Source: an uncultured Acidobacteriota bacterium (GTDB taxonomy: Bacteria > Acidobacteriota > Thermoanaerobaculia > Gp7-AA8 > CAVUJZ01). From it: a stretch of DNA of 64,000 bases. The position numbers were made by a program, and so were the translations under genes. The stretch spans positions 2,099 through 66,098 of the forward strand of contig CAVUJZ010000010.1 of NCBI GenBank assembly GCA_963741905.1, written 5' to 3'. The stretch's first letter is position 1, and the number at the start of each line of letters is the position of its first letter. The notes beneath the pieces were generated by a model. That model had not been told where the DNA came from. It saw nothing but the letters and a program-made list of their open reading frames with translations, and searched no databases. Below are positions 1 through 64,000 of the stretch, one piece after another.

Positions 1-1326
1 CCGCGATTGTCCGGACGGAAGCTGCCGTCGGCGAAGAATCCGACTGTTGAACCACCAGCCGAGCTTCCCGGCCCGATTCTGATGGTGAGACACTTCGACC
101 TCGAATCCGGCCTGCTTCAGCTTGTCTTCGAGCTCGTCCTTCTCGTAGCGCCGTTGGTGTCCCACTCCCCGGTCGAGAGAGCCGAAAAGCGACCGACCTG
201 CCGGCACGTAGACCACGATCCGTCCTTCCGGCGCCAGCAGGTCGAACAGACGCCGCAGGACCAGGAGGTCGTCCGCGGTATGCTCGAGAACATTGATGCA
301 AAGCACGGTGTCGAAGCGGTGCTGCGCGAACCTTTCCGGGACCGGTCCGGCATCGAGGTCGAGCTCTTCGACCAGAATCCCGGGCCGCCGCCTGAACGAG
401 TTGCGAAGGCGGTCGAGATAGGGAACCTCCCGATCGGTCGCCACCACCAGCTCGCGCCCATACAGGTAGCGGGTCATCGTGCCGGTTCCCGCACCGACCT
501 CGAGCACCCGCTGACCCATCCAGGGACGGATCGCATCCCAGATCCACCGGTTGTATCGGGTCAGCCGGGACATCCGCCGCAGCGTGGTGTAGCCGGTCGG
601 CTCGTCTTTCGGATGGAGGAACAGGCCGAACTTGAGGATCGACCAGACGGCGCTGAGTCCGTCCTTCCAGTTGATCTTCTTTCCCTCCCAGTAGTCGCGC
701 CCGTGGTAGGAGATCGGGACCTCATAGATCCGATACCCGCGCCGGGCGAGCTTCGCGGTCACCTCCGGCTCGAAGCCGAACCGGTTCGAGGTCAGGTGGA
801 TCGACTGGATCACGCTCCGCCGGAAGACCTTGTAGCAGGTCTCCATGTCGGTCAGGTTCAGATTGGTGATGGCGTTGGAGAGAAAGGTGAGGAACCGGTT
901 CCCGACGGTATGCCAGAAGAGCATCGCTCGTCGCGGAAATCCTTCGAACCGTGAGCCGAAGACCGCGTCGGCGTCACCGGTGAGCAGGGGCTCGATCAGC
1001 CGGGGATACTCTTCCGGGTCGTACTCCAGGTCGGCATCCTGAATGATCACCAGCTCGCCTCGGGCCTCGGCGATGCCGCGCCGGAGCGCCGCGCCCTTCC
1101 CCTGATTGCGCGGCTGGAGGATGTGGCGGAGCTCGGGCCATTCGGCGGCGAGCGAAGCGACCACGTCACGGGAGCCATCGGTGGATGCGTCATCCACGAC
1201 GATGATCTCCTTGTCGACGTCCACGGCGCGAACCCGGCGGAGGAGCTCGGCCACGGTTGCCCGTTCGTTGTAACAGGGGATGACAACCGACAGGAGAGGA
1301 GGACGGGCGGAATCTGGCTGGTTCAC
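1..1326 (-). CDS. Glycosyltransferase family 2 (polyprenyl-phosphate GT-like) fused to a C-terminal class I SAM-dependent methyltransferase; C-terminus runs off the window
   Basis: Manual translation of the minus strand from GTG at 1326 stays open to position 1. The N-terminal half reads [10 protein letters not shown]...[10 protein letters not shown]...[11 protein letters not shown] (GT2 motifs). The C-terminal half reads VLEVGAGTG...CINVLEHT (methyltransferase motif I and post-I). Absent from the ORF track because it has no stop in the window. Confidence 0.8.
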
Positions 1327-1364
1327 AGGCGAGCTATTGTAAGCTACGTCCCCGGCGACGATCG

Positions 1365-2750
1365 ATGAGAAACCCCAACGAGCAGATCACTTCGGAAGGT
1401 GCCCGCAAGCTGGTCCACATGTTTTTCGGACTGTTCGCGATCAGCCTCTACTGGCTGAGCACGATTCAGGCTGCGGGTGTGGCCATCGCGGCACTCCTGT
1501 TCAACTGGCTGGTTCTTCCCCTGGTCGGCGGGAAGCAGATCTCTCGTGGCGGCCGGGGCTACGACCGTGGCATCATCCTCTACCCGATCGCCGTGCTGTT
1601 GCTGATCGTCGCCTTTCCGTTCCGGCCGGACCTTGCCGGGATCGTCTGGGTGATCCTGGCGTTCGGCGATGGTGCGGCAACTCTCCTGGGGCGCAACGTC
1701 CGGAGCCGCCGGCTTCCCTGGAACCCGGAAAAGAGCCTCGCTGGGACCGCCGGATTCATCGAAGTGGGGTTTCCCGCGGCGGCGGGCATCGCATTCCTGC
1801 TCCGGCCGCAGGGATCCGAGGCTGGGGTTCCGACTCTGGTGATGGTCTTTCTCGCCGTGCTGGTCTGCGCCGCGGTGGAGAGTCTGCCGCTGAACGTCGA
1901 CGACAACATCACCGTTCCGCTGGCCGGTGCACTGACGGTTGCAGCGCTGGCGCGTGCGGAGCTGTTCCCGACGATCCAGTGGGCTCCACGGATGCCCCTC
2001 TGGCTGGTGGCGAACGCCCTTCTGGCGCTCGCCGGGTTTGCCGCGGGTGGCGTGAGTGTCTCCGGGATGGTCGGAGGCTTTCTGATCGGCGCCGTGATCC
2101 TCGTGTTTGCAGGCTGGGAGCTTTACCTCGTTCTGATTCTCTTCTTCGTGATCGGGACGGCGGCCACCAGGCTCGGGTACCGCCGGAAAGCTGCTCGTGG
2201 CCTGGCGCAGGAATCAGGGGGGCGGCGTGGGTTTTCCCATGCCTTCTCCAATACCGGAGTCGCCACGATTCTCGCGTTGCTGATCGGTGTCTCTTCTTTC
2301 GACCCGCGGATGCTCTGGCTCGGAGCGATTGCCGCCTTCGCGACCGCGGCAGCCGACACCACCGGTTCCGAGATTGGACAGCTTCTGGGGCGTCATGCAT
2401 TTCTTCCACTCTCCTTGCGGAGGGTGGAGCCCGGAACCGAGGGGGCGATCTCGGTCGAGGGGACGGTGGCCGGACTATTCGCTGGAATCCTCGTTTCGGC
2501 GGTGGGTGTGTTTCTTCTGGGATGGAGGAGCTTTCACCGCTTTCCGGGCGAGTTGATCGGCTCGGCGTGGATCTGGCGGGCCATCGTGGCCTCCTCGGTG
2601 GCCGCCTTCGTCGGATCGTGGCTCGAGAGCGTTCTGGGCAGTTGGAACCGCGAGCAGGATCCGCCGGTTCCGAACGGAGCGCTGAATTTTTTCAATACGC
2701 TCGCTGGAGCAATGCTGGCGATGGTGCTGAGCCTCCGGTGGATCTGGTAA
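1365..2750 (+). CDS. Polytopic membrane fusion protein: N-terminal polyprenol/phytol kinase-like domain (CTP_transf_1/VTE5-like) plus C-terminal DUF92 (TMEM19/VTE6-like) domain
   Basis: 461-aa ORF. N-terminal motifs are [15 protein letters not shown] and KSLAGTAGF. The C-terminal half has [14 protein letters not shown], typical of DUF92. Hydrophobic throughout. Confidence 0.7.
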
Positions 2751-2766
2751 GAGGAGCAAGACGACT

Positions 2767-4104
2767 TTGAAGACGATTGTGATCGCGGGACGGCCGAATG
2801 TCGGCAAGTCCACCCTGTTCAACCGGCTGGCGGGAAAGCGGCGCGCGCTGGTTCACGATTTGCCCGGGATGACCCGGGACCTGCTGAGCGACGTCATCAC
2901 CCTGGATGATGGCCGGAAGTTCGCTCTGGTCGACACGGGCGGTCTGGAATATGGCGACTCTCCGATGTCGGCGTTCGCAAGCGAGATCCGCGCACAGGCG
3001 GGAGAGGCGATCCGGCGCGCGGACCTGATTCTGTTCCTCGTCGACGGCATCGACGGACTGCTCGCCGAGGACCGGGATATCGCGGAACAGCTCCGGCCCC
3101 AGGCGGACAAGGTGGTGCTGGTGGTGAACAAGGCCGACGCCCGGGTGGTGGAACAGAACCTTCCTGAATTCTACGAGCTCGGCTACGACCGCCTTTTCCG
3201 GATCTCCGCGGAACATGGAACCGGAGTCGAAGATCTGTGGGATCTGATCGAGACGGAGGTTCCTGAAGGAGAGGAGGAGCCGGAAGGGGAAGGGGAGGAG
3301 CCGGTTCGGCTGGCGATCATCGGACGGCCGAATGTCGGGAAATCCTCGCTGCTGAACCGGCTGGTCCGAACGGAGCGCTCCATCGTTTCGGACATTGCCG
3401 GCACCACCCGTGACGCGATCGATTCGGTGATCGAGCGGGAGGGACGGAACTACCTGATCATCGATACGGCGGGAATCCGCCGCAAGGGCAAGACCACCGA
3501 CCAGGCGGAGAAGCTGTCGATCATGTCAGCGCGCAGGGCGATCGAGCGTTGCGAGGTCGCGCTGGTCATGATCGACGGCGTGGAAGGCGCCACGGCGCAG
3601 GATGCCACGGTGGCGGGCTACGCCGAGGAGGCGGGACGGGCGGCACTTCTTCTGGTCAACAAATGGGACATCGTCGAGCGCAGTCCGGAGCTGACCCGGG
3701 AATTCGAGTCAGAGCTCCGGAGGAAGCTGAAATTTCTGTCCTACGCACCGGTGGAGTTCGTCTCGGCCAGGACCGGCCGCCGGGTCGAGAAGCTGTTTAC
3801 GACCATCGACCGGATCGCCGAGGGATTCCGTCGCCGGTTCCGGACCTCCGAGCTGAATCAGATTCTCGAACGGGCGGTCGCACACCATCATCCGCCTTCG
3901 CTTCGGGGGCGCCAGCGCCGTTTCTACTACGCCACCCAGCTCCGGAGCGGGCCTCCGACCATCGCCCTGTTTTCCAATTCCGTGGAGCCGCTGCACTTCT
4001 CCTACAAGCGGTATCTGGAGAACCAGTTCCGCGAAGCGCTGAACCTGGAGGGCTGTCCGGTGCGGCTGCTGGTTCGCGGCCGGAAAGGAATGGATCTGAA
4101 CTGA
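2767..4104 (+). CDS. der: Ribosome-biogenesis GTPase Der (EngA), two G domains plus a KH-like domain
   Basis: Two P-loops (GRPNVGKSTLFNRL and GRPNVGKSSLLNRL), DTGG/DTAG and NKAD/NKWD motifs. TTG start. Confidence 0.95.
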   Translation: MKTIVIAGRPNVGKSTLFNRLAGKRRALVHDLPGMTRDLLSDVITLDDGRKFALVDTGGLEYGDSPMSAFASEIRAQAGEAIRRADLILFLVDGIDGLLAEDRDIAEQLRPQADKVVLVVNKADARVVEQNLPEFYELGYDRLFRISAEHGTGVEDLWDLIETEVPEGEEEPEGEGEEPVRLAIIGRPNVGKSSLLNRLVRTERSIVSDIAGTTRDAIDSVIEREGRNYLIIDTAGIRRKGKTTDQAEKLSIMSARRAIERCEVALVMIDGVEGATAQDATVAGYAEEAGRAALLLVNKWDIVERSPELTREFESELRRKLKFLSYAPVEFVSARTGRRVEKLFTTIDRIAEGFRRRFRTSELNQILERAVAHHHPPSLRGRQRRFYYATQLRSGPPTIALFSNSVEPLHFSYKRYLENQFREALNLEGCPVRLLVRGRKGMDLN

Positions 4105-4230
4105 AGCCATCCGGGCGGAATGGACCGCCCCGATGGCGCCGTTCTTCACTCCGTTCACCACGTCGTTCCTTCCCCCTCGTGATATCCTGAAAGACTGCAG
4201 TTCGAGCCAATCCAAGGAGTCGTTTTCACC

Positions 4231-4977
4231 ATGTCAGGTCACAGCAAATGGAGCACGATCAAGCACAAAAAGGGTGCGGCAGACGCCAAGCGAGGCAAGG
4301 TCTTCACCCGCATCATCAAGGAGATTACCGTCGCGGCCCGACTGGGCGGAGGCGATCCCACCGGCAATCCCCGACTGCGTGCCGCCATCGCCGAGGCGAA
4401 GGCGAACAACATGCCGAAGGACAACCTCGAGCGGGCCATCAAGAAGGGTACGGGTGAGCTCGAGGGTGAGCGATACGAAGAAGCCACCTACGAGGGCTAC
4501 GGCCCGGGCGGCGTCGCGGTGATCGTGGAAGCAGTGACTGACAACGGGAATCGGACCACCCCGGAGATCCGTCACATCTTCGAGAAGAACGGCGGCAATC
4601 TCGGGACGCCTGGTTCCGCTTCGTATCTGTTCGAGAAGAAGGGTTACTTTTCAATCGAGCGCTCGGCCGTGAGCGAAGAGCGGCTGATGGAGATCGCGCT
4701 CGAAGCCGGCGCCGAGGATCTGGTCACGGATGATCCCGACTCCTTCGAGATCTACACCAGCCCGGATGAGTTCGAGCCTCTGCGCGAAGCGCTGGAGAAT
4801 GCCGGCATCCCGACGATCGAGGGGAAGATCGGAATGATTCCGATGAACATGGTCAGCCTCGACGAAGGGAAGTCGCGCCAGATGATGAAGATGATGGAAC
4901 TGCTGGACGATCACGACGACGTCCAGAACGTCTGGACCAACTTCGACATCCCCAACGAGTATCTCGAGGCGTCCTGA
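4231..4977 (+). CDS. yebC: YebC/PmpR family DNA-binding transcriptional regulator
   Basis: N-terminus [26 protein letters not shown] is the family signature. 248 aa. Confidence 0.95.
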
Positions 4978-4978
4978 G

Positions 4979-5491
4979 ATGGCGGTTCTTCCCCAGCCGC
5001 CGTTCCGGATTCTGGGCGTCGATCCAGGGTCGATCGTCACCGGATTCGGGGTCATCGATCAGATCCGTGGGGATCTGGTCCTGGTGGAGCAGGGAGCGAT
5101 CCGGACCACACGCGGAGCCGATCTGTCGGTCCGGCTGGAGCAGATCTACCGTGGAGTGCTGGAAGTGGTGGATCGGACCGCCCCGGTGGCCGTGGCCGTC
5201 GAGTCGCCTTTTGCCGGACTCAACGCGAAGAGTCTGATTCAGCTGGCCCATGCGCGGGGGGTGATTCTTCTCGCAGCCCGGATGGCGGGGCTGGAGGTGT
5301 TCGAGTATTCACCTCGGTCGGTCAAGAGTGCGGTGGTTGGATATGGCGGCGCGGAGAAGCAGCAGGTGAGCCGGATGGTCCGGTTGCTGATCAAGGGGGT
5401 CGGGAATGTCCGGATGGCGGCCGATGCCTCCGACGCCCTGGCGATCGCCGTCTGCCACGCACATTCGAGAAAGATGCGCGCGCTGGCCTGA
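4979..5491 (+). CDS. ruvC: Crossover junction endodeoxyribonuclease RuvC
   Basis: ILGVDPGSIVTGFGVI N-terminal RNase H-like motif, 170 aa, directly after yebC (a common pairing). Confidence 0.9.
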   Translation: MAVLPQPPFRILGVDPGSIVTGFGVIDQIRGDLVLVEQGAIRTTRGADLSVRLEQIYRGVLEVVDRTAPVAVAVESPFAGLNAKSLIQLAHARGVILLAARMAGLEVFEYSPRSVKSAVVGYGGAEKQQVSRMVRLLIKGVGNVRMAADASDALAIAVCHAHSRKMRALA

Positions 5492-5724
5492 AACCGTTTC
5501 GAAACTTCATCTCCGGTCGTCGAGCCTGTCGCAGACATCCTTGCGTCAACCTTGCATCACCCCCGGGAGCGGACGTGGATCAATCCGGCCTCTCGGGTTA
5601 GAATCACCGCCGCCTGGACGGGGCGAGACCCGGAGTCGAGTCAACCTATGGCCCGAAAAAAGACGAAAGTGAAAGAACCCAGGATCCCGCCTGTGCGCCG
5701 GAGTGGACGGATCTGCTTCGCAGA

Positions 5725-6720
5725 ATGCTGCTGATCCGGAAGTTCGAGGAAGCATCCGAACGAGAATTCCGGCGGGGAAAAATCGGCGGTTACCTGCACG
5801 TCTACAGCGGTGAGGAGGGAGTCGTCGCCGGCGTGATGACCGCCCTCGATCCGGGGGACGTCGTATTCGCCGGATACCGCGATCATGCGCATGCCCTGCT
5901 GCTCGGGAGCGATCCCGGTGCGGTGATGGCCGAGCTGTTCGGTCGGGCGGGAGGCATCTCTCACGGCAAGGGCGGCTCGATGCACCTGTTCGATGCGGAG
6001 AAGGGACTCTACGGCGGCTACGGCATCGTCGGCGGTCATCTCACTCTCGCCACCGGGGCCGCCTATGCCCTTCGGCAGCGAAAAACCGGGAAGATCGCGG
6101 TCTGCTTTTTCGGCGACGGTGCGATGAACATCGGCTCGTTTCACGAAGCGCTCAATATGGCCGGACTCTGGGGCAAACAGGGGCATTGCCCGATTCTTTT
6201 CGTCATCGAGAACAACGGCTACGCCATGGGGACTTCGGTGGAGCGGCATTCCGCTCTTCCCGATCTCGCCGAGCGCGTCCGCGCCTACGCCATTCCCGCC
6301 GAGAAGGTCGATGGGCAGGATGTGTTTGCGGTGCGAGGTGTGGCGGACCGCGTCGTTCAGCAGGTCCGCAAGACCGGCATGCCTTACTGCATCGAAGCGG
6401 TGACCTATCGCTTCTCCGGCCACGGCGCGGCGGACATCATGCAGCCTTATCGAACCAAGGAAGAGGTCGAGGAGCACCGGGCCCGTGATCCGATCAGCAT
6501 TCTCTCCAGGCGGTTGAAGGAAGTCTGCGGTCTGACCGACGATCAGTTGGAGACGATGAATCGCGAGGCCGAAGAAGAAGTGGCCCGGGCGGAGGCCTTT
6601 GCCAATGAGAGCGAAGCGCCGCCGGAGTCGGAACTGATGACCGACATCCTCGGAGCCTCATTCGACCACCGGGACGCGGCGGGCGAGACCGACTGGCGGG
6701 AAGAGGAAGATCGTGGCTGA
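5725..6720 (+). CDS. pdhA: Pyruvate dehydrogenase E1 component alpha subunit (N-terminus uncertain, see findings)
   Basis: LLIRKFEE..., GYLHVYSGEE and GDGAMNIGSFHEALN (TPP-binding) motifs. The frame stays open upstream to 5602 without a canonical start. Confidence 0.85.
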   Translation: MLLIRKFEEASEREFRRGKIGGYLHVYSGEEGVVAGVMTALDPGDVVFAGYRDHAHALLLGSDPGAVMAELFGRAGGISHGKGGSMHLFDAEKGLYGGYGIVGGHLTLATGAAYALRQRKTGKIAVCFFGDGAMNIGSFHEALNMAGLWGKQGHCPILFVIENNGYAMGTSVERHSALPDLAERVRAYAIPAEKVDGQDVFAVRGVADRVVQQVRKTGMPYCIEAVTYRFSGHGAADIMQPYRTKEEVEEHRARDPISILSRRLKEVCGLTDDQLETMNREAEEEVARAEAFANESEAPPESELMTDILGASFDHRDAAGETDWREEEDRG

Positions 6721-7696
6721 GAAGACCTATCGCGATGCGATCCGCGACGCGCTGATCGAAGAGATGGAGCGGGACGAGTCGGTCCTGATCATGGGCGAGG
6801 ACATCGGCGTGTACGAGGGCACCTTCCGGATCACCGCCGGAATGCTCAAGAAATTCGGCCCGCAACGGGTCATCGACACCCCCATCGCCGAGGCGGGGAT
6901 GGTTGGAACCGCGGTGGGCATGGCGATGCTCGGGCTCAGGCCGGTAGTCGAGATGATGACCATGAACTTCTCGCTGGTTGCGGCCGACCAGATCCTCAAT
7001 CATGCCGCGAAGGTTCGTTACTTCTCCGGCGGCCAGGTCGACGTTCCGATGGTCATCCGGGGCCCCCAGGGGGCCGGGGTTCAGCTCTCCGCGCAGCATT
7101 CGCAGTCGTTCGAATCGTTCTACGGACATTTCCCGGGGCTGATCGTGGTGACCCCGGCAACGGCTTCGGACGCCAAGGGAATGCTCAAGAGCGCCATCCG
7201 CGGGAAGGACCCGGTGATCTTTCTGGAGAACGCGGCGCTCTATGGTTTGAAAGAAGAGGTTCCCGACGATCCCGACTTTCTGGTGCCTCTTGGGAAATCC
7301 AAAGTGGTGCGCGAGGGCAGGGACGTGACGATCGTGAGCTACAGCCGGATGCTCCACCTTTCTCTCGCCGCGGCGAAGACGCTGGCCGGGGAGGGAATCG
7401 AGGCGGAAGTGATCGATCTGCGCTCGATGCGTCCGCTCGATCTCGATCCGGTCTATCAGTCGGTACGAAAGACGCACCGTGCAGTCGCGGTGCAGGAACA
7501 GTGGAAACCGTTCGGAGCGGCGGCGGAGATCTCTGCGAGCATCAGCGACGCCGTCTTCGATGAGCTCGATGCGCCGGTGGCACGGGTCACGGGGAAGGAC
7601 GCTCCCATGCCGTACGCCCGCAATCTGGAGCTTGCCGCGGTGCCTCACGAGGACGACGTGATTCAGGCGGTCCGTGCGGTGATGTACAGATCCTGA
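6713..7696 (+). CDS. pdhB: Pyruvate dehydrogenase E1 component beta subunit
   Basis: 327 aa. YRDAIRDALIEEMERD...IMGEDIG...DTPIAE motifs. Overlaps the pdhA stop. Confidence 0.9.
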   Translation: MAEKTYRDAIRDALIEEMERDESVLIMGEDIGVYEGTFRITAGMLKKFGPQRVIDTPIAEAGMVGTAVGMAMLGLRPVVEMMTMNFSLVAADQILNHAAKVRYFSGGQVDVPMVIRGPQGAGVQLSAQHSQSFESFYGHFPGLIVVTPATASDAKGMLKSAIRGKDPVIFLENAALYGLKEEVPDDPDFLVPLGKSKVVREGRDVTIVSYSRMLHLSLAAAKTLAGEGIEAEVIDLRSMRPLDLDPVYQSVRKTHRAVAVQEQWKPFGAAAEISASISDAVFDELDAPVARVTGKDAPMPYARNLELAAVPHEDDVIQAVRAVMYRS

Positions 7697-7726
7697 CGGA
7701 CAAACGACGAGTGAACGAAAGCTGCC

Positions 7727-9010
7727 ATGGCTGAGATCATCATGCCCAAGATGGGCGACGCGATGACCGAAGGAAAGGTCGTCCAGTGGTACAAGAAGGC
7801 GGGAGACTCCGTCAAGAAGGGCGAGCCGATCCTGGAGATCGAGACGGACAAGGTCAATCTCGATCTCGAGGCGGAAGAAGACGGCGTTCTGGGCAAGATC
7901 GAGGTCGAGGCTGGTTCCATGGTGGACGTCGGAACCCGGCTCTCCTGGATCGGCGATGGCGCCGGAGCGCCGCCGAAGAAGGCCGCGAAGAAGGAAGAGA
8001 AGAAGGCCGCGAAGAAGGAAGAGAAGAAGGAGGAGCCGACCGCGGTCGAGCCGGTGCCGGCGCAACCTCCTGCCGAGGCGCCGCCTGAGCAGGCGGCACC
8101 GGCAGCGCCTCAGCCATCTCGGACGGCGGCGGTTGAATTCGTCCGCTCCTCTCCGCTGGCTCGCCGGATGGCGAAAGACCTCGGCGTCGAGCTGAGCTCG
8201 GTGGCCGGGAGTGGCCCGGGAGGGAGGGTGATCGCCGCGGATGTGAAGAAGGCGTCGGAGCAGAAGCCTCGAGCACGGGCCGCAGGCGCCCCGCCGGCTC
8301 AGGCGTCGATGCCTCCGGCCGCGGGTCTCGAGGAGAAGGAGATTCCACTCTCCGGAATGCGGCGGACCATCGCGCGACGGTTGAGCGAGTCGATCGGACC
8401 GATCCCGCACTTCTTCCTGACCATCGATCTCGATGTGACCGACCTGATGCGAACCCGCGCGCAGTTGAACGACATCCAGCCGGTGAAAACGAGCGTGAAT
8501 GACTTCGTGATCCGAGCTGCCGCACTGGCGATCCTGCATCATCCGAATGTGAATGCGAGCTTTACCGGAGAGTCGATCCGGCAGCACGGGCACGTCCACA
8601 TGGGCATTGCGGTGGCAACGCCGGAGGGTCTGCTCACGCCGGTGATCCGGGATGCGGACCAGCAGTCGGTTCCGCAGATCGCCTCCGCGTCGCGGGATCT
8701 CGCCGAGCGGGCGCGAAACCGCAAGCTCAAACCGAACGAATACGAAGGCAGCACCTTCACCATCTCCAACCTCGGGATGTTCGGCATCGAGGAGTTCACC
8801 GCAATCATCAATCCTCCCAACTCCGCGATTCTTGCGGTCGGGTCGGCGATGAGCAGGCCGGTCGTCGTGGATGGAGAGATCGTGGTGCGCGAACGGATGA
8901 AGATCACCATGTCCTGCGATCACCGGGTGATCGATGGTGCGGCGGGCGCGGAATATCTGAGGACGCTTCGGCAATATCTCGAACAGCCTCTGCGACTGAT
9001 CGTCTCCTGA
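7727..9010 (+). CDS. Dihydrolipoamide acetyltransferase (E2): lipoyl domain, Lys/Glu/Ala/Pro linker, E3-binding domain, catalytic domain
   Basis: Lipoyl motif EIETDKV, PSBD-like SPLARRMAKDLGV, and catalytic DHRVIDGA near the C-terminus. Confidence 0.9.
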   Translation: MAEIIMPKMGDAMTEGKVVQWYKKAGDSVKKGEPILEIETDKVNLDLEAEEDGVLGKIEVEAGSMVDVGTRLSWIGDGAGAPPKKAAKKEEKKAAKKEEKKEEPTAVEPVPAQPPAEAPPEQAAPAAPQPSRTAAVEFVRSSPLARRMAKDLGVELSSVAGSGPGGRVIAADVKKASEQKPRARAAGAPPAQASMPPAAGLEEKEIPLSGMRRTIARRLSESIGPIPHFFLTIDLDVTDLMRTRAQLNDIQPVKTSVNDFVIRAAALAILHHPNVNASFTGESIRQHGHVHMGIAVATPEGLLTPVIRDADQQSVPQIASASRDLAERARNRKLKPNEYEGSTFTISNLGMFGIEEFTAIINPPNSAILAVGSAMSRPVVVDGEIVVRERMKITMSCDHRVIDGAAGAEYLRTLRQYLEQPLRLIVS

Positions 9011-9166
9011 GCCCGGCTCGGCTCCGATCGCATTGGAAATCCCGGCTGCGTCCCATCGTGACGAGCCAGTGAGCGCGGGCGTATCTCGGCCCGCACAACC
9101 CCACGGGCATTGCCCGTCGCCCGGCGCGGTCGTGGACCGTCGGCTGGAAGCGAATCGAGGAACCAC

Positions 9167-9616
9167 ATGAGTGATCGAAAGTACAAACAACGAGGATACA
9201 TGGAGAGCGGGACATCATCGTCCTCGGGAGGTCGCAACCACGACCGCCCGCCGATGAAGGAACGGCTCGAGGGGGCACCCCGGGGCAGAACTGCGGGAGG
9301 GTTCGGTCCGGAGGTCTTCAAGTGCGCACGGTGCGGACGTCTCCAGCGAACCCTCGGCGAGGTGGAGCCTGCGACCACCTGCGAATGTGGCGCGGATCTG
9401 CATACCTGCACGAACTGCCGCCTGTTCGACACCTCGGCGCGATGGGAGTGCCGCGAGGAGTCCATTCCGGCCCGTGTCGCGCCGAAGGATTCCAGCAACC
9501 AATGCGAGTTCTTCGCTCCCCGGATCGTAAAGGATCTCACCGCGGACAAGGGGAGTGCCCAGGTGCGGACCCCCGATGATGCGCGGAAGGCCTTCGAGAA
9601 TCTCTTCAAGAAGTAG
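9167..9616 (+). CDS. Hypothetical Cys-rich (zinc-ribbon-like) protein
   Basis: The track ORF starts at 9110, but ATG 9167 (MSDRKYKQRGY...) is the likelier start. Paired cysteines CARCG...CECG...CTNC...C suggest zinc ribbons. No family assigned. Confidence 0.55.
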   Translation: MSDRKYKQRGYMESGTSSSSGGRNHDRPPMKERLEGAPRGRTAGGFGPEVFKCARCGRLQRTLGEVEPATTCECGADLHTCTNCRLFDTSARWECREESIPARVAPKDSSNQCEFFAPRIVKDLTADKGSAQVRTPDDARKAFENLFKK

Positions 9617-9625
9617 TCCGTCCCG

Positions 9626-11170
9626 ATGCCACCCACTCTTCAGGAGAATCTGACGCGTCTTCCCCTGTTGCGGATTCTTCTCGCCATCATCACGGGGGTC
9701 GCTCTGGGACTTTCCTTTCCCGGGTTCGGCCTGACCAAACTGGCGTTTCTGGCCTTCATTCCGCTGATCTGCGCGGTGGTGACCGCCCGGGGAGCGTGGG
9801 GGGCCTTCGGCCTGGGCTGGACCGCGCTGACGGTCACCTGGCTGATCAATGTTCCCTGGGTCATCGCAGTGATGAAGACGCACGGGGGGATCCCACTGTC
9901 GGTCGGAATCACCCTTTACGTCGCACTGGCGATGGTTCTTGGGCTGTACGGAGCGTTTTTCGCCGTGCTGGTCTGGTGGCTCCGTCTGGGCGAACGGTTC
10001 GGGCCCTGGATGATGATTCCGCTGGCGTGGTCGGTCTCCGAGTACGCCCGGGCGCACCTGATCAACGGCTTTCCGTGGAATCTGCTGGCCGAGGCCATCG
10101 TCGACACCACCTTCATCCAGGTGGACCGCTTCGTGGGCCCTTACGCCATCGGTGCCCTGATGACGGTTCCGTCGGTGATCATCGCCTGGAACATCATCCA
10201 GCCGATGCCGAAGCGGAAGCCGGTGATCTCGCTGATCTGGCTCGCGATCTTCCTGATCGCCTGGGGCGTCATCGGCGGGATGGTGATGGTTCAGGAACAG
10301 AGCCGGATCCGCAACGAGGAAAAGACCACGGTGGCTCTTCTGCAGCCCAACATCTCCCAGCAGATGCGCTGGGATGAGGGAAACCTCTACGACATCTTCA
10401 GCCGGATGATCGAGATGACCGATTCGGCGATCGCTCAAGGTGCAAAGACGGTGATCTGGCCCGAGTCGACCGTACCGCTGAGCTTCGCCACCACGGACTT
10501 TTACCGCGACTGGGTCGAAAGCACCTCCCGTGAGCGGGATGTCAACATCATTCTCGGCTCGGTCGCGGAAGATCCGAAGGATCATACGAAGATCTGGAAT
10601 TCGGCTTATCTCGTCTCCGACGGGACCATCATCAGCCGGTACGACAAGATGAAGCTGGCTCCGTTCGGCGAGTACGTTCCGTTCCGGCGCCTGCTTTCAT
10701 TCGCACCGAAGCTGGTCAAGGATGTCGGCGAATTTCAGTTTGGAACCAACAGTCACCCTCTGAAAGGTCGCTTCGCCTACGGCCCCGCGATCTGCTACGA
10801 GATTCTTTATCCCGAGGTCGTGGCGAACCAGGTGCGGCATGGTGCGGACCTGCTGGTGACCATCACGAACGATGGATGGTTCGAGCGCACCGCGGCGCCC
10901 GAGCAGCATTTCGATGGGGCACGGCTGCGGGCGATCGAGACGGATCGCTGGCTGGTGCGCTCTGCGACCACCGGAATCACGGCCATTGTTGACCCGACCG
11001 GTAGAATCGTGGAGAGGCTGCCGGTGGATCAGCAGGCGATGATCGTCGGCGGCGTCGCCGCGAGAACGAATGAGACTTTGTACGTGAGGTTCGGCGACTG
11101 GTTCGCCATCGCATCGATCATTGCGGTGGCGGCATTCGTGATCCTCCGAAGGAGACGGAAAGATGCGTGA
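9626..11170 (+). CDS. lnt: Apolipoprotein N-acyltransferase
   Basis: 514 aa. Multi-TM N-terminal half plus a CN-hydrolase domain (VIWPES...ICYE...NDGWF). Confidence 0.9.
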   Translation: MPPTLQENLTRLPLLRILLAIITGVALGLSFPGFGLTKLAFLAFIPLICAVVTARGAWGAFGLGWTALTVTWLINVPWVIAVMKTHGGIPLSVGITLYVALAMVLGLYGAFFAVLVWWLRLGERFGPWMMIPLAWSVSEYARAHLINGFPWNLLAEAIVDTTFIQVDRFVGPYAIGALMTVPSVIIAWNIIQPMPKRKPVISLIWLAIFLIAWGVIGGMVMVQEQSRIRNEEKTTVALLQPNISQQMRWDEGNLYDIFSRMIEMTDSAIAQGAKTVIWPESTVPLSFATTDFYRDWVESTSRERDVNIILGSVAEDPKDHTKIWNSAYLVSDGTIISRYDKMKLAPFGEYVPFRRLLSFAPKLVKDVGEFQFGTNSHPLKGRFAYGPAICYEILYPEVVANQVRHGADLLVTITNDGWFERTAAPEQHFDGARLRAIETDRWLVRSATTGITAIVDPTGRIVERLPVDQQAMIVGGVAARTNETLYVRFGDWFAIASIIAVAAFVILRRRRKDA

Positions 11171-12270
11171 CGGGATGCCGGAAAAGATCGATGAGCTGAA
11201 AGAACGGATGACTGCGATTCGAGGTTATCTTTGACCTCGACAGTGCGCAGAAAAGCCTGAAGGAAATCGAGCAGCAGATGTCCGCCGATGGCTTCTGGAA
11301 TGACCAGGAGCGGGCTCAGGAGGTCGGACGCAAGCGGGCCCGGATCGAAAAGCGGCTCCAGACCGGCAGATCTCTCGAGGAGAAGAACGAGGAGATCAAC
11401 GTTCTCCTCGAACTGGGGAAAGAGGGAGAGGACGTCACTGCCGACCTCGAAAAGCTGCTGACTCAGCTCGAAAAGGACATCTCCGAGGTGGAGATGCGGA
11501 TGAAGCTGTCCGGTGAGCACGACGACCGCGACGTCATCTTCTCGATTCATCCGGGAGCAGGGGGGACCGAGTCCCAGGACTGGGCGGACATGCTGCTCCG
11601 GATGTATCTCCGCTACTGCGAGCGGCACGACTTCGAGACGGAAATGGTCGAGTATCAGGCGGGGGAAGAAGCCGGGGTGAAGAGCGTGACCTTCATGGCC
11701 CGCGGCGACTACGCATACGGCTATCTCAAGAGTGAGCACGGGGTGCATCGGCTGGTGCGGATCTCGCCCTTCGATGCGAACAAACGGCGACATACCTCCT
11801 TCGCCTCCGTCTACGTCTATCCCGACATCGACGAGGAGATCGAGATCGAGGTTCAGGACAAGGACCTGCGGATCGACACCTACCGTTCCTCCGGGGCGGG
11901 AGGGCAGCGCGTCAACGTCACCGACTCCGCGGTGCGCATTACCCATCTGCCGACGGGTCTGGTCGCCACCTGCCAGAACGAGCGCAGTCAGGGGCGCAAC
12001 CGCGAGACGGCGATGAAGCTTCTCAAGGCCAAGCTCTACCAGCTCGAATTGGAGAAACGTCAGGAAGAGCAGGCGAAGCTGGAAGGGGAAAAGAAGGAGA
12101 TCGGGTTCGGCAGTCAGATTCGATCCTATGTCCTCCAGCCCTACCAGCTCATCAAGGACATGCGCACCGGCTACGAGGTGGGAGATGTTCAGCGGGTGCT
12201 CAACGGCGAGCTCGACGGCTTCATCGAGGCCTATCTCGGCCAGAAGGCGAGAACATCGGCGGCGGAGTAG
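11163..12270 (+). CDS. prfB: Peptide chain release factor 2 with programmed +1 frameshift: join(11163..11231,11233..12270)
   Basis: Frame 0 from ATG 11163 reads MRDGMPEKIDELKERMTAIRGYL and ends at CTT TGA C (11229-11235), with SD-like GAGG 3 nt upstream. This matches the classical prfB recoding site. The +1 frame continues DLDSAQKSLKEIEQQMSADGFWND... and contains GGQ (SGAGGQRVN) and SPF (RISPFD). The track lists only 11278-12270. Confidence 0.9.
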
Positions 12271-12280
12271 CCCGGAACGG

Positions 12281-13669
12281 GACAAGTTCGGGTGGCGAAA
12301 AAGGTGGCTTGACGCTGCCGAGGATCGAAGCGGCAACGGTGGGGTAGTCGATGGTGAATCGACCGCGCCGCGGTTGAGTCTCGGGAGTCCAGGGATTCAG
12401 GCCGGAATCATCCCACCGCCATCTTCGTCCGCACGCCGCGCGCTTCGCGCTTGCCGCGCGGGAAGTTTGTCGAGGTTTCATGGGCTGCGCAGGGATCCCT
12501 TTTCTCCTGAGTTGGAACCGCGTCGCGGGAGCGGGCGTGGGAACGCCCGCTCCACCTGCACCGGGCGTCTCGCAGGTGGCCGAACTTTGTCACGGATGCG
12601 GCGGGATGCCGATCGTACTCGGGATTGCGGCGGCGAGCATCCGGGACAAGTTCGGGTGGCGAAAAAGGTGGCTTGACGCTGCCGAGGATCGAAGCGGCAA
12701 CGGTGGGGAAGTCGATGGTGAATCGACCGCGCCGCGGTTGAGCCTCGGGAGTCCAGGGATTCAGGCCGGAATCATCCCACCGCCATCCTCGTCCGCACGC
12801 CGCGCGCTTCGCGCTTGCCGCGCGGGAAGTTTGTCGAGGTTTCATGGGCTGCGCAGGGATCCCTTTTCTCCTGAGTTGGAACCGCGTCGCGGGAGCGGGC
12901 GTGGGAACGCCCGCTCCACCTGCACCGGGCGTCTCGCAGGTGGCCGAACTTTGTCACGGATGCGGCGGGATGCCGGTCGTACTCGGATTGCGGCGGCGAG
13001 CATCCGGGACAAGTTCGGGTGGCGAAAAAGGTGGCTTGACGCTGCCGAGGATCGAAGCGGCAACGGTGGGGAAGTCGATGGTGAATCGACCGCGCCGCGG
13101 TTGAGTCTCGGGAGTCCAGGGATTCAGGCCGGAATCATCCCACCGCCATCCTCGTCCGCACGCCGCGCGCTTCGCGCTTGCCGCGCGGGAAGTTTGTCGA
13201 GGTTTCATGGGCTGCGCAGGAATCCCTTTTCTCCTGAGTTGGAACCGCGGCGCGGGAGCGGGCGTGGGAACGCCCGCTCCACCTGCACCGGGCGTCTCGC
13301 AGGTGGCCGAACTTTGTCACGGATGCGACGGGATGCCGGTCGTACTCGGATTGCGGCGGCGAGCATCCGGGACAAGTTCGGGTGGCGAAAAAGGTGGCTT
13401 GACGCTGCCGAGGATCGAAGCGGCAACGGTGGGGAAGTCGATGGTGAATCGACCGCGCCGCGGTTGAGCCTCGGGAGTCCAGGGATTCAGGCCGGAATCA
13501 TCCCACCGCCATCCTCGTCCGCACGCCGCGCGCTTCGCGCTTGCCGCGCGGGAAGTTTGTCGAGGTTTCATGGGCTGCGCAGGAATCCCTTTTCTCCTGA
13601 GTTGGAACCGCGGCGCGGGAGCGGGCGTGGGAACGCCCGCTCCACCTGCACCGGGCGTCTCGCAGGTGG
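12281..13669. repeat. Tandem array of about 3.8 copies of a 363-bp GC-rich, hairpin-rich unit, flanked by the 9-bp direct repeat CCGGAACGG (12272-12280 and 13670-13678)
   Basis: The motif GGGACAAGTTCGGGTGG recurs at 12279, 12643, 13006 and 13369 (periods 364/363/363). By eye, copies 2 and 3 differ at 4 positions. Confidence 0.9.
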
Positions 13670-13720
13670 CCGGAACGGACAGAGTCCGCCTACCATGGTC
13701 CAGTGCTCTCGTCATCCGCC

Positions 13721-14197
13721 TCACTCCTCCAGCAGGAGGTTCTGAATGCTGAGCGTGGCGGTAATCAGGGACAGTGCCGCGAAGGTCCAGATGAATCGGG
13801 TCGAGATCGGGATGAGGTGGGCACTTCCGGTGATCAGATCGGCCAGACGGAACTGAACGACCCAGTGGTTCAGCGTCGGCCACTGCCATGCGAGCAATGC
13901 CGCCCACGCCAGCGCCACGCATCCCCAGGCGACCTGCTGAGCGAGGGTCACCGGGCGAGAGGCGCGCTCCGCGGCATCCCGATTTCTCATCAACTGAGCC
14001 TTCAGCCAGATCAGGCCGGGGTCCGGTAGCGGTCCCCATTCCAGGGGCGCACCGGAGAGATCCTTCATGACGCCGTCGGTCTCCACCGCCAGCGAGCAGG
14101 TTTCGCAATCAGCGATGTGCAGAGCCAGAGACTCGGTCATCGTTCCTTCGACGACGGCGCTCAGTACCTCGTCTTCGTATCGGCATCCTCGTTTCAT
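13721..14197 (-). CDS. Anti-sigma factor (zf-HC2-like N-terminus, one TM segment)
   Basis: 158 aa. H-x3-C-x2-C-like motif (LHIADCETC). 4-bp overlap with the upstream ECF sigma gene. Confidence 0.7.
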   Translation of the reverse strand: MKRGCRYEDEVLSAVVEGTMTESLALHIADCETCSLAVETDGVMKDLSGAPLEWGPLPDPGLIWLKAQLMRNRDAAERASRPVTLAQQVAWGCVALAWAALLAWQWPTLNHWVVQFRLADLITGSAHLIPISTRFIWTFAALSLITATLSIQNLLLEE

Positions 14198-14775
14198 CGG
14201 TTCACCTCGTAGCCGCCGTGTTCCTGGAGCAATGCCGCCAGTCGCTTCCGGGCACGGAACAGCAGAACTTTCACGCTCTTTTCCTTCACGTCCAGGGCCT
14301 TGCCGATGCTCCGGTGATCCTCACCTTCCACGTGGGCCATCCAGAGCAGCAGCCGGTCGCGTGGCTCGAGCTCGGCGAAGACCTTCTGCAGGTCGTGCCG
14401 GAGCAGCGGGCGTGGTTCGACGACCGGCTCCCGCGAGTCCTGCAGCTTCATCGCTTCGCGTTCGCGTCCGGTCTGGCGCCAGTGATCGATCAGCAGGTTC
14501 GAAGCGATGGTGAACAGGAACTTCTTCAGGCGCTTGTCATCCTGGCGGCTGTCGGCCGCGCGGGCGAACCGGAAGAACGTCTTCTGAAACAGATCATCCG
14601 CCAGAGAAGGATCGGAGGTGATCCGGGCGAGGTAGCCCCAGAGTGGACGAGACCAGGTTCGATAGAACAGCTCGAACTCCGCCTCGTTCATCACCTGAGG
14701 TTCACCCCGGCTCCCGCCGGAGTGAACCCGCTCGTCGACCAGAGCTTCCGTTCCGGACATCATCGCGGCCGTCAC
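14194..14775 (-). CDS. ECF-type RNA polymerase sigma-70 family factor
   Basis: Region 2 (LADDLFQKTFFRF...) and region 4 (LLLWMAHVEGEDHRSIGKALDVKEKSVKVLLFRARKRL) are recognisable. Confidence 0.9.
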   Translation of the reverse strand: MTAAMMSGTEALVDERVHSGGSRGEPQVMNEAEFELFYRTWSRPLWGYLARITSDPSLADDLFQKTFFRFARAADSRQDDKRLKKFLFTIASNLLIDHWRQTGREREAMKLQDSREPVVEPRPLLRHDLQKVFAELEPRDRLLLWMAHVEGEDHRSIGKALDVKEKSVKVLLFRARKRLAALLQEHGGYEVNR

Positions 14776-15245
14776 GATCCCTGGGTGCTGTCTCCATTCC
14801 CATGCAACAGGCCCATCGTCTTCGACAGCCGCTGAGAGAGGAGAGCCGAGACCACGAATCCCGCGCCGAGGAAGAATCCGATCACTCCGATCAGGAATGG
14901 CGGTTCCTGGGTGGGGTAGCTATATCCCGCGAGGAACGAGGTCACCATGAAGCCGATCGACAGCAGGATGATGATCACTCCGGCCCGCAGGGCACCCAGG
15001 ATCCGGTCGGCCGGGTGAATGGCGGGGCTCTGGGTGAAGCCCTCGAGATATTTCTTCCCGTCGGGAGTCTGCAGGAATCGGACGAATTCCTCCGAGGAGC
15101 CGAATTTGTCGATCATGCGGGTGTGAATCTGGGTCTGAGCTTCGATCCCCCGCCGGGTGGATCTGGTGTGGCCGATCACCCAGACCACGAAGCCGACCAG
15201 CACGAAGCTGGAAATAGGAATCATTGCGACGTACAAGCCTTCCAT
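14772..15245 (-). CDS. Hypothetical membrane protein, first gene of the ECF sigma operon
   Basis: I chose ATG 15245 because GGAGG lies 5 nt upstream (the track starts at 15290). Several hydrophobic segments. 4-bp overlap with the sigma gene. Confidence 0.6.
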   Translation of the reverse strand: MEGLYVAMIPISSFVLVGFVVWVIGHTRSTRRGIEAQTQIHTRMIDKFGSSEEFVRFLQTPDGKKYLEGFTQSPAIHPADRILGALRAGVIIILLSIGFMVTSFLAGYSYPTQEPPFLIGVIGFFLGAGFVVSALLSQRLSKTMGLLHGNGDSTQGS

Positions 15246-15309
15246 ATGTCCTCCGATCAGAGCCGCCGTCGGGCGACTTCTGCCTTTCAATACGATAAGC
15301 CGGTACAGG

Positions 15310-15497
15310 GGTTAACCCGGATTTCTCACACCATCTCTGCTGCGGAGGCGGATCGCGGCCTGTCTGCTACGTTGCGCACAGCTTCGGCTCCTCAACATAG
15401 TCACCACTACGCCTACGTCGCCGAAGCCGCGCGCGCCTTGCATCCTGGCCACTCTCCGCCTCCTCGCGAGGAGACGGCGTGAGAAATCCGGGTTAAC
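15310..15497. repeat. 188-bp foldback (MITE-like) element with perfect 19-bp terminal inverted repeats GTTAACCCGGATTTCTCAC / GTGAGAAATCCGGGTTAAC
   Basis: Inverted repeats at 15310-15328 and 15479-15497. The interior is also imperfectly self-complementary (GCGGAGGCGG vs CCGCCTCCTCGC; AGCTTCGGC vs GCCGAAGC). Confidence 0.7.
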
Positions 15498-15580
15498 GCG
15501 AGTTCGGCAAGCGACGGAAGTGGCCTCTCAAGTCTGGGGCAGATCGATTCTCAGCTCAACCTCTCTGCTACCATCCCGCT

Positions 15581-17101
15581 GTGCGCGTCGCCTTCCTCAC
15601 CCCTCTGCCGCCGGTCCGATCCGGGATTGCGGGGTATTCTCGGATGATCCTGCCGGCTCTGGCAGAACGGATGGATCTGACGGTGGTGGTGGACCAGCCG
15701 GAGTTCGAGCTGGATGCCGATCTTCCGGTGATTCAGATTGCCGAGTATCAGGCGCGGCGCGACCACTTCGATCGGGTGATCTGCCAGATCGGCAACAACC
15801 TCCATCACGAATTCGTCTATCGAGAGGCATGGGAGCGTCCCTCTGTCGCGGTCTTTCACGACGCGATCCTCCACCACCTGATCGTCGAGATGACGGCGGC
15901 TCGCGGGGACGGTGAAGGCTACATCCAGGCTCTGCGTGAGAATCACGGCGCGCCGGGCGAAGCGTGGGCGCGAGGAATTCTGGCGGGGCTGCATCTGGAG
16001 CAGGGGAAGTTCATCTTTCCGGCTTCCGGAGCCCTGGCCAACCGTTCGCGACACGTCATCGTGCACAACCGCTGGGCGGAGGCTCTGCTTCGTGAGCAGG
16101 GGGTGACCGTGCCGATCTCGGTCGTCGAGCATCCTCTGATCCGGAACGGAGGCGGAGCCGGCCTGCGGCAGGGTACCCGCGAGCAACTAGGCTACGGCGC
16201 CACCGATACGGTTGTCGGCATGTTCGGGTTCGTGACCGGCGCGAAGCGCCCTGAGGTCGTGTTCGAGGCATTCGCCGGGGCGTTTCATGAGGACCCGCGG
16301 CTCCGATTGCTCGTCGTCGGCCAGCCGAGCCCCAACGTCGATCTGAATCAGCTCGCGCTGAGCGCAGGGATTTCGTCCGATGTGTGGCAGTCGACCGGCT
16401 ACGTGAGCGACGAAGAGTTCGATCAGTATCTTGCGGCGGCGGATCGGGTCGTCAACCTTCGGTATCCCAGTGCCGGTGAGACTTCCGGAGCGCTGTTGCG
16501 GATTCTCGCCGCGGGCAAGCCGGTCGCGGTGAGTGATTACGCGCAATTCGCTCTGCTTCCTCCCATCGTCACCCGGATCCCCTTCGGCGAAGACGAGATT
16601 CCGGCGGTTCGTTCGTTTCTGCTTTCGGATGAGCGGCCGGATCCTTCCGCCCTGGAGGCCTGGCTCGAGGAGCACACCAGTCTGGATCTGGCGGTGGAGG
16701 GCTATGTCCGCGCGCTCGAAGTTCCGCCGGAAAGAACGGCCCCGTGCAGCGTTGTCTCTGCTCTTCCTCTCTTTCTCCGGGTGCGGGTCCTCGGGGTCTC
16801 CCGCACCCGCGAAGAGGGGGCGGAGCGGGTCTCCATCGAGATCCGGAACGAAGGGCCGACGGGTCTGCGCGCGGTGGGGTACGGCGAGCTGGAATACCTG
16901 ATGATGGCCAGAATCCTCCAGCGGGACGGGGGAACGCTTCTGCGCCGCCTTCATCTGGATCGCGATCTCGGGCCGGGAGAGCGGACCAGCCTCCGGTTCG
17001 ACCTCGAGGATGGAGCCGGACCGCGGACGATCGAGCTTTTCGACGCGGTCGACGACCTGCCGGCGCTCGATTCGGTCCCGCTCTATCGGGGGACGTTGTG
17101 A
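15581..17101 (+). CDS. Glycosyltransferase (GT4/GT1-like N-terminal two thirds) with an extra C-terminal domain
   Basis: 506 aa. MRVAFLTPLPPVRSGIAGYS is a typical GT4 N-terminus, and a later ...PSAGETSGALLRILAAGKP resembles the E-x7-E region. Confidence 0.75.
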   Translation: MRVAFLTPLPPVRSGIAGYSRMILPALAERMDLTVVVDQPEFELDADLPVIQIAEYQARRDHFDRVICQIGNNLHHEFVYREAWERPSVAVFHDAILHHLIVEMTAARGDGEGYIQALRENHGAPGEAWARGILAGLHLEQGKFIFPASGALANRSRHVIVHNRWAEALLREQGVTVPISVVEHPLIRNGGGAGLRQGTREQLGYGATDTVVGMFGFVTGAKRPEVVFEAFAGAFHEDPRLRLLVVGQPSPNVDLNQLALSAGISSDVWQSTGYVSDEEFDQYLAAADRVVNLRYPSAGETSGALLRILAAGKPVAVSDYAQFALLPPIVTRIPFGEDEIPAVRSFLLSDERPDPSALEAWLEEHTSLDLAVEGYVRALEVPPERTAPCSVVSALPLFLRVRVLGVSRTREEGAERVSIEIRNEGPTGLRAVGYGELEYLMMARILQRDGGTLLRRLHLDRDLGPGERTSLRFDLEDGAGPRTIELFDAVDDLPALDSVPLYRGTL

Positions 17102-17676
17102 AGCGTTTCGACCGGGGGACGCTCGAAAGGCTGAGCCGCCTGCTGGCGGAGACGCCCGCGGAGTCGCTGGAGCCGGGAGAGTTGCGTCGCGCCAGCGTGC
17201 TGATCTGCCTGATCGAAAAAGAGCAGGGGTGGTCCATCCTGTTTTCCCGGCGATCCGACGACCTGCCGGTTCACAGCGGCCAGATCGCGTTTCCCGGAGG
17301 AACGCTCGAAGCGGGGGAGACTTCCGAGCAGGCCGCGGTGAGGGAAACCGAGGAGGAGGTCGGGATTCCCCGGGATCGGGTGGAATTGCTGGGGCGGCTG
17401 GACGACATCATCGCCCGGACCGGCTATGTCGTTTCACCGTTCGTCGGTACCGCTCCGGCCGATCTGGAGTACGCCCTGCAACCGACCGAGGTGGTGGACG
17501 TTTACGAAGTGCCGATCGATGCTCTGATGGCGCCGGGCCTGCCGGAGATCCGCTACGTCGCCTGGCGCGGGATGACCTATCCGATCTATTCGTATCACTA
17601 CGATCCGATCGAGATCTGGGGCCTCACCGGCCGGATGCTCAAGGGATTCCTGGATCTCGTCAGGCTGGTTCAGTAG
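17098..17676 (+). CDS. NUDIX hydrolase (CoA pyrophosphatase-like)
   Basis: GTG 17098 overlaps the upstream stop (GTGA). Nudix box GGTLEAGETSEQAAVRETEEEVGI. Confidence 0.8.
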   Translation: MKRFDRGTLERLSRLLAETPAESLEPGELRRASVLICLIEKEQGWSILFSRRSDDLPVHSGQIAFPGGTLEAGETSEQAAVRETEEEVGIPRDRVELLGRLDDIIARTGYVVSPFVGTAPADLEYALQPTEVVDVYEVPIDALMAPGLPEIRYVAWRGMTYPIYSYHYDPIEIWGLTGRMLKGFLDLVRLVQ

Positions 17677-17677
17677 C

Positions 17678-18754
17678 TTACTGCTTCGCCGCGTCGTTCT
17701 GAGCGAGTGCCTTCTGAATGGCTTCGTCGAGTGCCTGCCCTTCGCTACCGAACTCGACCGGCTTTCCATTGATCCAGAAAGTCGGCGTGGCACTCACCTC
17801 CAGAGTCATGGCCGCGCCGAGCCCCTCCAGGATCTGATCCCGAACCTGGTCGGAGGCGATGTCGCGATTGAAGCGCTCCAGATCGAGGTTCTCCCCTTCG
17901 ACGAACCCCCGGACGAAATCCTCCAGGGCGAAGTTGTTCAGCTCGTCCTGGTTGTCGTAGATGCGCGCCTTGTATCGCCAGAAGGCTTCGGGGCTCTGCA
18001 TCCAGATTGCCCGGCCCATGATCGCGGCCGGCAGAGCCCAGGGATGATGGCTGAACAGAGGCATGTCGACACGATGAAAGCTGATCCGGTCGCCGTACTT
18101 CTGAACGAGGTCCCAGACGTGGGTCGAGGCGCGCTTGCAGGAGGGACACTGGAAATCGGAGAACTCCACGACCTGAACCGGCGACGCGGCGGCGCCGTGG
18201 TGCGGTGCCCTGGCCAGAACGTCGTCGAGATAGCCGAGGCGCTCCTTCGCAGCCTGGTCCCTGGAATAGAAGTGGCCGGGGAAAAACATCGTCCCCGCCG
18301 GATCGACCTGTCCCACCATCGGAACCCTGCCATACTCGCTGGTTTCGTTCACGGTCACGGGAAGGAGTCCTTCGTCCGTTTTTGTCTTTCCGACCGTGAC
18401 CGAGAGGGTCTCGGCGAGATTATCCCAGCCGAACGAGCTGATGCGCTCTTCGATCGAGCCTTTCCGGTCCTGGAGAAACCAGGGATTGCCGAGAAAGATC
18501 TTTCCATTCGGCGCGGTGACGGCAAGAAAGCGTCCGCCGCACCATGGCGAGGAATGCTCCAGCTCGATGACGGTTCCTTTCATCCCCTCGGGCAGCTTCT
18601 GCTCATAGGGTGAGCTGCTGGTTTTCGTTCCGGGACAGAACGAAAGGAACTGGGTGATGAAAGGCTCGAGATCCGGCGGGAGATCGGCGTGAGCCGGAAT
18701 TGCCGGGAGGAGCAGGGCCGCGAACAGGAGGGCGAAAATCGGTCGTCTCATCAT
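17678..18754 (-). CDS. Secreted two-domain thiol:disulfide oxidoreductase (N-terminal unknown domain plus DsbA-like thioredoxin fold)
   Basis: Signal peptide MMRRPIFALLFAALLLPAIPAHA (start moved to 18754). CPSC active site in FSDFQCPSCK. Confidence 0.75.
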   Translation of the reverse strand: MMRRPIFALLFAALLLPAIPAHADLPPDLEPFITQFLSFCPGTKTSSSPYEQKLPEGMKGTVIELEHSSPWCGGRFLAVTAPNGKIFLGNPWFLQDRKGSIEERISSFGWDNLAETLSVTVGKTKTDEGLLPVTVNETSEYGRVPMVGQVDPAGTMFFPGHFYSRDQAAKERLGYLDDVLARAPHHGAAASPVQVVEFSDFQCPSCKRASTHVWDLVQKYGDRISFHRVDMPLFSHHPWALPAAIMGRAIWMQSPEAFWRYKARIYDNQDELNNFALEDFVRGFVEGENLDLERFNRDIASDQVRDQILEGLGAAMTLEVSATPTFWINGKPVEFGSEGQALDEAIQKALAQNDAAKQ

Positions 18755-18764
18755 GTCGTGAGGC

Positions 18765-19961
18765 TCAAACGGCGGTTGTGCTCCGATTGTTTCCGGCACC
18801 TGGCCTGAGAAACAGCAGCACTGCCGCGGCCAGGGCGAGGCCGGCCCCCGCGTGAAACGCCGTCGTGGGCGTGAAGCGTTCCCACAGCCACCCGAACAGA
18901 GCGGTTCCCGCCAGTGTGCCGAGACCGGCCGTCATTGCATAGATCCCGAAGGCCTTGCCTCGCAGCTCGCTCCGGATCGGGATGGAGATCCAGGCTCGTT
19001 CCGCCCCTTCGGTCAGGGCGAATGGAAACGCGTACACGATGAAGAGAATCAGAAAGGTGGAGCGGCTGGAGGAGAGAGGGAAGATCAGGTAGACCCCGGC
19101 GTAGATGGTCCATCCGGCGGCGAGCATCCACCGGCGGTCCATTCGATCGGAGAGAGCCCCGGCATGGGTGGAAAAGAGCGCCTTGACCGCGTGATGCGCC
19201 GCCCAGAGCAGCGGGATCCAGGCGGTCGCCACGCCCGCGTCCCGGGCGCGGAGGATCAGATAGACGTCGCTGGAGTTCGCGAGATAGAAGACGAGAATCG
19301 GCAGCAGAGAGCTCCAGAACGGTGCGGGAAGCGGTCCTCGAGCGAGGGAAAGGCGTTGCGGAGTCATCGGCTCGGTCCGCCGTTCCTTCAGGAAGAGGAA
19401 CAACATCAGGACACCGACGGCGGAGGGAATCACGGCGATGAGGAAGATGGTGCGGAACGGAAGATGGAACCATCCGAGGAGCGCCGCGGCAATCAGCGGG
19501 CCGAAGACTGCACCGGTGTGGTCCAGCGCCCGGTGGAGGCCGAACGCCCGCCCCCGATCCTCCACCGGGGTGACGTCGCAGATCATGGCGTCCCGTGGGG
19601 CGGTACGAATGCCCTTCCCGGTCCGATCGAGCAGCCGCCCGGCGAGCACCACCGGCCAGGAACCTGCCAGGGCAACGATCAGGCGGGCAACCGAGGCGGT
19701 GGCATAGCCGCCGGCGACCAGCGGCTTCCGCCGGGGCATTCGATCCGACACGTATCCGGAGATGAGCTTGAGAAATGCGCCGATCGTGTCCGCGCTGCCT
19801 TCGATCAGCCCGATCAGCAGAGGAGCCGCTCCCAGGGTACCCGCGAGGAACAGCGGTAGCAGAGGAAAGATCATGTCGCTCGAGATGTCGTTGAGCATCG
19901 CGGCGACGCCGAGGAGCACGACCTGGGGTCGGATGCGATGGCGGAGGGGCTTGCTCATCAC
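18765..19961 (-). CDS. MFS transporter
   Basis: 398 aa, about 12 hydrophobic segments, GRLLDRTGKG-type loop motif. Confidence 0.85.
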   Translation of the reverse strand: MMSKPLRHRIRPQVVLLGVAAMLNDISSDMIFPLLPLFLAGTLGAAPLLIGLIEGSADTIGAFLKLISGYVSDRMPRRKPLVAGGYATASVARLIVALAGSWPVVLAGRLLDRTGKGIRTAPRDAMICDVTPVEDRGRAFGLHRALDHTGAVFGPLIAAALLGWFHLPFRTIFLIAVIPSAVGVLMLFLFLKERRTEPMTPQRLSLARGPLPAPFWSSLLPILVFYLANSSDVYLILRARDAGVATAWIPLLWAAHHAVKALFSTHAGALSDRMDRRWMLAAGWTIYAGVYLIFPLSSSRSTFLILFIVYAFPFALTEGAERAWISIPIRSELRGKAFGIYAMTAGLGTLAGTALFGWLWERFTPTTAFHAGAGLALAAAVLLFLRPGAGNNRSTTAV

Positions 19962-20842
19962 CGATCAGCGGGGTCCGCAGCTTCGTCTTGATCCAGCCTC
20001 CAGCCGCCGCTGTAGACATTGAATCGGCCGTCGCGGACGAATCCGAGAAGCGTCATGCCCCAGGTACGGGCGAGATCGATCGCCAGGCTGGATGGCGCGC
20101 CCACCGCGGCCATCGCCGGAATCCCCGCGACCAGTGCCTTCTGGACCAGCTCGAAGCTGGCCCGTCCGCTCACCATCAGGATGTGCCGCCCGAGCGGGAC
20201 GTCTCCTCGCTCGAGCGCCGCCCCCACCAGCTTGTCGAGAGCGTTGTGGCGGCCGACGTCTTCGTGGACCGCCACGAGCGTACCCCGGGCGTCGAACAGA
20301 GCCGACGCGTGGAGCCCTCCGGTGCAGTCGAACAGCTCCTGGCGCTCGCGGAGCGCTTCCGGCAGCCGGTGAATCACCCCCGGGCCGATCCGGAAGCCGT
20401 CACGGTCGATTGGCCGGAGGCCGGTCACCCGTAGCGCCTCAATGGAGGTTTTTCCGCAAACGCCGCAGCTCGAGCTGGTGTAGAAGTGCCGCTCGAGGCG
20501 CGACAGATCCACGGCTCCTCCCTCCGCGAGCACCACACGTACCGTGTTGTGAAAACCGGAATCGGGAGCGGGAGGTCCGCAGGTCCCGATCGAGGAGATG
20601 TCCGCCGCACTCCGAACGATCGATTCTCCGAACAGAAACCCTCTGGCGAGGTGGAAGTCCTCACCGGGCGTGCGCATGGTGATCGAGATCGCCTTCTCCA
20701 GGTGCTCACCGTCTCGATCGAATGCGAGACGGATCTCCAGCGGCTCCTCGATCGCCACCAGGTCATCTGCGGAGCTTCGTCGTGAGCTGGAGATCCGCTC
20801 CACTCGAACCGGCGCCGCGGACGCTATGGGATTGCTGGCCAT
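19958..20842 (-). CDS. fdhD: Formate dehydrogenase accessory sulfurtransferase FdhD
   Basis: 294 aa. SSCGVCGK active-site motif and GGLHASALF...GRHNALDK. GGAGGA lies upstream of the ATG. Confidence 0.9.
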   Translation of the reverse strand: MASNPIASAAPVRVERISSSRRSSADDLVAIEEPLEIRLAFDRDGEHLEKAISITMRTPGEDFHLARGFLFGESIVRSAADISSIGTCGPPAPDSGFHNTVRVVLAEGGAVDLSRLERHFYTSSSCGVCGKTSIEALRVTGLRPIDRDGFRIGPGVIHRLPEALRERQELFDCTGGLHASALFDARGTLVAVHEDVGRHNALDKLVGAALERGDVPLGRHILMVSGRASFELVQKALVAGIPAMAAVGAPSSLAIDLARTWGMTLLGFVRDGRFNVYSGGWRLDQDEAADPADR

Positions 20843-20903
20843 GGATCCTCCGAATCCTACCGCGAATCTGCAGAGTTCGCGCCGGGTCGGTGAGAGGCTA
20901 AGA

Positions 20904-21071
20904 GGTGAGACGGTGAGACGGTGAGACGGTGAGACGGTGAGACGGTGAGACGGTGAGACGGTGAGACGGTGAGACGGTGAGACGGTGAGATGGTGAGACG
21001 GTGAGACGGTGAGACGGTGAGACGGTGAGACGGTGAGACGGTGAGACGGTGAGACGGTGAGACGGTGAGAC
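20904..21071. repeat. Short tandem repeat array A: (GGTGAGAC) x 21
   Basis: 168 bp of perfect 8-bp units with a single variant (GGTGAGAT near 20990). A degenerate copy lies at 20889-20896. Confidence 0.95.
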
Positions 21072-21150
21072 GGGTGGCCCCGGGGGGGAGCCGGAGGCCC
21101 AACGCCAACCAGACGTGCCTCCCACCCTCCACGCCCGATCTACTTCTAAC

Positions 21151-21347
21151 CTCCAACCTCTAACCTCCAACCTCCAACCTCCAACCTCCAACCTCCAACC
21201 TCCAACCTCCAACCTCCAACCTCCAACCTCCAACCTCCAACCTCCAACCTCCAACCTCCAACCTCCAACCTCCAACCTCCAACCTCTAACCTCCAACCTC
21301 CAACCTCTCAACCTCTAACCTCTAACCTCTAACCTCTAACCTCTAAC
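21151..21347. repeat. Short tandem repeat array B: (CTCCAAC)n core flanked by CTCTAAC variants, about 28 units
   Basis: 197 bp = 27 units of 7 bp plus one 8-bp variant (CTCTCAAC), read directly. Confidence 0.95.
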
Positions 21348-21455
21348 CTTTCACCTTCTGCCAGGCGATCCCTCCGATTCCGGGCCCGCACCTTCCCCCG
21401 GACCGTGCTCCCCGATATGATTCGCCCCGCAAACAACTGAAGAAGGGAGTATCTG

Positions 21456-22337
21456 ATGGCAGACATCAAGAAGGTCGGAGTGCTCGGCTGTGGGCTGATG
21501 GGCTCCGGAATCACTCAGATCGCGGCCCAGGCCGGGTATCAGACGGTGGTGGCCGAGGTCGAACAGAAGTTTCTCGACAAGGGACGGGCGGGGATCGAGA
21601 AGAGTCTCGGCCGTTTCGTCGAAAAGGGAAAAATGACCGCGGAGGATCGCGACGCATGCCTCGGACGGGTCCAGACCACCACGAAGCTGGAGGATCTGGC
21701 GGAGTGCGACATCGTGGTCGAAGCGATCGTGGAGAATGCCGAGGTGAAGCGATCCACCTACTCGGCGATCGACAGCATCGTGAAAAAGGATGCGATTTTC
21801 GCATCCAATACCTCCTCGCTGACGATCACCGAGCTGTCGATGGCCACGGCTCGGCCGAAGCAGTTCGTGGGGCTGCACTTTTTCAACCCGGTGCCGATGA
21901 TGAAGCTCGTCGAGGTGGTTCGAACGATCCTCACCTCGGATGAGACCTTCGACCGAGCGTTCGCCTTCGCGAAGTCGCTCGGCAAGGAACCGATCGCCTG
22001 CCGCGACAACTCCGGATTCATCGTCAACCGTCTGCTGGTGCCCTATCTTCTCGATGCGATCCGGGCCTACGAAGAGGGCGTCGGCTCGATCGAGGACATC
22101 GACAAGGGGATGGTGCTCGGCTGCGGTTATCCGATGGGCCCGTTCACCCTGCTCGACTTCGTCGGACTCGATACCACCTACTACATCACCGAGGTGATGT
22201 TCGAGGAGTATCACGAAAAGCGGTTCTCTTCGCCTCCGCTGCTCCGCAAGATGGTGCTGGCAGGCCGGCACGGCCGGAAGAGCGGCGCAGGGTTCTACGA
22301 CTACTCCGGCGAAAAGCCGGTGGCGATGGATCGGTAG
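21456..22337 (+). CDS. hbd: 3-hydroxybutyryl-CoA (3-hydroxyacyl-CoA) dehydrogenase
   Basis: VGVLGCGLMGSGI Rossmann motif, HFFNPVPMMKLVEV, 293 aa. Confidence 0.9.
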   Translation: MADIKKVGVLGCGLMGSGITQIAAQAGYQTVVAEVEQKFLDKGRAGIEKSLGRFVEKGKMTAEDRDACLGRVQTTTKLEDLAECDIVVEAIVENAEVKRSTYSAIDSIVKKDAIFASNTSSLTITELSMATARPKQFVGLHFFNPVPMMKLVEVVRTILTSDETFDRAFAFAKSLGKEPIACRDNSGFIVNRLLVPYLLDAIRAYEEGVGSIEDIDKGMVLGCGYPMGPFTLLDFVGLDTTYYITEVMFEEYHEKRFSSPPLLRKMVLAGRHGRKSGAGFYDYSGEKPVAMDR

Positions 22338-22460
22338 TTCTGGAGTTCTGGAGTTCTGGAGTTCTGGAGTTCCGAGTTCTGAAGTTCTGGAGTTCCGGAG
22401 TTCCGAGTTCTGAAGTTGTGGAGTTCTGAAGTTGTGGAGTTCTGGAGTTGGAGTTCTGGA
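22337..22460. repeat. Short tandem repeat array C: (GTTCTGGA)n, about 16 units with variants (GTTCCGA, GTTCTGAA, GTTGTGGA, GTTGGA)
   Basis: Starts on the last base of the hbd stop codon TAG (22335-22337) and ends 10 bp before the crt SD. Confidence 0.95.
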
Positions 22461-22482
22461 GCTGGCGAGTGAGGAGGAACTG

Positions 22483-23274
22483 GTGGGATACGAGAATCTG
22501 GAAAATGTGAAGACGGAGAATCGGGACGGGATCCTGGTCGTCACCATCGACAGGCCGAAGGTTCTGAATGCGCTCAACGCGCAGACGGTCGAAGAGATCG
22601 GCCGGATCTTCGACGAGGCGCGGGACGATGCCGCGGTCAGGGCGGTGATCGTGACCGGTGGTGGTGAGAAGGCATTCGTGGCCGGCGCGGACATCAACGA
22701 ACTGGCGAAGAAGGATCCGAACAGCGGGAAGATCACCTCGGAGCGCGGCCAGCAGATTCTTTCGCGGATGGAGCGGTTTCCGAAGATCGTCATCGCGGCG
22801 ATCAACGGTTTCGCTCTGGGCGGAGGATGCGAGATCGCCCTGGCCTGCCACATCCGGATCGCCTCGGACAAGGCCCAGATCGGACTGCCCGAGGTGACCC
22901 TCGGGATCATTCCGGGATACGGCGGCACGCAGCGGATGGCCCGGCTTCTCGGAAAGGCGAAAGCGCTGGAGCTGATCTGCACGGGTGAAAAGATCCGGGC
23001 GGACGAGGCCGAAAAAATCGGCCTGGTGAACCGGGTCGTTCCGGCGGAATCGTTGATGGAAGAGTGCGAGAAGATGGCGAGAACCATCATGTCTCGGGGC
23101 CCGCTGGCCGTGCGTGCGGCGATCGAGGCGATCAACAGCGGCATGGAGATGCCTTTCGAGGAGGGACAGTTCCTCGAGGCGACGCTGTTCGGGCTCCTCT
23201 GTGCTTCAGAGGACCAGAAGGAAGGGATGAACGCGTTTCTGGAGAAGCGGCCGGCAGAGTTCAAGGGAAAGTAG
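22483..23274 (+). CDS. Enoyl-CoA hydratase (crotonase family)
   Basis: I chose GTG 22483 because GAGGAGGA lies at 22471-22478. The track start at 22432 lies inside the repeat array. Motifs: VTGGGEKAFVAGADI, ALGGGCEIALAC, AFLEKRPAEF. Confidence 0.85.
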   Translation: MGYENLENVKTENRDGILVVTIDRPKVLNALNAQTVEEIGRIFDEARDDAAVRAVIVTGGGEKAFVAGADINELAKKDPNSGKITSERGQQILSRMERFPKIVIAAINGFALGGGCEIALACHIRIASDKAQIGLPEVTLGIIPGYGGTQRMARLLGKAKALELICTGEKIRADEAEKIGLVNRVVPAESLMEECEKMARTIMSRGPLAVRAAIEAINSGMEMPFEEGQFLEATLFGLLCASEDQKEGMNAFLEKRPAEFKGK

Positions 23275-23365
23275 GTTGTTCGAATCGCCGTGCGGGCCGG
23301 GGAAGTTCATTCCGCCGGCCCGCGTTGACGAAGGGTACCGAAATCAGCTCCCGGGGGAACGATCG

Positions 23366-24616
23366 ATGGAAGAGCGAGTCGACGATCTGATCTATGACTG
23401 GAATGTGGCCGGCGAGAAGCCGGTCTACCCGGGGCGTCCGATCCAGTTCGATGACGAGACGCTGCGGGACGGGCTCCAGTCCCCGTCAGTCAAGGATCCT
23501 TCGATCGAGGAAAAGCTCCGGATCCTCCATTTCATGGAAGAGATCGGGGTGGATTCTGCCGACATCGGTCTTCCGGGCGCCGGTCCGCACGTTCAGGCGA
23601 CCGTGCAGCGTCTGGCCGAGGAAATTCGCGATCAGAAGATGAAGGTCGCGGCGAACTGTGCGGCCCGGACGCATCAGAACGACATTCGACCGATCGCCGA
23701 GATCTCGCAGCGGGTGGGGATTCCCATCGAGGCCTGTACCTTCATCGGTTCCTCCCCGATCCGTCAGTTTGCCGAGGAATGGGATCTCGACTGGCTGCTG
23801 GAGCAGACGACCAAAGCGGTTCGATTCGCGGTGGGCGAGGGACTTCCGGTGATGATGGTCACCGAGGACACCATCCGGGCGAAGCCCGAGGACGTGGAGA
23901 AGATCTACACCGCGGCCATCGAAGCCGGTGCGACCCGCGTTTGTGTTTGCGATACGGTCGGCCACGCGACCCCCTGGGGCGCGCGGAATCTGGTGCGCTT
24001 CGTTCGTGGCATCGTCGAGCGGGTCAATCCGGAGGTGGGCATCGACTGGCACGGGCACTCGGACCGGGGGCTGGGGGTGATCAATACCATTGGAGCGATC
24101 GAGGGCGGTGCCGACCGGGTTCACGGCTGCGCTCTCGGGATCGGCGAACGGGTCGGCAACACTCCGATCGATCTGTTGATGGTCAACCTCAAGCTCCTGG
24201 GCTGGATCGACAACGACCTGCACAGCCTCCCTGAATATGTGAAGTTCGTCTCCCGGGCGACGGATGTGATGCTGACGGATCAGTATCCGGTCTTCGGGCG
24301 GGACGCTTTTCGCACCGGAACCGGTGTTCATGCGGCGGCGATCATCAAGGCGAAGATGAAGGGGAGCGACTGGCTTGCGGACCGCGTCTACTCCGGAGTT
24401 CCGGCGGGAGAGTTCGGCCTGGAGCAGATCATCGAGGTCGGGCCGATGTGCGGCCTGTCGAATGTCATTTACTGGCTGCAGGTTCACGGGTATCCTCAGG
24501 AGGAAGATCTGGCGAAAGAGATCTTTGGCAAAGCAAAATCCTCGAACCGGATTCTGACGGACGAGGAGCTTCACGGGGCCGCGCGCCGCTGGCTCGACCT
24601 GCAGGCGACGGGGTGA
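23366..24616 (+). CDS. LeuA/HMGL-like family protein (2-isopropylmalate/homocitrate synthase-like aldolase-type TIM barrel)
   Basis: [12 protein letters not shown] and [28 protein letters not shown] motifs. ATG 23366 preceded by GGGGGA. Exact substrate not determinable. Confidence 0.75.
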
Positions 24617-24943
24617 GTGGTGAGAGTGAGCGGTGAGAAGTGAGCGGTGAGAAGTGAGCGGTGAGAAGTGAGCGGTGAGAAGTGAGCGGTGAGAGTGAGC
24701 GGTGAGAAGTGAGCGGTGAGAAGTGAGCGGTGAGAGAGTGAGCGGTGAGAAGTGAGCGGTGAGAGTGAGCGGTGAGAAGTGAGCGGTGAGAAGTGAGCGG
24801 TGAGAAGTGAGCGGTGAGAAGTGAGCGGTGAGAAGTGAGCGGTGAGAAGTGAGCGGTGAGAAGTGAGCGGTGAGAAGTGAGCGGTGAGAAGTGAGCGGTG
24901 AGAAGTGAGCGGTGAGAAGTGAGCGGTGAGAAGTGAGCGGTGA
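24613..24943. repeat. Tandem repeat array D: (GTGAGCGGTGAGAA)n, about 23.6 units of 14 bp with a few 13- and 15-bp variants
   Basis: The first unit contains the TGA stop (24614-24616) of the upstream gene. An inverted partial unit at 24972-24983 pairs with 24930-24941 (12 bp). Confidence 0.95.
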
Positions 24944-25003
24944 TCGGTCGCACGGCAGAACAGTCGTCTCGACCGCTCACTTCTGACCTCTCGCCGTCTT
25001 TCT

Positions 25004-25090
25004 GCCCGAGTGGCGAAATTGGTAGACGCAGCAGACTCAAAATCTGCCGTCCTCCCGGACATGCCGGTTCGAGTCCGGCCTCGGGCACCA
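25004..25090 (+). tRNA. tRNA-Leu (anticodon CAA), long variable arm, encoded CCA
   Basis: Acceptor GCCCGAG/CTCGGGC, anticodon stem-loop GCAGA-CTCAAAA-TCTGC, variable arm GTCC..GGAC, T arm GCCGG-TTCGAGT-CCGGC, then A-CCA. Confidence 0.9.
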
Positions 25091-25262
25091 CGCGTGTGGT
25101 GTTGAACAAGGCACCTGACTTCTGGAGCCCTACATCAGGGTTTGCCATTTGCACCGGCAGGACCCGATCGGATGGAGCCGCCCTGACGGCGCCCCGAAAC
25201 GAGAGCTGATTCCGCGAGTGGAACTGCAGACGAACGGACCGCCGGAGGTGGGCGAGACCACC

Positions 25263-27194
25263 ATGCTCGGGAGGCGAACCCGCCCTTCCGAGATGCCTCG
25301 TATTGCCGTGGTGCTGCGGTGGAGCATCGGCGTCGTCGGAGTTGGAGTTCTTGCCGTTCTCCTGGTCTGGTTCCCTCCCTTCTCGTTCCGCGATTTCGTC
25401 GCGTATGCCGTTTCCATGGCAGTGCTGGAGTCATTCTTTGCGGTCCGGCTCAGTCCGGGAAGCTCATTCGTGCTGAGTGGTACGTTTCTGATCGCCTACT
25501 TCAGCATCCACGGCGGAATCGCGGCGGCGGCGCTGGTCGCCGTCGTCCGGCTGGTGGTCTGGATCGTTCAGCGTCTCACCGGGACACGGCATCAGACGCT
25601 TCTGTTCGCCCTGTTCGACCTCGGGCAGCACATTCTCGCGACGCTGATCGCAGCGGCATCGGTCCAGGTGCTGCTGAACCTGCCCACCCTGCGGCTCGCT
25701 GCATGGAGCCGTCCGGTGACCGGATCGGCTCTGTTTGCCGGAGTCTTTCTCGTGGCCGGAGCGGGCCTTGCCTCTCTGGCGGTCTACTCGAGGTTCGGAT
25801 TCTTCGACGTCCGGACCCGGCTCTGGCCTACCACGACGTTCTGGTCCGCGGTCAGTCTGGCGGCGAGTCTGCCGCTGGCCATCCTCACTCTTTATCTCGG
25901 ACGGCCCATCGGGTACGACACTGCCGCGTTCGTCATGCTGGCACTTCTCGCGACCATCTCTCTGATCCTGGGGCTCAATGCGGGCCTGCGGAAAGGGAAT
26001 CACGAGCTGAAAACGATCAACAGGATCGGAAACCTGCTCAATGCCACCCTCGATACCGGGGAGCTTTCCCGGATCGTGGCCAGGGAGAGCCGTGCGGTCA
26101 TCCGCTGGGACCTGTTCTCCATCGCTCTGCCTGTTGCGGGTGCCGAGAAGTTCGAGATGGTCTTCATCTCCCGCACCGGGGATGAACTGGCGCGTCGGAC
26201 GCTGCCGCGCGGGCGCGGGCTGACCGGAGAAGCCATCGAGAGGGGGACCCTGGTTTCCTGGGAGGGGAACGGAGACGAGACGCCCCTGGTGTTCGACACG
26301 CTGCTCAGCGAACGGCGGCCGCAGTCGATCGTGGTTGCTCCGATGAAATTCGGCGAGGAGGTGATCGGTGCGATTGCGTTGCAGAGTTTCGAGGAGAACG
26401 TCTACGGCAGGTCTCAGCGCCGCCTGGTGGAGACCATCGCCGGTCAGGCCGCCATTGCCATCCGGAACGCGCAGCTGTTCGAGAGTGAGGAAAAGGCGAA
26501 ACAGGAAAGAAACGAGTTTCTCTCGCTGGTCACTCATGAGATCAAGAACCCCTTGACCTCGATCCGGGGATATGCGGAGATCCTGTCGGATGGCATCTCC
26601 CGCGGAAGCATGGATGGAGCGCAGGAATCGATTACCGTCATCCGGGAGGAAGCGGAGCGGATTCTCCGGCTGACCGAGGACCTGCTCGACGCGTCGAAGA
26701 TGGCCGCCGGACACTTCCGGGTGGAGCCCGGAGAGGTGGATCTGGTGTCGATCGCCTCGGGTGTGGTGAGTCGTTACGCACGAACCGCATCCCAGTCGAT
26801 TGCTCTGGAGTGCGAGACGCGGGAACTGCGGATTCGGGGCGATGGCGTCCGTCTGGGGCAGGTTCTGGAGAATCTGGTGTCCAACGCGGTGAAGTATTCG
26901 TCCCCGCAAGGAACCATCCGGCTGGGGATCGAGATGCGGGGTGAGCGGGTGCGACTGGTGGTCGAAGACGAGGGCGAAGGAATCTCGCCTGAGAAGCTGC
27001 CGTTGATCTTCGAGAGGTTCTACCGGGTGAGTGAAGGAGAGTCCGAGATCAAGGGCACGGGTCTGGGTCTGTTCATCACCCGGGAGATCGTCCGCATGCA
27101 TGGTGGCACCATCGAGGCCGAGTCGGTTCCTGGCGAAGGAACACGGTTCATCGTCGAGCTGCCGCTCGGCGAGAGCTCCTCGACCGGACCCTGA
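25263..27194 (+). CDS. Sensor histidine kinase: multi-TM N-terminal domain, GAF domain, HisKA, HATPase_c
   Basis: H-box HEIKNPLTSIRGY, N box LENLVSNAVKY, G boxes EDEGEGI and GTGLGL. I prefer the start at ATG 25263 over the track's 25149, which abuts the tRNA. Confidence 0.85.
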   Translation: MLGRRTRPSEMPRIAVVLRWSIGVVGVGVLAVLLVWFPPFSFRDFVAYAVSMAVLESFFAVRLSPGSSFVLSGTFLIAYFSIHGGIAAAALVAVVRLVVWIVQRLTGTRHQTLLFALFDLGQHILATLIAAASVQVLLNLPTLRLAAWSRPVTGSALFAGVFLVAGAGLASLAVYSRFGFFDVRTRLWPTTTFWSAVSLAASLPLAILTLYLGRPIGYDTAAFVMLALLATISLILGLNAGLRKGNHELKTINRIGNLLNATLDTGELSRIVARESRAVIRWDLFSIALPVAGAEKFEMVFISRTGDELARRTLPRGRGLTGEAIERGTLVSWEGNGDETPLVFDTLLSERRPQSIVVAPMKFGEEVIGAIALQSFEENVYGRSQRRLVETIAGQAAIAIRNAQLFESEEKAKQERNEFLSLVTHEIKNPLTSIRGYAEILSDGISRGSMDGAQESITVIREEAERILRLTEDLLDASKMAAGHFRVEPGEVDLVSIASGVVSRYARTASQSIALECETRELRIRGDGVRLGQVLENLVSNAVKYSSPQGTIRLGIEMRGERVRLVVEDEGEGISPEKLPLIFERFYRVSEGESEIKGTGLGLFITREIVRMHGGTIEAESVPGEGTRFIVELPLGESSSTGP

Positions 27195-27218
27195 TTGCCT
27201 CATGGAGAATGACCACAG

Positions 27219-29642
27219 GTGAACACAATGAAGCCACTCCGTCTGATCAGCATCGTTTCTCTTCTCGCTTTTCTTCCTGCTCTGAGCGCGCTGGCGATCG
27301 AGCCCCGGTTCGCCGGGGACGATGGCCAGGGTCCGCAGACCCCGCCCCAGCGATACGTCGTCGCCGATGCGCAGCACGTGCTTTCTCCCGCGGAGAAAGG
27401 CGAGTTGGAGGCGAAAGGCTGGAAGGTTCTCTCGGCCCTCGGGGGGACCCGCTATCTGGTCCGGCAATCTGCCGCCGCGGACGGCGACGCCGGGATTCCG
27501 TTTCGGAGCATCGAGAGAATTCGAGCGAATCAGAAGTTCGATCGCAGCGCCCGGCGTGAAATGGCGAGATTCGGGAGCGCGGCACATTTGCGGCTGCTGT
27601 TTCAGCCCGACGTCGACTTTGCCTCCGCGAAGGCTCTCATCGAGGATGCCGGCGGTTGGATTCAGGATCCTCTGCGCACCCGATTCGCGCCTCTCGGAAG
27701 GATCGACGCCGTGATCCCCGGCTCGGCGATTGCCGCTCTGGCGGAACAGGAGGATGTGGCGCGGATCCTCGGCCCGTCACCGAGACTGGTCGCTTGGAAC
27801 GCTGCCTCGGCTCAGGTCTCCTCCGTTGATCAGGTGCAGGCGGCTCCCTACAACCTCGATGGCAGTGGCGTCACCGTCTCCGTCTGGGATGTCGGGAGCG
27901 CCGATGCGAACCACAAGGAGTTCGAGGGCCGGCTGATCGCGGAGGACATCGGCAGCGCTTCGGTGGCGGACCATCCCACCCACACGTCCGGAACCATCGG
28001 AGCGGCGGGCATCCTCCCCGACGCCAAGGGGATGGCTCCGGCAGTCCATCTCCAGCAGTACGACATCTTCACCGGCGATCTGCTGGTCCGGAAGGACGAG
28101 GCGTTCGGCGAATCGGTGATCAGTGCCGACAACAACTCCTGGGGTGACGTCGAAGGCTGGTACCAGGACACCAAGGGGTGGATCTGGTATGGGTTCGATG
28201 AATATTTCGGTGCTTACACCTACGAGAGCGCCGCTCTGGATTATCTCAGCCGGAACCACCCCACCACGATGGTCTTCTCCTCGGGGAACGCGAATGCGGA
28301 CGCCGGACCGTCGACCGCCCCTTTCCAGCATTACCACGGCGACGAAAGCCGTCCCTACTGCTACTCATCCGACGGATCCGGAACCGACTGTCCGACCACC
28401 TGCACGTGCGAAACTGAGCACCATCCCGCCAACGGCCCGTTCCAGTCGCTCGGCATCTACGCTTCGGCCAAGAACACCCTGACCGTCGGCGCCAGCCTCC
28501 AGAGCGGAACGATCGTATCGTTCAGCAGCACCGGCCCCGCACAGGATGGTCGAATCAAGCCGGAGGTGGTGGCCCTCGGCTTCAATGTGAATTCCAGTGT
28601 TCCCCGTAACGGCTATGCCAAAGCGAGCGGAACGTCCATGGCAGCGCCGGTGGTCACCGGGATCTCCGCACTCCTGGCGCAGCAGTGGCACCTGACGATG
28701 GAAGGGGAGCCGAGCCCCGCGGTGATTCGGGGTCTTCTGATCCAAGAGCGCCGAGGATGTCGGAAATCCCGGGCCCGACTACACCTCGGGATTCGGACTG
28801 GTCGAGGCGAAGCCTGCCGTCAACACCATCCTCGCCGATGGTGGCAGCGGCCACCGCATCATCTCGGGGAGTGTCACGCAGGGATCGACCATCGAAGTCC
28901 CCATGACGCTCGATGCTCCCGCGGCGGTGAAGCTCACCCTGGTCTGGGCAGATCCGGAGGTCGCGGTCACCGGGGTGGACGTCGCCAACCCCGCCCTGAT
29001 CAACAACCTCGACCTGGAAATGGTCGGTCCGGAAGGGACGATTCTCCCCTGGACTCTCGACCCGAACAATCCGGCCGCGGATGCCTTCCGGGGCCGGAAT
29101 TCGCGGGACAATGTCGAACAGATCACCGTCGATGCACCGGCGGGCGACTACACGATCAAGGTCATCGGAAGCGGCGTGCCGGAAGGTCCCCAGCCTTTCT
29201 ACCTGATTCCAATCAGGAGAACGATGACACCGGCCCGCCTGCGGCGAGTTCTACGAGCCGAATGACAACCTGGAGACCGCATGGGGACTGCTCCGCCCTG
29301 GCAAGACCATCGCTGGAATCCTCTGCAACCAGAGCGATGTCGACTACTACCGTTTCGTGGTGCGTCACAGTGGGGTCGTCTCGGTGACGATCACGACGGA
29401 GGACACCCAGGTCAAGATCACTCTTTCCTCCGATGCGACGACCCCGGTGTCCACAACGGTGAGCTCCGGCTCGGGAACTGCTCAGGTGATCCTGGGCTCC
29501 GGCAACGGTCTGCCGGTGAGCTCGAACGGCGTTTTACGTCCGCGTCGAACCGGTCTCGACGGTGACCGGGACGGGTGTCTACACTCTGTCGGTGGACTAC
29601 TCCTCGCCGACGCCTTCCCGACGGCACGGCGTCCGGCCCTGA
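27219..29642 (+). pseudogene. Secreted subtilisin-like (S8) serine protease with C-terminal PPC (pre-peptidase C-terminal) domain, disrupted by at least 3 frame changes
   Basis: Signal peptide; D/H/S triad contexts (VSVWDVGS, HPTHTSGTI, SGTSMAAPVVTG). The reading frame jumps near 28746 (LLIQ|SAEDVGNPGPDY), around 29210-29245, and near 29532 (NG|FYVRVEPV...YTLSVDY). Confidence 0.75.
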
Positions 29643-29664
29643 ACGCAAATCATCGGCACAACAG

Positions 29665-29699
29665 AGGCCGCGGTCCTCGGACCGCGGCTTCTTGCTTCG
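29665..29699 (+). terminator. Rho-independent terminator candidate after the protease gene
   Basis: 9-bp GC-rich stem GCCGCGGTC / GACCGCGGC with a 4-nt loop, followed by TTCTTGCTT. Confidence 0.55.
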
Positions 29700-29778
29700 G
29701 GAACTCTCCTGCTCCTGGATCCGTCGTTCGAAGACGATACAATGGCGCTCTTTCATCACAGGGAAGACAGGGAGACTG

Positions 29779-30563
29779 ATGACTGAAACCAAGACACTGA
29801 TCGTGCGCGAGGAGCAGGGCGTCCTGGAGGTGATTCTCCACCGGCCCGAGGTGCACAATGCATTCAATGACGAGCTGATCACCGAGGCGATCGAGCTCTT
29901 CGAGTCGATCGCGCGGCGCGATGATCTTCGGGCCGTGGTTCTGCGGGGAGGGGCCCGAATTTCTGTGCTGGTGCCGATCTCAACTGGATGTCGGGGATGG
30001 TCGGTTACTCGCGGGAAGAGAACATTCGTGATTCGTCGCGGCTGGCGAAGATGTATGCGCTGATCAACGAGTGCCCGGTTCCGGTGATCGGCCGGATCCA
30101 GGGTGCAGCCATCGGTGGCGGAGTCGGACTGGTCGCGGTCTGTGACCTTGCAGTCGCGGGAGAGAAGACGAAGTTCGGTCTCTCGGAGGTCAAGCTTGGC
30201 ATTCTTCCCGCGGTGATCTCTCCCTACGTGATTGCGAAGATTGGAGAGACGCACGCGAGGGCGCTGTTCCTGACGGGAGAGCGTTTCCGGGGGCGACCGG
30301 CCCTCCAGATCGGTCTGGTCCACCAGGTCGTGGTGGCGAGGACGAGCAGGACGCGCGAGTCGCGAGTGCCGTGAGGCAGCTTCGAAGCTCGGGTCCTCGG
30401 GCCGTCCGGGAATGCAAGAAGCTGATCGGTCATGTCGTCGCCAGTTCCATGATGGATTCGATTCCGTACACCATCGAGGCCATTGCCGCGCGCCGGAGTT
30501 TCGGAGGGACAGCCGGGGATGAACGCGTTCCTGGAAAAGGGAAAGGCGCCATGGATTCCCGAA
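29779..30563 (+). pseudogene. Enoyl-CoA hydratase (methylglutaconyl-CoA hydratase-like), split over four frames
   Basis: The pieces MTETKTLIVREEQGVLEVILHRPEVHNAF..., ...NFCAGADLNWM...GAAIGGGVGLVAVCD..., ...LRSSGPRAVRECKKLI... and ...EGQPGMNAFLEKGKAPW are colinear with one crotonase-fold protein. They lie in frames 1, 0, 2 and 0. Confidence 0.7.
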
Positions 30564-32052
30564 ATGATCCGAAAGATCCTCGTTCCGAACCGTGGCGAGA
30601 TCGCCGTTCGGATCGCGCGGGCCTGTCGGGAGATGGGCATCGCCTCGGTTCTGGCGCGATCGGGCGACGACATCCTTCCCGTGGCGGTTCGTGAGTTCGA
30701 CGAGGTGGTCTCTCTGGGTAGCGGCAAGGCGGCGGAGACCTACCTGGTTCCTGCGAAGATCATCGATGCGGCTCGGCGTTCGGGAGCGGATGCCATCCAT
30801 CCCGGCTACGGATTCCTTTCCGAGCGGGCGGAGATGGCCGCCGCGGCCGAGGATGCCGGGATCGCGTTCGTTGGTCCGTCGGCGTCGGTGATCGAGTTGA
30901 TGGGCTCGAAAGCAGCTTCACGAAAACTGATGGCGGATCTGGGCGTCCCGGTCATTCCCGGGTATGACGGGGACGAGCAGGATGACGCGCGGCTGATCGC
31001 GGAGGCGGAGCGAATCGGTTTTCCGCTGCTGGTCAAGGCGTCTGCCGGCGGTGGCGGGAAGGGAATGAAGCGGGTCAGCTCGCCGGAAGAGCTGCCGCGG
31101 GCGATCGAAGCGGCGAGGAGAGAAGCTGCCGCGGCGTTCTGGGAACGACCGGCTCCTGATCGAGCGGTACATGCAGAACCCGAGGCACATCGAGTTTCAG
31201 GTGTTCGGCGATGGCGAGGGGAATCTGGTCCATCTGTTCGAGCGCGACTGTTCGGTCCAGCGGCGGCATCAGAAGGTCATCGAGGAGTCGCCGGCGCCAC
31301 ACTATCCGGAGGAACTTCGCCAGAGGATGGCCGCGTCCGCGGTCGCGGCAGCGAAGGGGATCGGCTATGTCAATGCGGGGACGGTGGAGTTCATCGTGAC
31401 CGGGGATGAGCACTATTTTCTGGAGATGAACACCCGGCTCCAGGTGGAACATCCGATCACCGAGCTGGTGGTGGGAACCGACCTGGTGCGGGCGCAGATC
31501 GACGTAGCGTCGGGTGGTCGGCTTCCCTGGAACCAGGAGGACCTGCGCCAGAGGGGTCATGCGATGGAGTGCCGGATCTACGCTGAGGATCCGGATCAGG
31601 GATTTCTTCCGCAGACCGGAATGATCGAACGCTACCGGGAACCGGCGGGTCCGGGGATCCGGGTCGACTCCGGGGTGGGAGAGGGGACCGAGGTGTCGGT
31701 CTCGTTCGATCCCCTTCTGGCAAAGCTGATCTGCTGGGCGGAGGATCGGAAAAGCTGCGCCGAGCGGATGCGGCGGGCTCTCGAGGAGATGGTGGTTCTG
31801 GGGACCCGGACCAACATCGCCTACCTGAGGCGGGTGATCACCCACCCGCAGTTCCTCGAAGGGGTGTACAGTACGTCTTTTGTGGAGCGGCATGCCGATT
31901 CGCTGGCCCGGGAAGTGGTGCCGGAAGCGGGGGCGGTCGGGCTGGTGCTGAACAGTTTGAATCGCAAACGGGCCGGAGCAGCCCGAGCCGAAGCGGGTTC
32001 CAGGATCGCCTCGATCTGGGATTCTGCAGGGGACTGGGGCCGCGGGAACTGA
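30564..32052 (+). pseudogene. Biotin carboxylase (AccC / acyl-CoA carboxylase alpha N-terminal part) with one frame change near 31140; no BCCP domain
   Basis: MIRKILVPNRGEIAVRIARACREMGI..., GGGGKGM, then after a +1 shift ...RLLIERYMQNPRHIEFQVFGD...EMNTRLQVEHPITE. Ends at 32052 without a biotinyl-lysine (MKM) motif. Confidence 0.75.
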
Positions 32053-32068
32053 TCCGAAGGAGAGCGCG

Positions 32069-32275
32069 ATGGTGGATTACGAAGACATGGATGACGAGGA
32101 ATACGAGGACCAGCTCGATCAGATGATCATCGAGAACGGGGTGTTGACCCACGCGGTGCTCAACACCCTGATCCGCAAGGGTGTGATCAGCCGGGAGGAG
32201 ATCGACGCCGAGGTGGAGAGGCTGTACGCGGAGGCGGAGTCTCTCGGAGACGACGAGGACGACGATCGGGAATAG
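32069..32275 (+). CDS. Hypothetical small acidic protein (68 aa)
   Basis: ORF with Asp/Glu-rich termini and a plausible helical core ([28 protein letters not shown]). No family recognised. Confidence 0.4.
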
Positions 32276-32351
32276 GATCCTCGACCGAAGGGATTGAGTC
32301 AGGCGGAGGTTGGCCCTCTCATCAGGATGCCAGCCGGGAACGAGCCCACCG

Positions 32352-33554
32352 ATGCCATTTGCAACCGTACCTGAAGCTGCCGAGCTGTACCGCCGCGGCG
32401 AGTTCGTGATCATCGTCGATGACGAGGATCGTGAAAACGAAGGCGATCTGTGCATCGCCGCGGAGATGATCACGCCGGAGGCGATCAATTTCATGGCCAC
32501 CTTCGGCCGTGGACTGGTCTGTCTTGCTCTGACCGAGGAGCGCTGTGATGTGCTCGAGCTTCCGCTGATGGTCGAGCACAACACCTCGAACTACGGGACC
32601 GCGTTCACGGTGTCGATCGAGGCGCGGGGACGAGTGACGACCGGGATCTCTGCCCGGGATCGTTCGGAGACGGTGCGTGTCGCGATCGACCCTTCCACCC
32701 GGCCGGTCGATCTCCAGAAGCCGGGGCACATCTTCCCTCTGCGAGCACGAAGGGGCGGAGTGCTCAAGCGTGCCGGACAGACCGAAGCCTCGGTGGATCT
32801 CGCGAGCATCGCAGGGATGAACCCGTCCGCGGTGATCTGCGAGATCATGAATGCCGACGGCACCATGGCCCGCCTGCCTGATCTGAAGAAGTTCGCGCTC
32901 GAGCATGGACTGAAGATCATCTCGGTCGCCGATCTCATCAAGCACCGGATGCGTCACGAAAAGCACGTGCACGAAGTGGCTTCTCCCCACCTGCCGACGG
33001 TCTTCGGGGAGTTTCGGGCTCATGCCTATCGGAGCGACATCACCGGAGAGGAGCACGTGGCTCTGGTGATGGGGGAGATCGAGGAGAGCGACGAGGTTCT
33101 GGTCCGGGTGCACTCTTCCTGTCTGACGGGGGATGTGTTCCGTTCGGCCCGATGTGACTGTGGACTTCAGCTGGAGCGCGCTCTGGAGATGATCGCCCAG
33201 GAGAAAAAGGGCGTTCTCCTCTATCTCCTGCAGGAAGGCCGGGGCATCGGGTTGCTGAACAAGCTGAAAGCCTACGAGCTGCAGGACGGCGGCGATGATA
33301 CGATCGAGGCCAACCTCAAGCTGGGATTTCCGGCGGACATCCGGGACTACGGGACCGGATCGCAGATTCTGCGGGATCTGGGGGTTCGACGGATGAGGCT
33401 GATGACGAACAATCCGGCGAAATACGTAGCCATCGAGGGATTTGGTCTGGAGATCGTCGAGCGCGTGCCTCTGGAGATCGCGCCCTCGGACCGGACCCGG
33501 AAGTATCTCGAGGCGAAGAAAAAGAAGCTGGGTCACATCCTCGATCTGGTCTGA
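32352..33554 (+). CDS. ribBA: Bifunctional 3,4-dihydroxy-2-butanone-4-phosphate synthase / GTP cyclohydrolase II
   Basis: [11 protein letters not shown] (RibB) and [12 protein letters not shown]...CDCG (RibA zinc site). ATG 32352 preferred over the track start. Confidence 0.9.
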
Positions 33555-33593
33555 TTGATCGCCGAACCCACACCCGGAGGGATTCCGCACCTG

Positions 33594-34295
33594 ATGACGC
33601 ATACCGGCCCCATTCTCGAAGGAATCGGCGATACCGATTACGAGCGGTACATCCGTACGGTGGAGTTGCTCTCTCTGCAGAAGGATGTGGCGGATCTGGT
33701 TCATCCGGAGGAACGTCTGTTCCAGATCATGCACCAGACTGCGGAGCTGTGGCTGAAGCAGGTGGGATACGAAGTGGATCGGACGGTGGAGGCACTTCGA
33801 GGCGACCAGGTGGGCCTGGCGACGGATCTGCTGCATCGCTGCCGCCTGATCATGGACCTGCTCCGTGAGCAGATCGTGATTCTGGAGACCATGGCCCCCG
33901 CGGACTACCACGTGATCCGGGTCACGGCGCTGGGACGGGGGAGCGGTCAGGAGTCGCCCGGGTTCAAGCGATTGCTGCACGCTGGCGAGGATCTGTGGCC
34001 TCCCTTCGAGGCGCTGCTGGGGCGCAGGGAGATGACGCCGCTGGAAATCGAGCGGGAGCCGAGGAAGCATGAGAGTCTGCACCGGTTGATTCAGGCGCTG
34101 CTCGACTGGGATTCGGCGTTCATGAAGTGGCGCTACACACACATGCGACTGGCGATGCGGGTGATCGGCTCGCGGGTCAAGTCGCTGAAGGGCGTTCCGG
34201 TGACTCAGCTCGAGGTGGGGACCCGGGAACCAATGTTTCCCGTTTTGTGGCGGACCATCAGTGACCTGACTGACGAATTCAGGCCCGAGTATTGA
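33594..34295 (+). CDS. Tryptophan 2,3-dioxygenase family protein
   Basis: YERYIRTVELLSLQ...HPEERLFQIMHQTAELWLK matches the TDO N-terminal helices. Short bacterial type. Confidence 0.7.
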   Translation: MTHTGPILEGIGDTDYERYIRTVELLSLQKDVADLVHPEERLFQIMHQTAELWLKQVGYEVDRTVEALRGDQVGLATDLLHRCRLIMDLLREQIVILETMAPADYHVIRVTALGRGSGQESPGFKRLLHAGEDLWPPFEALLGRREMTPLEIEREPRKHESLHRLIQALLDWDSAFMKWRYTHMRLAMRVIGSRVKSLKGVPVTQLEVGTREPMFPVLWRTISDLTDEFRPEY

Positions 34296-34419
34296 ATTCG
34301 CCGGATGATGCCGAATTATTTGATGCGCTGTCAGGGTTTTAGCTGGCTGCGGACGAGGGTGGAGCGGGTGGCCGGAGCAGGGTTCGCAGAAATGTGACGC
34401 CAGAGGGTGAACTCAATCC

Positions 34420-34448
34420 TTGACGCTGGAAAATGCGATCTCTATACT
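34420..34448 (+). promoter_or_regulatory. Sigma-70-type promoter candidate for the TPR-TonB-ExbB-ExbD operon
   Basis: TTGACG (34420-34425), 17-bp spacer, TATACT (34443-34448), about 85 bp upstream of the ATG at 34532. Confidence 0.55.
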
Positions 34449-34531
34449 CCGGGCCGATTGTCCGGTTTCGATCCCGGACGCCGCCCGCTGCAGCCTATCT
34501 AGGAATGAACAATGATGGAGACAGGAACTCA

Positions 34532-35374
34532 ATGAAGCGGAATCTGTGCCTGCTCGTCGCGCTGCTCCTGCTGTCCATGACGGCCGTGTCGTGTACCAAG
34601 CTTCAGGCCCGCATGGAAATCAAGCAGGCGAATGACTTTTACTACGCTGAGGACTATCAGCAGGCTCTCGACCATTACGTCCTGGCCAGGCAGCAGGATC
34701 CCACCTTTCCGGATCTGGACCGTCTGATCGGGTATTCGCACATCGGTCTGTTCAAGCCGAATGATGAGTCGCCTGCCAACCAGAAGCATGCAGACATGGC
34801 GATCCGGGAGATCGAGCGGTATCTGAAGTCCCGGCCCGAGGACGAGGCGGCGCGGGAAGCGCTGATCAACCTGTTCCTCAACGCGAATCGCACCTCGCAG
34901 GCCATCGACTATTTCCGGGGATATCTGAAGGGTCATCCCGCGGATCTGGCGGCGGTCAAATCGATTGCGACGCTCTACGCCAAACAGGGAGACTTCGCCG
35001 AGTCGATCAACTGGTACAAGAAGATCACTCTGCTGGATGCGAAGAATCCGGAAGCTTTCTACACCTACGGGGTGGTGTTGTACGAGAAGGTTGCGAAGGA
35101 TCCCCCCGCGGACATGGAAGCGCGCCTGAAGCTGATCTACGAGGGTCGTGAGGCTCTCACCCAGGCCCTGAATCTCAACCCGGAATACTTCGAGGCTCTG
35201 GTCTATCAGAACCTGCTGTACCGGGAGGAGGCGAAGCTGGCCGAAACGCCGGAGCAGCAGCAGGAGCTGTACGCGAAAGCGGACGAATATCGGAACCGGG
35301 CCATCGCGATCAGCCGGGCGCGGAAGGCCGCGGCGGAGAAAGAGAAGCCGGCCGCGGAAGGCCAGGAATCTTAA
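34532..35374 (+). CDS. TPR-repeat lipoprotein
   Basis: Lipobox MTAVSC after a hydrophobic signal. Repeated A..Y/ALxxxP TPR-like helices. Confidence 0.7.
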   Translation: MKRNLCLLVALLLLSMTAVSCTKLQARMEIKQANDFYYAEDYQQALDHYVLARQQDPTFPDLDRLIGYSHIGLFKPNDESPANQKHADMAIREIERYLKSRPEDEAAREALINLFLNANRTSQAIDYFRGYLKGHPADLAAVKSIATLYAKQGDFAESINWYKKITLLDAKNPEAFYTYGVVLYEKVAKDPPADMEARLKLIYEGREALTQALNLNPEYFEALVYQNLLYREEAKLAETPEQQQELYAKADEYRNRAIAISRARKAAAEKEKPAAEGQES

Positions 35375-35389
35375 GAGGACGGACTGCGG

Positions 35390-36133
35390 ATGTTTGAGTC
35401 AACAGTAGTTGAGTCGAGAAAGAGGAAGACCGGAGCGGAGCGGATTTTCACCCTTCCGGTCTCGATCGCCATTCATGCCGTGGCGATCCTGGTGGCAGTC
35501 TTCGCAGCCGTCTGGTCGGTGGATTTCCCTCAGAATTCGCCCGCCCAGGTGGCCCAGTACTCGGTGGCTGCGCCCCCGCCGCCCCCGCCGCCGCCCCCGC
35601 CACCGCCACCTGCACCCAAGGCGCAGCCGCAGCCGACCGAGGTCAAGCCGGTCGAGGTTCCGTCGAATGTGGAGAACATGGCGCCCAGTCAGGTTCCCGA
35701 GGAGATCCCTGATCTGCCGAAGCCGAGCGGGGGCCCGGTGGGTGTCGAAGGTGGTGTCGAAGGTGGTGTCGAGGGCGGAGTGGTTGGTGGAGTGGTCGGT
35801 GGAGTGGTCGGCGGAGTCATCTCCGAAGCCCCGGCTCCGACGGCGCCGGTGCGCGTCGGTGGAGACGTCAAGCCTCCCACCATCATCAGCAAGGTGGATC
35901 CGGTCTACCCGGAAGTCGCTCGCAAAGCGAGGATCTCGGGGCTGGTGATCGTCGAAGCGATCATCGACCACAATGGTACCGTTCAGAACGTGAAGGTGAT
36001 CAAGGGTCTGCCGTTCGGGCTCGACCAGGCCGCCGTCGACGCCGTGAAGCGCTGGCGGTTCAAGCCGGGAACGCTCAACGGACAGCCCGTCGACGTCATT
36101 TTCAACCTCACGGTCAACTTCAAACTGAACTGA
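35390..36133 (+). CDS. tonB: Energy transducer TonB
   Basis: N-terminal TM, poly-Pro stretch (PPPPPPPPPPPPAP), C-terminal TonB domain (PVYPEVARKARISG...VKRWRFKPG). Confidence 0.85.
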   Translation: MFESTVVESRKRKTGAERIFTLPVSIAIHAVAILVAVFAAVWSVDFPQNSPAQVAQYSVAAPPPPPPPPPPPPPAPKAQPQPTEVKPVEVPSNVENMAPSQVPEEIPDLPKPSGGPVGVEGGVEGGVEGGVVGGVVGGVVGGVISEAPAPTAPVRVGGDVKPPTIISKVDPVYPEVARKARISGLVIVEAIIDHNGTVQNVKVIKGLPFGLDQAAVDAVKRWRFKPGTLNGQPVDVIFNLTVNFKLN

Positions 36134-36184
36134 TTGAAAGTTTCGCCGGCTTCAAGGCGGGGATAGATTAGGAGGAACAGGAGA

Positions 36185-36880
36185 ATGGATTTAAGTCCGG
36201 TTGCAGTCTGGAATTCGATGTCTGTCATTGTCAAAGGCGTGACCATCGTCATGGTGATCATGTCCATCTACTCCATCTGGGTCATGGTCGAGCGTGCAAT
36301 CGTGTTCACGCAGGCGAAGAACCAGTCGCTGAAGCTCCTCGGTGCGCTCTCCAACGTGCTCAGCCGCAGCGCCTACCAGGAAGCCATCGACGTGACCAAG
36401 AAGTACAAGAAGAGCCATCTGGCCAAGGTCATCGCAGCCGGGCTTCTGGAGTTCGAAGCCGGTCTTCGGGACAAGCGCAACATCGAGCCCGAAATCACCG
36501 TCGAAGCCGCTCGTCAGGGCATGGATCGGACCGCCATGATCACCGTCGCCGAGCTGAAGGAGAATCTCGGTGCTCTGGCGACCATCGGTGCGACGGCCCC
36601 CTTCGTCGGGCTGTTCGGAACGGTGTTCGGAATCATCAACTCGTTCCAGGGCATGGCGACCTCGGGTGGTGGAATCGCATCCGTGTCCGCCGGTATCGCC
36701 GAGGCGCTCGTTTCGACAGCCTTCGGTCTGTTCGTCGCCATTCCGGCCGTCTGGGCGTACAACTACTTCCAGAATCGCGTCGATCGCTTCACCGTGGAGA
36801 TGTCGAACTCCGGCTCGGAAATGAGCATCTACTTCCTCAAGGAAGCCGAATCGGGAGCACTCAATGAGTCACGGGCCTAA
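36185..36880 (+). CDS. exbB: MotA/TolQ/ExbB proton channel protein
   Basis: LGALATIGATAPFVGLFGTVFGII and AGIAEALVSTAFGL motifs. Confidence 0.9.
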   Translation: MDLSPVAVWNSMSVIVKGVTIVMVIMSIYSIWVMVERAIVFTQAKNQSLKLLGALSNVLSRSAYQEAIDVTKKYKKSHLAKVIAAGLLEFEAGLRDKRNIEPEITVEAARQGMDRTAMITVAELKENLGALATIGATAPFVGLFGTVFGIINSFQGMATSGGGIASVSAGIAEALVSTAFGLFVAIPAVWAYNYFQNRVDRFTVEMSNSGSEMSIYFLKEAESGALNESRA

Positions 36881-37313
36881 AAGAAACAAGCTGACGGAAC
36901 TGGGCAATGCGCCCCTGCAGTCTTCGATCAACGTCACCCCGTTCGTCGACGTCTGTCTGGTTCTGCTCATCATCTTCATGGTCGTCACACCCATGCTGCA
37001 GAAGGGTGTGCCGGTCGTGCTGCCGAAGACGGACAATCCACAGAAGACCCCCGACACCGAGAAACAGCTCCAGATCTCGGTCAAGGCCGACGGAATCATT
37101 TATCTCGGCTCTCTGGTCATCCGCCAGGACATGATGAAATCCGAGCTGAAGAACATCTTCGAACGGACTCCGGACCGCGAGATTGCGGTCAAGGGGGATC
37201 AACGTGTCAGCTACGGTGCGGTGGTCGAGGTGCTCAAGGCCTGTCGGGATGCCGGCTTCGAAAACGTGGGCCTGATCGCCGAACCGATCAAGGGCCCCGG
37301 GAAGGAGGGTTAA
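36864..37313 (+). CDS. exbD: ExbD/TolR biopolymer transport protein
   Basis: INVTPFVDVCLVLLIIFMV TM motif, 149 aa. Confidence 0.9.
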   Translation: MSHGPKRNKLTELGNAPLQSSINVTPFVDVCLVLLIIFMVVTPMLQKGVPVVLPKTDNPQKTPDTEKQLQISVKADGIIYLGSLVIRQDMMKSELKNIFERTPDREIAVKGDQRVSYGAVVEVLKACRDAGFENVGLIAEPIKGPGKEG

Positions 37314-37315
37314 CC

Positions 37316-37777
37316 ATGCAGGTAGGTGGCTCCGGTACCACGATGTCGGAGATCAACGTCACTCCGATGATCGACGTCATCCTGGTCCTCCTGATCATCT
37401 TCATGGTCATTACCCCGGTGGTGCAGATGGGTTACCTGGTGAAGGTTCCTCCGAAAGCTCCCCCCATGCCGGCCAACGCACTGCCCCCGGATCAGATCAT
37501 CTTCCGCTATAACGCGGACAAACAGATCTTCATCAACAAGGAAGAGGTCAGCGCGACGGAATTTCCCCAGCGCGTTCGAGACATCCTGAAAGGAAACACC
37601 GGAAAGATGGTCTTCTTTGCCGGTGATCCCGACCTGGACTACGCCGCTGCGATGAACTTCCTCGACATGGCCCGATCGGCGGGTGCCGAAAACATCGGAA
37701 TCATCGTCGAGAATCTTTCCGACGAACCTGCAGCAGCAACCGCAGGACAGACACCGGCGCCTGCACCCGCACAGTAA
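37316..37777 (+). CDS. exbD: ExbD/TolR biopolymer transport protein (second copy)
   Basis: INVTPMIDVILVLLIIFMV TM motif, 153 aa. Confidence 0.85.
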   Translation: MQVGGSGTTMSEINVTPMIDVILVLLIIFMVITPVVQMGYLVKVPPKAPPMPANALPPDQIIFRYNADKQIFINKEEVSATEFPQRVRDILKGNTGKMVFFAGDPDLDYAAAMNFLDMARSAGAENIGIIVENLSDEPAAATAGQTPAPAPAQ

Positions 37778-37798
37778 CCATCAGTGATCGTCAGACCA

Positions 37799-37830
37799 GG
37801 CACGATGCCTTTGCATCGTGCCTTTTTTTT
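37799..37830 (+). terminator. Rho-independent terminator of the TonB operon
   Basis: Perfect 10-bp stem GGCACGATGC / GCATCGTGCC, 4-nt loop, followed by T8. Confidence 0.85.
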
Positions 37831-37942
37831 GTCTCCCGTCCCGTCCCGCAATCATCCGGCAGGTTCGGCTGTTGAGGGGCAGGGGAGGCTGGGATACCAT
37901 CCGCTTCCCAGATCAATTCCTGTCGAACATGTGGAGGTACAG

Positions 37943-39133
37943 GTGACGAAACTCGATTCCAGTCAGGTCGTGATTCTCGAGGGGGCACGCACCCCAATGG
38001 CGGAGTACAACGGACAATTCAGCGGCACCAGCGCCATTGATCTCGCCGTGGTTGCGGCGAAGGGGGCGTTGGAGCGTAGCGGTGTCTCCCCGGAAGAGAT
38101 TCAGCATGTGATCGTCGGCAATGCGCTGCAGACGTCCGGCGATGCCATCTACGGCGCTCGCCACGTCGGACTCAAAGCGGGTGTTCCGAAGCAGGTTCCC
38201 GCGCTCACCCTGAACCGTCTCTGCGGTTCCGGGATCCAGTCGGTGATCAGTGCGGCCGAACAGATTCTGCTGGATGAGGCCGAGGTGGTTCTCGCCGGAG
38301 GGATGGAGAACATGTCTCAGGCTCCCCATGTGATCCGGGGCGCGCGCCAGGGACTGAAGCTCGGTCAGGGCACTCTCGAGGATTCTCTGATGGTTGCCCT
38401 CCTGGACAGTTACAGCGGTCTCTACATGGCCCAGACATCGGACAATCTCGCGCGGAAGTACGAGATCAGCCGCGAAGAACAGGACCAGTTCGCGCTCCGC
38501 AGCCAGCAGAAAGCCGCGGCGGCTCAGGAGGCGGGGCGACTGGCGGAGGAGATCGTGCCGGTGGAAGTCGGCCGCCGGGGTGAGAAGATCACCACCGACG
38601 ATCATCTCCGGCCGGAAACCACTCTGGAGGGCCTGGCGAAGCTCCGTCCAGCGTTCGCGAAGGATGGATTCGTCACCGCCGGGAATGCCAGCGGGATCGT
38701 GGATGGAGCCGCAATGCTGGTGGTGACGACCGCCGGAAAAGCGCGCGAGAAAGGGAAGATCCCGCTGGGCAGGATCGTCTCCTGGGGGATTACCGGATGC
38801 GACCCCGACATCATGGGGATCGGACCGGTGCCCGCGACGAAGCTGGCGCTGGAACGAGCGGGACTGAGTCTTGATCAGATCGATCTGATCGAGATCAACG
38901 AGGCGTTCTCCGGGCAGGTTCTCGCGGTGATCAAGGAGATGGGGATCGACGAAAGCAAGCTCAACGTCAACGGTGGCGCGGTGGCCCTCGGGCACCCGCT
39001 CGCCGCCACCGGAAGTCGGCTGCTCCTGACCCTGCTCTACGAGCTTCGTCGCCGGAAGGCGCGGTACGGTCTGGCCTCGGCCTGCATCGGCGGGGGACAG
39101 GGGATCGCCATGATCGTCGAGTCGATGGCCTGA
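37943..39133 (+). CDS. Acetyl-CoA C-acetyltransferase (thiolase II)
   Basis: GTG 37943 preceded by GGAGGT. LNRLCGSG active-site Cys, NVNGGAVALGHPLAATG, CIGGGQG. Confidence 0.9.
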   Translation: MTKLDSSQVVILEGARTPMAEYNGQFSGTSAIDLAVVAAKGALERSGVSPEEIQHVIVGNALQTSGDAIYGARHVGLKAGVPKQVPALTLNRLCGSGIQSVISAAEQILLDEAEVVLAGGMENMSQAPHVIRGARQGLKLGQGTLEDSLMVALLDSYSGLYMAQTSDNLARKYEISREEQDQFALRSQQKAAAAQEAGRLAEEIVPVEVGRRGEKITTDDHLRPETTLEGLAKLRPAFAKDGFVTAGNASGIVDGAAMLVVTTAGKAREKGKIPLGRIVSWGITGCDPDIMGIGPVPATKLALERAGLSLDQIDLIEINEAFSGQVLAVIKEMGIDESKLNVNGGAVALGHPLAATGSRLLLTLLYELRRRKARYGLASACIGGGQGIAMIVESMA

Positions 39134-39216
39134 GCTCCTTCATCCCGGACGGCCGGCTCGCTCCGGACCGTTCGGGACAGCAAATAAATATCTCGAGAGG
39201 CTTGTTGGCCACACCA

Positions 39217-39762
39217 ATGCGACGCATCTCCTTCCTGCTGATTCTCCTTCTCCTGTTGCCCTACCTCCTGGAGGCTTCGGTGCTGGAGGTCCGGAGGTCG
39301 GCCGAAGGGGCGCCCGATACCCTCGATGTCACCGCACGTCAGGTACGGCTGTCGGTGCTGATCTCCGCCCTCACTCTTCATCTGCGGCGCCCGGTTCAGC
39401 TGGCTCCCGGGGTGGACCGCCAGGTGGATGTCCGGTTCCGCGGTGTCTCCGCCAGACGGGCTCTGGAGATGCTGGTCGAGCGGGAAGATCTGAAGATCGT
39501 TTCCCGAGGCGGCGTTGACCTCATTCTGGATCGCACGGAGCCGGTGGTGGATCTGGACGTCGAGGATGGAGAGGTCCGCTCGATCGTGCAGGTGGTCGCG
39601 TCGCAGTGCGGGATTCACAATGTGATGATCGATCCTGCAGTCAGCGGCCGGGGAACCTTTCGATTCAGAGATGTCCCCTGTCACCACGCCCTCGACGTAG
39701 TGCTGAGGAGCCTCGGTATCGAAGGGACGCTCGAGCCCAATTCGGTTCTGGTGGTGAAATGA
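39217..39762 (+). CDS. Hypothetical secreted protein with two secretin-N0/STN-like modules
   Basis: Signal peptide MRRISFLLILLLLLPYLLEA. Two modules resemble PilQ N0 (…VRSIVQVVASQCGIHNVMIDPAVSGRGTFRFRDVPCHHALDVVLRSLG). The resemblance was judged by eye only. Confidence 0.5.
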   Translation: MRRISFLLILLLLLPYLLEASVLEVRRSAEGAPDTLDVTARQVRLSVLISALTLHLRRPVQLAPGVDRQVDVRFRGVSARRALEMLVEREDLKIVSRGGVDLILDRTEPVVDLDVEDGEVRSIVQVVASQCGIHNVMIDPAVSGRGTFRFRDVPCHHALDVVLRSLGIEGTLEPNSVLVVK

Positions 39763-40484
39763 CAGCGACCGATCCCATGCCATCCGCTTCCGGCGAGCGT
39801 CGCGGGATGATCGTTCGGATTGCGATCGGACTGATCCTGGTCGTGCTCGCGGTCGCGCTCTACTTCTCACCCTGGCGGGAGCAGCTGACCCTGGAGAACC
39901 TGGATGCGGTACGTGCGCATGTCCGGGGGCTCTGGTACGGGCCGCCGCTGTTCATCCTCAGCTACATTCTGGGATCGGTTCTGCTGCTTCCGGCCACGAT
40001 CTTCGTGGTGGCGGCGGGGCTGATCTGGGGTTGGGGGCTCGGTACGGTCTACGCCCTGATCGGCGGGACATTCGGAGCCCTGGCCTCCTTCGAACTTTCC
40101 CGCTACGTGGTTGGCGACCTGGTGTGGAAACTTCTTGCCCGCACCGACCGACGGGTGACCACCGCTCTTTCCAGGGCGGGATTCCGTTCGGCGCTGATCC
40201 TCCGGTTCATTCCGCTGATTCCCTTTGCGGTCTTCAACTACGGGGCCGGGCTGACCAATCTGAGGACCCGTGACTTCTTCGCCTCGACATTCATCGGTCT
40301 CGCGCCCGCCAGCTTCATCATCACCTGGTGTGCCGATGCGCTGACCAGTGGAGCGATGAGCATGCAGCAGGCGTTTCAGCGGATGCTGATCGTGGGCGTC
40401 CTGCTCGCGATCCTGGTTGCGCTGCCGGCGGTGGTTCAGCGGCTGTTCGCGCGCGACCTGGTCGATCCGGACAGCGCTCCCTGA
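39759..40484 (+). CDS. TVP38/TMEM64 (DedA-related) family membrane protein
   Basis: ATGA overlap with the upstream stop. Family-like ...IFVVAAGLIWGWGLG... and RFIPLIPFAVFNYGAGLT motifs. Confidence 0.8.
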   Translation: MTATDPMPSASGERRGMIVRIAIGLILVVLAVALYFSPWREQLTLENLDAVRAHVRGLWYGPPLFILSYILGSVLLLPATIFVVAAGLIWGWGLGTVYALIGGTFGALASFELSRYVVGDLVWKLLARTDRRVTTALSRAGFRSALILRFIPLIPFAVFNYGAGLTNLRTRDFFASTFIGLAPASFIITWCADALTSGAMSMQQAFQRMLIVGVLLAILVALPAVVQRLFARDLVDPDSAP

Positions 40485-40522
40485 AGTGCTTTTCCCCCGT
40501 TCCGTGAAGATGCTATAGTGAT

Positions 40523-41581
40523 TTGCTTCGGTTCGAGAGCCATCGAATGATCGAGATTCAGATTCACCCCAGCGATATCCGCCGCAAGGTGCGGTATCTC
40601 TTCTTCGGGCGCCGCATGGTGCTGCTGGGAATCGTTATGGGGCTGCTGCTGCTGGCCTTCACCCTGGCCTCGATGGCCGCGGCCCCGTCGGTGATCCGTC
40701 GAACCTACCGGACGAGCTATCTGCGGGTGATGAAGCAGGAGAGGGCGATCCAGCGGCAGCGGCTCAGTCAGTACATGGAGCAGATGTCCTCGCTGGAGCA
40801 GACCCTCGACTCCGAGCGGCTGGCGATCGAGAAGCTGGTGACCGTCTATGGGCTCCAGCACACTGCGCTTGGACAGGGCGGTCTGCCCGCCTCGGTGCGC
40901 AGCGCGCCGGGACACGTGCTGGAGCTTGCCGACGCACGATTGCGTGAACAGCAACTGCGGCATTCGGTGCAGACGCTGCAGGATCAGTTGGAAACGCTGA
41001 TCGCCTACGAGTCCGCCAACGCGAAGCTGATCCGTCACATCCCCTCGATCCTTCCCTTGCCCGCCGAGGAATTCGTTCTGACGTCCCCGTTCGGAGATCG
41101 AATCTCTCCGTTCACCCGGAAGCACGACTTTCACAAGGGGCTGGACCTTGCGGCTCCGGTCGGAACGCCGATTTTCGCTTCGGCCGACGGTGTGGTGACC
41201 TTCGCGGGACGGTATCCCCTGTCGCGAAGCGTCGCCTGGTGGCGGTTCGGAAACGTCGTGGTGGTCAACCATGCCGACCGTTTCATCACCATCTACGCGC
41301 ATTGCAACGAGACCCGTGTCCGCAAGGGGCAGACGGTCCGGCAGGGAGACGTGATCGCCACGGTCGGATCCACGGGCTGGAGCACCAACTCTCACCTGCA
41401 CTATGAGATCCGCAGCGATCTCGAGAAGCCGGGCGAATACCGGCCGATCGATCCCCGGATTTACATCCTCAATCATCACTGGAACGACGAGGAAAATCTG
41501 CTGATCCAGTCACGGACCAGTCCGCAATACGAGGATTTCGATCCGCTTCCAACGGCGTTTATCGGGAGAAGGAGTGTGTGA
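40523..41581 (+). CDS. M23 family metallopeptidase with N-terminal TM and coiled coil
   Basis: HKGLDLAAPVGTPI... and GSTGWSTNSHLHYEI (HxH) motifs. Confidence 0.85.
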   Translation: MLRFESHRMIEIQIHPSDIRRKVRYLFFGRRMVLLGIVMGLLLLAFTLASMAAAPSVIRRTYRTSYLRVMKQERAIQRQRLSQYMEQMSSLEQTLDSERLAIEKLVTVYGLQHTALGQGGLPASVRSAPGHVLELADARLREQQLRHSVQTLQDQLETLIAYESANAKLIRHIPSILPLPAEEFVLTSPFGDRISPFTRKHDFHKGLDLAAPVGTPIFASADGVVTFAGRYPLSRSVAWWRFGNVVVVNHADRFITIYAHCNETRVRKGQTVRQGDVIATVGSTGWSTNSHLHYEIRSDLEKPGEYRPIDPRIYILNHHWNDEENLLIQSRTSPQYEDFDPLPTAFIGRRSV

Positions 41582-41582
41582 G

Positions 41583-42335
41583 ATGTCGAATGCCGCAGAG
41601 AATCCGAGCAACTTCCCAACCATGATCATCCCGAAAGGGACGGAAATCCGGATCAACAACGAGGGCCAGCTCTCGATCAAGACTCCGGGAAACCTGGTGA
41701 TTCAGAACTCCGGAAACTACTCGGAACTGGAGTCGACCAACGGTTCGATCCGGATCGAAGAGAACGTGAACGTCGAGGCGGTGAAGGTTCACGCCGGCCA
41801 GGCCTGCTTCATTCAGGGCACTCTCACCGCCTGGAAGGTCCGGGCGAAGAAGATCGCTCTGGAAGATCGAGCCCGTGCCTACATCATGCTGCAGGAGTCG
41901 GAGCAACTGGAGCTGTCGAAGACCAGCCGGCTGGTGGGCAACTTCGCCAATGAGAAGGAAGTCTACCTTCTGCTCGGCAAATTCAACCGTCAACTCAAGT
42001 CGCTTCCCGCCAGTGTCGGTGTCGATCTCGACGACCGAGGCGAGCGGGGGATGCAGCATCAGGAGCTCGGAGTGGGCGACGCCGAGACAGGGAAGATCCT
42101 CGCCGGGCCGCTTCAGGACGCGCTGCGTCTGATCGAGCAGGAGATCGAGAAGGATCAGCTGGACACCCCTTCGAGAGAGGCGCTCCGGGAAGTGGTATTC
42201 GCCCTTCATGAGAAGAACCTTCAGCGGGCGAATCTGGTCTACAGAGATGCGTTCTCCGAACTGACGGTTCCCTCCGAGGCGCTCCGGAAGGCGTTCGACA
42301 TCCTCGACTCCTGGTTCTCCCGGCATCCAGCGTAG
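41583..42335 (+). CDS. Hypothetical protein, N-terminal beta-helix-like (bactofilin-like?) region plus helical C-terminus
   Basis: ORF abuts the M23 gene stop. Repetitive short beta-strand pattern (IRINNEGQLSIKTPGNLVIQNSGNYSELESTNGSIRIEENVNVEAVKV). Weak call. Confidence 0.45.
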   Translation: MSNAAENPSNFPTMIIPKGTEIRINNEGQLSIKTPGNLVIQNSGNYSELESTNGSIRIEENVNVEAVKVHAGQACFIQGTLTAWKVRAKKIALEDRARAYIMLQESEQLELSKTSRLVGNFANEKEVYLLLGKFNRQLKSLPASVGVDLDDRGERGMQHQELGVGDAETGKILAGPLQDALRLIEQEIEKDQLDTPSREALREVVFALHEKNLQRANLVYRDAFSELTVPSEALRKAFDILDSWFSRHPA

Positions 42336-42426
42336 GAAACAGCATCAGGGATGCGGCATGAGGGGGCGGTTCGAGTCTGCTGGCTCGTGCCGCTTCTCGT
42401 ACCGCACACCTCATCCCCCCTGCCTC

Positions 42427-43116
42427 CTACCACGGCGGTGGTGCGCTCTGGCGACGCCGAGGGCGCGCGAAGAGAAACACCAGGATCATCCCCGCGACGA
42501 AGCCGCCGATGTGGGCGAAATACGCCACGCCCCCACGCTGGACGGAATCGGAGACGCCGAGCGACGCGGTCCCGATGAAGAGCTGAAACACGAACCAGAG
42601 GCCGAGCACGAACAGAGCCGGCAGCTCCCGGAGAAAAATCAGGAAGCCGAGCGGGATCAGGGTGACCACCCTGGCGTGGGGAAACAGCACGAGGTAGGCC
42701 CCCAGCACGCCCGCGATCGCGCCGGAAGCACCGATCGATGGAAGTGGTGAGTCCGGATTGATGAATGCATGGCTGAGTGTGGCGATGGCGCCGCAGGTCA
42801 GGTAGAACACCAGGTACCTCCCGTGCCCCATCCGGTCTTCGACGTTGTCGCCGAAGATCCAGAGATAGAGCATGTTCCCGCCGATGTGGAGAAGTCCTCC
42901 GTGAAGGAACATCGACACGAAGATGGCGAGAGCGTCGGCGAGATAGAACCCCGGGATCCAGAAGCGTGCGGGGACGAAGGCGATTCGGGTGAGCTCCGGC
43001 TCGAGATTCCGGCCGAGGGAGAGCTCCCAGGCGAAGAAGAGGATGTTGATCGCGATGAGGGTGAGATTCACCGCGGGGAAGAGGCGGCGGGGGTTGATGT
43101 CTCGAAGGGGGAGCAT
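42427..43116 (-). CDS. Rhomboid family intramembrane serine protease
   Basis: HIGGNMLYLW and GASGAIAGVLGAY motifs. Start moved to MLPLRDINP (43116). Confidence 0.85.
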   Translation of the reverse strand: MLPLRDINPRRLFPAVNLTLIAINILFFAWELSLGRNLEPELTRIAFVPARFWIPGFYLADALAIFVSMFLHGGLLHIGGNMLYLWIFGDNVEDRMGHGRYLVFYLTCGAIATLSHAFINPDSPLPSIGASGAIAGVLGAYLVLFPHARVVTLIPLGFLIFLRELPALFVLGLWFVFQLFIGTASLGVSDSVQRGGVAYFAHIGGFVAGMILVFLFARPRRRQSAPPPW

Positions 43117-43120
43117 CGGA

Positions 43121-44062
43121 TCAGCTTTCGGACAGCACGTCCCTGGCGTGTGCAGGGTCGACGATGTTGATCGAGCTGCCGGTGGCGAGCTCGAATCCGG
43201 CATTGATGGTCAGACGGGGAGTGATCTCCATGAACCAGTGGAACCGTGCGGCGCCGGCGGGAGCCGTCTGGACGCTCCAGTTCCAGGAAGGGTCATTGAG
43301 TCTCGTGCGCATCGTGCGGGTCGCTCGTTGCAGCATTGTACCGAGATCGCGGATCTCGGCGGGGCCGATCTCGTCGAATCGAGCTCGATGCGTGCGGGGG
43401 ACGATCCATTGCTGGTAGGGCATCCGTGAGGCGAATGGAGCGATCCAGAGGAACGAGTCATTGCGCGCGATCTCGAGTGTCCGGGGATCCTCCAGCATGT
43501 TGCATAGCGGACATATCTCAGCCGTCTCGAACGCCGCCTGCTCGGCAGCCAGCCTGGGCGGGACGAACGGCAGGGCGATGATCTGGCTGTGCAGGTGAGG
43601 GATGGACTCCCCGGCGTGCCGTCCGTGGTTTCTGAAGAGGATCGTCGCTTGCCACCTTCTCTCATCGGAGAGGATCCGGCTCCTCTCGGTCCAGGTTGCG
43701 ATGACGTCTCTCACGGCTTCGTCTCTGAGGTCTTCGAACTGTGTCTCGTGGCGAGGGGACTCGATGATGACTTCGTGCTGCCCCACGGCCTCGCTCTCCG
43801 TCGCCGACGGATCGAAGGGTGAAGCCGCGGAATCCACAGCAGGATAGAGGTTCGGCACCACGCGGACCGTCCAACCCGACGGATCTTCACGCCTCGAGAC
43901 CTCCGGCGGAGTCTGGCCCTCATGACCCGCACAGAACGGACAGTGGCTGGCGGAACTCACCGGGGAAGACGGATTCGTGTCGAACGCGTTGGGCCGACGG
44001 CTTCGCTCGGCCGCATGAATCGTCCAGTCGTCGGTGAACAGGGACTTCCGAAACAGGGGCAC
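43121..44062 (-). CDS. galT: Galactose-1-phosphate uridylyltransferase family (HIT superfamily) protein
   Basis: HCPFCAGHE zinc motif and HLHSQII (HxHxQ) active site. I chose GTG 44062 because the upstream part of the track ORF runs into the IS end. Confidence 0.75.
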   Translation of the reverse strand: MPLFRKSLFTDDWTIHAAERSRRPNAFDTNPSSPVSSASHCPFCAGHEGQTPPEVSRREDPSGWTVRVVPNLYPAVDSAASPFDPSATESEAVGQHEVIIESPRHETQFEDLRDEAVRDVIATWTERSRILSDERRWQATILFRNHGRHAGESIPHLHSQIIALPFVPPRLAAEQAAFETAEICPLCNMLEDPRTLEIARNDSFLWIAPFASRMPYQQWIVPRTHRARFDEIGPAEIRDLGTMLQRATRTMRTRLNDPSWNWSVQTAPAGAARFHWFMEITPRLTINAGFELATGSSINIVDPAHARDVLSES

Positions 44063-44108
44063 TCGACGAATTGTAGAGGATCCGGATCTCAGAAGTGCTC
44101 CGTGGACT

Positions 44109-46024
44109 CCCGGGGGCGGGCGCACGTCAGATTTGTGAGATGGAGTCATGCGGCTGATCTGGCAGCGGCAGCACGTCGTTCCCAGAAGTCTTCGAATCGG
44201 CCGCTGAGCTTGGCGCAGCGAAGGGCGATGATGGAGTTGGCGCCGCGGACGGTCCAGTGCATGCCGGCGCGTTTGAGTCGGGTACCGATGGCCAGCTTGC
44301 ATCCGGCCTCGACGACACCGGTCGAGGTGCACAGGCCGGCGGCGCGGAACCCCGGATACCGCATGCGTTCGCGATTGCGTTCAATGTACTCGGCGCACTT
44401 CCGAGCCTCCTGGTTGTCTGGAGCATGCACGCGCAGGATGGCCAGCACCTGGTCGATCTCGCCTGCGTTGAGCTCCTCGTAGCGTTGACGTGCCCAGTGT
44501 CGTGCCAGATCACCCTGCGCGCCGTAAATGGCCTTGCTTGCATCGGAGATGTTCGTTGGCGTGGTAGCGGTCGACGATTTGGACCGCATCGGGGAACAGC
44601 TCGGAAGCGATGTTCCAGATCCAGAGGGCACCATCGCCAAGCACGACGCGGCGGGCGGCTTTGTCAAAGTCGCGTCGCATCGCTTCGCGCTCGACTCGCG
44701 CTCCGGAACTCGCCTGGCAGAGAATCTGTACCTCGCTGGGCGGCGCTCTCGATGGCCGCCGTGTAACTGACCGACCCTGGATCACGCGTCGGTAAGCCAG
44801 TCTCGGAGTCACGTCCTTCAGCGCTCCAGACCGTACAGAGCTTGACCTCTCGAGTTTTCGCCGTACCGTCGGGTTGCTTGCCTGCCCGCCCGGTCAGTTC
44901 TTCCTTGCGCATGGGAATGCCCGTGCCGTCCTACCCAGGTAGAGTGTCGAACGAGCATCCATCTGGGCGAGCGGTGCGGTGGAGCTCCGTTCATCGGTAG
45001 CGATCTCTCTGCCCAGAGCTTCGGCCGTCCGCTCGACTCGTTTGGGATCGACCGGGACCCCTGCCAGCTCCCGAACCAGTTCGCTGCCTTCCTCGAAGCT
45101 GACCATCGCTCCGACCAATCCAATCATGCGCGTGAGCGCCGGAGAGATCGAGACATTCACGATCCCGAGGGCGTGATCACGCGGGAACCATCCGGATCGG
45201 CAGTTGGGGCAATGGTAGTAAGCACGATCGAGCGTGATCTGTCCCAGCACGGTGTCGATCCTTTTTCGATGGCGACCGGCGTAGTTGGCGTCCTGGTGGC
45301 CGCATGAACAGACCCGAGCGGGGCCGGTGTAATCGGAGTGATCCTGGTTCAGCTGCCGCTCCACGGCACGAGCGGCAATCTTGAATGCCTCACGGCGCGC
45401 CGCCACCTCGATGGCTTCGAAATCAACCTGGTCCGCTTCGCCGGGACCGATCAGTGCCTCGACCTCGGCGACGATTTCATTCTGGAAGATCTCTTCGAAG
45501 CCCCCTTTTTTGCCCCCTCGGAGCTCTTGGTCTCGGTCCTGAGGCGAACATCGCAGAGCCGTTCATTGATCTCGATCAGCTCTCGGGTGAGCTGGCGAAA
45601 CTTGTGATACTCGGCAATCTGCTCCCGTGTCCGCTCGACGGCCTCGGCAGGAATGATGCGCGTGATCGTTTTTCCTCCGACCGCCCGTGTGAGCGACCAG
45701 CTCGGACCATGAGCACGCTCCTTTTCGTGAGCGCAGCGGCAGGACGGCTTTCCGCACCGGCGATACCGTTCCACCAACGAACCTTGCCGCATGTCGCGAA
45801 TCCTCGCCAGTTCGCTTCTCAACTCGTCGCGTCTTCGTTCGAGCTCCTCGATGTGCTTCTCCGACATGGCAAGCATCATTTTCCTCCTTTTTGCCTGACA
45901 GTATTATACGCTGTCAGATCGCGAAGTCGCCACTCACCCCCAAACCGCACCAGGAAAATGCTCTACCCACCCGAGCCGACTACCACCGACCCGCGATCAA
46001 GGTTCTGACGTGCACCCCCCGGGG
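44109..46024 (-). mobile_element. ISKra4-family-like insertion sequence (about 1.9 kb) with imperfect terminal inverted repeats
   Basis: Left end CCCGGGGGCGGGCGCACGTCAGA (44109-44131). The right-end reverse complement is CCCCGGGGGGTGCACGTCAGA (46004-46024). They share the 10-bp core GCACGTCAGA. The transposase fragments lie inside. Confidence 0.7.
44146..45879 (-). pseudogene. ISKra4-like DDE transposase with N-terminal Cys-rich (DUF6788-like) region, broken into at least 5 frame segments
   Basis: Colinear fragments are 45879-45451 (…RYRRCGKPSCRCA…), 45406-44894 (…HCPNC…LYLG), 44912-44664 (…GKQPDGTAKTREVKL…), 44812-44510 (…LGDGALWIWN…DRYHANEHL) and 44667-44146 (…GVVEAGCK…RLKRAGMHW…LRC). One shift sits in an A6G5 run near 45500. 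Confidence 0.7.
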
Positions 46025-46144
46025 CCCCGGGGGCCCGGCAATGGACGGCTTCCGGTTCATCCGGATATAATCCCGTCCTCTGGTTAGTAGAGCCTGAAGT
46101 GGCACGTCGAACGGCTTGGCTATTCCTCAGAAAGCAGGTGGTGA

Positions 46145-47455
46145 ATGAGAGGGAAAATTCGTCGAAATCTGGTTGTGGCGGTTTGTTGTCTGTTTCTGGT
46201 TAGTTTCTCGGTCGAGGCGAACTCCGGTTCCGGGACCATTGAGATGCATAGTGAAGCCGGTGATTACATCGGAGCCGGCCTCGATTGGCTCGTCGGCCCG
46301 TCAGATGGGGAATTCACCGCCTCCATGGGAATCGACTCCAACGGCGACCCATCCTCTGTCACGATTTCCTTCTTTCACAATGGTACCAATCCTGAATCGG
46401 GTTTATTCTGGGATTTTCTATTTTCGACTTCGCATCTTGGTGTTCCGCTGGCGGTAGGAACCTACACAGACGCCCAGAGGGCTGCGTTCGCCGAGGACGG
46501 GCACCCCGGGCTGGATGTCGGAGGAGATGGCCGAGGATGCAACAGCATCAGCGGAGAATTCACTCTGACCGATCTCCAGTACGAGGTGATCACAGACCCG
46601 ACCGGTTTCCTGGACCCAAGCCTGAACCTGCTGCGGTTTGCCGCGACTTTTAAGCAGCACTGCGGCGATTCCACTGACATTCCGCTCCTCACGGGGACCG
46701 TGACGTTCGAAGGCCAGTCAGAAGGAGGGACCCCGGGCACGCCAAGTGACCCGAACAACCCGAGTGATCCCATCGAACCGACGGTTCCCAGGAACCTCAC
46801 TCTCACCCTGCCGTCCGAATTCGGTGCGCTCGAGCTCGGTAATTCTCAGGCGGTGACAGCTCCTTTGTCGATGTTCCGGGTCGCCGACTATGATCAGGAG
46901 CTCAGGTTTGCGGCGAGATCGTATCCAGACGATGTCGATATCACATTCGATCCGCCTCTGATCGCGAGGGGCTCCGAGGATTCCATCACCATGGTCACGC
47001 TGGAAACGCGTCCGATGACTCTCCCCAGCCCTCATATCATCGAATTGTTCGCCACCGATGAGGACGGCGTCGTCTACGCCCGGGGATTCCTGCTGAAGGT
47101 CTACTGCAGTCCTCCGATTCTTCTCGGATCTCCGGTGGACCAGCCCGCAACGCAGACCGTTCCCGCCGGGACCTCGGCGACGCTCACGGTCAATCCGACC
47201 GGGGGATCCCAGCCCTACTTCTATCAGTGGTATCAGGGGCCCGCGGGGAGCCGCTATTTTCCCATCGAGGGCGCGACGGACGCGACCCTGGCGACGCCTC
47301 CGATCACCGCTCCGACCGACTTCTGGGTCAGCGTCACCAACGCATGCGGTGAGGTCCAGAGCTGGACCGCAACGGTGAGTCCTTCCGGAAGCAAGGGGGC
47401 CGAAACGGCTCCGGCTTCCCGCAGACGCGGAGCCACCCCCGGTGGCGGACACTGA
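46145..47455 (+). CDS. Hypothetical secreted protein with C-terminal Ig-like domain
   Basis: Signal peptide MRGKIRRNLVVAVCCLFLVSFSVEA. The C-terminal …TLTVNPTGGSQPYFYQWYQG… pattern is typical of Ig-like repeats. No family assigned. Confidence 0.6.
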   Translation: MRGKIRRNLVVAVCCLFLVSFSVEANSGSGTIEMHSEAGDYIGAGLDWLVGPSDGEFTASMGIDSNGDPSSVTISFFHNGTNPESGLFWDFLFSTSHLGVPLAVGTYTDAQRAAFAEDGHPGLDVGGDGRGCNSISGEFTLTDLQYEVITDPTGFLDPSLNLLRFAATFKQHCGDSTDIPLLTGTVTFEGQSEGGTPGTPSDPNNPSDPIEPTVPRNLTLTLPSEFGALELGNSQAVTAPLSMFRVADYDQELRFAARSYPDDVDITFDPPLIARGSEDSITMVTLETRPMTLPSPHIIELFATDEDGVVYARGFLLKVYCSPPILLGSPVDQPATQTVPAGTSATLTVNPTGGSQPYFYQWYQGPAGSRYFPIEGATDATLATPPITAPTDFWVSVTNACGEVQSWTATVSPSGSKGAETAPASRRRGATPGGGH

Positions 47456-47530
47456 GTTTCGACCGGAGAATCGCAGCCGGCGCCTTCCTCGGGCGCCGGC
47501 TGCGCCATCTCCCCGTCGTACAATCTCTCC

Positions 47531-48142
47531 ATGCATCCATGGCGCGAACGCCTGCAGCGGTGGTTCACCCCCCTCGCATCGCACATCCCTCTCTCTCCGA
47601 ATGCGATCACCCTTCTCGCACTCGCGATCAACCTGATCGCCGCCTGCGTGCTGGCGTGGGCCTCGGCTGATCCGCGACTGTTTCTGGTCGCTCCGGGCCT
47701 GATTGCCGTCGGCGGACTGCTCGACGGACTGGATGGAGTGGTGGCCCGGAAGCTCGGCCTGGTGACGGCATGGGGTGATTTCCTCGACCATTTCTGCGAC
47801 CGGGTGAGTGATCTCGCCCTGCTGGCCGGCTGGATGATCGGAACGCTGGTCCATGCGTGGCTCGCGCTACCGATCCTCGTCATCGTGGCACTCCACGGCT
47901 ACGCCGGGACCCAGATCGAGGCGAGTTTCCATGAGCGCTCCTACGAGGGGGCGGGAAGGGGAGAGTTCATTTTCGCGGTGCTCATCCTCCCGCTGGCAGG
48001 GTGGTCGCTCCAGGCCGCGGATCTCCTGCAGCACGTCGTCGCCGGACTCTCGGTTGCCGAGTGGTTGACGGTTGCTCTGGGCGTCGTTGCGCTTGGATCG
48101 TTGTCCGGCCGAATCCGGCGCGCGTTCCAGCTCAGTAGATGA
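47531..48142 (+). CDS. CDP-alcohol phosphatidyltransferase family protein
   Basis: DGLDGVVARKLGLVTAWGDFLDHFCDRVSD fits D-G-x2-A-R-x8-G-x3-D-x3-D. Confidence 0.8.
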   Translation: MHPWRERLQRWFTPLASHIPLSPNAITLLALAINLIAACVLAWASADPRLFLVAPGLIAVGGLLDGLDGVVARKLGLVTAWGDFLDHFCDRVSDLALLAGWMIGTLVHAWLALPILVIVALHGYAGTQIEASFHERSYEGAGRGEFIFAVLILPLAGWSLQAADLLQHVVAGLSVAEWLTVALGVVALGSLSGRIRRAFQLSR

Positions 48143-48992
48143 TCACCTCGTCTCCGACATTCACCATATCGTAGAGCTGGCGGATGTCGGAGTTGCGCAT
48201 CCGGATGCAACCATGGGATGCGTTCTGTCCGAGCGAGGAGACCGCTTCGGTGCCGTGCAGAGCGTAGCCGTCCCCGAGGTTCAGTCGACGGATCCCGAGG
48301 ACATCGGGATATTCACGCTGCCGCGTGCCGACCGGGGGGATGACCACGGCGTCGCCCGCGTAGATCTCCTGCCCGGCGGGAAGCGCCCGCGCGACGCCGT
48401 TCTCGATCTCGACGACATTGTCGCCGCGAACAGTGAGCGAACGATCGCCCGAGCCGAGGGTCTCCCCTCGCCGGAGATGCACGACCCGCATTCCTTTCCG
48501 GTTTGCCAGCTCCACGTAGTGCCAGTCGGGGGGAATCCATTTCGGATCCTCTTCTTTCGAAAGAACCCGGAACTTCCCGACCGGGGTCCGGAAGACGACG
48601 GTGCGTCCTCCCTGGCGGAGCGAGGTGTTCTTGCCGGTGGCGCAGATCGCGTCGAAGACCGTTTTTCCCTGTCTGCGCAATCGGACGCGGTGCTCCGCGA
48701 GCGAGACCACCACGACCTGGGCCGAATCCTGGCGATCGCTGATCTGGTCGCTGACGGAGCCGACGCGGCTGCGAAGTGATTCGAGCGTGGTCTCGGAGCG
48801 CTTCATCCGGTCGGCGATCTGTTCGAGTCGCTCCTGTTTCCACTGCCCGATCATCGAGTCGATCACTTCGATCCGGCGGAACTCCTGACCATCGCGGAGG
48901 TTGATCATCTCCGCGGAGACTCCGAAGGCCAGCAGGCCCAGACCGAGCACCAGCAGCGCCCAGGATCCGATCAGTCCAATCCAGCGTTTCAT
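48132..48992 (-). CDS. L,D-transpeptidase (YkuD) family protein with N-terminal TM and coiled coil
   Basis: ALHGTEAVSSLGQNASHGCIRMRNSD catalytic motif. Confidence 0.85.
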   Translation of the reverse strand: MKRWIGLIGSWALLVLGLGLLAFGVSAEMINLRDGQEFRRIEVIDSMIGQWKQERLEQIADRMKRSETTLESLRSRVGSVSDQISDRQDSAQVVVVSLAEHRVRLRRQGKTVFDAICATGKNTSLRQGGRTVVFRTPVGKFRVLSKEEDPKWIPPDWHYVELANRKGMRVVHLRRGETLGSGDRSLTVRGDNVVEIENGVARALPAGQEIYAGDAVVIPPVGTRQREYPDVLGIRRLNLGDGYALHGTEAVSSLGQNASHGCIRMRNSDIRQLYDMVNVGDEVIIY

Positions 48993-49002
48993 CCGTGTTC
49001 TC

Positions 49003-49743
49003 CTAAAAGATGTAGATTCGGGTGCCCTTCCCGATGCGCGGCCAGATCGCTCTGAGGTCCTCGGCCGGCACCATGAAGGAGCCCGGCTTGGGGCCCTCGA
49101 GGGGGCTTTCGTCCGACGGCGTGGAATGGATCACGTAGCCGTTCGGAAGTCGAACCACGTAGTGACCGAGCCCGTCGGGCACCTTCGGCGGGGTCTCGGG
49201 GAGCGGTTCCCCCTTCATGGCGTAAAGCCACTCCGGAATCTGCCAGTCGAGGCCGACGGTCTTGCCGGTGATCCGGAAGCTCCCTTTGAGCGGAACGAAC
49301 GTCCATACCCTGCCGGATCTGGAACGGATCTCACCGCCAGAGCCGATCCGGACCGGGGCATCCCGGAGAACGGTGTCTCCGTACTGGAAGAGCATCCGCT
49401 TGTTTTTCGTATCAATGGCGAGATAGAAATCGTCCGAATCGAGCGCCGAGACATATTCCATCTTCCCCTGAAGCTGTTTCTGGAGTTGCTGGCGATCGAG
49501 ATCGGAGCGGGCGAGCTTCTGCTTCAACTGATTGACTTCAATCGGTGAAGTACGCCGCTCCGCGATGACCGACGCGTAGCGACGGTCGACATGATTGCTG
49601 TGAATTTGCGCGACGACGCCCACCGCGATGGCGACCAGAAGAATGCCCAGATTCAGCCAGAGAGGGGGCCGAGGAAATCCCCGTCGCTCCGGCGACTCGG
49701 GCCGGTCCTCGGCGCGCCGATCCGATTTGATTCGCATTGTCAT
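49003..49743 (-). CDS. YkuD-like paralog lacking the canonical His/Cys motif
   Basis: Same architecture as the neighbouring gene. The aligned motif reads YVIHSTP...KPGSFMVPAEDL (manual alignment). Start uncertain (49743 or 49821). Confidence 0.55.
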   Translation of the reverse strand: MTMRIKSDRRAEDRPESPERRGFPRPPLWLNLGILLVAIAVGVVAQIHSNHVDRRYASVIAERRTSPIEVNQLKQKLARSDLDRQQLQKQLQGKMEYVSALDSDDFYLAIDTKNKRMLFQYGDTVLRDAPVRIGSGGEIRSRSGRVWTFVPLKGSFRITGKTVGLDWQIPEWLYAMKGEPLPETPPKVPDGLGHYVVRLPNGYVIHSTPSDESPLEGPKPGSFMVPAEDLRAIWPRIGKGTRIYIF

Positions 49744-49942
49744 GGAGTCAGAGAACCCTTTCACTTTCGGTTTCTGGTGGCTCTGTATGAGAAATGCGGG
49801 CCAAACCCGGCGCGTTGTCAAAACCGGCCTGATGATTCAGATGGAATCTTCATTGCTTGGGGAATCAGCCGGGATCAAATGATCCGGTTCGAAGGTGGCC
49901 GCGCCCGCGATCGCGGGTCGAACGGCCGGGGAAGGAGAGACC

Positions 49943-50275
49943 ATGGCAGAAACCTCAGGAGTGCAGCAGATCAGTGACGAGAAGTTCGAAACGGACGTTC
50001 TGAAGTCCGACACCCCGGTGTTCGTGGACTTCTGGGCTCCGTGGTGTGGTCCCTGTCGGATCGTGGGACCGGTGATCGAGGAGCTGGCACCCTCCTATGA
50101 AGGCAAGATGCGGGTGACCAAGCTCAACGTCGACGAGAATCCCGCCACCGCGCAGAAGTATCAGGTCACGTCGATTCCGACGATGATCATCTTCAAGAAT
50201 GGCCAGGTGGCGGATCGGGCGATTGGCGCCATGCCGCGCAGTGAGCTCCAGAAGTTCATCGACCGAAACATCTAG
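49943..50275 (+). CDS. trxA: Thioredoxin
   Basis: FWAPWCGPCR active site. ATG 49943 preceded by GGAAGGAGAG. Confidence 0.9.
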   Translation: MAETSGVQQISDEKFETDVLKSDTPVFVDFWAPWCGPCRIVGPVIEELAPSYEGKMRVTKLNVDENPATAQKYQVTSIPTMIIFKNGQVADRAIGAMPRSELQKFIDRNI

Positions 50276-50291
50276 CCTGGCTTGACGATCC

Positions 50292-51500
50292 ATGCTTGCA
50301 GATCTCGAACGGCTTCTCAGAGAGCGCTCGATCGATACGGTCCTCGTGCCGATGCACGAGATGATCGATCCTTCGTTCCGCTGGCTCAGCCGCGGAGCGA
50401 AGCTCACTCGTGGCTGGGTGGTGTTCCGGTCGGTCGACGATCTGACTCTGATTCATGATCCGATGGAGCGCGACGAAGCCGCAGCCAGCGGGCTCTCCTG
50501 CCGCTCGATTCAGGAGTTCGACTGGTCCGGGATCCAGCGCGACGCGCCGGACGCTGCATCCGCTCTGGCCCGTTTGCTCGATCGCATCCTCGGCGAGCTC
50601 GGAGCTCGCGAGACGATTGCAATCTTCGGCCGTCCCCCGTTTCATCTCTATCTTCCCGCCGTGGAGCGGCTGCGGGAGATGGGATGGAGCATCGATCCGG
50701 GCAACGGTGAGGACATCAGCCAGAAGGCCCGGAAGCGGAAGGATCCCTGGGAGGTGGTGGCGGTCGCCAGCGTGGGAGCGCGCACCGAGCAGGTGGTCGA
50801 TGGCGTCCGTGCTCGGCTCCGGCGGGCGGAGATCGCCGACGATGGTCTCCACCTGGATGGCCGGCGTCTCACCCTTGGCGATCTCAAGTCGTTCATCAGT
50901 ACCGACATTCAGAGACTGGGGATGGTGGAAGACCACGAAACGATCGTTTCTCAGGGGCGAGATGCGGGCATTCCGCACTCTCGAGGGGATGCCTCCGCAA
51001 CGGTGCGAGCCTCTCAGCCTCTGGTGATCGATATCTTCCCTGCCGATCGGGCGACCGGGTACTTTTTCGACATGACCAGAACCTTCTGTGTCGGGCCGGT
51101 TCCGGACCGCCTGGCAGAGCTTCACCATCAGGTGTTCGAGGCCTTCGAGATGGCCAGAGACTCGGTTCGGGTGGGGGAGCTGGCGGGCGCCGTCCATCAA
51201 CGTGTCTGTGACTATTTCGAATCGCTCGGCCACCCCACGTCGCGCTCACAGCCGGGGACGCTGCAAGGGTATGTTCATGGTCTGGGGCACGGAGTGGGGC
51301 TGGAGATTCACGAGCGGCCGTCGTTTTCGATCGATCCTGCGAACCGGGATACGATCGAGCAAGGCGACATTCTGACCATCGAGCCGGGCCTTTACTACCC
51401 GGACGAAGGCCTCGGGGTCCGGATCGAGGATACGCTGGTGGTCGAGTCGGACGGAACACTGCGAACCCTCTGCCGCAGCGATCGGTCGCTCCAGCCCTGA
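50292..51500 (+). CDS. M24 family Xaa-Pro aminopeptidase
   Basis: DMTRTF..., HGLGHGVGLEIHE, LTIEPGLY, GVRIEDT metal-ligand contexts. Confidence 0.85.
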   Translation: MLADLERLLRERSIDTVLVPMHEMIDPSFRWLSRGAKLTRGWVVFRSVDDLTLIHDPMERDEAAASGLSCRSIQEFDWSGIQRDAPDAASALARLLDRILGELGARETIAIFGRPPFHLYLPAVERLREMGWSIDPGNGEDISQKARKRKDPWEVVAVASVGARTEQVVDGVRARLRRAEIADDGLHLDGRRLTLGDLKSFISTDIQRLGMVEDHETIVSQGRDAGIPHSRGDASATVRASQPLVIDIFPADRATGYFFDMTRTFCVGPVPDRLAELHHQVFEAFEMARDSVRVGELAGAVHQRVCDYFESLGHPTSRSQPGTLQGYVHGLGHGVGLEIHERPSFSIDPANRDTIEQGDILTIEPGLYYPDEGLGVRIEDTLVVESDGTLRTLCRSDRSLQP

Positions 51501-51601
51501 CTGTCCGTGTGAGCCATTTCGTGGCAGACTGGTTCGCGACCCGGTCCCGGCGGTGATTCCCGACGGACGGGCCGGGGAACCATACGGAAGGGGAGGTACC
51601 G

Positions 51602-52027
51602 GTGAACGCTCGTCATGTCGAGAGCCGCGTCCGGGTGCGGTACAAGGAGACGGATCAGATGGGCATTGCCCATCATTCCAACTACATCGTCTGGTTCGAG
51701 ATCGGCCGGACCGATCTGTGTCGTGCGGTCGGATTGACTTATCGAGAGATCGAAGAGCGCGGGCACCTGATGGTGGTCACCGAGGTCGGGTGCAGTTACC
51801 GCCGCTCGTACGGCTACGACCAGGAGGTTCTGATCCGGACGTCACTGGGGCGGATTGCCAGCCGAGCGTTCCGGTTCGACTACGGGCTGTTCGACGAGAC
51901 CGGAGAACAGCGTTACGCGAGTGGCTTCTCCAGCCACATGTGGGTCGACCGAACGAGCCGGAAGCCGATCGCGGTGCGCGGCGAGATCCTCGATCGATTC
52001 AACGCCTGGAATGAGGAGCCTCAGTAG
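51602..52027 (+). CDS. Acyl-CoA thioesterase, YbgC/4HBT family
   Basis: VRVRYKETDQMGIAHHSNYIVWFE hotdog-fold signature. GTG start. Confidence 0.85.
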   Translation: MNARHVESRVRVRYKETDQMGIAHHSNYIVWFEIGRTDLCRAVGLTYREIEERGHLMVVTEVGCSYRRSYGYDQEVLIRTSLGRIASRAFRFDYGLFDETGEQRYASGFSSHMWVDRTSRKPIAVRGEILDRFNAWNEEPQ

Positions 52028-52434
52028 GTGGCCAGCTTTCCGCTGAGATAGTCTTCCGCATTCTTCATGAACGCGCGCTTGTTCGCGGCTGAATTGAAAT
52101 AGTAGATCCTGTCCTTGTATTCCGCGATGGGAGTGTCTTTCGTAATGCTGACCTTCTGTCCATCCACCGGATCCATGGCGATGGCGGGAGCGAAGGGGAG
52201 ATTGAGCTCTGCGGCCGTGACCTCCACCGGCTTGCTCGACGAGGCATTGTCGGAGTCATCCGTTGGGATGATCTCCTCGGTTCGGAACTCGAGGGTCTCC
52301 GGAGGGGTGGTCTGGCGCAATTGTGCCTCCTCGAGTGTCCGGACGTTTTGCGGCCGGGCCGGAGGCGGGACTGGAGGAGAGCTCTCGCAGCCCACGAGCA
52401 GGAGTAGAAATATTGCCGAGGCGAGCGTCTTCAT
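52021..52434 (-). CDS. YHS-domain lipoprotein
   Basis: Lipobox LLLVGC. C-terminal …DPVDGQKV…YKDRIYYFNSAANKRAF (YHS/TRASH pattern). Confidence 0.7.
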   Translation of the reverse strand: MKTLASAIFLLLLVGCESSPPVPPPARPQNVRTLEEAQLRQTTPPETLEFRTEEIIPTDDSDNASSSKPVEVTAAELNLPFAPAIAMDPVDGQKVSITKDTPIAEYKDRIYYFNSAANKRAFMKNAEDYLSGKLATY

Positions 52435-53216
52435 GAGGGTTCACTCCGGAGCGGCTCGAGGAAGCGCTCCACGGCCTGATTGAACGCGATCGGGGTCTCG
52501 AGATTCGAAAGGTGGCCCGCGTCGGCAATGGTGCTGAGAACCGCATGGGGAATCGCATCGACCATCTGTCGCGCGTCCTCGGGTGGGGTGATTCCGTCCT
52601 GTTCGCCGACCACGACAAGAGTGGGAACGGCGATCTTTCGCAGCGTCGGGGTCGAATCGGAGCGGTCGGCCATTGCGCGAAGCGCTTCGACCACCCCCCG
52701 GGGTGAGGCGGCTTCCATCACCCGGCGAGCGGCATTCCCGGCCTCCGAGTGAGGGTGATGGAGCAGGTTCGGGAGCATCGAGTGGATGACCGCGGAGGTC
52801 CCTTCCCGCTCCACGAGGTCGATGGTCTGCAGCCGCTTCGCCTTTCCCTCTTCGGTGTCGGGGATCGAGCGGGTATCGATCAGGATGAGCCCGGTGAACC
52901 GCTCGGGGGCGAGGCGGATCATGTTCAGAACGATGTAGCCGCCCATGGAGAGGCCGGCGACGACCGCCCGTTCGATCTCGAGATGATCCAGCAGAGCCAG
53001 CATGTCTGCAGCGTGGTCTTCGATCGAGAACTCTCTCTCCGGTTCCTGTGAGCGGCCGAAGCCGCGGAGATCGGGCATCAGGTGGCGCACATTCCGGATG
53101 GCGAGCTGAGGATGAAAAATGGCGGAGGAGAGAGGGTAGCCGTGAACCCAGAGGACCGGCAGACCGGTCCCCTGATCGAGGTAGTGAAGTCGGTTGTTGC
53201 GGATCAGGGCTTCCAT
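52431..53216 (-). CDS. Alpha/beta hydrolase
   Basis: VLWVHGYP and nucleophile elbow GLSMGG. Start at 53216 overlaps the upstream stop by 1 nt. Confidence 0.8.
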   Translation of the reverse strand: MEALIRNNRLHYLDQGTGLPVLWVHGYPLSSAIFHPQLAIRNVRHLMPDLRGFGRSQEPEREFSIEDHAADMLALLDHLEIERAVVAGLSMGGYIVLNMIRLAPERFTGLILIDTRSIPDTEEGKAKRLQTIDLVEREGTSAVIHSMLPNLLHHPHSEAGNAARRVMEAASPRGVVEALRAMADRSDSTPTLRKIAVPTLVVVGEQDGITPPEDARQMVDAIPHAVLSTIADAGHLSNLETPIAFNQAVERFLEPLRSEPS

Positions 53217-53575
53217 CACATCTCCTGCAGCAGGCGATCGCGGGTTTTGCGAAGCTGTTCCCATGCCATCGCCTCGAGGGTGCCGGTCCGGACGGCGAGA
53301 ACGAGGTAGTAGCCGTCGTCCAGCGTGCAGTTGAGAAAGGTGGAGCTGCCCATGTGCAGTTTGAAGGACCGGGGCTCCCCGAGGCCGGAATCCCCGCAGA
53401 TGGAGCGGAGCCGGTCGAGAAAGATGCCCTGGTAGGCGCCGGCCAGCTTCAGGTCATAGTGGGAGGATCCACGGCCGACCAATTCGACGGTTTCTCCCTC
53501 CCAGTCGAGAAAGATCGCCCCGAGGGCACCATCGACGCGATCGAGCAGGTCGCTGAGAATTCTGTGAAATGGCAC
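53216..53575 (-). CDS. Roadblock/LC7 (MglB-like) domain protein
   Basis: 119 aa from GTG 53575, just after the upstream stop at 53586. The pattern LLDRVDGALGAIFLDWEGETV...YYLVLAV is typical of the Robl/LC7 fold. Judged by eye. Confidence 0.6.
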   Translation of the reverse strand: MPFHRILSDLLDRVDGALGAIFLDWEGETVELVGRGSSHYDLKLAGAYQGIFLDRLRSICGDSGLGEPRSFKLHMGSSTFLNCTLDDGYYLVLAVRTGTLEAMAWEQLRKTRDRLLQEM

Positions 53576-53585
53576 TGGTTCGGTT

Positions 53586-55313
53586 TCAGGCGGCTCCGCG
53601 CACCTGTTCTTCTGGCTGGATCTCTCCAGCGTCCACGGCTCGTGCGAACGCCTCCACCACGACCGGATCGAACCGGGTTCCTCCGAACCCTCGAATTCGC
53701 TCCACGACATAGCTCAGCGGCATGGCTCTCTGATAGGGGCGATTGGTGGTCATGGCATCGAAGGTATCGGCCACCGCGACGATCCTCGCCTGCATCGGAA
53801 TCTGCTCCCCCTGAAGGCCCTCGGGATAGCCTCCTCCAGCCCACTTCTCGTGGTGATACTTCATGCCCGGAATGATGTCGATGAGCTGGGACATGCCCCC
53901 CATGATCACCGAGCCCTTCTGGGGATGAGTCTTCATCACCGCGAATTCGTCGTCGGTGAGGGCCCCGGGCTTCCGCAGAATCCGATCGTCGATCCCGATC
54001 TTGCCGACGTCGTGAAGCAGAGCACTGACCCGGAGGTTCTGCAGTTCCCGTTTCGGGAGGTCGAGCTGTTTTCCGATGGCAATGGAGAACCGCGCCACCC
54101 GTTCGGAGTGACCGCGGGTGTAGGGGTCCTTGGCGTCGATCGCCGCGGCGAGCATCCGGACCGAGTTGACGAAGAGCTGATGATTTTCTGCCGCGGCCTG
54201 TTTCAGGCTCTCGATCGCCCGTTCGATCTCGGCCGACATGATGTTGAAGTTGTCCGCCAGTTCACGAACCTCGTCGGGACCCGTCGCCTCGACTCTCTGC
54301 TGATAATTCCCCTGGGCGATCTCATGGCTGCGAAGTGCCAGTGCGCGAATCGGCCGGGAGATTCTCGTGGCGAAGAAAGTGCCGAAGACCAGCGCGAGCA
54401 GCAGCGCCAATCCGCTCCACTTGCGGGTCGAATCCACCATCCGATCCACCGAGGCGAACGCCTTGCTCTCCTCACGCTCGACCACCACGCCCCACTTCTG
54501 AGCGGAGACGGGAGCCACCGTGCCGAGCATCTTGGTCGGCACTCCGGAAAAATCGTCGACATAGGACTGGGTCAGGCGAACAGGAGCCTTCATGTACTCC
54601 CGGACGATGGGAAGCCGGGAGTAGTCGGGATGGGTGATGCTGAGGGCGGGCTCGCTGTGAATCAGGACATGACCCTTCTGATCCACGACGAATGCGGTGA
54701 CGTCCGCGCGTCCCTCCTCCCGGAGCCGGTCGGCAATCCGACGCAGACTGACCAGACCCTCGACGGCACCGATCACCTGGCCGTTTCTCATCACCGGCAC
54801 ACCAATCACCACCGCAGGCTGATTGAGTGTCTCCAGGAAGAGATAGTCGCCGATGACCGTACGGCCGGTCAGAACGCTGCCCAGAGCAGCATTGAGATCG
54901 TGGACTGCCGTGGCATCCATCCCCTCGGGCTGAGCGGTGGCTCCCTGACCCTCCCGGTTGACCATCCAGAGAGCGAGGATGTCGCTGTCCGGCGAGAGAT
55001 AGCTGGAGATGAATCCCTGGTGCGATGCGTAGGTGAAGGGATCGGTATCCGCTGGAAGCAGCTCCGCGCTGACCTTCACCCCCGCCGCGATCTTCTGGAG
55101 CTGCTGAGCGTAGTCGTTGAGGTGGTTGTCGATCTCCGCGGCGATTCCCACCGCGGAGCGGGTCAGATACTTCTTCTCCAGCGTCTCGAGCGTCTCACGA
55201 TTGATGCTGATCAGAAAATAGTGAGACAGCAGCAGCGGGAGCACACCGACCACGATCAGCGCACCGAGAAGCATCCACAGGATCCGTGGGCGTGGCATGG
55301 AGAAGGATGCCAT
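53586..55313 (-). CDS. Membrane sensor with Cache-like periplasmic domain, HAMP, and HD-GYP phosphohydrolase domain
   Basis: HDVGKIGI and HHEKWAGGGYPEGL (HD-GYP signature). Start moved to MASFSMPRPRILWMLLG (55313). Confidence 0.85.
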   Translation of the reverse strand: MASFSMPRPRILWMLLGALIVVGVLPLLLSHYFLISINRETLETLEKKYLTRSAVGIAAEIDNHLNDYAQQLQKIAAGVKVSAELLPADTDPFTYASHQGFISSYLSPDSDILALWMVNREGQGATAQPEGMDATAVHDLNAALGSVLTGRTVIGDYLFLETLNQPAVVIGVPVMRNGQVIGAVEGLVSLRRIADRLREEGRADVTAFVVDQKGHVLIHSEPALSITHPDYSRLPIVREYMKAPVRLTQSYVDDFSGVPTKMLGTVAPVSAQKWGVVVEREESKAFASVDRMVDSTRKWSGLALLLALVFGTFFATRISRPIRALALRSHEIAQGNYQQRVEATGPDEVRELADNFNIMSAEIERAIESLKQAAAENHQLFVNSVRMLAAAIDAKDPYTRGHSERVARFSIAIGKQLDLPKRELQNLRVSALLHDVGKIGIDDRILRKPGALTDDEFAVMKTHPQKGSVIMGGMSQLIDIIPGMKYHHEKWAGGGYPEGLQGEQIPMQARIVAVADTFDAMTTNRPYQRAMPLSYVVERIRGFGGTRFDPVVVEAFARAVDAGEIQPEEQVRGAA

Positions 55314-55394
55314 TGAGCCGATTATAACAATCTCGCTCCCCGGGCCGTTCCCGGCGGAGAAATCGTAACCGCATCTTTTTGTTCTGGATCTCCG

Positions 55395-56528
55395 GTGCAG
55401 CCCTTTCGTCAGTTCCCGCACGGGATCGGAATTTACGTTCATCTGCCCTTCTGCAGGGTCAAATGTTCCTATTGTGGATTTGCCATCTCCACACGACAGT
55501 CTCTCGGTGAGCCCTACCTGCGGGCCCTCGAGCGCGAGGTCGAGCTCTGGTCCGAGAGGCTGCAGGCGGACGGCCTCACCCTTTACTTCGGTGGCGGCAC
55601 GCCCTCACTCACGCCGCCCTCGGCGGTTGCCAGGCTGATTCGGCGTATCGACGGAGCATTCCCGCCGCGAGGTGACCGTGAGCTGACCCTCGAGGCGAAT
55701 CCGGAGGATGTCACCGCCACCAGTCTCTCCGCCTGGTGCGATGCGGGGATCAATCGGATCAGCCTTGGGATCCAGTCATTCCATGACGACGAGCTGCGGC
55801 CGCTGGGGCGGGCCCACGGACGCGAAGGTGCTCTGCGCGCTCTGGAGTTGATCTCCGGTACGGAGCTTCGCCTGAGTCTCGATCTGATCGCCGGACTCCC
55901 GGGACAGACCCGTGAACGGTTCGACCAGTCGCTCGATCTGGCGCTCGGCAGTGGTGCAGGCCATCTGTCGATCTATCTGCTGGATCTGGAGGAGCGGAGT
56001 GCTCTGGATCGACGGGTGCGTCAGGGACTGGTGGCATTGCCGGACGAGGACGAGGTCGTGGAGATGTGGCTTTCCGCCAGGCAGCGCTGCCAGGAGGCGG
56101 GGATCGAGCCTTACGAGGTGAGTAACTATGCGCGGCCGGGGGAGCAGAGCCGGCACAACCGCTCTTACTGGGATCGGACGCCCTATCTCGGACTGGGACT
56201 GGGAGCGCATTCGTTCTTCGGGTCGACACGCCTGGCAAATCCGACCGTGATCGGCGAGTATATTGTGCGGCTGGAGGAGGGACGTGATCCCACCGTTTTC
56301 GAAGAAACCATCGGGTCGGAGGAGGAGCGTCACGAACGCCTCCTGCTCGGACTGCGTCAGACCCGGGGGATGGAAACATCCGAGCTGGTCCGGCTGGCGG
56401 GCAAAGGGGGCATCGAATGGAAGCGACGAGGTCTGAGCGAGGGTTGGCTGGAGGAGCGGCAGGGAAGCATCGCGTTTACGCCGCGCGGTTTTCTGCTGAG
56501 CAACGACTTGCTCTCGGAGCTCTTCTGA
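55395..56528 (+). CDS. hemW: Radical SAM heme chaperone HemW (coproporphyrinogen III oxidase-like)
   Basis: GIYVHLPFCRVKCSYCGF (CxxxCxxC), 377 aa, C-terminal HemN_C-like region. Confidence 0.85.
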   Translation: MQPFRQFPHGIGIYVHLPFCRVKCSYCGFAISTRQSLGEPYLRALEREVELWSERLQADGLTLYFGGGTPSLTPPSAVARLIRRIDGAFPPRGDRELTLEANPEDVTATSLSAWCDAGINRISLGIQSFHDDELRPLGRAHGREGALRALELISGTELRLSLDLIAGLPGQTRERFDQSLDLALGSGAGHLSIYLLDLEERSALDRRVRQGLVALPDEDEVVEMWLSARQRCQEAGIEPYEVSNYARPGEQSRHNRSYWDRTPYLGLGLGAHSFFGSTRLANPTVIGEYIVRLEEGRDPTVFEETIGSEEERHERLLLGLRQTRGMETSELVRLAGKGGIEWKRRGLSEGWLEERQGSIAFTPRGFLLSNDLLSELF

Positions 56529-57235
56529 TTCTGTTGCTCGCCGCTCCGGTGATGGCGGGCGACATCAGTTTCGACCCGGAGCTGACCCAGCAGCAGTTCC
56601 ACCTGTTTTCTCAGGTCGTGGGGCAGGCGGTATATCCCACGCCGGTCGCTCCGGCCGAGGGCGGCGGGTTGTTCGGATTTCAGGTGGGGGTTGCCGCGGT
56701 CGGAACGAAAGTCGATGAGAGCGCCGAGTACTGGATCCGTTCGATCGACGGTAATGCGACCCGCGGCGGATATCTGGTGGTTCCGCGTCTGGTGGTGAGC
56801 AAGGGCCTCGGCCGGTTCAATGTGACGGGATCGTGGGCCCGCGCTTCCAATGCGGATGTGAGCATGATCGGGGGAACGCTCGACTTCGCGCTCATCGAGG
56901 GGGGGCTGACCCGGCCGACGATCGGGTTGCGAGGTGCCTGGGCGGATCTGCGGGGCTCCGATGTGTTCGACCTCACCACCTGGGGGATCGAGGGCTTCAT
57001 CAGCAAGGGCATCGGTCCACTGACTCCCTATGCCGGAGCGGGGTTGACCCGGACGGAGTCCAGCGGCCTGATCGGCGCAACCCAGTTCAGCGACGAGATC
57101 CATTTGAGCGACCAGTTCGAAGGGACGCGGCTGACCGTCGGAGCGAGGCTTTCACTGGTGCTGTGGAATCTGGTCGTCGAGGCGACCCAGGCGAAGGAAC
57201 GGACGTATGCAGCCCGGTTCACCTTCGGATTCTGA
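56417..57235 (+). CDS. Putative outer-membrane beta-barrel protein (start uncertain)
   Basis: Signal-like LALGALLILLLAAPVMA, alternating beta pattern, C-terminal ...ARFTFGF ending in Phe. The only ATG overlaps hemW by 112 bp. Confidence 0.5.
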   Translation: MEATRSERGLAGGAAGKHRVYAARFSAEQRLALGALLILLLAAPVMAGDISFDPELTQQQFHLFSQVVGQAVYPTPVAPAEGGGLFGFQVGVAAVGTKVDESAEYWIRSIDGNATRGGYLVVPRLVVSKGLGRFNVTGSWARASNADVSMIGGTLDFALIEGGLTRPTIGLRGAWADLRGSDVFDLTTWGIEGFISKGIGPLTPYAGAGLTRTESSGLIGATQFSDEIHLSDQFEGTRLTVGARLSLVLWNLVVEATQAKERTYAARFTFGF

Positions 57236-57238
57236 TCC

Positions 57239-57272
57239 GAAGAGAAGGACGGCCTGAGCCGTCCTTCTCTTC
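57239..57272. terminator. Perfect 15-bp hairpin between convergent genes (possible bidirectional terminator; no U-tract)
   Basis: GAAGAGAAGGACGGC-CTGA-GCCGTCCTTCTCTTC. Confidence 0.45.
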
Positions 57273-57291
57273 CTGTCGATCCGGGTGAGGA

Positions 57292-58389
57292 TCAGCGCGA
57301 GCTTTTCTTCGCTGCGGGCTTTCCGGGGCTGGCGGTCGAGGCCTTCAGGAGCTGGCCGAGATAGTCGGTCATGTTCTGGCCGTCCCCACCGAAGTAGACC
57401 ATCTGGCCGTTGACGATGAACGTGGGGGTGGCGAAGATGCCGTTCCCGAAAGCACGTCCGACCTGCTCCAGGACGGCCTTCTTCTCGCTCTCCGAGCGAT
57501 AGATCGGCTCGACCTTGCTCCAGGGGATCTGGTGCATTTCGCAGAAATCACGAATGACCGGTTCGATCACCTGAACGTTGATCTTCTCCTGGTTCTCGAA
57601 GATGTAGCTGACGTACTCCCAGTAGTGCGGGGGGGAGACTCTGGCGATGGCACGGGCTCCGAGCGTGGCGGCGAGGGTCCAGTCGTGGGCGCTGATCAGG
57701 GGCAGGTCGAGTCGTGCCCAGTTGATGCGGTCCTGGTTCTTCTGAAAGATCGGCTCGAGAGCTTCGTGAGCGTGCTTGCACATCGGACATTGAAGGTCGG
57801 AGAGCTCGACGATGTGAATCGGGGCATCCTTCGCTCCGCGCACCACCGCATGGTCCAGGCCGATCTCACGAAGAAGTTCCTGTCGCGGATCGTCGGCGAT
57901 GCTTCCCCGTCGGCCGATCAGGAGGTAGTCGCCCGATTCATCCAGCCAGGCGGTAAAGGGCAGCGGACCCTCGGGACGGATCTCCTGGATGTGCACGGTG
58001 CGGAGGCCGTCATCGAGGGACCGGGGGTCGATGACAACCTTCACCTCGCTGTTCATCATCATCTTCGACATCCGCGAGGCGATGCGGTTTTCGACCGGTG
58101 AGTCGTCCTTGCCGAGAGAGATGATGGTTCCCACCACCACCTGACCCGTGGCAGTCGACCGAAGCGCATACATCGTGGCGCCGCAGTACTGGTCACTGGA
58201 GGTCTGGACCACCTTGTAGATGCTGAAGTGAGAAGGGCCGGTGGCCTCGAGCGGCTCGACGCTGAGCGTCGCTCCGGGACAGACGTTGAGAGTCTTGCGC
58301 ACCCAGTCCTGAAGCTCCTGTGCGGACGGCGGGGCCGCGAATGCCGACAGCGGGATCAGGGTGATCAGGGCGAAAATCATCTTCTTCAT
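57292..58389 (-). CDS. Secreted two-domain thiol:disulfide oxidoreductase, paralog of 17678-18754
   Basis: Signal peptide MKKMIFALITLIPLSAFA. CPMC active site in LSDLQCPMCK. Same length and domain order as the other copy. Confidence 0.75.
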   Translation of the reverse strand: MKKMIFALITLIPLSAFAAPPSAQELQDWVRKTLNVCPGATLSVEPLEATGPSHFSIYKVVQTSSDQYCGATMYALRSTATGQVVVGTIISLGKDDSPVENRIASRMSKMMMNSEVKVVIDPRSLDDGLRTVHIQEIRPEGPLPFTAWLDESGDYLLIGRRGSIADDPRQELLREIGLDHAVVRGAKDAPIHIVELSDLQCPMCKHAHEALEPIFQKNQDRINWARLDLPLISAHDWTLAATLGARAIARVSPPHYWEYVSYIFENQEKINVQVIEPVIRDFCEMHQIPWSKVEPIYRSESEKKAVLEQVGRAFGNGIFATPTFIVNGQMVYFGGDGQNMTDYLGQLLKASTASPGKPAAKKSSR

Positions 58390-58436
58390 GAACGTGGGAC
58401 CTTTCTCGGCGGATTGGAGATGACTGCGACTGAAAC

Positions 58437-58862
58437 CTACTGGGAGCTAACAGTCTTGTAGCCGAGTTCAATCCAGCGGCGAATTCCGCCGCTGACGAGC
58501 ACAATATTGCGGAACCCGGCGTTCGCCAGGAGAGTCGCTCCGTCCACGCCGATTTCCACCGTGTCGGCGTAGACGATCACGGTTTCGGTGCGGTACGGGA
58601 GGATCTCCGGCAGGCGAGAGTCGATGTTCTCGAGGGGCGTGGAGATCGCTCCGGCGATGTGCCCGAGAGGCCCGTAGAAGTCCTCCGGTGTCCGCAGATC
58701 GAGTACAACGATCCTCTTGTTGTCGAGAATCATTTCATTGGCGATGGTCGGCTCCACCTCCGCGAATGGCCGCCTGTTCTGGACGCCGACGGTTCCACAG
58801 CCTGTGAGGGCGAGGAGCAAACCAAGGACTGCCACGGATCGGAACGTCATGATGAGCATCAT
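58437..58862 (-). CDS. Rhodanese-like domain lipoprotein
   Basis: Lipobox LALTGC. …VLDLRTPEDF…GHIAGA… rhodanese pattern. Confidence 0.75.
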   Translation of the reverse strand: MMLIMTFRSVAVLGLLLALTGCGTVGVQNRRPFAEVEPTIANEMILDNKRIVVLDLRTPEDFYGPLGHIAGAISTPLENIDSRLPEILPYRTETVIVYADTVEIGVDGATLLANAGFRNIVLVSGGIRRWIELGYKTVSSQ

Positions 58863-58863
58863 C

Positions 58864-59928
58864 CTACAGGAAGCTCAGGTCGAATTCAGCACGAACCTCG
58901 CCGACGATCCTGCCGTTGATCCCGACTACCTCCCCGGCGGTGTACGGCTGGAGCCCGGAGTGGGGAGGGGGGACGATGCCGAGGTTCGCAAGGCATCGCA
59001 GTACCACCGGACCTCGTGCCCGATGAGCACCATCCGCCACCTTCAGCACGATCGCCAGCCCTCCCTCCTGCTCGAGTCCGAGGCGGGCTCGAAGGTTCCG
59101 GTCCTGCATTCGCGGGAAGAGACCCATCACGTACACACCCTCGGCACCATCCTTGGCCACCAGCCCGCCCTGCATGGAGCGGATCAGCGGAGTGGTGAGT
59201 GTCCAGGAGCCGGCGACGTACTCGGGATGGTCGATCATCGCGGAGAGGGCGGTGTGCGCCGGTTCTCCCCAGGATTCGAGACCGGGAAGGGGATATCCGG
59301 AGGCGAGAGCGACCAGGCGAGCCCAGGCCCAGGCGGCTCGATAGATCGACAGGTAGAACGTCGGAGCGCCGCAGTTGTCCGTGGCGATGGGAATGGCACT
59401 GGGAGGCAGACCGGTGAACTCGCTCATCACTGCGGCAATGGCGCGCTGGAGGGGATGTGCCGGGTCTAGGTACGACCCGAGCGGCTCGTCGCGGAGGGCG
59501 CACGCCAGGAGCATTCCGGCATGTTTGCCGGAGCAGTTGTTGTGCAGGGCCGACGGTGCTTCGCCGGTCATTCGAAGCTCCGCCGCCGAACGTTCGTCCA
59601 GAGGAGGGTGTGCTCCACAGTGCAGATCCGATTCGTCGAGCTCTTCCCGCCGTAACAGCGCGGCGGCGGTCGCGACGTGGTGCGGCTCACCTCCGTGGGA
59701 GGCACAGATCAACGCGATCTCCTCCCCGCTGAGATCGTACTCTCCGGCGCCACCCTCACTGAGGAACGGGAGTGCCTGGAAGGGCTTTGCCGTCGAGCGG
59801 AGGAATGTCTTCTGGTGAGGGTCTCCGGCGAAAGCCAGAAGTCGCCCACGGGAATCGACGACGGCGATCGATCCGAAGTGCACCGATTCCGCATGTCCGC
59901 CGCGGTAGAACTTCGCCAGAGGAATCAT
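58864..59928 (-). CDS. Asparaginase II family (pfam06089-like) protein
   Basis: Start moved to MIPLAKFYRGGHAESVHFGSIAVVD…RSTAKPFQALP…CSGKHAGML, which fits this family. Confidence 0.75.
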   Translation of the reverse strand: MIPLAKFYRGGHAESVHFGSIAVVDSRGRLLAFAGDPHQKTFLRSTAKPFQALPFLSEGGAGEYDLSGEEIALICASHGGEPHHVATAAALLRREELDESDLHCGAHPPLDERSAAELRMTGEAPSALHNNCSGKHAGMLLACALRDEPLGSYLDPAHPLQRAIAAVMSEFTGLPPSAIPIATDNCGAPTFYLSIYRAAWAWARLVALASGYPLPGLESWGEPAHTALSAMIDHPEYVAGSWTLTTPLIRSMQGGLVAKDGAEGVYVMGLFPRMQDRNLRARLGLEQEGGLAIVLKVADGAHRARGPVVLRCLANLGIVPPPHSGLQPYTAGEVVGINGRIVGEVRAEFDLSFL

Positions 59929-60040
59929 CGTCGCTCCCGAATTGTGCCATGAAAACAGGCTCCGGCACCGGATTTGCTTTTCAGCCCGGCATCGGAGGGC
60001 CGGCGTCAGGCTGCCCGATCTGCAGAGGTAGGAGGTCCAA

Positions 60041-60379
60041 TTGATCGTCGAAAAGAAGCACCGGGACAACTTCACCGTTCTCTACATCGAGGGACTGATC
60101 AAGCTCGGTGAGAGCGCCGAGTTCTTCTCGTCCGCACTGGAGAACGTCCTGAAGAACGAGAGCACGAACGTGATCATCGATTTCACCAAGATCGACTACA
60201 TCGACTCGACCGGGATCGGTGAGCTCGTGGGCTACCTGGGAAAATTCACCAATCAGAACCGGAAGCTCATCCTCGTCAACCCCTCGGATCGGATTCAGAA
60301 GCTGCTGAAACTGGCCAAGCTGGACGCGGTCTTCAAAATCTACAAAACGGAAGAGGAGGCAGTTTCGGCGGAGTCCTGA
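60041..60379 (+). CDS. STAS-domain protein (anti-sigma factor antagonist-like)
   Basis: …IIDFTKIDYIDSTGIGELV… is the SpoIIAA-like phosphorylatable-Ser context. 112 aa, TTG start. Confidence 0.8.
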   Translation: MIVEKKHRDNFTVLYIEGLIKLGESAEFFSSALENVLKNESTNVIIDFTKIDYIDSTGIGELVGYLGKFTNQNRKLILVNPSDRIQKLLKLAKLDAVFKIYKTEEEAVSAES

Positions 60380-60392
60380 GCGTTGAGGAGAC

Positions 60393-61646
60393 TCACGTCG
60401 TCGCGATGCCGGCCATGGTCCGGATCGCCAGCACCCCGTTCATTCCACCGAATCCGAAGGAGCTCGACAGGAAGAGGCTCACTCTTCCCGATCGAGGCTC
60501 GTTCGGCACCACGTCGAGATCGCAGTCGGGGTCGGGCTGGCGGTAATGGAGGGTTGCGGGAATGACCATCTCGTTGAGTGACAGGAGCGAAATTGCGGCT
60601 TCGATCGCTCCGCTCGCGCCCATAGCGTGTCCGTGGGCCGACTTGGTCGAACTGACCGGAATCCGCTCGACGTGAGGCCCGAGCGCGATCTTCAAGGCAC
60701 GGGTCTCCGCCGGATCATTCGCTCTGGTGGCTGTCCCGTGCGCGTTGACGTATCCCACCGCCGAGGGTTCGATCCCTCCATCATGGAGCGCCATTTCGAT
60801 GGCCCTCGCCGCTCCTTCCGCCGAAGGGTCGGTCAGGTGTCCGGCATCGCTGCTCAGTCCGAATCCGGCGATCTCACCCAGCGCTTCAACGCCTCGGCGC
60901 CTGGCGCTTTCCTCGGACTCCAGGACCAGGACCGCGGCTCCCTCGGCCAGGACCAGGCCGGCCCGGTCGGCGGAAAAGGGGCGACAGGCGCCGGATGGAT
61001 GGTCTCCCGGAGAAGCGAGGACCCGCAGCCCTTCCCAGGCCCGCACGATTCCAGGCACCAGCGGCGCGTCCGCACCACCCGCGAGAACCACATCGGCGAG
61101 TCCTGACCGGATCCAGAGCATCGCCTGTCCGAGGGCGTGGGTTGCTGAGGCACAGGCGGAGACCACACCGAACGCCGGCCCTTCCGCCCGATGTGTGGCC
61201 GAGATCGCACTGGCCGCCGCGTTGTACATGCTTCGGGGAATGGTGAACGGCGGAATGCGCGAGGAGCCCCGGCCGTAGAGGCGTTCGTAGCCTGCGTCCA
61301 GGCTCTCGCAGCCGCCGAGACCGGTCCCGATGAGGGTTGCGATGCGATGGCGATCGAGGTTCGGGTCATCCAGGCGTGCCTGTGATGCAGCCTCGCCTGC
61401 CGCCGCCAGTGCGAGGCGGGAAAACCGGTCGTAACCACGAAACTCCTCCGGTTGCAGCGCGTCGTCCGGCACCTGTCCGGCGACCCGGCAGATGAACTCG
61501 GATGCATCGAAGCGCTGAAGCCAGGTGATGCCGCTGCGCGCGTCGCGGATGGCGTCGAGGTGAGCGTCACGGCCGCGGCCGAGAGCGCTGATGACCCCCA
61601 TGCCGGTTACAAGCACCCGGCGGAAAGCACGCGAAGAATCATTCAT
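60393..61646 (-). CDS. Beta-ketoacyl-ACP synthase II-like (KAS I/II family)
   Basis: Active-site contexts VSACASATHA (Cys), NAHGTATRANDPAE (His), SSTKSAHGHAMGASG (His). Confidence 0.9.
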   Translation of the reverse strand: MNDSSRAFRRVLVTGMGVISALGRGRDAHLDAIRDARSGITWLQRFDASEFICRVAGQVPDDALQPEEFRGYDRFSRLALAAAGEAASQARLDDPNLDRHRIATLIGTGLGGCESLDAGYERLYGRGSSRIPPFTIPRSMYNAAASAISATHRAEGPAFGVVSACASATHALGQAMLWIRSGLADVVLAGGADAPLVPGIVRAWEGLRVLASPGDHPSGACRPFSADRAGLVLAEGAAVLVLESEESARRRGVEALGEIAGFGLSSDAGHLTDPSAEGAARAIEMALHDGGIEPSAVGYVNAHGTATRANDPAETRALKIALGPHVERIPVSSTKSAHGHAMGASGAIEAAISLLSLNEMVIPATLHYRQPDPDCDLDVVPNEPRSGRVSLFLSSSFGFGGMNGVLAIRTMAGIATT

Positions 61647-61891
61647 GCGGATTCCGAGAGGTGAGACTCGATGACATCGACCATTGCGCTGACGGTTCGC
61701 AGGTCCCGGGCCTCCTCATCGGGAACGGTGATGCCGAATGTTTCCTCGATGGCGAAGAGGATATTCAGCGCATCGAGCGAATCGATCCCGATCGCGTCGA
61801 GCCGGGTTTCGGGGGTGAGGGCATCTTCTTCGATCGTTTTCTGTTCGTGCACGATCGAGAGGACCCGGGTTTCAATCTCCGCTCTGTCCAT
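61643..61891 (-). CDS. Acyl carrier protein
   Basis: 82 aa with the GIDSLDAL phosphopantetheine site. 4-bp overlap with the KS gene. Confidence 0.85.
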   Translation of the reverse strand: MDRAEIETRVLSIVHEQKTIEEDALTPETRLDAIGIDSLDALNILFAIEETFGITVPDEEARDLRTVSAMVDVIESHLSESA

Positions 61892-61933
61892 GGCGGGATT
61901 ATAACGGTCGCCCGGGCTCCGTGGAATGAGCCG

Positions 61934-62308
61934 ATGACAGTCCGGAGATCAGCGTTCGAGCGCCGCTACTGGCTTCTCTACGTTGCCTGGATCGCCGTCT
62001 GTGCCGTCGCGTTCCTCGCTCTGCGGGGGGCGGAGGATCCTTCGCGTCCCACCGGCCGGCTCACCAGCCCTGAGGCTGGCGCGATCGCGCTGGCCAGCCT
62101 CCAGAAGTCCGACCCGGTCTCGTACCACGGGTTCGAGGTGGTGAGCGTCGCCCATGCGTCGGCCGGAGAGGGCGGACGTGAGGACCGGTGGGTCGTGCTC
62201 TGCGATCGTTCCGAGCGCACCATGCTGCGCGATGCGGTGGTGGTCGAGCTCGACGGCCGGACCGGACGACTGCTCAGAATCCGACCTCCCGACCCCGGGG
62301 GAAAGTAG
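61934..62308 (+). CDS. Hypothetical membrane-anchored protein
   Basis: ATG 61934, one TM (YWLLYVAWIAVCAVAFLAL), small soluble domain. No family recognised. Confidence 0.45.
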   Translation: MTVRRSAFERRYWLLYVAWIAVCAVAFLALRGAEDPSRPTGRLTSPEAGAIALASLQKSDPVSYHGFEVVSVAHASAGEGGREDRWVVLCDRSERTMLRDAVVVELDGRTGRLLRIRPPDPGGK

Positions 62309-62429
62309 CGTTTCTTCTCTGGCGGGGCACCCATCTCCACGTGCGGGAAAGCTCCGGACATCATAGAATGCCCGAATCTTCCGCTGCGATCGCTTCCGGT
62401 CCGGCACCATGACACCGATGAATCGACCG

Positions 62430-64000
62430 ATGAAACTCACCCCGATGTTCGAGCAGTATTTCGAGCTCAAACGCCAGGTTCCCGACGCCATCGTCTTTTT
62501 CCGGATGGGCGACTTCTACGAGATGTTTTTCGAGGATGCGGAGCGCGCTGCGCCGATCCTCGACCTGGTGCTCACCGCCCGGGGCAAAGGAGGCGAGTCG
62601 GAGGCGCCGATGTGCGGCGTGCCGTACCACGCCGCCGACCAGTACGTCGCCCGTCTGGTTCGCCGGGGACTGAGCGTGGCCATCTGTGAGCAGGTGGAGG
62701 AGCCATCGGCAGCGAAGGGGCTCGTTCGCCGCGACATCGTTCGCATCGTCACTCCCGGAACGGCAGTCGAGGGAAGTGTCATCGATCGGGAAAGCTGCTA
62801 TCTGCTCAGCGTCGCCGGCGGGAAGGAACGAACCGGCGCGGCCTGGCTGGATGTCTCCACCGGCGACTTTTTCGTCACCAGCTACGGGCCGGACAGCCGG
62901 AGCCGCCTTCTGGACGACGTGAGCCGCTTCGCGCCGCGGGAGATGATCGTTGCCCGCGACGGCGAAATAGACGGCGCCGGATTCGAAACGCTGGAGATTG
63001 CCATCAACCGGGAAGATCCCGAGTGGTTCGACCCGGAGAGTGCAGCCGAGTACCTGTCCCGTCACTTCGGGACCCGCAATCTCCGCGGCTTCGGGCTGGA
63101 GGATGGGGATGTTCGGGCGGGAGCCGCCGGCGCGGCGCTCCATTACGCTGCGACACGGCATCGGCGGGAGCTCGATCACGTGCGTCGTATCCGGATCGAT
63201 ACGGATGCGGGTGCGCTCCTTCTGGATTCGTCCACGCTGCGGAATCTGGAGATTTTCGACGCCCGGGATGCGGAGGGAGGGAAAGCCACGCTCTGGCGCG
63301 TGCTCGACGCGAGCCGGACGGCGATGGGGGGACGCCTGGTTCGCCAGTGGGTGATGCGTCCCCTCGGGCAGCGGGAGGCGATCTTCGAGCGCCACGACGC
63401 GGTCGACGAGCTGACCCGCAATGCAGCGGCGCTCGAGCGCATGACTCGCGAGCTCGCTTCGATCGGAGATCTGGAGCGGCTGATGGCCCGGATCACTCTG
63501 CGTTCGGCCTCGCCTCGCGAGTGTGTGACGCTGGGGACATCGCTCCAGGCGGCCGGACGACTTGCCGGCGAGGCCGGTGAGCTGCGTGGTCCGTTGATCT
63601 CGGCCGTCCGTTCACGAATCGATCCGCTGGATACGATCTCCGAGCGGATCTCGACGGTCCTCCATGAATCGCCGCCCCAGTCACTCCGGGATGGGGGAGT
63701 GATCCGCGAGGGAGTGAGCGAAGAGCTCGACCAGTTGAGATCCATCGCGCGCGATTCGAAATCGATCTTGCTGAAGATCGAGACCGAGGAGAGGGGAAGG
63801 ACCGGAATCCCTTCTCTCAAGGTCCGCTACAACAACGTGTTCGGCTATTACATCGAGGTCTCCAAGGCGAATCTCGGCAAGGTTCCCGAACAGTACATCC
63901 GCAAGCAGACCCTGGTGAATGCAGAGCGGTTCATCACTCCGGAGCTCAAGGAGCTGGAAGAGAAGATCCTGGGCGCCGAGGAGAAGTCTCTGGGGATCGA
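62430..64000 (+). CDS. mutS: DNA mismatch repair protein MutS (N-terminal about 523 aa; continues beyond the window)
   Basis: Manual translation: MKLTPMFEQYFELKRQVPDAIVFFRMGDFYEMFFEDA…CGVPYH…. In-frame ATGs also occur at 62409 and 62418. Absent from the track because it has no stop in the window. Confidence 0.9.
   Translation, partial: MKLTPMFEQYFELKRQVPDAIVFFRMGDFYEMFFEDAERAAPILDLVLTARGKGGESEAPMCGVPYHAADQYVARLVRRGLSVAICEQVEEPSAAKGLVRRDIVRIVTPGTAVEGSVIDRESCYLLSVAGGKERTGAAWLDVSTGDFFVTSYGPDSRSRLLDDVSRFAPREMIVARDGEIDGAGFETLEIAINREDPEWFDPESAAEYLSRHFGTRNLRGFGLEDGDVRAGAAGAALHYAATRHRRELDHVRRIRIDTDAGALLLDSSTLRNLEIFDARDAEGGKATLWRVLDASRTAMGGRLVRQWVMRPLGQREAIFERHDAVDELTRNAAALERMTRELASIGDLERLMARITLRSASPRECVTLGTSLQAAGRLAGEAGELRGPLISAVRSRIDPLDTISERISTVLHESPPQSLRDGGVIREGVSEELDQLRSIARDSKSILLKIETEERGRTGIPSLKVRYNNVFGYYIEVSKANLGKVPEQYIRKQTLVNAERFITPELKELEEKILGAEEKSLGI

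Follow-up and report, generated by a model that had tools for sequence, protein, structure and literature searches.

Results

A tandem array of 363-bp units follows prfB

The interval directly downstream of prfB in the 64,000-nucleotide stretch of acidobacterial DNA analysed here (the window) is occupied by 3.8 copies of a 363-bp unit. At a probability of roughly 0.5, we read this array as a non-coding DNA tandem repeat that was amplified recently (a 'macrosatellite') and not as a gene array or a mobile element. In the assembled sequence, TRF reports a single array at 12278-13672 with 99% matches and a score of 2711. Unit alignment, blastn and nhmmer resolve four unit starts at 12279, 12643, 13006 and 13369, with lengths of 364, 363, 363 and 304 bp, and both TRF and the alignment agree with the period, the copy number of about 3.8 and the four starts given in the original prediction. 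The parts of the array are as follows.

12272-12280, + strand, left copy of the direct repeat DR, CCGGAACGG; unit 1 begins within its last 2-3 nt
12279-12642, unit 1, 364 bp
12643-13005, unit 2, 363 bp
13006-13368, unit 3, 363 bp
13369-13672, unit 4, shortened, ending at unit position 304
13670-13678, + strand, right copy of DR, CCGGAACGG; the shortened unit 4 shares its final 3 nt with this copy
12643-12949, no strand assigned, segment S1 in unit 2 (unit positions 1-307)
12586-12642, 12950-13005 (unit 2) and 13313-13368, no strand assigned, the three copies of joint X, by direct reading

Read directly from the sequence, the anatomy of the array is DR - S1 - (X - S1) x 3 - DR, where DR is CCGGAACGG. 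S1 is a segment of ~300 bp with many hairpins and palindromes that is present four times, and X is a 56-bp palindrome (TTTGTCACGGATGC...GCATCC) that lies solely between S1 copies, such that both outer array ends are devoid of it. Four S1 and three X together give the copy count of 3.84. The bracketing of the array by CCGGAACGG had been predicted, and both copies are located at the expected positions; once 1398 bp are excised, the convergent stop codons stand 52 bp apart, close to the 50 bp anticipated. The array starts 8 nt past the prfB stop codon (12268-12270), which corrects the earlier figure of 10 bp, and lies 48 nt from the convergent anti-sigma stop.

Seven columns vary among the units (T/A, T/C, T/C, G/A, T/G, G/A and A/G), and unit 1 is longer by a single G within a G-run. 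Between units 2 and 3, unit positions 101, 216, 245 and 323 differ, in line with the four differences that had previously been counted by eye. Sites 101 and 216 occur in all four combinations among the copies, which supports the earlier observation that variants are shuffled and indicates exchange between copies.

The ends of the array favor local duplication

The original prediction regarded target-site duplication and microhomology as inseparable at the array ends and only touched on the latter. We find that in-situ duplication at the 9-bp direct repeat is the simpler account and fits the array ends better. The copies are near-identical, head-to-tail and bounded by a short direct repeat, as in tandem-duplication and VNTR loci. 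Moreover, every internal joint resembles DR (CCG-AAC ... GGG) with X inserted, and the likeness of DR to the outer parts of these joints (CCG-AAC ... GGGACA) is what a local origin predicts and a foreign insert does not. The 9-mer itself is less special than it appears because CCGGAACGG is over-represented in the window, with 8 copies against 1.6 expected. Comparison of the 59 bp missing from the last unit with either flank gave similarities within 1 sd of shuffles. The end of the unit seemed to resemble the 3' end of prfB (family D1), but this likeness was rejected, as it amounts to 4/21 ungapped matches and just a low-complexity CGGCGGCG run.

We hypothesize that slippage or unequal exchange between 9-bp direct repeats duplicated the single S1 that lay between them. 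The fold-back insert X would then have been acquired at the new junction, and homologous unequal crossing-over together with gene conversion among the S1 copies would have produced four copies with shuffled variants. The order of events may also have been the reverse, with X present before the duplication.

Could the array be a product of assembly?

A fundamental question is whether the copies exist as assembled. The sequence derives from a metagenome-assembled genome, and strain variants or looped reads could have been strung into 3.8 copies, giving an artefact or a wrong copy number; we consider this unlikely. The copies share exact stretches of up to 236, 203 and 187 bp. Since common short-read metagenome assemblers use k-mers shorter than this, threading the array required read pairs or long reads. 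Of the seven substitutions, two fall within GATC and the sole indel is GGG versus GG; substitutions in GATC and indels in G-runs are typical of long-read consensus errors. A near-identical strain contig (L001, Logan ERR11718636, 1013 bp), which differs from the window only in the spacer adjoining the array, ends 10 nt before it. This was the only contig that a look-up with the anti-sigma sequence returned, and a look-up with the open frame of the array returned none. However, assemblers usually collapse tandem repeats and do not expand them, and within a contig of 236 kb the array is joined cleanly to unique sequence on either side. Transitions account for five of the seven substitutions, as real mutations would give, and a shortened last unit with a flanking 9-bp repeat is unlike the product of a graph loop.

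The array lies in a lineage-specific block

To describe the genomic setting, the genes and palindromes around the array are listed below.

11163-12270, + strand, prfB, release factor 2 (PF03462, PF00472)
12271-15580, no strand assigned, 3.3-kb lineage-specific block (tblastx synteny, L084/L087 gene maps and spacer sequences)
13721-14197, - strand, putative anti-sigma factor, convergent with prfB, no Pfam match
14194-14775, - strand, ECF-type sigma factor (Pfam Sigma70_r2 and Sigma70_r4_2)
14772-15290, - strand, small membrane protein, first gene of the operon, weak DUF6249 match under the Pfam cut-off
15303-15504, no strand assigned, ~200-bp palindrome (nhmmer reverse self-hit, E 1.3e-15)
15581-17101, + strand, group-1 glycosyltransferase-like gene (Pfam and synteny)

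The prfB gene carries a +1 frameshift site, CTTTGAC, at 11229-11235. The anti-sigma factor is so named because its gene comes after that of the ECF sigma factor and because the three-gene operon is conserved, the related locus L083 having the same gene order as the ECF sigma operon here. The protein is an orphan whose only distant relatives, in L082 and L083, lie in an operon of the same make-up and have no unit downstream.

In all sampled relatives, whose RF2 is 72-82% identical (the best match across 5.8 billion protein clusters is 82%), prfB is followed by 20-370 bp and then by a homologue of the glycosyltransferase-like gene at 15581-17101. By this synteny, that gene is the ancestral downstream neighbor of prfB. 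The shared order indicates that the whole 3.3-kb block, which holds the array, the anti-sigma, ECF sigma and DUF6249 genes and a palindromic spacer, is lineage-specific; the prfB/anti-sigma junction is present in none of the sampled relatives. The prediction that the array is an insertion therefore stands in part: the locus is inserted relative to relatives, but what they lack is the entire block and not the array by itself. At the end of the block opposite the array, the ~200-bp palindrome has 27-nt arms (15311-15337 and 15471-15497) that are 93% complementary.

Relatives carry elements of their own right after prfB, namely unrelated palindromic elements of 150-200 bp or short arrays, some of the palindromes containing GTCATCCYGAG, and on this basis the site is counted as a hotspot. 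The window holds four further intergenic tandem arrays, and several short-period arrays occur in the same genome; in the 87 related loci that were sampled (1.04 Mb), only two other arrays have a period of at least 60 bp.

The open frame across the array is not a gene

The array is non-coding. A frame of 421 codons is nevertheless open across it, the unit length being equal to 121 residues, and a gene caller has annotated this frame (P0001). Its codon score of -0.17 and GC3 of 0.65 match those of a wrong frame, whereas genuine genes here score 0.32-0.50 with GC3 of 0.76-0.82, and all six frames of the array look non-coding by codon score. The ATG at 12480 is not preceded by a ribosome-binding site, and the 1-nt indel in unit 1 interrupts the frame. 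Besides the window's own ORF, no protein relative was found in 5.8 billion clusters or by phmmer against 1.84 billion representatives, and Pfam gave no domain match; the single extra phmmer match, P0123, is an unrelated low-complexity repeat. Four of the seven substitutions are synonymous in frame, which is not significant (p about 0.1), and by our estimate the chance that one of six frames stays open over 121 codons at 66% GC is about 1 in 4. A genuine gene for a protein built of 121-residue repeats is thus scarcely credible. The protein-coding reading is effectively refuted, and the earlier statement that no credible protein is encoded holds.

The units are rich in stems and fold modestly better than shuffles

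All of the stems named in the original prediction are found in the units: GGAGCGGGCGT/ACGCCCGCTCC, CCACCTGC-N12-GCAGGTGG, GTCGAT-GGTGA-ATCGAC and the junction hairpin. Their positions in unit 2, with those of two further structures, are as follows.

12711-12727, GTCGAT/ATCGAC stem
12727-12762 and 12857-12892, arms of an imperfect palindrome
12892-12917, perfect 11-bp hairpin
12916-12943, CCACCTGC/GCAGGTGG stem
12944-13018, junction hairpin of ~75 nt, consisting of X and the beginning of the next S1

The imperfect palindrome spans ~166 bp in each unit (unit positions 85-250), with 36-nt arms that are 78% complementary and an nhmmer reverse self-hit at E 0.0015. It was absent from the earlier list of stems.

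Is the array a set of RNA genes? The units could encode a new structured ncRNA, either as tandem genes or as a 3'-UTR module in several copies, which would be transcribed on the + strand with prfB and perhaps processed to unit length. We assess this explanation as improbable, although several observations are in its favor. The array begins 8 nt past the prfB stop with no terminator between them. Each unit is predicted to form four to five stable hairpins, the junction hairpin appearing in the MFE as well as the centroid fold, and the G-rich + strand folds more stably than the - strand (-180 versus -156 kcal mol−1). Two variants inside the long stem turn a pair into a G-T wobble or a mismatch in a non-random manner, and variant 216 (A/G) retains pairing, as G-U, on the + strand only. 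Folding somewhat above that of shuffles, together with these non-random stem variants, may point to an RNA role for the array.

On the other side of the argument, the folding of the unit RNA is only modestly better than that of shuffles, with z-scores of -1.7 to -2.9 (about -2). Rfam 15 over the whole window yields a single family above the gathering threshold, a tRNA at 25004-25087, and at E<=10 the region 12100-13800 gives just miRNA and Chlorobi-1 noise of 13-19 bits. Neither a sigma-70 promoter nor an intrinsic terminator was detected in any unit. Two other promoter types were tried and rejected: by eye, the ECF-type motif GGAAC-N16-17-CGT is matched only loosely, once in each unit, and not at all at the flanks, and the sigma-54 candidate in the array has a spacing that is off by one. 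The searches for homologues described below provide no conservation or covariation, and the four copies, being 99% identical, are uninformative about covariation and structure. The original suggestion of tandem structured-ncRNA genes thus finds no RNA family, no per-unit promoter or terminator and a modest fold z-score.

We suggest instead that the macrosatellite is transcribed passively. Because the array starts 8 nt past the prfB stop and ends 48 nt from the anti-sigma stop, its position would make it a 3' trailer of prfB on one strand and a target of read-through from the ECF operon on the other. The GC-rich hairpins would at most act as a putative barrier to read-through or RNA decay between the two transcription units, whose convergence would date only from the separation of prfB and its ancestral glycosyltransferase neighbor by the 3.3-kb block.

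Further copies, terminal inverted repeats and mobility genes were sought without success

Alternatively, the array could represent a mobile or satellite element that is not autonomous, or a concatemer made from a small replicon by rolling-circle replication. Such an element would have entered as a linear multimer, opened at the junction hairpin, and duplicated 9 bp of its target. A 9-bp direct repeat does lie exactly at both array ends, the copy number is not an integer, the ends fall inside or beside the junction hairpin, and the enclosing 3.3-kb block is itself inserted relative to relatives. We nonetheless judge this hypothesis quite improbable. The flanking repeat, a candidate target-site duplication, resembles the internal joints, as a local origin predicts; it also overlaps the unit sequence by 3 nt on each side. 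Terminal inverted repeats of the kind found in MITEs are lacking: the array (and S1) starts with GACAAGTTCGGGTGG, the reverse complement of its end is CCACCTGCGAGACG, the two are not complementary, and the inverted repeats that were found are internal. The large ORFs scanned in window 1-42 kb include no transposase, recombinase, Rep, integrase or reverse transcriptase, and all scanned neighbors there are housekeeping genes; this accords with the earlier statement on transposases and recombinases.

Other copies of the unit are also missing from everything searched, contrary to the original satellite or mobile-element suggestion. Blastn found no second copy in the 64-kb window, and neither nhmmer nor blastn found one in the 87 related loci, so that dispersed copies as expected for a MITE are absent from both. 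Searches of GTDB genomes, JGI metagenomes and IMG/VR with translated-frame patterns and tblastn confirmation returned no relative besides the unit's own ORF. Blastn against plasmids and phages gave nothing beyond one 44-nt chance match, and of the exact DNA patterns run on IMG/VR a 17-mer and a 19-mer matched, with no match extending past the pattern.

Simple (single-crossover, site-specific) integration of a circular multimer is excluded by the array ends, since the insert amounts to 3.85 units (1398 bp) and neither end has the 56-bp X. The same result speaks against the integrated circular concatemer put forward originally. A viroid-like integrated replicon likewise gained no support: self-cleaving ribozymes (hammerhead, twister, HDV-like and others) were not detected in the array at E<=10, the circular fold is branched and not rod-like (62-66% of bases paired; circular MFE z-scores of -1.7 on the + strand and -2.9 on the - strand), and the number of units is not whole.

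Other classes of repeat were considered in turn. The base of the junction hairpin, GCCGAAC ... GTTCGGG with one bulged T, was compared with attC sites; both cores are off the consensus (R'' RYYYAAC, R' GTTRRRY), and the stem is continuous and without an unpaired central spacer. An integron cassette array (CALIN) is improbable, as the left homology starts 8-9 nt before GTT, the right end is not at GTT, the units are non-coding and the large ORFs scanned in window 1-42 kb include no tyrosine recombinase. A CRISPR array does not apply, as whole 363-bp units repeat with no unique spacers. A diversity-generating retroelement or retron is not supported, as the scanned neighbors include no reverse transcriptase and the variants are not adenine-specific.

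Discussion

How does the array compare with known repeats? Intergenic VNTR units are typically about 10-100 bp long, as in the mycobacterial MIRU/ETR loci. The array resembles such VNTRs and duplications at short direct repeats in having near-identical, head-to-tail, non-coding intergenic copies, ends with short direct repeats and variants shuffled as by unequal exchange. It differs in that its unit is several times longer at 363 bp, is a composite of S1 and X, and is an orphan of a single locus. Non-coding units of such length are rare in bacterial DNA, and a literature search for comparable bacterial long-unit arrays returned nothing specific.

Like REP/BIME elements and GTCATCCYGAG palindromes, the array places GC-rich hairpins 3' of a gene and between convergent units, where they would probably impede read-through or RNA decay, and the same site hosts palindromic elements of the GTCATCCYGAG type in relatives. 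Unlike these elements, the unit is tandem and much longer, shares no sequence similarity with them and has no dispersed copies in our searches.

Repeated structured units directly 3' of a gene, where co-transcription is possible, are reminiscent of the LhrC1-5 RNAs of Listeria and the CcsR1-4 'cuckoo' RNAs of Rhodobacter. Those RNAs are ~70-120 nt long, mutually diverged, conserved across species and equipped with their own terminators or processing sites. In contrast, the units here are 363 nt long, 99% identical and devoid of promoters and terminators, and homologues were not found. Viroid-like and ribozyme satellites also occur as genomic tandems, as in the hammerhead satellites of newt and Schistosoma and in carnation CarSV DNA. 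The unit resembles them in its viroid-like size (about 360 nt), tandem arrangement and many stems, but it has no ribozyme at E<=10, its fold is not rod-like, its host is a bacterium and the integration of a circular multimer would not give its array ends.

It is highly doubtful that the unit is the DNA form of a new small structured RNA or rolling-circle satellite of Acidobacteriota that was captured as a linear concatemer. Were this so, unit-length molecules would be made, chromosomal capture would have opened the element at the junction hairpin with a 9-bp target duplication, and the missing homologues would reflect poor sampling of the lineage. On present evidence, the array opens no new class of RNA or mobile element.

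The array also carries a warning for annotation, as a gene caller has made a 421-residue 'protein' from it that is now in public databases. If the array is real, a core region of the chromosome in the poorly sampled acidobacterial class Thermoanaerobaculia harbors a non-coding tandem repeat whose units are unusually long. The array would then offer a test case for the birth of macrosatellites at short direct repeats and palindromes, and for the question of whether hairpin-rich spacers may buffer newly convergent transcription units.

Organization and ends of the array

The tandem array that follows prfB (release factor 2, RF2) is the sole long-period array of the window, and it was resolved by Tandem Repeats Finder at 12278-13672 with a period of 363 bp, 3.8 copies and 99% matches. 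The original prediction of a 363-bp hairpin-rich array at this site is thereby confirmed, except that the first unit starts 8 nt downstream of the prfB stop and not 10. Each unit consists of S1, a hairpin-rich segment of ~300 bp, and all but the last also carry X, a 56-nt palindromic joint (TTTGTCACGGATGC...GCATCC).

Features of the array and its surroundings
12279, 12643, 13006, 13369: unit starts; the last unit ends at unit position 304
12272-12280 and 13670-13678: 9-bp direct repeat (DR) CCGGAACGG
1617, 5000, 10679, 12272, 13670, 14748, 16141, 62755: CCGGAACGG sites in the window
Left end: CCGGAAC/GGGACAAG...
Each internal joint: ...GGTGGCCGAAC - X - GGGACAAG...
Right end: ...GGTGGCCGGAAC/GGACAGAG
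12480-13745, + strand: P0001, a 421-residue predicted protein
12271-15580: 3.3-kb block containing the array, the three-gene operon of the next line and a palindrome
Operon in this block, strand opposite prfB: DUF6249-like protein, ECF sigma, putative anti-sigma
15303-15504: palindrome of ~200 bp, with the divergent sigma operon on one side and the glycosyltransferase gene on the other

Seven columns vary among the units (5 transitions, 2 transversions), and one run of Gs is a single G longer in unit 1. Between units 2 and 3 there are 4 differences, as predicted, and all four allele combinations at unit sites 101 and 216 occur among the copies, which indicates that variants have been exchanged between them.

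The 9-bp repeat proposed to bracket the array is present at both ends. This 9-mer occurs 8 times in the window versus 1.6 expected from shuffles (0/100 shuffles reach 8), an excess that may reflect codon or peptide bias. The array is laid out as DR-S1-(X-S1)x3-DR, and its four S1 and three X segments account for a copy count of 3.84; its outer repeats resemble an internal joint without X. How, then, could such an array have arisen? A single crossover with a circular multimer would insert a whole number of units and leave X at one end. Since the two bracketing CCGGAACGG copies lie 3.85 units apart and X is found at neither end, integration of a circular multimer by simple site-specific recombination, one form of the integrated concatemer suggested earlier, is excluded. 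Insertion of an already formed linear concatemer, with duplication of a 9-bp target, is a less likely route: it would leave the likeness of the flanking repeat to the joints unexplained. A mobile element, satellite or rolling-circle concatemer is improbable: the large ORFs scanned in window positions 1-42 kb are housekeeping genes throughout and include no recombinase, transposase or reverse transcriptase, in line with the earlier reading for transposases and recombinases.

Reliability of the assembly

An assembly artefact or a wrong copy number is unlikely. Exact stretches of up to 236 bp are common to array copies, which is too long for the k-mers of short-read assemblers, so that read pairs or long reads must have served to thread them. 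GATC motifs are affected by two of the substitutions, and the sole indel falls in a homopolymer; some differences between copies may therefore be consensus errors. A Logan contig from a near-identical strain (L001, run ERR11718636) matches the window over 975 identical coding bases, and its positions 976-1013 correspond to window 13683-13720, where the 39 array-adjacent spacer bases differ by a single substitution and a 1-nt deletion; the contig terminates 10 nt before the array.

Coding and folding potential

The open frame spanning the array is represented in public protein collections as P0001, which is likely a false gene call because the repeat length is divisible by three. Its codon-usage score of -0.17 and GC3 of 0.65 match real genes read in a wrong frame (mean score -0.17), compared with scores of 0.32-0.50 and GC3 of 0.76-0.82 in neighbouring genes. 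No reading frame among the six resembles coding sequence, and the open one is interrupted by the unit 1 indel. It has no Pfam domain and no relative in 5.8 billion protein clusters or, by phmmer, in 1.84 billion representatives; one extra phmmer match was dismissed as an unrelated low-complexity repeat. A gene for a repeat protein is thus extremely unlikely, and the array is non-coding, as first proposed.

All of the stems originally listed are found in the array, and the junction hairpin appears in the MFE and centroid folds alike. Each unit also holds an imperfect palindrome of ~166 bp (36-nt arms, 78% complementary; nhmmer reverse self-hit E 0.0015). The unit is only modestly structured, with z-scores of -2.1 (+ strand) and -2.4 (- strand) as a linear molecule and -1.7 and -2.9, respectively, as a circle; circular folds pair 62-66% of bases and are branched, not rod-shaped. 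Rfam 15 at gathering thresholds gave no match to the array (a single tRNA elsewhere was the only hit in the window), and at E<=10 the array returned miRNA-type noise only, with no hammerhead, twister, HDV-like or other ribozyme. The array has no sigma-70-type promoter or intrinsic terminator, and four copies at 99% identity carry no covariation signal. A new structured ncRNA is therefore quite doubtful.

Genomic context and relatives

The window comes from a 235,932-bp contig in a metagenome-assembled genome of the Thermoanaerobaculia (Acidobacteriota). Its lineage is isolated, given that the closest RF2 match anywhere is 82% identical. All relatives examined (RF2 72-82% identical) keep the order lnt-prfB-glycosyltransferase-NUDIX, with only 20-370 bp from prfB to the glycosyltransferase gene versus 3.3 kb in the window (12271-15580). 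There is thus an insertion, as predicted, but relative to these genomes it is the whole 3.3-kb block and not the array alone, and no available genome joins prfB to the anti-sigma gene without the array between them. For the anti-sigma protein, itself an orphan, the 5.8-billion protein index gave no relative, and its two distant relatives have no array unit downstream. The palindrome at 15303-15504 (27-nt arms GTTAACCCGGATTTCTCAC..., 93% complementary; nhmmer reverse self-hit E 1.3e-15) has no homologue among related loci and may contain divergent promoter or operator sites. prfB itself carries a classic +1 programmed frameshift site, CTTTGAC, at 11229-11235, and its short first frame begins at ATG 11163, overlapping the lnt stop codon.

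No second unit copy was found in the 64-kb window, in 87 related loci totalling 1.04 Mb (blastn and nhmmer), in one genome per GTDB species, JGI metagenomes and IMG/VR (pattern scan and tblastn of the translated unit), or in plasmids and phages (blastn). Exact IMG/VR DNA matches to a unit 17-mer and 19-mer were dismissed as similarity stops at the pattern edge. The unit is an orphan across the collections searched. Long-unit arrays are rare, with only two others of period >=60 bp in the 1.04 Mb.

The 3' flank of prfB in relatives is a hotspot. Palindromic elements of 150-200 bp, of a common GTCATCCYGAG family that is unrelated to the array and was not found in the window, lie directly 3' of prfB at L003 7050-7190, L004 7060-7230, L008 7030-7220 and, near 7000-7140, L019, L021 and L071; L002 has inverted (GGAGAAT)x5 arrays instead. 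Besides the 363-bp array, the window holds four long intergenic arrays of short period.

Short-period arrays in the window
20888-21073: (CGGTGAGA)x23
21148-21349: (AACCTCC)x29
22336-22461: (GAGTTCTG)x16
24612-24948: (GTGAGCGGTGAGAA)x24

Their neighbours are housekeeping genes (FdhD-like, 3-hydroxyacyl-CoA dehydrogenase, enoyl-CoA hydratase, HMGL-like), between which they lie, and a tRNA gene that they directly precede; they indicate that this genome either tolerates tandem repeats or generates them. The AACCTCC array would place 29 anti-Shine-Dalgarno-like CCUCC motifs (GGAGG on the other strand) ahead of a gene starting near 21441.

The original description of a non-coding, hairpin-rich and lineage-specific sequence holds, while its three exotic explanations (structured ncRNA genes, a non-autonomous satellite or mobile element, an integrated circular-replicon concatemer) gained no support. 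In the most economical history, one S1 would have been duplicated in situ at the flanking 9-bp repeat, a fold-back insertion at the new joint would have made X, and unequal crossing-over would have followed. We put at about 50% the probability that the array is a locally amplified non-coding macrosatellite, one that would serve at most as a hairpin-rich buffer separating transcription units that have newly become convergent.

Follow-up and report, generated by a model that had tools for sequence, protein, structure and literature searches.

Long 7–8-nt tandem arrays in and beside the fdhD/hbd divergent spacer of an uncultured Acidobacteriota bacterium, probably enlarged arms of a paired repeat element

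Two tandem arrays of 7–8-nt units in an intergenic region would by themselves be ordinary, as arrays of these kinds are already on record from Xanthomonas, Geobacter, cyanobacteria and Beggiatoaceae, in no case with a demonstrated function. The intergenic heptamer repeats GGGAATC of Xanthomonas and GGGGAYT of Nostoc were described by Rehm et al. (2015, PMC4692102). Those of Xanthomonas are overwhelmingly intergenic, hug the end of the upstream ORF and in 70–75 cases consist of two convergent sites on opposite strands, i.e. inverted pairs; length and sequence vary among close species while position and single-versus-paired type are kept, and the function is unknown (PMC4692102). Each Xanthomonas genome has one dominant unit with a G-quadruplex (G4)-forming GGG tract, in arrays of at most 14 units. 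Geobacter metallireducens carries 'putative global regulator binding sites' of classes 1–3 together with four-heptamer elements (Aklujkar et al. 2009, PMC2700814), in which three to five tandem octa- or heptanucleotides (GTTGCTYN, TCTCCGTS, MTYCTGA) are paired on opposite strands at variable distance, with several families per genome located between and within operons. These sites keep three to five units and have been interpreted as putative protein (IHF/HU) binding sites.

Prokaryotic long simple sequence repeats (SSRs), which have 5–11-bp units and show an excess of heptamers (Mrazek et al. 2007, as summarised in PMC4692102), and the cyanobacterial STRR and Beggiatoaceae TAACTGA heptamers (PMC4679880) are near-perfect head-to-tail repeats in the non-coding DNA of environmental bacteria with large genomes. 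Polymerase slippage is their proposed origin, and reported arrays of cyanobacteria and Bacteroidetes have up to 26–43 copies. In Beggiatoa, where a translational role was proposed, the repeats are located a few nucleotides 5′ of start codons. In Haemophilus influenzae, the ATCTTTC heptamers of hmw1A and hmw2A lie upstream of the gene in a regulatory region, where slippage could change their length. In the known cases of phase variation by SSRs of the hmw, hif and nadA type, the repeat sits within the promoter spacer or 5′ UTR of surface or virulence genes in host-adapted pathogens.

Here we describe a 64-kb stretch of DNA (the window) from a 235,932-bp contig of a Thermoanaerobaculia (Acidobacteriota) genome, in which microsatellites had been noticed in the spacer between the divergent genes fdhD and hbd. 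Both gene identities were confirmed by Pfam, and the surrounding genes are as follows.

19958..20842, minus strand: fdhD, Pfam FdhD-NarQ (1.3e-61)
21456..22337, plus strand: hbd, 3-hydroxyacyl-CoA dehydrogenase, Pfam 3HCDH_N/3HCDH (8e-67)
22483..23274, plus strand: crt, enoyl-CoA hydratase, Pfam ECH_1 (1e-74)
23276..24616, plus strand: HMGL-like gene, Pfam HMGL-like (1e-43)
25004..25090, plus strand: tRNA-Leu(CAA), 3′ of the HMGL gene in all 10 of the 10 relatives scanned

The fdhD gene heads an overlapping minus-strand operon, fdhD-MFS-DsbA-like, with overlapping ORFs at 18765-19961 and 17678-18799, and hbd is preceded by a Shine-Dalgarno (SD) sequence, AAGGGAG, at about 21443-21449. Translation of crt probably starts at GTG 22483, and its relatives align from residue 16–22 of the long ORF; the real start of the HMGL-like gene is probably ATG 23366, and here relatives align from residue 27–31. 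Hbd shares 80–84% amino-acid identity with Thermoanaerobaculia homologues, and the closest relatives reach at most 66% identity for FdhD and at most 84% for Hbd. FdhD of the window forms a singleton cluster whose next relative is 66% identical. A metagenome scan with FdhD, which was swamped by the conserved GRHNALDK pattern, returned no close strains (best match 58% identical), and a search of sequencing runs with the window sequence returned no match.

The fdhD-hbd spacer (20843-21455, 613 bp) contains the following repeat features.

20889-20903, plus strand: two degenerate outer units of array A, GGTGAGAG and GCTAAGA
20904-21071, plus strand: array A, (GGTGAGAC)x21, G-rich on this strand
21072-21150: central non-repeat spacer between arrays A and B, 79 bp
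21151-21347, plus strand: array B, 28 units of CTCCAAC/CTCTAAC, without G on this strand

On recount, the coordinates, the copy numbers and the share of the spacer occupied by the two arrays (168 + 197 = 365 of 613 bp) in the original prediction proved correct to the base. Array A begins 61 bp from the fdhD ATG and array B ends 108 bp before the hbd ATG. Twenty units of array A are exact copies of GGTGAGAC and one, at 20984-20991, is GGTGAGAT; array B consists of 20 CTCCAAC units, seven CTCTAAC units and one 8-mer, CTCTCAAC, at 21305-21312, with 17 identical units in the middle and variant units toward the edges. Tandem Repeats Finder scores are 337 (A) and 346 (B), with 94–96% matches. Because GGTGAGAC occurs 23 times on the plus strand of the window, 20 of them within array A, where about one occurrence is expected, a chance origin of array A is excluded. 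The proposed switch of the purine-rich strand between the arrays also holds, as the plus strand of array A is 50% G, 12% C and 75% purine, and that of array B is 0% G and 53% C, so that its minus strand reads (GGAGGTT)n. Both arrays are near-perfect head-to-tail iterations in non-coding DNA, as are long SSRs with 5–11-bp units. ORFs running through the arrays matched no Pfam family above threshold; a sub-threshold Hint_2 match was judged to be noise. In an Rfam scan only the tRNA gene was detected, even at an E-value cut-off of 1, and the arrays had no match. Apart from GGTGAGA, which is common to array A and a further array, D, no other copies of the array units were found elsewhere in the window.

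Arrays A and B form a pair with opposite G/C strand bias, 79 bp apart and in convergent orientation. Their complementarity is 74–78%, at the outer edges only, and the 8-mer CTCTCAAC of array B (reverse complement GTTGAGAG) matches the fossil edge unit GGTGAGAG of array A at 7 of 8 positions. The A-B duplex does not fold better than shuffled sequence (z -1.18), and a single long hairpin or cruciform was rejected on that ground. The central spacer, which is G-rich in its left part and C-rich with degenerate xCCAAC-like units in its right part, has no significant fold either (z +0.28 against shuffled sequence). Because the complementarity is weak and neither fold is significant, common descent of the two arms is plausible but unproven. 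Similarity among low-complexity 7–8-mers is in general weak evidence of common descent. A CRISPR array, with repeats of 24–48 bp and unique spacers, was rejected, as the units of A and B are contiguous 7–8-mers without spacers. REP/REPIN elements are dispersed, imperfect 20–40-bp palindromes with a GTAG or CGTC tag and a RAYT transposase; A and B are direct repeats without a palindromic unit.

Two further arrays occupy the neighbouring spacers.

22336-22461, plus strand: array C, about 16 copies of AGTTCTGG or its variants, with 81% matches
24613-24943, plus strand: array D, about 24 units of GTGAGCGGTGAGAA, beginning at the HMGL stop codon
24971..24993, plus strand: short C-rich inverted partner of array D, CCGCTCACTTCT...

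Array C begins at the hbd stop codon and ends shortly before the SD sequence of crt, GAGGAGG, and the unit of array D holds GGTGAGAA, with one mismatch to the unit of array A. Adjacent spacers within 4 kb contain four arrays with four differing units; C and D, which lie at gene 3′ ends, are expanded like A and B. The last units of array D and the C-rich partner are reverse complements and form a strong hairpin 10 nt 5′ of the tRNA-Leu gene, with a predicted RNA fold of -61.3 kcal/mol (z -4.33), a value that none of 200 shuffled sequences equalled.

The window resembles Xanthomonas in the intergenic position of its heptamers and in the way arrays C and D hug the end of the upstream ORF. It differs in having four units in 4 kb, G runs of at most 2, 16–48 units per array and A/B arms that are no longer complementary. 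Compared with the Geobacter sites, its arrays are 5–10 times longer.

We compared the locus among 16 syntenic relatives (L001–L016), across which the gene order DsbA-MFS-(FdhD)<>Hbd-Crt-HMGL-tRNA-Leu is conserved. A scan of 20.5–25.3 kb for the sigma-70 consensus found no promoter, and the hbd -10 box was found only through the comparison of relatives.

21416-21421, plus strand: candidate hbd -10 box, TATGAT, with an equivalent box in 16 of 16 relatives
20854..20859, minus strand: TAGGAT, a putative fdhD -10 box

In the relatives, the hbd box reads TAGAAT or TACAAT and is followed by a GC-rich discriminator; this arrangement is conserved in all 16. In the window it lies 68 bp downstream of array B, from which it is separated by unique but C-rich sequence, whereas in the relatives the C-rich arm adjoins the box at hbd. 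Contact of the C-rich arm with a -10 box was rejected as a general rule, as it is true for the hbd orthologues and about three other cases but not for most pairs. Because the conserved box lies downstream of array B, the array would be upstream of the hbd core promoter, outside its hexamers and 5′ UTR. Array B would thus sit neither in the -35/-10 spacer nor in the 5′ UTR or ORF of hbd, where phase-variable promoter SSRs reside, and its place upstream of the putative core promoter of a metabolic gene sets it apart from the hmw, hif and nadA type as well as from the Beggiatoa repeats. An anti-SD role of array B, in which CCTCC occurs about 20 times and could have sequestered the ribosome-binding site of hbd from within the 5′ UTR, was rejected for the same reason. 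The original prediction of an altered promoter geometry for both genes upon a change in copy number is therefore not supported in that form: with array B upstream of the promoter, such a change would affect only how far apart the two divergent promoters lie. On the fdhD side, no promoter was located in the upstream region. The TAGGAT box mirrors the hbd box within an inverted pair (I4), but its position 11 nt from the ATG, in overlap with the GGAGGA SD site, makes a role as -10 box doubtful. L001 has an extra small ORF upstream of fdhD, which made an alignment of this region uninformative.

The comparison of the locus with relatives that had been proposed showed that the same spacers are short and that many contain short tandem 7–8-mers. 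The hbd upstream spacer measures 37–160 bp in most relatives and 613 bp in the window, the HMGL-tRNA spacer 15–85 and 387 bp, respectively, and the hbd-crt spacer 7–182 and 145 bp; the excess length of the window spacers is essentially the arrays. The tandem 7–8-mers of the relatives have about four copies and often form inverted pairs, in which the 5′ arm is G-rich and the 3′ arm C-rich. At the orthologous site upstream of hbd, five relatives contain palindromes made of tandem 7–8-mers, with a purine-rich left arm and a pyrimidine-rich right arm.

L004, upstream of hbd: (GAAGAGT)n / (CACTCTT)n
L008, upstream of hbd: (GAACGAT) / (TCATCGT)
L013, upstream of hbd: (GAGGGAT) / (ATCCCTC)
L012, upstream of hbd: (GTTGGGAT) / (ATCC[C/T]AAC)
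L006, upstream of hbd: (CACAGAGG) / (CTCTGTG)

The right-arm unit of L012, ATCC(C/T)AAC, resembles the CTC(C/T)AAC of array B and shares its variable C/T position. In L011 the pair is nested and its right arm is enlarged to 11 copies, and the orthologous HMGL-tRNA spacer of L010 holds an (AAGGCAG)8.6 / (CCTTCTG)4.6 pair that ends 6 nt before the tRNA gene. Across L001–L016, 37 of 67 arrays of 6–9-mers have an inverted partner within 200 bp, and the 5′ arm is richer in G than in C in 23 of 25 pairs (21 of 22 with duplicates removed), a polarity shared by A/B and by D and its partner. The architecture of these short elements is the same as that of the Geobacter sites.

A copy-number census of 212 arrays from 1.5 Mb of relatives plus the window gave a median of 4.1 copies and a 95th percentile of 8.3, with three to five copies in 180 arrays. 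The four largest copy numbers (16, 23, 29 and 48) all come from the window, an outlier status that is exaggerated by the many metagenome-assembled genomes among the relatives that were built from short reads, whose contigs break at long arrays; even so, the maximum in the long-read MFD assemblies of the set is likewise about 11 copies. With 21 and 28 units, A and B lie outside the norm of paired elements, which is about three to five and up to 14 units. In the Acidobacteriota loci analysed here, most arrays are heptamers (35 of 59 and 95 of 144 arrays), and the density of elements is roughly one per 4–8 kb. The 159 heptamer arrays of the census use only 85 distinct units, some of which recur across species, such as AACGACC (11 loci), ACAGCTG (7 loci) and AAGGCAG (4 Thermoanaerobaculia loci). 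Elements with the same unit are found at orthologous positions between relatives despite diverged flanks, and dispersal of one unit over many loci is clear in L004, L010 and L011. Because no short element of three to five copies was found in the other approximately 25 intergenic regions of at least 90 bp in the window, the source genome is not obviously rich in this class. Arrays A and B belong to a set of four and to a lineage-wide class of paired 7–8-mer elements, neither of which the original prediction recognised.

We favour, with a probability of roughly 60%, the reading that A and B are the slippage-enlarged arms of such a lineage-typical element and that they stretch the spacer between the two promoters. 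The starting element would have been an inverted pair of short tandem 7–8-nt repeats whose 5′ arm was G-rich and whose 3′ arm was C-rich, as still seen with about three to five copies per arm in the same divergent spacer of related Thermoanaerobaculia. Each arm may then have grown independently, unit by unit, through replication slippage to 21 and 28 copies, whereby the expanding unit would be homogenised and older variants left at the edges; variant units at the edges around an identical centre are the classical signature of slippage. The two arms would have drifted to differing units. The same process could have made arrays C and D, with D still keeping its short complementary arm and hairpin. 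Recent expansion, as originally proposed, or rapid turnover fits the purity of the arrays and their extreme length relative to the orthologous spacers. The main physical effect would be the lengthening of the inter-promoter spacer from an ancestral 40–160 bp to 613 bp. In our view the arrays are no switch but for the most part a by-product that is tolerated, with a regulatory effect that is presumably weak or absent. Points that speak against the enlarged-arm reading are the unconvincing complementarity of A and B, the failure to find short elements in the other intergenic regions of the window, the 68 bp between array B and the -10 box, and the short-read relatives that exaggerate the outlier status.

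Long pure SSRs are intrinsically hypermutable, and these arrays sit in a divergent regulatory region, where array A could fall within a long fdhD 5′ UTR; slippage might therefore tune or switch transcription of fdhD, hbd or both, much as heptamer SSRs 5′ of genes are reported to modulate expression in H. influenzae (PMC8262952, PMC12721329). We consider such a contingency locus improbable. Array B ends upstream of a -10 box conserved in 16 of 16 relatives, the genes encode housekeeping functions of an environmental bacterium (the FdhD sulfurtransferase and enzymes of β-oxidation or butyrate metabolism) and not surface or host-interaction proteins, and the equally expanded arrays C and D lie at gene 3′ ends, where promoter logic does not apply. 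Phase variation, though conceivable, is unsupported, and nothing suggests a gene switch. It is unlikely, too, that the 7–8-mers are sites for a DNA- or RNA-binding factor and that the long arrays bind, titrate or insulate between the promoters, an idea modelled on what was proposed in Geobacter for the 'global regulator sites' and in Beggiatoa for the TAACTGA repeats. The concentration on three to five copies, the small set of units shared across species, the fixed polarity of the arms and the retention of the unit at orthologous elements while flanks diverge would agree with it. However, the four window arrays use four units side by side, their extreme length is the opposite of a constrained site, the units at the orthologous hbd site differ completely among species with 81–84% identical Hbd, and no candidate binding protein for the units was identified.

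The strand asymmetry of the arrays, with B lacking G on the plus strand and A 75% purine, might point to slipped, triplex or G-quadruplex/i-motif structures, which would take up the supercoiling that transcription generates between the divergent promoters, and related G-rich heptamers of Xanthomonas and Nostoc form G4 in vitro (PMC4692102). The longest G run in the A and B units is 2, tracts of at least three G repeated four or more times, a feature of the G4-forming heptamers, are absent, and the absolute G4Hunter scores are 0.63 (A) and 1.01 (B). Both scores are below the customary G4Hunter threshold of about 1.2. In addition, the strands are not homopurine/homopyrimidine mirror repeats and their single-strand folds do not surpass those of shuffled sequence, which leaves non-B DNA a very improbable explanation. 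Short-read assemblies cannot cross arrays of this kind, and those of L011 interrupt the Logan contigs, so that an assembler or polisher might have created the arrays or inflated their copy numbers. Given the 235,932-bp source contig, the specific internal variants and degenerate edges, the recurrence of one pattern in four differing arrays and the presence of the class in many independent relative assemblies, including complete long-read chromosomes, we assign an artefact only a slight chance.

What is of use beyond the catalogued cases is the context in Acidobacteriota, a dominant soil phylum. Because copy number peaks at about four, the G-to-C polarity is fixed and units recur across species, the short form appears to be constrained and not the product of random slippage. 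More speculatively, and with low probability, the short paired heptamers across Acidobacteriota may form a conserved cis system that is read by a trans-factor or mobilised by an enzyme, with the giant arrays of the window reflecting a local or genome-wide failure of the constraint. This idea draws on the roughly four copies per arm, the fixed polarity and the small cross-species set of units; if true, the window would be a natural 'loss-of-control' genotype of a widespread, never-explained class of elements. At this locus the same spacers can be compared directly in two states, with short arms in relatives and with arms of 20–50 units in the window, a contrast that could serve to test for effects of the elements on transcription, termination or mRNA stability. 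In practical terms, such arrays break short-read assemblies of these genomes. Some Acidobacteriota units resemble heptamers of Geobacter, Beggiatoa and cyanobacteria, and units near-identical to those of Geobacter occur in the relatives, for example GGTTGCTG and CTTCTGC in L010.

The two tandem arrays reported in the spacer between the divergent genes fdhD and hbd proved to be real and correctly described. Array A consists of exactly 21 8-mers, 20 of which are exact copies and one of which reads GGTGAGAT; 28 units were counted in array B, with a run of 17 identical units in the middle and variant units at the edges. The arrays fill 365 of the 613 bp of intergenic DNA, as had been claimed, and the reported switch of the G-rich strand is evident from the plus strand (50% G and 12% C in array A, no G in array B). 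On each strand of 64 kb, about one occurrence of the array A 8-mer is expected, so chance can be dismissed for this array. The original prediction omitted two further arrays, C and D, in the next spacers of the gene cluster.

Arrays and flanking genes (window coordinates)
19958-20842, minus strand: fdhD (Pfam FdhD-NarQ, 1e-61)
20889-20903: decayed units 5' of array A, GGTGAGAG followed by GCTAAGA
20904-21071: array A, (GGTGAGAC)x21
21151-21347: array B, 28 units (20 CTCCAAC, 7 CTCTAAC and one 8-mer, CTCTCAAC)
21456-22337, plus strand: hbd (Pfam 3HCDH_N and 3HCDH)
22336-22461: array C, ~16 copies of AGTTCTGG or its variants, beginning at the hbd stop codon and finishing immediately 5' of the crt ribosome-binding site
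24613-24943: array D, ~24 units of GTGAGCGGTGAGAA, beginning at the HMGL-like gene's stop codon
24971-24993: short inverted partner of array D, CCGCTCACTTCT...

A TRF search at a low threshold detected no further 7-8-mer array in the other intergenic regions of the window. The most likely crt start is GTG 22483, which has the Shine-Dalgarno sequence GAGGAGG 7 nt upstream, and ATG 23366 is the likely start of the HMGL-like gene; the mechanical ORF starts at 22432 and 23276, respectively, are probably too far upstream. With the revised starts, the crt-HMGL spacer would measure ~91 bp and be array-free. The array D unit contains GGTGAGAA, which has one mismatch to the array A unit. Together with the inverted partner, the terminal D units fold into a hairpin of -61 kcal/mol (z of -4.33 against shuffled sequence; 0 of 200 shuffles as good) that stops 10 nt short of the tRNA-Leu(CAA) gene, which begins 60 bp past the end of the array.

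The window Hbd shares 80-84% identity with proteins from uncultured Thermoanaerobaculia (Acidobacteriota), and the gene order DsbA-MFS-(FdhD)<>Hbd-Crt-HMGL-tRNA-Leu is kept in 16 relatives (loci L001-L016). FdhD of the window, from one 235,932-bp contig, forms a singleton cluster whose next-best protein is 66% identical, and a metagenome scan for a closer FdhD yielded 58% identity at best. The divergent spacer spans 37-160 bp in most relatives, and in five it is largely a palindrome with tandem 7-8-mer arms (purines dominate the left arm, pyrimidines the right) that stops 2-6 nt before the putative -10 box of hbd.

Palindromes upstream of hbd in five relatives
L004: left (GAAGAGT)n, right (CACTCTT)n
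L008: left (GAACGAT), right (TCATCGT)
L013: left (GAGGGAT), right (ATCCCTC)
L012: left (GTTGGGAT), right (ATCC[C/T]AAC)
L006: left (CACAGAGG), right (CTCTGTG)

A nested pair is present in L011, where the hbd-proximal arm (CTACTGT/CTACTGA) reaches 11 copies and adjoins the putative -10 box. Such elements also occur in the hbd-crt spacer (L005, L007, L010, L011 and L016) and the HMGL-tRNA spacer (L010 and L016), and L002 carries a pair directly downstream of the tRNA-Leu gene. Because the HMGL-tRNA pair of L010, (AAGGCAG)8.6 / (CCTTCTG)4.6, and the array D hairpin end just before the same tRNA-Leu gene (6 nt in L010), array D is the orthologous element, with its 5' arm grown about six-fold.

Heptamers account for 35 of the 59 arrays with at least 3.5 copies in L001-L016 (239 kb) and for 95 of 144 arrays in a second set of 64 Acidobacteriota loci (1.2 Mb). 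An inverted partner lies within 200 bp of 37 of 67 arrays of 6-9-mers. The 5' arm contains more G than C in 23 of the 25 listed pairs (21 of 22 without duplicates); because a palindrome reads alike on both strands, this bias is a true polarity, to which both A/B and D with its partner conform. Copy number has a sharp peak, at 3-4.9 in 180 of 212 arrays (median 4.1, 95th percentile 8.3), and the top four values (16, 23, 29 and 48) belong to the four arrays of the window. Only 85 distinct canonical units make up the 159 heptamer arrays, and units are common to several species: AACGACC recurs in 11 loci, ACAGCTG in 7, AACTGAC in 5 and AAGGCAG in 4 Thermoanaerobaculia loci. Throughout the intergenic DNA of the wider Acidobacteriota set (L001-L080), tandem 7-8-mers of about four copies are scattered, for example in L010 (3470-20349) and L004 (1737-19378), many of them as inverted pairs with the G-rich arm on the 5' side.

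Logan contigs from hot-spring metagenomes (runs X25-X28) terminate at the L011 arrays (9600-9965), where depth is 100-1000x the level in the flanks, with loose ends that are mutually unrelated, so the L011 units are present at very many loci across that community. A divergent contig of low depth omits 419 bp, the entire array-bearing part of L011. In Terriglobia relatives (L043 12883-12910, L062 11525-11553, L054 ~12370-12520), a (GGTCGTT)x4 arm lies at a gene end and its (AACGACC)x4 partner adjoins the start codon, ATG, of the following gene. This gene lacks a Shine-Dalgarno sequence, and the loop between the arms holds a TTGACC...TACACT promoter-like pair. The product of the gene has a putatively NusB-like N-terminus (MGTRRKSRELV...).

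The best explanation for arrays A and B is hyper-expansion of the arms of this lineage-typical paired heptamer element. The two would be arms of one element, each enlarged by unit-wise replication slippage, in which the growing unit was homogenised and older variant units remained at the edges. Orthologous position and matching polarity argue for this reading. The B unit CTC(C/T)AAC also resembles the L012 right arm at the same site, and the reverse complement of the single 8-mer of B, GTTGAGAG, matches the fossil edge unit GGTGAGAG of A at 7 of 8 positions, although likeness between low-complexity units is weak evidence. Counting against paired arms, A/B complementarity is 74-78% and confined to the edges; the A-B fold has a z of -1.18 and the central spacer one of +0.28. 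The physical effect is that the spacer between back-to-back promoters is stretched roughly five-fold. The original interpretation is supported in part; its claim that copy number would alter promoter geometry for both genes is not supported as stated. No regulatory role is demonstrated for the arrays.

We aligned the 125 bp that precede hbd in the window and in the 16 relatives. Each of the relatives has a TAGAAT/TACAAT box followed by a GC-rich 'discriminator' (e.g. cTAGAATGCGCGCGC), at most ~45 nt from the start codon in 14 (about 20-45 nt in most) and further out in L009 (~100 nt) and L015 (~60 nt). The window version is TATGAT (21416-21421), with the ATG 34 nt downstream. We take this conserved box to be a -10 element. 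No conserved -35 element was found upstream of hbd in the 16 relatives, where variable hairpins or heptamer arms are located instead. With its end 68 bp 5' of the box, array B would lie outside both the -35/-10 spacer and the 5' UTR of the putative hbd promoter. A mirror-image TAGGAT box occurs on the fdhD side (20859-20854, minus strand); because it overlaps the Shine-Dalgarno sequence, the fdhD promoter was not placed there. A generic sigma-70 scan gave no match.

Phase variation of the locus is disfavoured by the position of array B upstream of the conserved putative -10 box (an argument that covers hbd and not fdhD), by the housekeeping nature of both genes and by the equal expansion of arrays at gene 3' ends; we saw no evidence that A/B act as a switch. 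That the short elements of relatives seem constrained suggests a binding platform for a factor, whereas the window arrays, with four different units, are the opposite of constrained. G-quadruplexes or other non-B DNA would be a weak explanation, given that G runs do not exceed 2, absolute G4Hunter scores reach no more than 1.01 and folds are no better than those of shuffled sequence. An assembly artefact is unlikely in view of the internal variant structure of the arrays, their occurrence as four independent arrays and the finding of this class in relatives with complete long-read chromosomes.

The GGGAATC heptamers of Xanthomonas occur between genes, near the upstream ORF. Each genome has 70-75 convergent inverted pairs of them, and array length differs among species, with a maximum of 14 units (PMC4692102). 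The 'putative global regulator binding sites' of Geobacter metallireducens are opposite-strand pairs of 3-5 tandem 7-8-mers (e.g. GTTGCTYN, MTYCTGA), and this species also has 49 elements of four heptamers (PMC2700814); Beggiatoaceae/cyanobacterial TAACTGA/STRR heptamers reach 26-43 copies (PMC4679880). As cited in PMC4692102, Mrazek et al. 2007 proposed both a heptamer excess among long SSRs and an origin by polymerase slippage. Some Acidobacteriota units look like the Geobacter units GTTGCTYN and MTYCTGA and the Beggiatoa unit TAACTGA. Because similar heptamers are published elsewhere and our literature search found no description of such elements in Acidobacteriota, the arrays are a new, unusually long case of a known kind without explained function.

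Other features were observed in the window. Downstream of prfB, a ~363 bp x 3.8 tandem repeat (12278-13672, 99% identical) has at least two stop codons in every frame; its longest ORF (12480-13745) has no Pfam family, and neither an Rfam match nor a similar sequence in any fetched locus was found. The prfB gene itself (release factor 2, 11278-12270) is accompanied by the classical programmed +1 frameshift site, CTTTGAC at 11229-11235, with an SD-like GAGG before it; the Pfam PCRF match begins at profile position 13 in the downstream frame. A 12/24-bp repeat, GAAGAAGG(C/A)..., at 7975-8035 within the called ORF 7727-9010 is probably a Lys/Glu/Ala-rich coding repeat.

Follow-up and report, generated by a model that had tools for sequence, protein, structure and literature searches.

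Short-unit tandem arrays around the hbd-crt-leuA operon of an acidobacterium as probable over-expanded arms of small intergenic hairpins

Repeat arrays around the operon

The stretch of DNA analysed here (the window, 64 kb in full) carries a three-gene hbd-crt-leuA operon that lies between a divergent gene of the FdhD/NarQ family and a tRNA-Leu gene. The host is a soil-type acidobacterium, and the best protein matches of the window are named Thermoanaerobaculia or Acidobacteria. Four tandem arrays surround the operon, as the preliminary description of this DNA had stated, and a TRF run on the 64-kb window together with inspection of the sequence established that they are real. The genes and arrays are:

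19958-20842, minus strand: FdhD/NarQ-family gene (Pfam PF02634, E=1.3e-61), first gene of a leftward operon, divergent from hbd
20888-21073, plus strand: array A, (CGGTGAGA) x23.4, 94% matches (TRF)
21148-21349, plus strand: array B, (AACCTCC) x28.7, 96% matches (TRF)
21456-22337, plus strand: hbd, 3-hydroxyacyl-CoA dehydrogenase (Pfam PF02737, PF00725)
22336-22461, plus strand: array C, (GTTCTGGA) x16, 81% matches, degenerate (TRF)
22483-23274, plus strand: crt, enoyl-CoA hydratase (Pfam PF00378), GTG start preceded by GAGGAGGA
23366-24616, plus strand: LeuA-family/HMGL-like gene (leuA; Pfam PF00682), TGA stop inside the first degenerate unit of array D
24613-24943, plus strand: array D, 14-mer (GTGAGCGGTGAGAA) x23.8, 97% matches (TRF)
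25004-25090, plus strand: tRNA-Leu(CAA) (ARAGORN; Rfam, 58.6 bits)

In all four arrays near-identical units follow each other head to tail (16-29 copies, 81-97% matches), the unit length is not a multiple of three and the array keeps to non-coding DNA. A CRISPR array was rejected, as the units are contiguous and spacers are absent. Three of the four gaps of the block are occupied, with A and B sharing the divergent FdhD/hbd gap, and TRF found no array in the 91-bp crt-leuA gap (23275-23365), so that the arrays do not fill every intergenic gap as had been supposed. Similarly, the unit of C proved to be the 8-mer GTTCTGGA and not the 9-mer GTTCTGGAG. That the other ~60 kb hold nothing comparable is right for short units, of which TRF found no further array; a tandem repeat of another kind (363 bp, x3.8, 99% identical) fills the gap at 12278-13672.

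It is hardly credible that the arrays were invented or inflated by the assembler. Tandem repeats are a known source of assembly error (PMC6868369). However, a separate Logan assembly of run ERR11718636 yielded a contig (L001, 2304 bp, equal to 22345-24648 of the window) that starts inside C and ends inside D, thus breaking exactly within these two arrays, the variant units in the arrays are ordered, their old complementary ends are retained, and related elements occur at homologous sites in other assemblies. The arrays are therefore not an artefact of one assembler, as judged from the presence of C and D in the second assembly.

Relations among the units

A and C consist of 8-mers, B of 7-mers and D of 14-mers that are built of two diverged 7-mers. 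The relation between A and D that had been proposed was found again, with a common stretch of CGGTGAGA(G); random 8- and 14-mer arrays reach a common stretch of at least 8 with P=0.004. A relation between B and C could not be established, since their consensus units have just 5 bases in common (P=0.10) and the 7-base match between them stems from a single variant unit of C. On the opposite strand the units of B read GGTTGGA and GGTTAGA, which are two and one mismatches (Hamming distance) away from GGTGAGA, the core of A. A, B and D draw on this one unit family (GGTGAGA, GGTTAGA and GGTTGGA), and B is, judged by its units, the inverted partner of A instead of a relative of C.

A conserved hairpin between leuA and tRNA-Leu

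Two further features lie between array D and the tRNA gene:

24972-24999, plus strand: 3' arm of the D hairpin (ACCGCTCACTTCTGACCTCTCGCCGTCT), identified by inverted repeats, able to pair with any pair of D units
24996-25003, plus strand: weak T-run GTCTTTCT between the hairpin and tRNA-Leu (5 T in 8)

The inverted repeats between D and 24972-24999 extend over 21 nt at 90% and over 28 nt at 82% complementarity and make up the strongest hairpin of the whole 64 kb, with a predicted fold of D units and 3' arm of -60.1 kcal/mol (z=-5.2). A tandem-heptamer hairpin is found at the same site, 10-16 nt ahead of tRNA-Leu, in eight relatives (~80% LeuA identity), and in nearly all relatives tRNA-Leu lies directly 3' of the hairpin. 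In the hairpin alignment, which includes the window, 93.7% of 21 pairs are paired and 12 of the 21 show compensatory changes in both partners; in 500 shuffles this was never reached, and slid controls were 42-56% paired. The left arms have a GAAGNNN skeleton in common. These comparisons show D to be the 5' arm of a conserved predicted hairpin between leuA and tRNA-Leu. Within D the 13 loop-proximal units are identical, units of variant length (13 and 15 nt) being confined to the distal 10.

As expected of an intrinsic terminator, D and 24972-24999 can fold into a stable stem-loop where a transcription unit ends; the terminator scan gave no call at this hairpin, and T-runs at the site are clear in two relatives (L140 and L144) and absent in two others (L150 and L164). 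We infer a role as terminator or mRNA stabiliser, in which the hairpin would either terminate the hbd-crt-leuA message just ahead of the tRNA or shield its 3' end. Its working part is probably the last two units of D plus the 3' arm, and the extra 300 bp of D are probably close to neutral.

The gap upstream of hbd and array C

The gap between the FdhD gene and hbd contains, next to A and B, the following:

20889-20914, plus strand: outer base of A (GGTGAGAGGCTAAGAGGTGAGACGGT), complementary to the outer end of B
21074-21147, no strand assigned: G+C-rich spacer of 74 bp between A and B (sequence), proposed former loop region
21332-21355, plus strand: outer end of B, pairs with 20889-20914
21416-21421, plus strand: TATGAT, possible -10 box of hbd, proposed from the sequence

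The outer units of A are degenerate and its inner units pure, and B consists of (AACCTCC) x~22 followed by an outer sub-array (AACCTCT) x6 at 21302-21344, so that the pure units of both arrays face the centre of the gap. In a local alignment the outer base of A matched the reverse complement of 21332-21355 at 21 of 26 positions with a score of 23, against a mean of 12.8 in simple mononucleotide shuffles of this purine-rich sequence (P=0.005), and direct (8) and reversed-only (6) controls stayed at background. The predicted duplex has -32.5 kcal/mol (z=-2.5), and bases of the outer base of A pair in the minimum-energy fold of the A/B region. Folded as whole arrays A and B did no better than shuffles (z=-1.26), the pairing being limited to the outer 25 nt. 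From this complementarity A and B look like the 5' and 3' arms of one older hairpin upstream of hbd.

Array C begins at the stop codon of hbd and extends up to the ribosome-binding site of crt. Its unit showed no significant relation to the units of the other arrays, and the inverted-repeat search found no partner arm. C may be an arm of this kind whose partner has disappeared, or else a product of slippage alone within the operon.

The positions of A and B between divergent genes and of C between the end of one reading frame and the ribosome-binding site of the following gene would suit phase-variable tuning of expression, in which copy number alters promoter spacing, leader structure or translational coupling. 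Their 16-29 copies and high purity are in keeping with ongoing mutation, and hmw1A of H. influenzae is controlled, via a 5'-UTR hairpin, by a heptamer repeat about as long (PMC12721329). We nevertheless consider such tuning improbable, and equally so reversible heritable shifts in operon output as at hmw. The genes concerned belong to housekeeping metabolism and are not surface or contingency genes, and two relatives (L127 and L002) run the operon with an hbd-crt gap of only 0-11 bp. Moreover, B possibly lies upstream of the likely -10 box of hbd and therefore may not be transcribed; in relatives a TAGAAT is conserved in the equivalent position, immediately past their hairpin, and a consensus promoter scan of the hbd upstream region found nothing.

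Short-repeat hairpins in related genomes

In the relatives we found 110 arrays of 7-9 nt units in 547 kb of non-redundant sequence, or ~2 per 10 kb; for 80 of them (73%) a reverse-complement array is present no more than 200 nt away, compared with 1 of 110 in the control. More distant relatives gave 11 arrays in 316 kb. Sites were occupied after leuA in 20 of 39 cases, upstream of hbd in 5 of 16, in the hbd-crt gap in 2 of 21 and in the crt-leuA gap in 1 of 11, with a flank baseline of 0.11 sites per kb, and two non-redundant relatives (L150 and L153) carry arrays in exactly the three gaps that are occupied in the window. Arrays are also spread through the flanks, in unrelated gaps, where certain families recur (e.g. 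GAATGTT/CATTCAA and GGTTGCTG/CAGCAACC). T- or A-runs flank 10 of 29 two-armed sites and 8% in controls. The longest array in the relatives measures 61 bp, against 126-331 bp in the window (2-5x longer), and none of the contigs from relatives breaks off within an array. In a scan of species-representative genomes GGTGAGA-type arrays turned up in numerous phyla, as a rule in the neighbourhood of several further arrays, and paired arrays were also found in Gemmatimonadota, Bacteroidota and Verrucomicrobiota.

The units of the relatives also bear on the idea that sequence content and not a hairpin matters, B acting as 28 anti-Shine-Dalgarno cores whose CCUCC (GGAGG on the other strand) soaks up ribosomes or pairs with ribosome-binding sites, or as a G-quadruplex or i-motif. 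B does contain ACCTCC, the complement of GGAGGT, A and D contain GGTGA, and the widespread (GAGGTGA)n unit is identical to seven bases of the complete Shine-Dalgarno complement at the 16S rRNA 3' end. Quadruplex formation by G-rich heptamer repeats has been a subject of study (PMC4692102). This explanation is still very improbable in our opinion: the units of relatives at the same sites (GGATGAA, GGCAGAA, CTCAGTC and AGCGCGGT) contain no such motif, G runs reach two at most, and purine-rich units match such motifs easily by chance.

The preliminary description had seen in the local concentration a sign of a locus-specific mechanism or of selection that gathers related arrays on the block. All four arrays fall in one 4-kb stretch, with none in the remaining 60 kb, and post hoc calculations give chances of ~0.001 for four arrays within 4.1 of 64 kb and of ~0.006 for three occupied gaps within four consecutive ones of ~54. 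The common unit family of A, B and D points the same way, as does one clade of relatives in which the elements upstream of hbd and after leuA have the family GGATGAA in common. These nominal values come from a clustering test that is post hoc, however, and in the relatives, with their ~2 arrays per 10 kb, many unrelated gaps hold such arrays, the hbd-crt and crt-leuA gaps are occupied just at background rates, and units agree no better between the two operon ends of one genome than between different genomes of a clade. We thus regard a locus-specific origin as not supported and distinctly unlikely. Since arrays occur both in the same gaps and in the flanks of relatives, they are a lineage trait with preferred sites, which at the level of the lineage largely amounts to the outcome (a genome trait, not a locus feature) that had been named as speaking against the proposal. 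Nothing observed requires a mechanism peculiar to the hbd-crt-leuA locus.

The window is unusual only in array length and in one-sided growth. Two points favour a view centred on the locus, namely that within the 64 kb the arrays occur only here and that they are longer than any in the relatives. Large expansion is seen only in the window, because no array in the relatives exceeds 61 bp. The array units are not enriched elsewhere in the window and, because the rest of the window lacks the small hairpin arrays that are common in some relatives, the local concentration is not fully accounted for.

Comparison with known repeats

The closest parallel to D is found upstream of hmw1A and hmw2A of H. 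influenzae, where 10-30 copies of a heptamer in the 5' UTR, (ATCTTTC)n, pair as left arm with a short right arm that is not repeated, giving a long hairpin. Changes in repeat number depend on this hairpin too, RNase III cuts it, and the adhesin gene is expressed less the more copies there are (PMC12721329). D resembles it in combining a heptamer-array arm with a unique partner arm (24972-24999). It differs in position, the hmw array belonging to the leader of an adhesin gene and D following leuA at the 3' end of a metabolic operon, ahead of a tRNA.

The likeness to the STRR heptamers of cyanobacteria that had been pointed out is a fair analogy, as both are short tandem units between genes. Against membership stand the host, which matches Thermoanaerobaculia/Acidobacteria and not heterocystous cyanobacteria, and the units of the window, which differ from those of STRR1-3. 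Like STRR, the GGGGA(T/C)T repeats of Nostoc and the GGGAATC repeats of Xanthomonas are ~7-nt tandem intergenic units near gene ends whose length varies among relatives, with some inverted pairs in Xanthomonas (PMC4692102). All these differ from the arrays of the window (units of 7, 8, 8 and 14 nt) in phylum and unit sequence, and our literature search found no description of conserved covarying hairpins at fixed sites for them. TAACTGA direct repeats occur in intergenic regions of Beggiatoaceae, Cyanobacteria and Bacteroidetes in up to 43 copies; a gap may hold several heptamer arrays, as here, and the gaps of close relatives are shorter and repeat-free (PMC4679880). In contrast to the window, the same single unit recurs in different phyla, for the most part immediately ahead of start codons, and inversion is very rare, with one indirect repeat in 170 sets (PMC4679880). 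For Acidobacteriota the literature search found no description of such arrays, in line with what had been stated before.

REP/BIME elements and intrinsic terminators are likewise short palindromic intergenic elements that form dispersed families at operon ends or interiors, and two-way terminators have flanking A- and T-runs as do some of the repeat hairpins. REP/BIME elements have as their hallmark a GTAG/CGTC end tag and an associated RAYT transposase, and differ from the elements described here, whose stems consist of tandem 7-8-nt units able to slide and grow. In the relatives families recur at unrelated gaps, and none occurs elsewhere in the window.

Origin and meaning of the arrays

The explanation that we favour, and hold to be probable, is that the arrays are over-expanded arms of small hairpins of tandem 7-8-nt units that are carried lineage-wide, mostly at operon edges. 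The ancestral elements would have been short hairpins with 4-8 units per arm, like those in relatives. Replication slippage, the likely mechanism of growth, would then have added identical units in this genome on the loop side of single arms, which fits the need of the hmw hairpin for repeat-number change. Such one-arm growth could have led to arrays of 126-331 bp of which only the old outer parts of A and B and the last two units of D still pair.

Alternatively, the arrays could be plain near-neutral micro- or minisatellites that arose by independent chance duplications and slippage, with no link to hairpins and no function. Very pure cores (94-97% matches), unit lengths that are not multiples of three, positions outside coding sequence, the missing partner arm of C and the lack of enrichment of the units elsewhere in the window all agree with this, and heptamer repeats are over-represented in many bacteria (PMC4692102; PMC12699852). 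We think it unlikely, although worth keeping in mind, as D has a 3' arm at the site of the covarying hairpin of relatives, A and B are complementary at their outer ends, A and D have a unit core of 8-9 nt in common and 73% of the arrays of relatives are hairpin arms.

More tentatively, and with considerable doubt, hairpins with tandem 7-8-nt stems may form a distinct and widespread class of dispersed intergenic elements that mark operon edges, keep their pairing during unit turnover, can be nested and are prone to runaway one-armed arrays, with the same family tending, within a genome, to bracket hbd-crt-leuA at both ends. The same unit family at both ends, as read from the repeats, could reflect a common binding factor or copying between the ends. 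If true, this would link the ~7-nt short tandem repeats of bacteria with REP-like and terminator hairpins, which are usually treated apart, and would explain concretely how long intergenic arrays originate, by slippage that runs away in a single hairpin arm, accounting as well for arrays at gene ends and for the breaks of short-read assemblies there. It would also be a case of a long-conserved structure whose sequence is swapped unit by unit, and a lineage-wide habit with preferred sites would take the place of a locus-specific mechanism.

Arrays in the gene block

A TRF search for short-unit arrays over the full 64 kb identified four arrays, A to D, around a block that consists (by Pfam) of an FdhD gene on the minus strand, hbd, crt and a LeuA/HMGL-like gene (leuA), with a tRNA-Leu gene 3' of the latter.

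Arrays of the block (TRF; copy numbers as assembled, from one assembly) and the adjoining tRNA gene, in window coordinates
20888-21073, array A, unit CGGTGAGA, 23.4 copies, in the divergent gap between FdhD and hbd
21148-21349, array B, unit AACCTCC, 28.7 copies, in the same gap
22336-22461, array C, unit GTTCTGGA, 16 copies, degenerate, extending from the stop codon of hbd to the ribosome-binding site of crt
24613-24943, array D, unit GTGAGCGGTGAGAA, 23.8 copies, beginning at the leuA stop codon
25004-25090, tRNA-Leu(CAA)

In the preliminary description every gap was said to be occupied, which holds for the FdhD-hbd gap, the hbd-crt gap and the region after leuA but not for the 91-bp crt-leuA gap, where there is no array; the C unit, described there as a 9-mer, is an 8-mer in the unit listing. 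That the window has no comparable array elsewhere was confirmed, as TRF gave none of similar score outside 20888-24943. Their clustering within the window departs nominally from chance (P about 0.001-0.006, calculated post hoc).

The LeuA-like protein, whose best matches are named Thermoanaerobaculia or Acidobacteria, is found in identical form on two contigs, one of 235,932 bp and one of 2304 bp that was assembled separately in Logan from run ERR11718636. The latter starts inside C and ends inside D, indicating that these two arrays, at least, are present in the reads and break a de Bruijn assembly.

Two other repeats were seen in the window. Another gap, at 12278-13672, is filled by 3.8 tandem copies of a 363-bp unit that are 99% identical; this repeat lies between a release-factor-2-like gene (11278-12270) and a minus-strand anti-sigma/ECF-sigma pair, the ORFs inside it are Arg/Gly/Pro-rich and look non-coding, and Rfam gave no match to it at a cutoff as loose as E<=1. 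The 12/24-nt repeat at 7975-8035 (GAAGAAGGCCGCGAAGAAGGAAGA), whose period is divisible by three, probably codes for a Lys/Glu/Ala-rich stretch and is unrelated to A-D. The tRNA was the only Rfam match, and a promoter scan gave no hits.

A hairpin between leuA and tRNA-Leu

Array D is an arm of a hairpin. Its units form the strongest inverted repeat of the whole window with 24972-24999 (21 nt at 90%, 28 nt at 82%), and the fold energy of the end of D plus the arm is -60.1 kcal/mol (z=-5.2); the arm is followed by GTCTTTCT and then by the tRNA. Relatives with about 80% LeuA identity carry at the site of D, 10-16 nt before tRNA-Leu, a hairpin of which both arms are tandem heptamers (e.g. GGATGAA/TTCATCC, GGCAGAA/CCTTCTG and GTGAAGA/TCTTCAC), with fold z-scores of -6.6 to -9.3. 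In an alignment of eight relatives and the window, 21 pairs were 93.7% paired and both partners had changed in 12 of them; no shuffle out of 500 was as good, and slid controls reached 42-56% pairing. A GAAGNNN skeleton is common to the left arms of the relatives and fits D as well (GAAGTGA GCGGTGA). We infer that the hairpin after leuA serves as a terminator or 3' stabiliser.

The 13 units of D nearest to the loop are identical and every variant unit lies farther away, which points to recent growth on the loop side. Over-representation of heptamer repeats in bacteria is known, and accounts of them exist for Xanthomonas, Nostoc, Calothrix, Beggiatoaceae and Bacteroidetes (PMC4692102, PMC4679880, PMC12699852). 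At the hmw locus of H. influenzae a heptamer array forms one of the two arms of a hairpin, and changes in repeat number require this hairpin (PMC12721329). Our literature search found no Acidobacteriota account of such arrays, nor a description of a class of hairpins whose stems consist of tandem units.

In one relative (L162, 11242-11368) a CCGACAA/TCGGTTG-family hairpin lies within the loop of the GGATGAA/TTCATCC hairpin in the leuA/tRNA-Leu gap, a nesting that suggests that such elements can be inserted besides growing in place. One clade has one-armed heptamer arrays, (CTCAGTC)n or (ACTCAGC)n, in the last codons of leuA, where they encode the C-terminal tail and terminate in the stop codon (L137 9401-9430, L146 11238-11267, L127 11228-11258, and also L132, L133 and L134).

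Relations among A, B and C

As a hairpin of whole A with whole B, the FdhD-hbd gap folds no better than shuffles (z=-1.26). The outer end of A (20889-20914) is complementary to the outer end of B (21332-21355) at 21 of 26 positions (P=0.005), whereas the direct and the reversed-only control were both at background, and the pure units of both arrays point toward the centre of the gap. A and B probably represent the two arms of a hairpin of older date. Read on the opposite strand, the units of B are GGTTAGA in the outer sub-array and GGTTGGA in the core, one and two mismatches, respectively, from the GGTGAGA of A. The proposed kinship of the A and D units, which have CGGTGAGA(G) in common, was upheld (P=0.004 against random units); that of B and C was not significant. 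The closeness of A to B and the stretch common to A and D place A, B and D in one family, with B inverted. For C an inverted-repeat search found no partner arm.

In relatives (e.g. L150, L153, L162, L156 and L146) a conserved TTAGAATGCGCC motif, likely a -10 box, precedes the start codon of hbd by some 25-33 nt. It directly follows the 3' arm of the hbd-upstream hairpin, so that the repeat arm occupies the position expected of a -35 element. At the matching place the window has TATGAT (21416-21421), about 67 nt after B.

Arrays across the lineage

Metagenome contigs were scanned with proteins as guide, which yielded 80 loci, of which 43 non-redundant ones (547 kb) with at least 75% LeuA identity formed the close-relative set. 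Of the 110 arrays in this set, 77 have 7-nt units, 28 have 8-nt units and 5 have 9-nt units; the median is 4.45 copies and the longest array measures 61 bp. A reverse-complement partner lies no more than 200 nt away from 80 of the arrays, versus 1 in the control. More distant relatives had 11 arrays in 316 kb.

Arrays were found after leuA in 20/39 cases, upstream of hbd in 5/16, between hbd and crt in 2/21 and between crt and leuA in 1/11; in the flanks the baseline was 0.11 sites per kb. Two relatives (L150 and L153) have arrays in the same three gaps as the window; some others lack arrays entirely, and L127 and L002 have the three genes packed closely together. Identical unit families reappear at unrelated gaps. 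Shine-Dalgarno mimicry and quadruplex formation are unlikely explanations, as the units of relatives at the same sites lack such motifs. Comparison of window units with the relatives' families by longest common stretches gave only unconvincing 7-9-nt matches, from variant units.

One unit family is present at both operon ends in one clade of relatives and, with a different unit, in the window. Within-genome similarity was no higher than that between genomes of one clade, so concerted evolution by copying between the two ends is not supported.

T- or A-runs, measured from the array ends, flank 10/29 two-armed sites, versus 8% of controls; some elements therefore resemble two-way terminators and others REP-like hairpins inside operons. 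Conserved stem bases and flanks (AAAGCGAAAT ... ATTTCGCTTTT) unite the GAATGTT/CATTCAA hairpins into a dispersed family, whose members recur at unrelated gaps and look like two-way terminators.

GAATGTT/CATTCAA hairpins in relatives
L144, 16470-16561 and 20812-20910
L151, 1917-2007 and 5956-6035
L168, 3508-3790
L142, 16630-16733
L164, 1292-1401

In other relatives the same sites are filled by non-tandem palindromic elements of about 100-150 nt and of two types, TTGTCATCCTGAGCC...GGCTCAGGATGACAA (after leuA in L142, L147, L148, L158, L168 and L141) and GCACAGACAAGAGTGTCTGTGCCACA... (after leuA in L139 and L196, upstream of hbd in L143).

Similar arrays beyond the lineage

Species-representative genomes were scanned with a pattern for arrays of the GGTGAGA type, and the matches listed came from many phyla. 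The 8-kb blocks around these listed matches contained 272 arrays, 89 with a partner versus 11 in the control; among the same matches, arrays exceeded 150 bp in four loci (L099, L123, L117 and L031) and several contigs ended inside arrays. Among the matches listed, two MAGs of Phycisphaerales and one of Burkholderiaceae have, at the ends of contigs, perfect arrays of the exact octamer of A (CGGTGAGA; L052 4763-4871, L065 1861-1913 and L070 6926-6980). Also among these matches, (GAGGTGA)n was a common unit across phyla; it corresponds to seven bases of the full Shine-Dalgarno complement.

A probable lineage habit

The locus-specific mechanism or selection proposed earlier is not supported, given the density in close relatives, about 2 arrays per 10 kb, in the same gaps and in unrelated ones. 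What does set the window apart is length (126-331 bp versus at most 61 bp) and the one-sided growth of single arms. Contig ends inside arrays, looked for as a sign of hidden long arrays, numbered 0/56 in the relatives, so such arrays are not evident at their sites. The arrays presumably grew by slippage, and site preference explains their concentration within the window only partly. The pattern is probably a habit of the lineage, with preferred sites at operon edges, and not a device of this locus.
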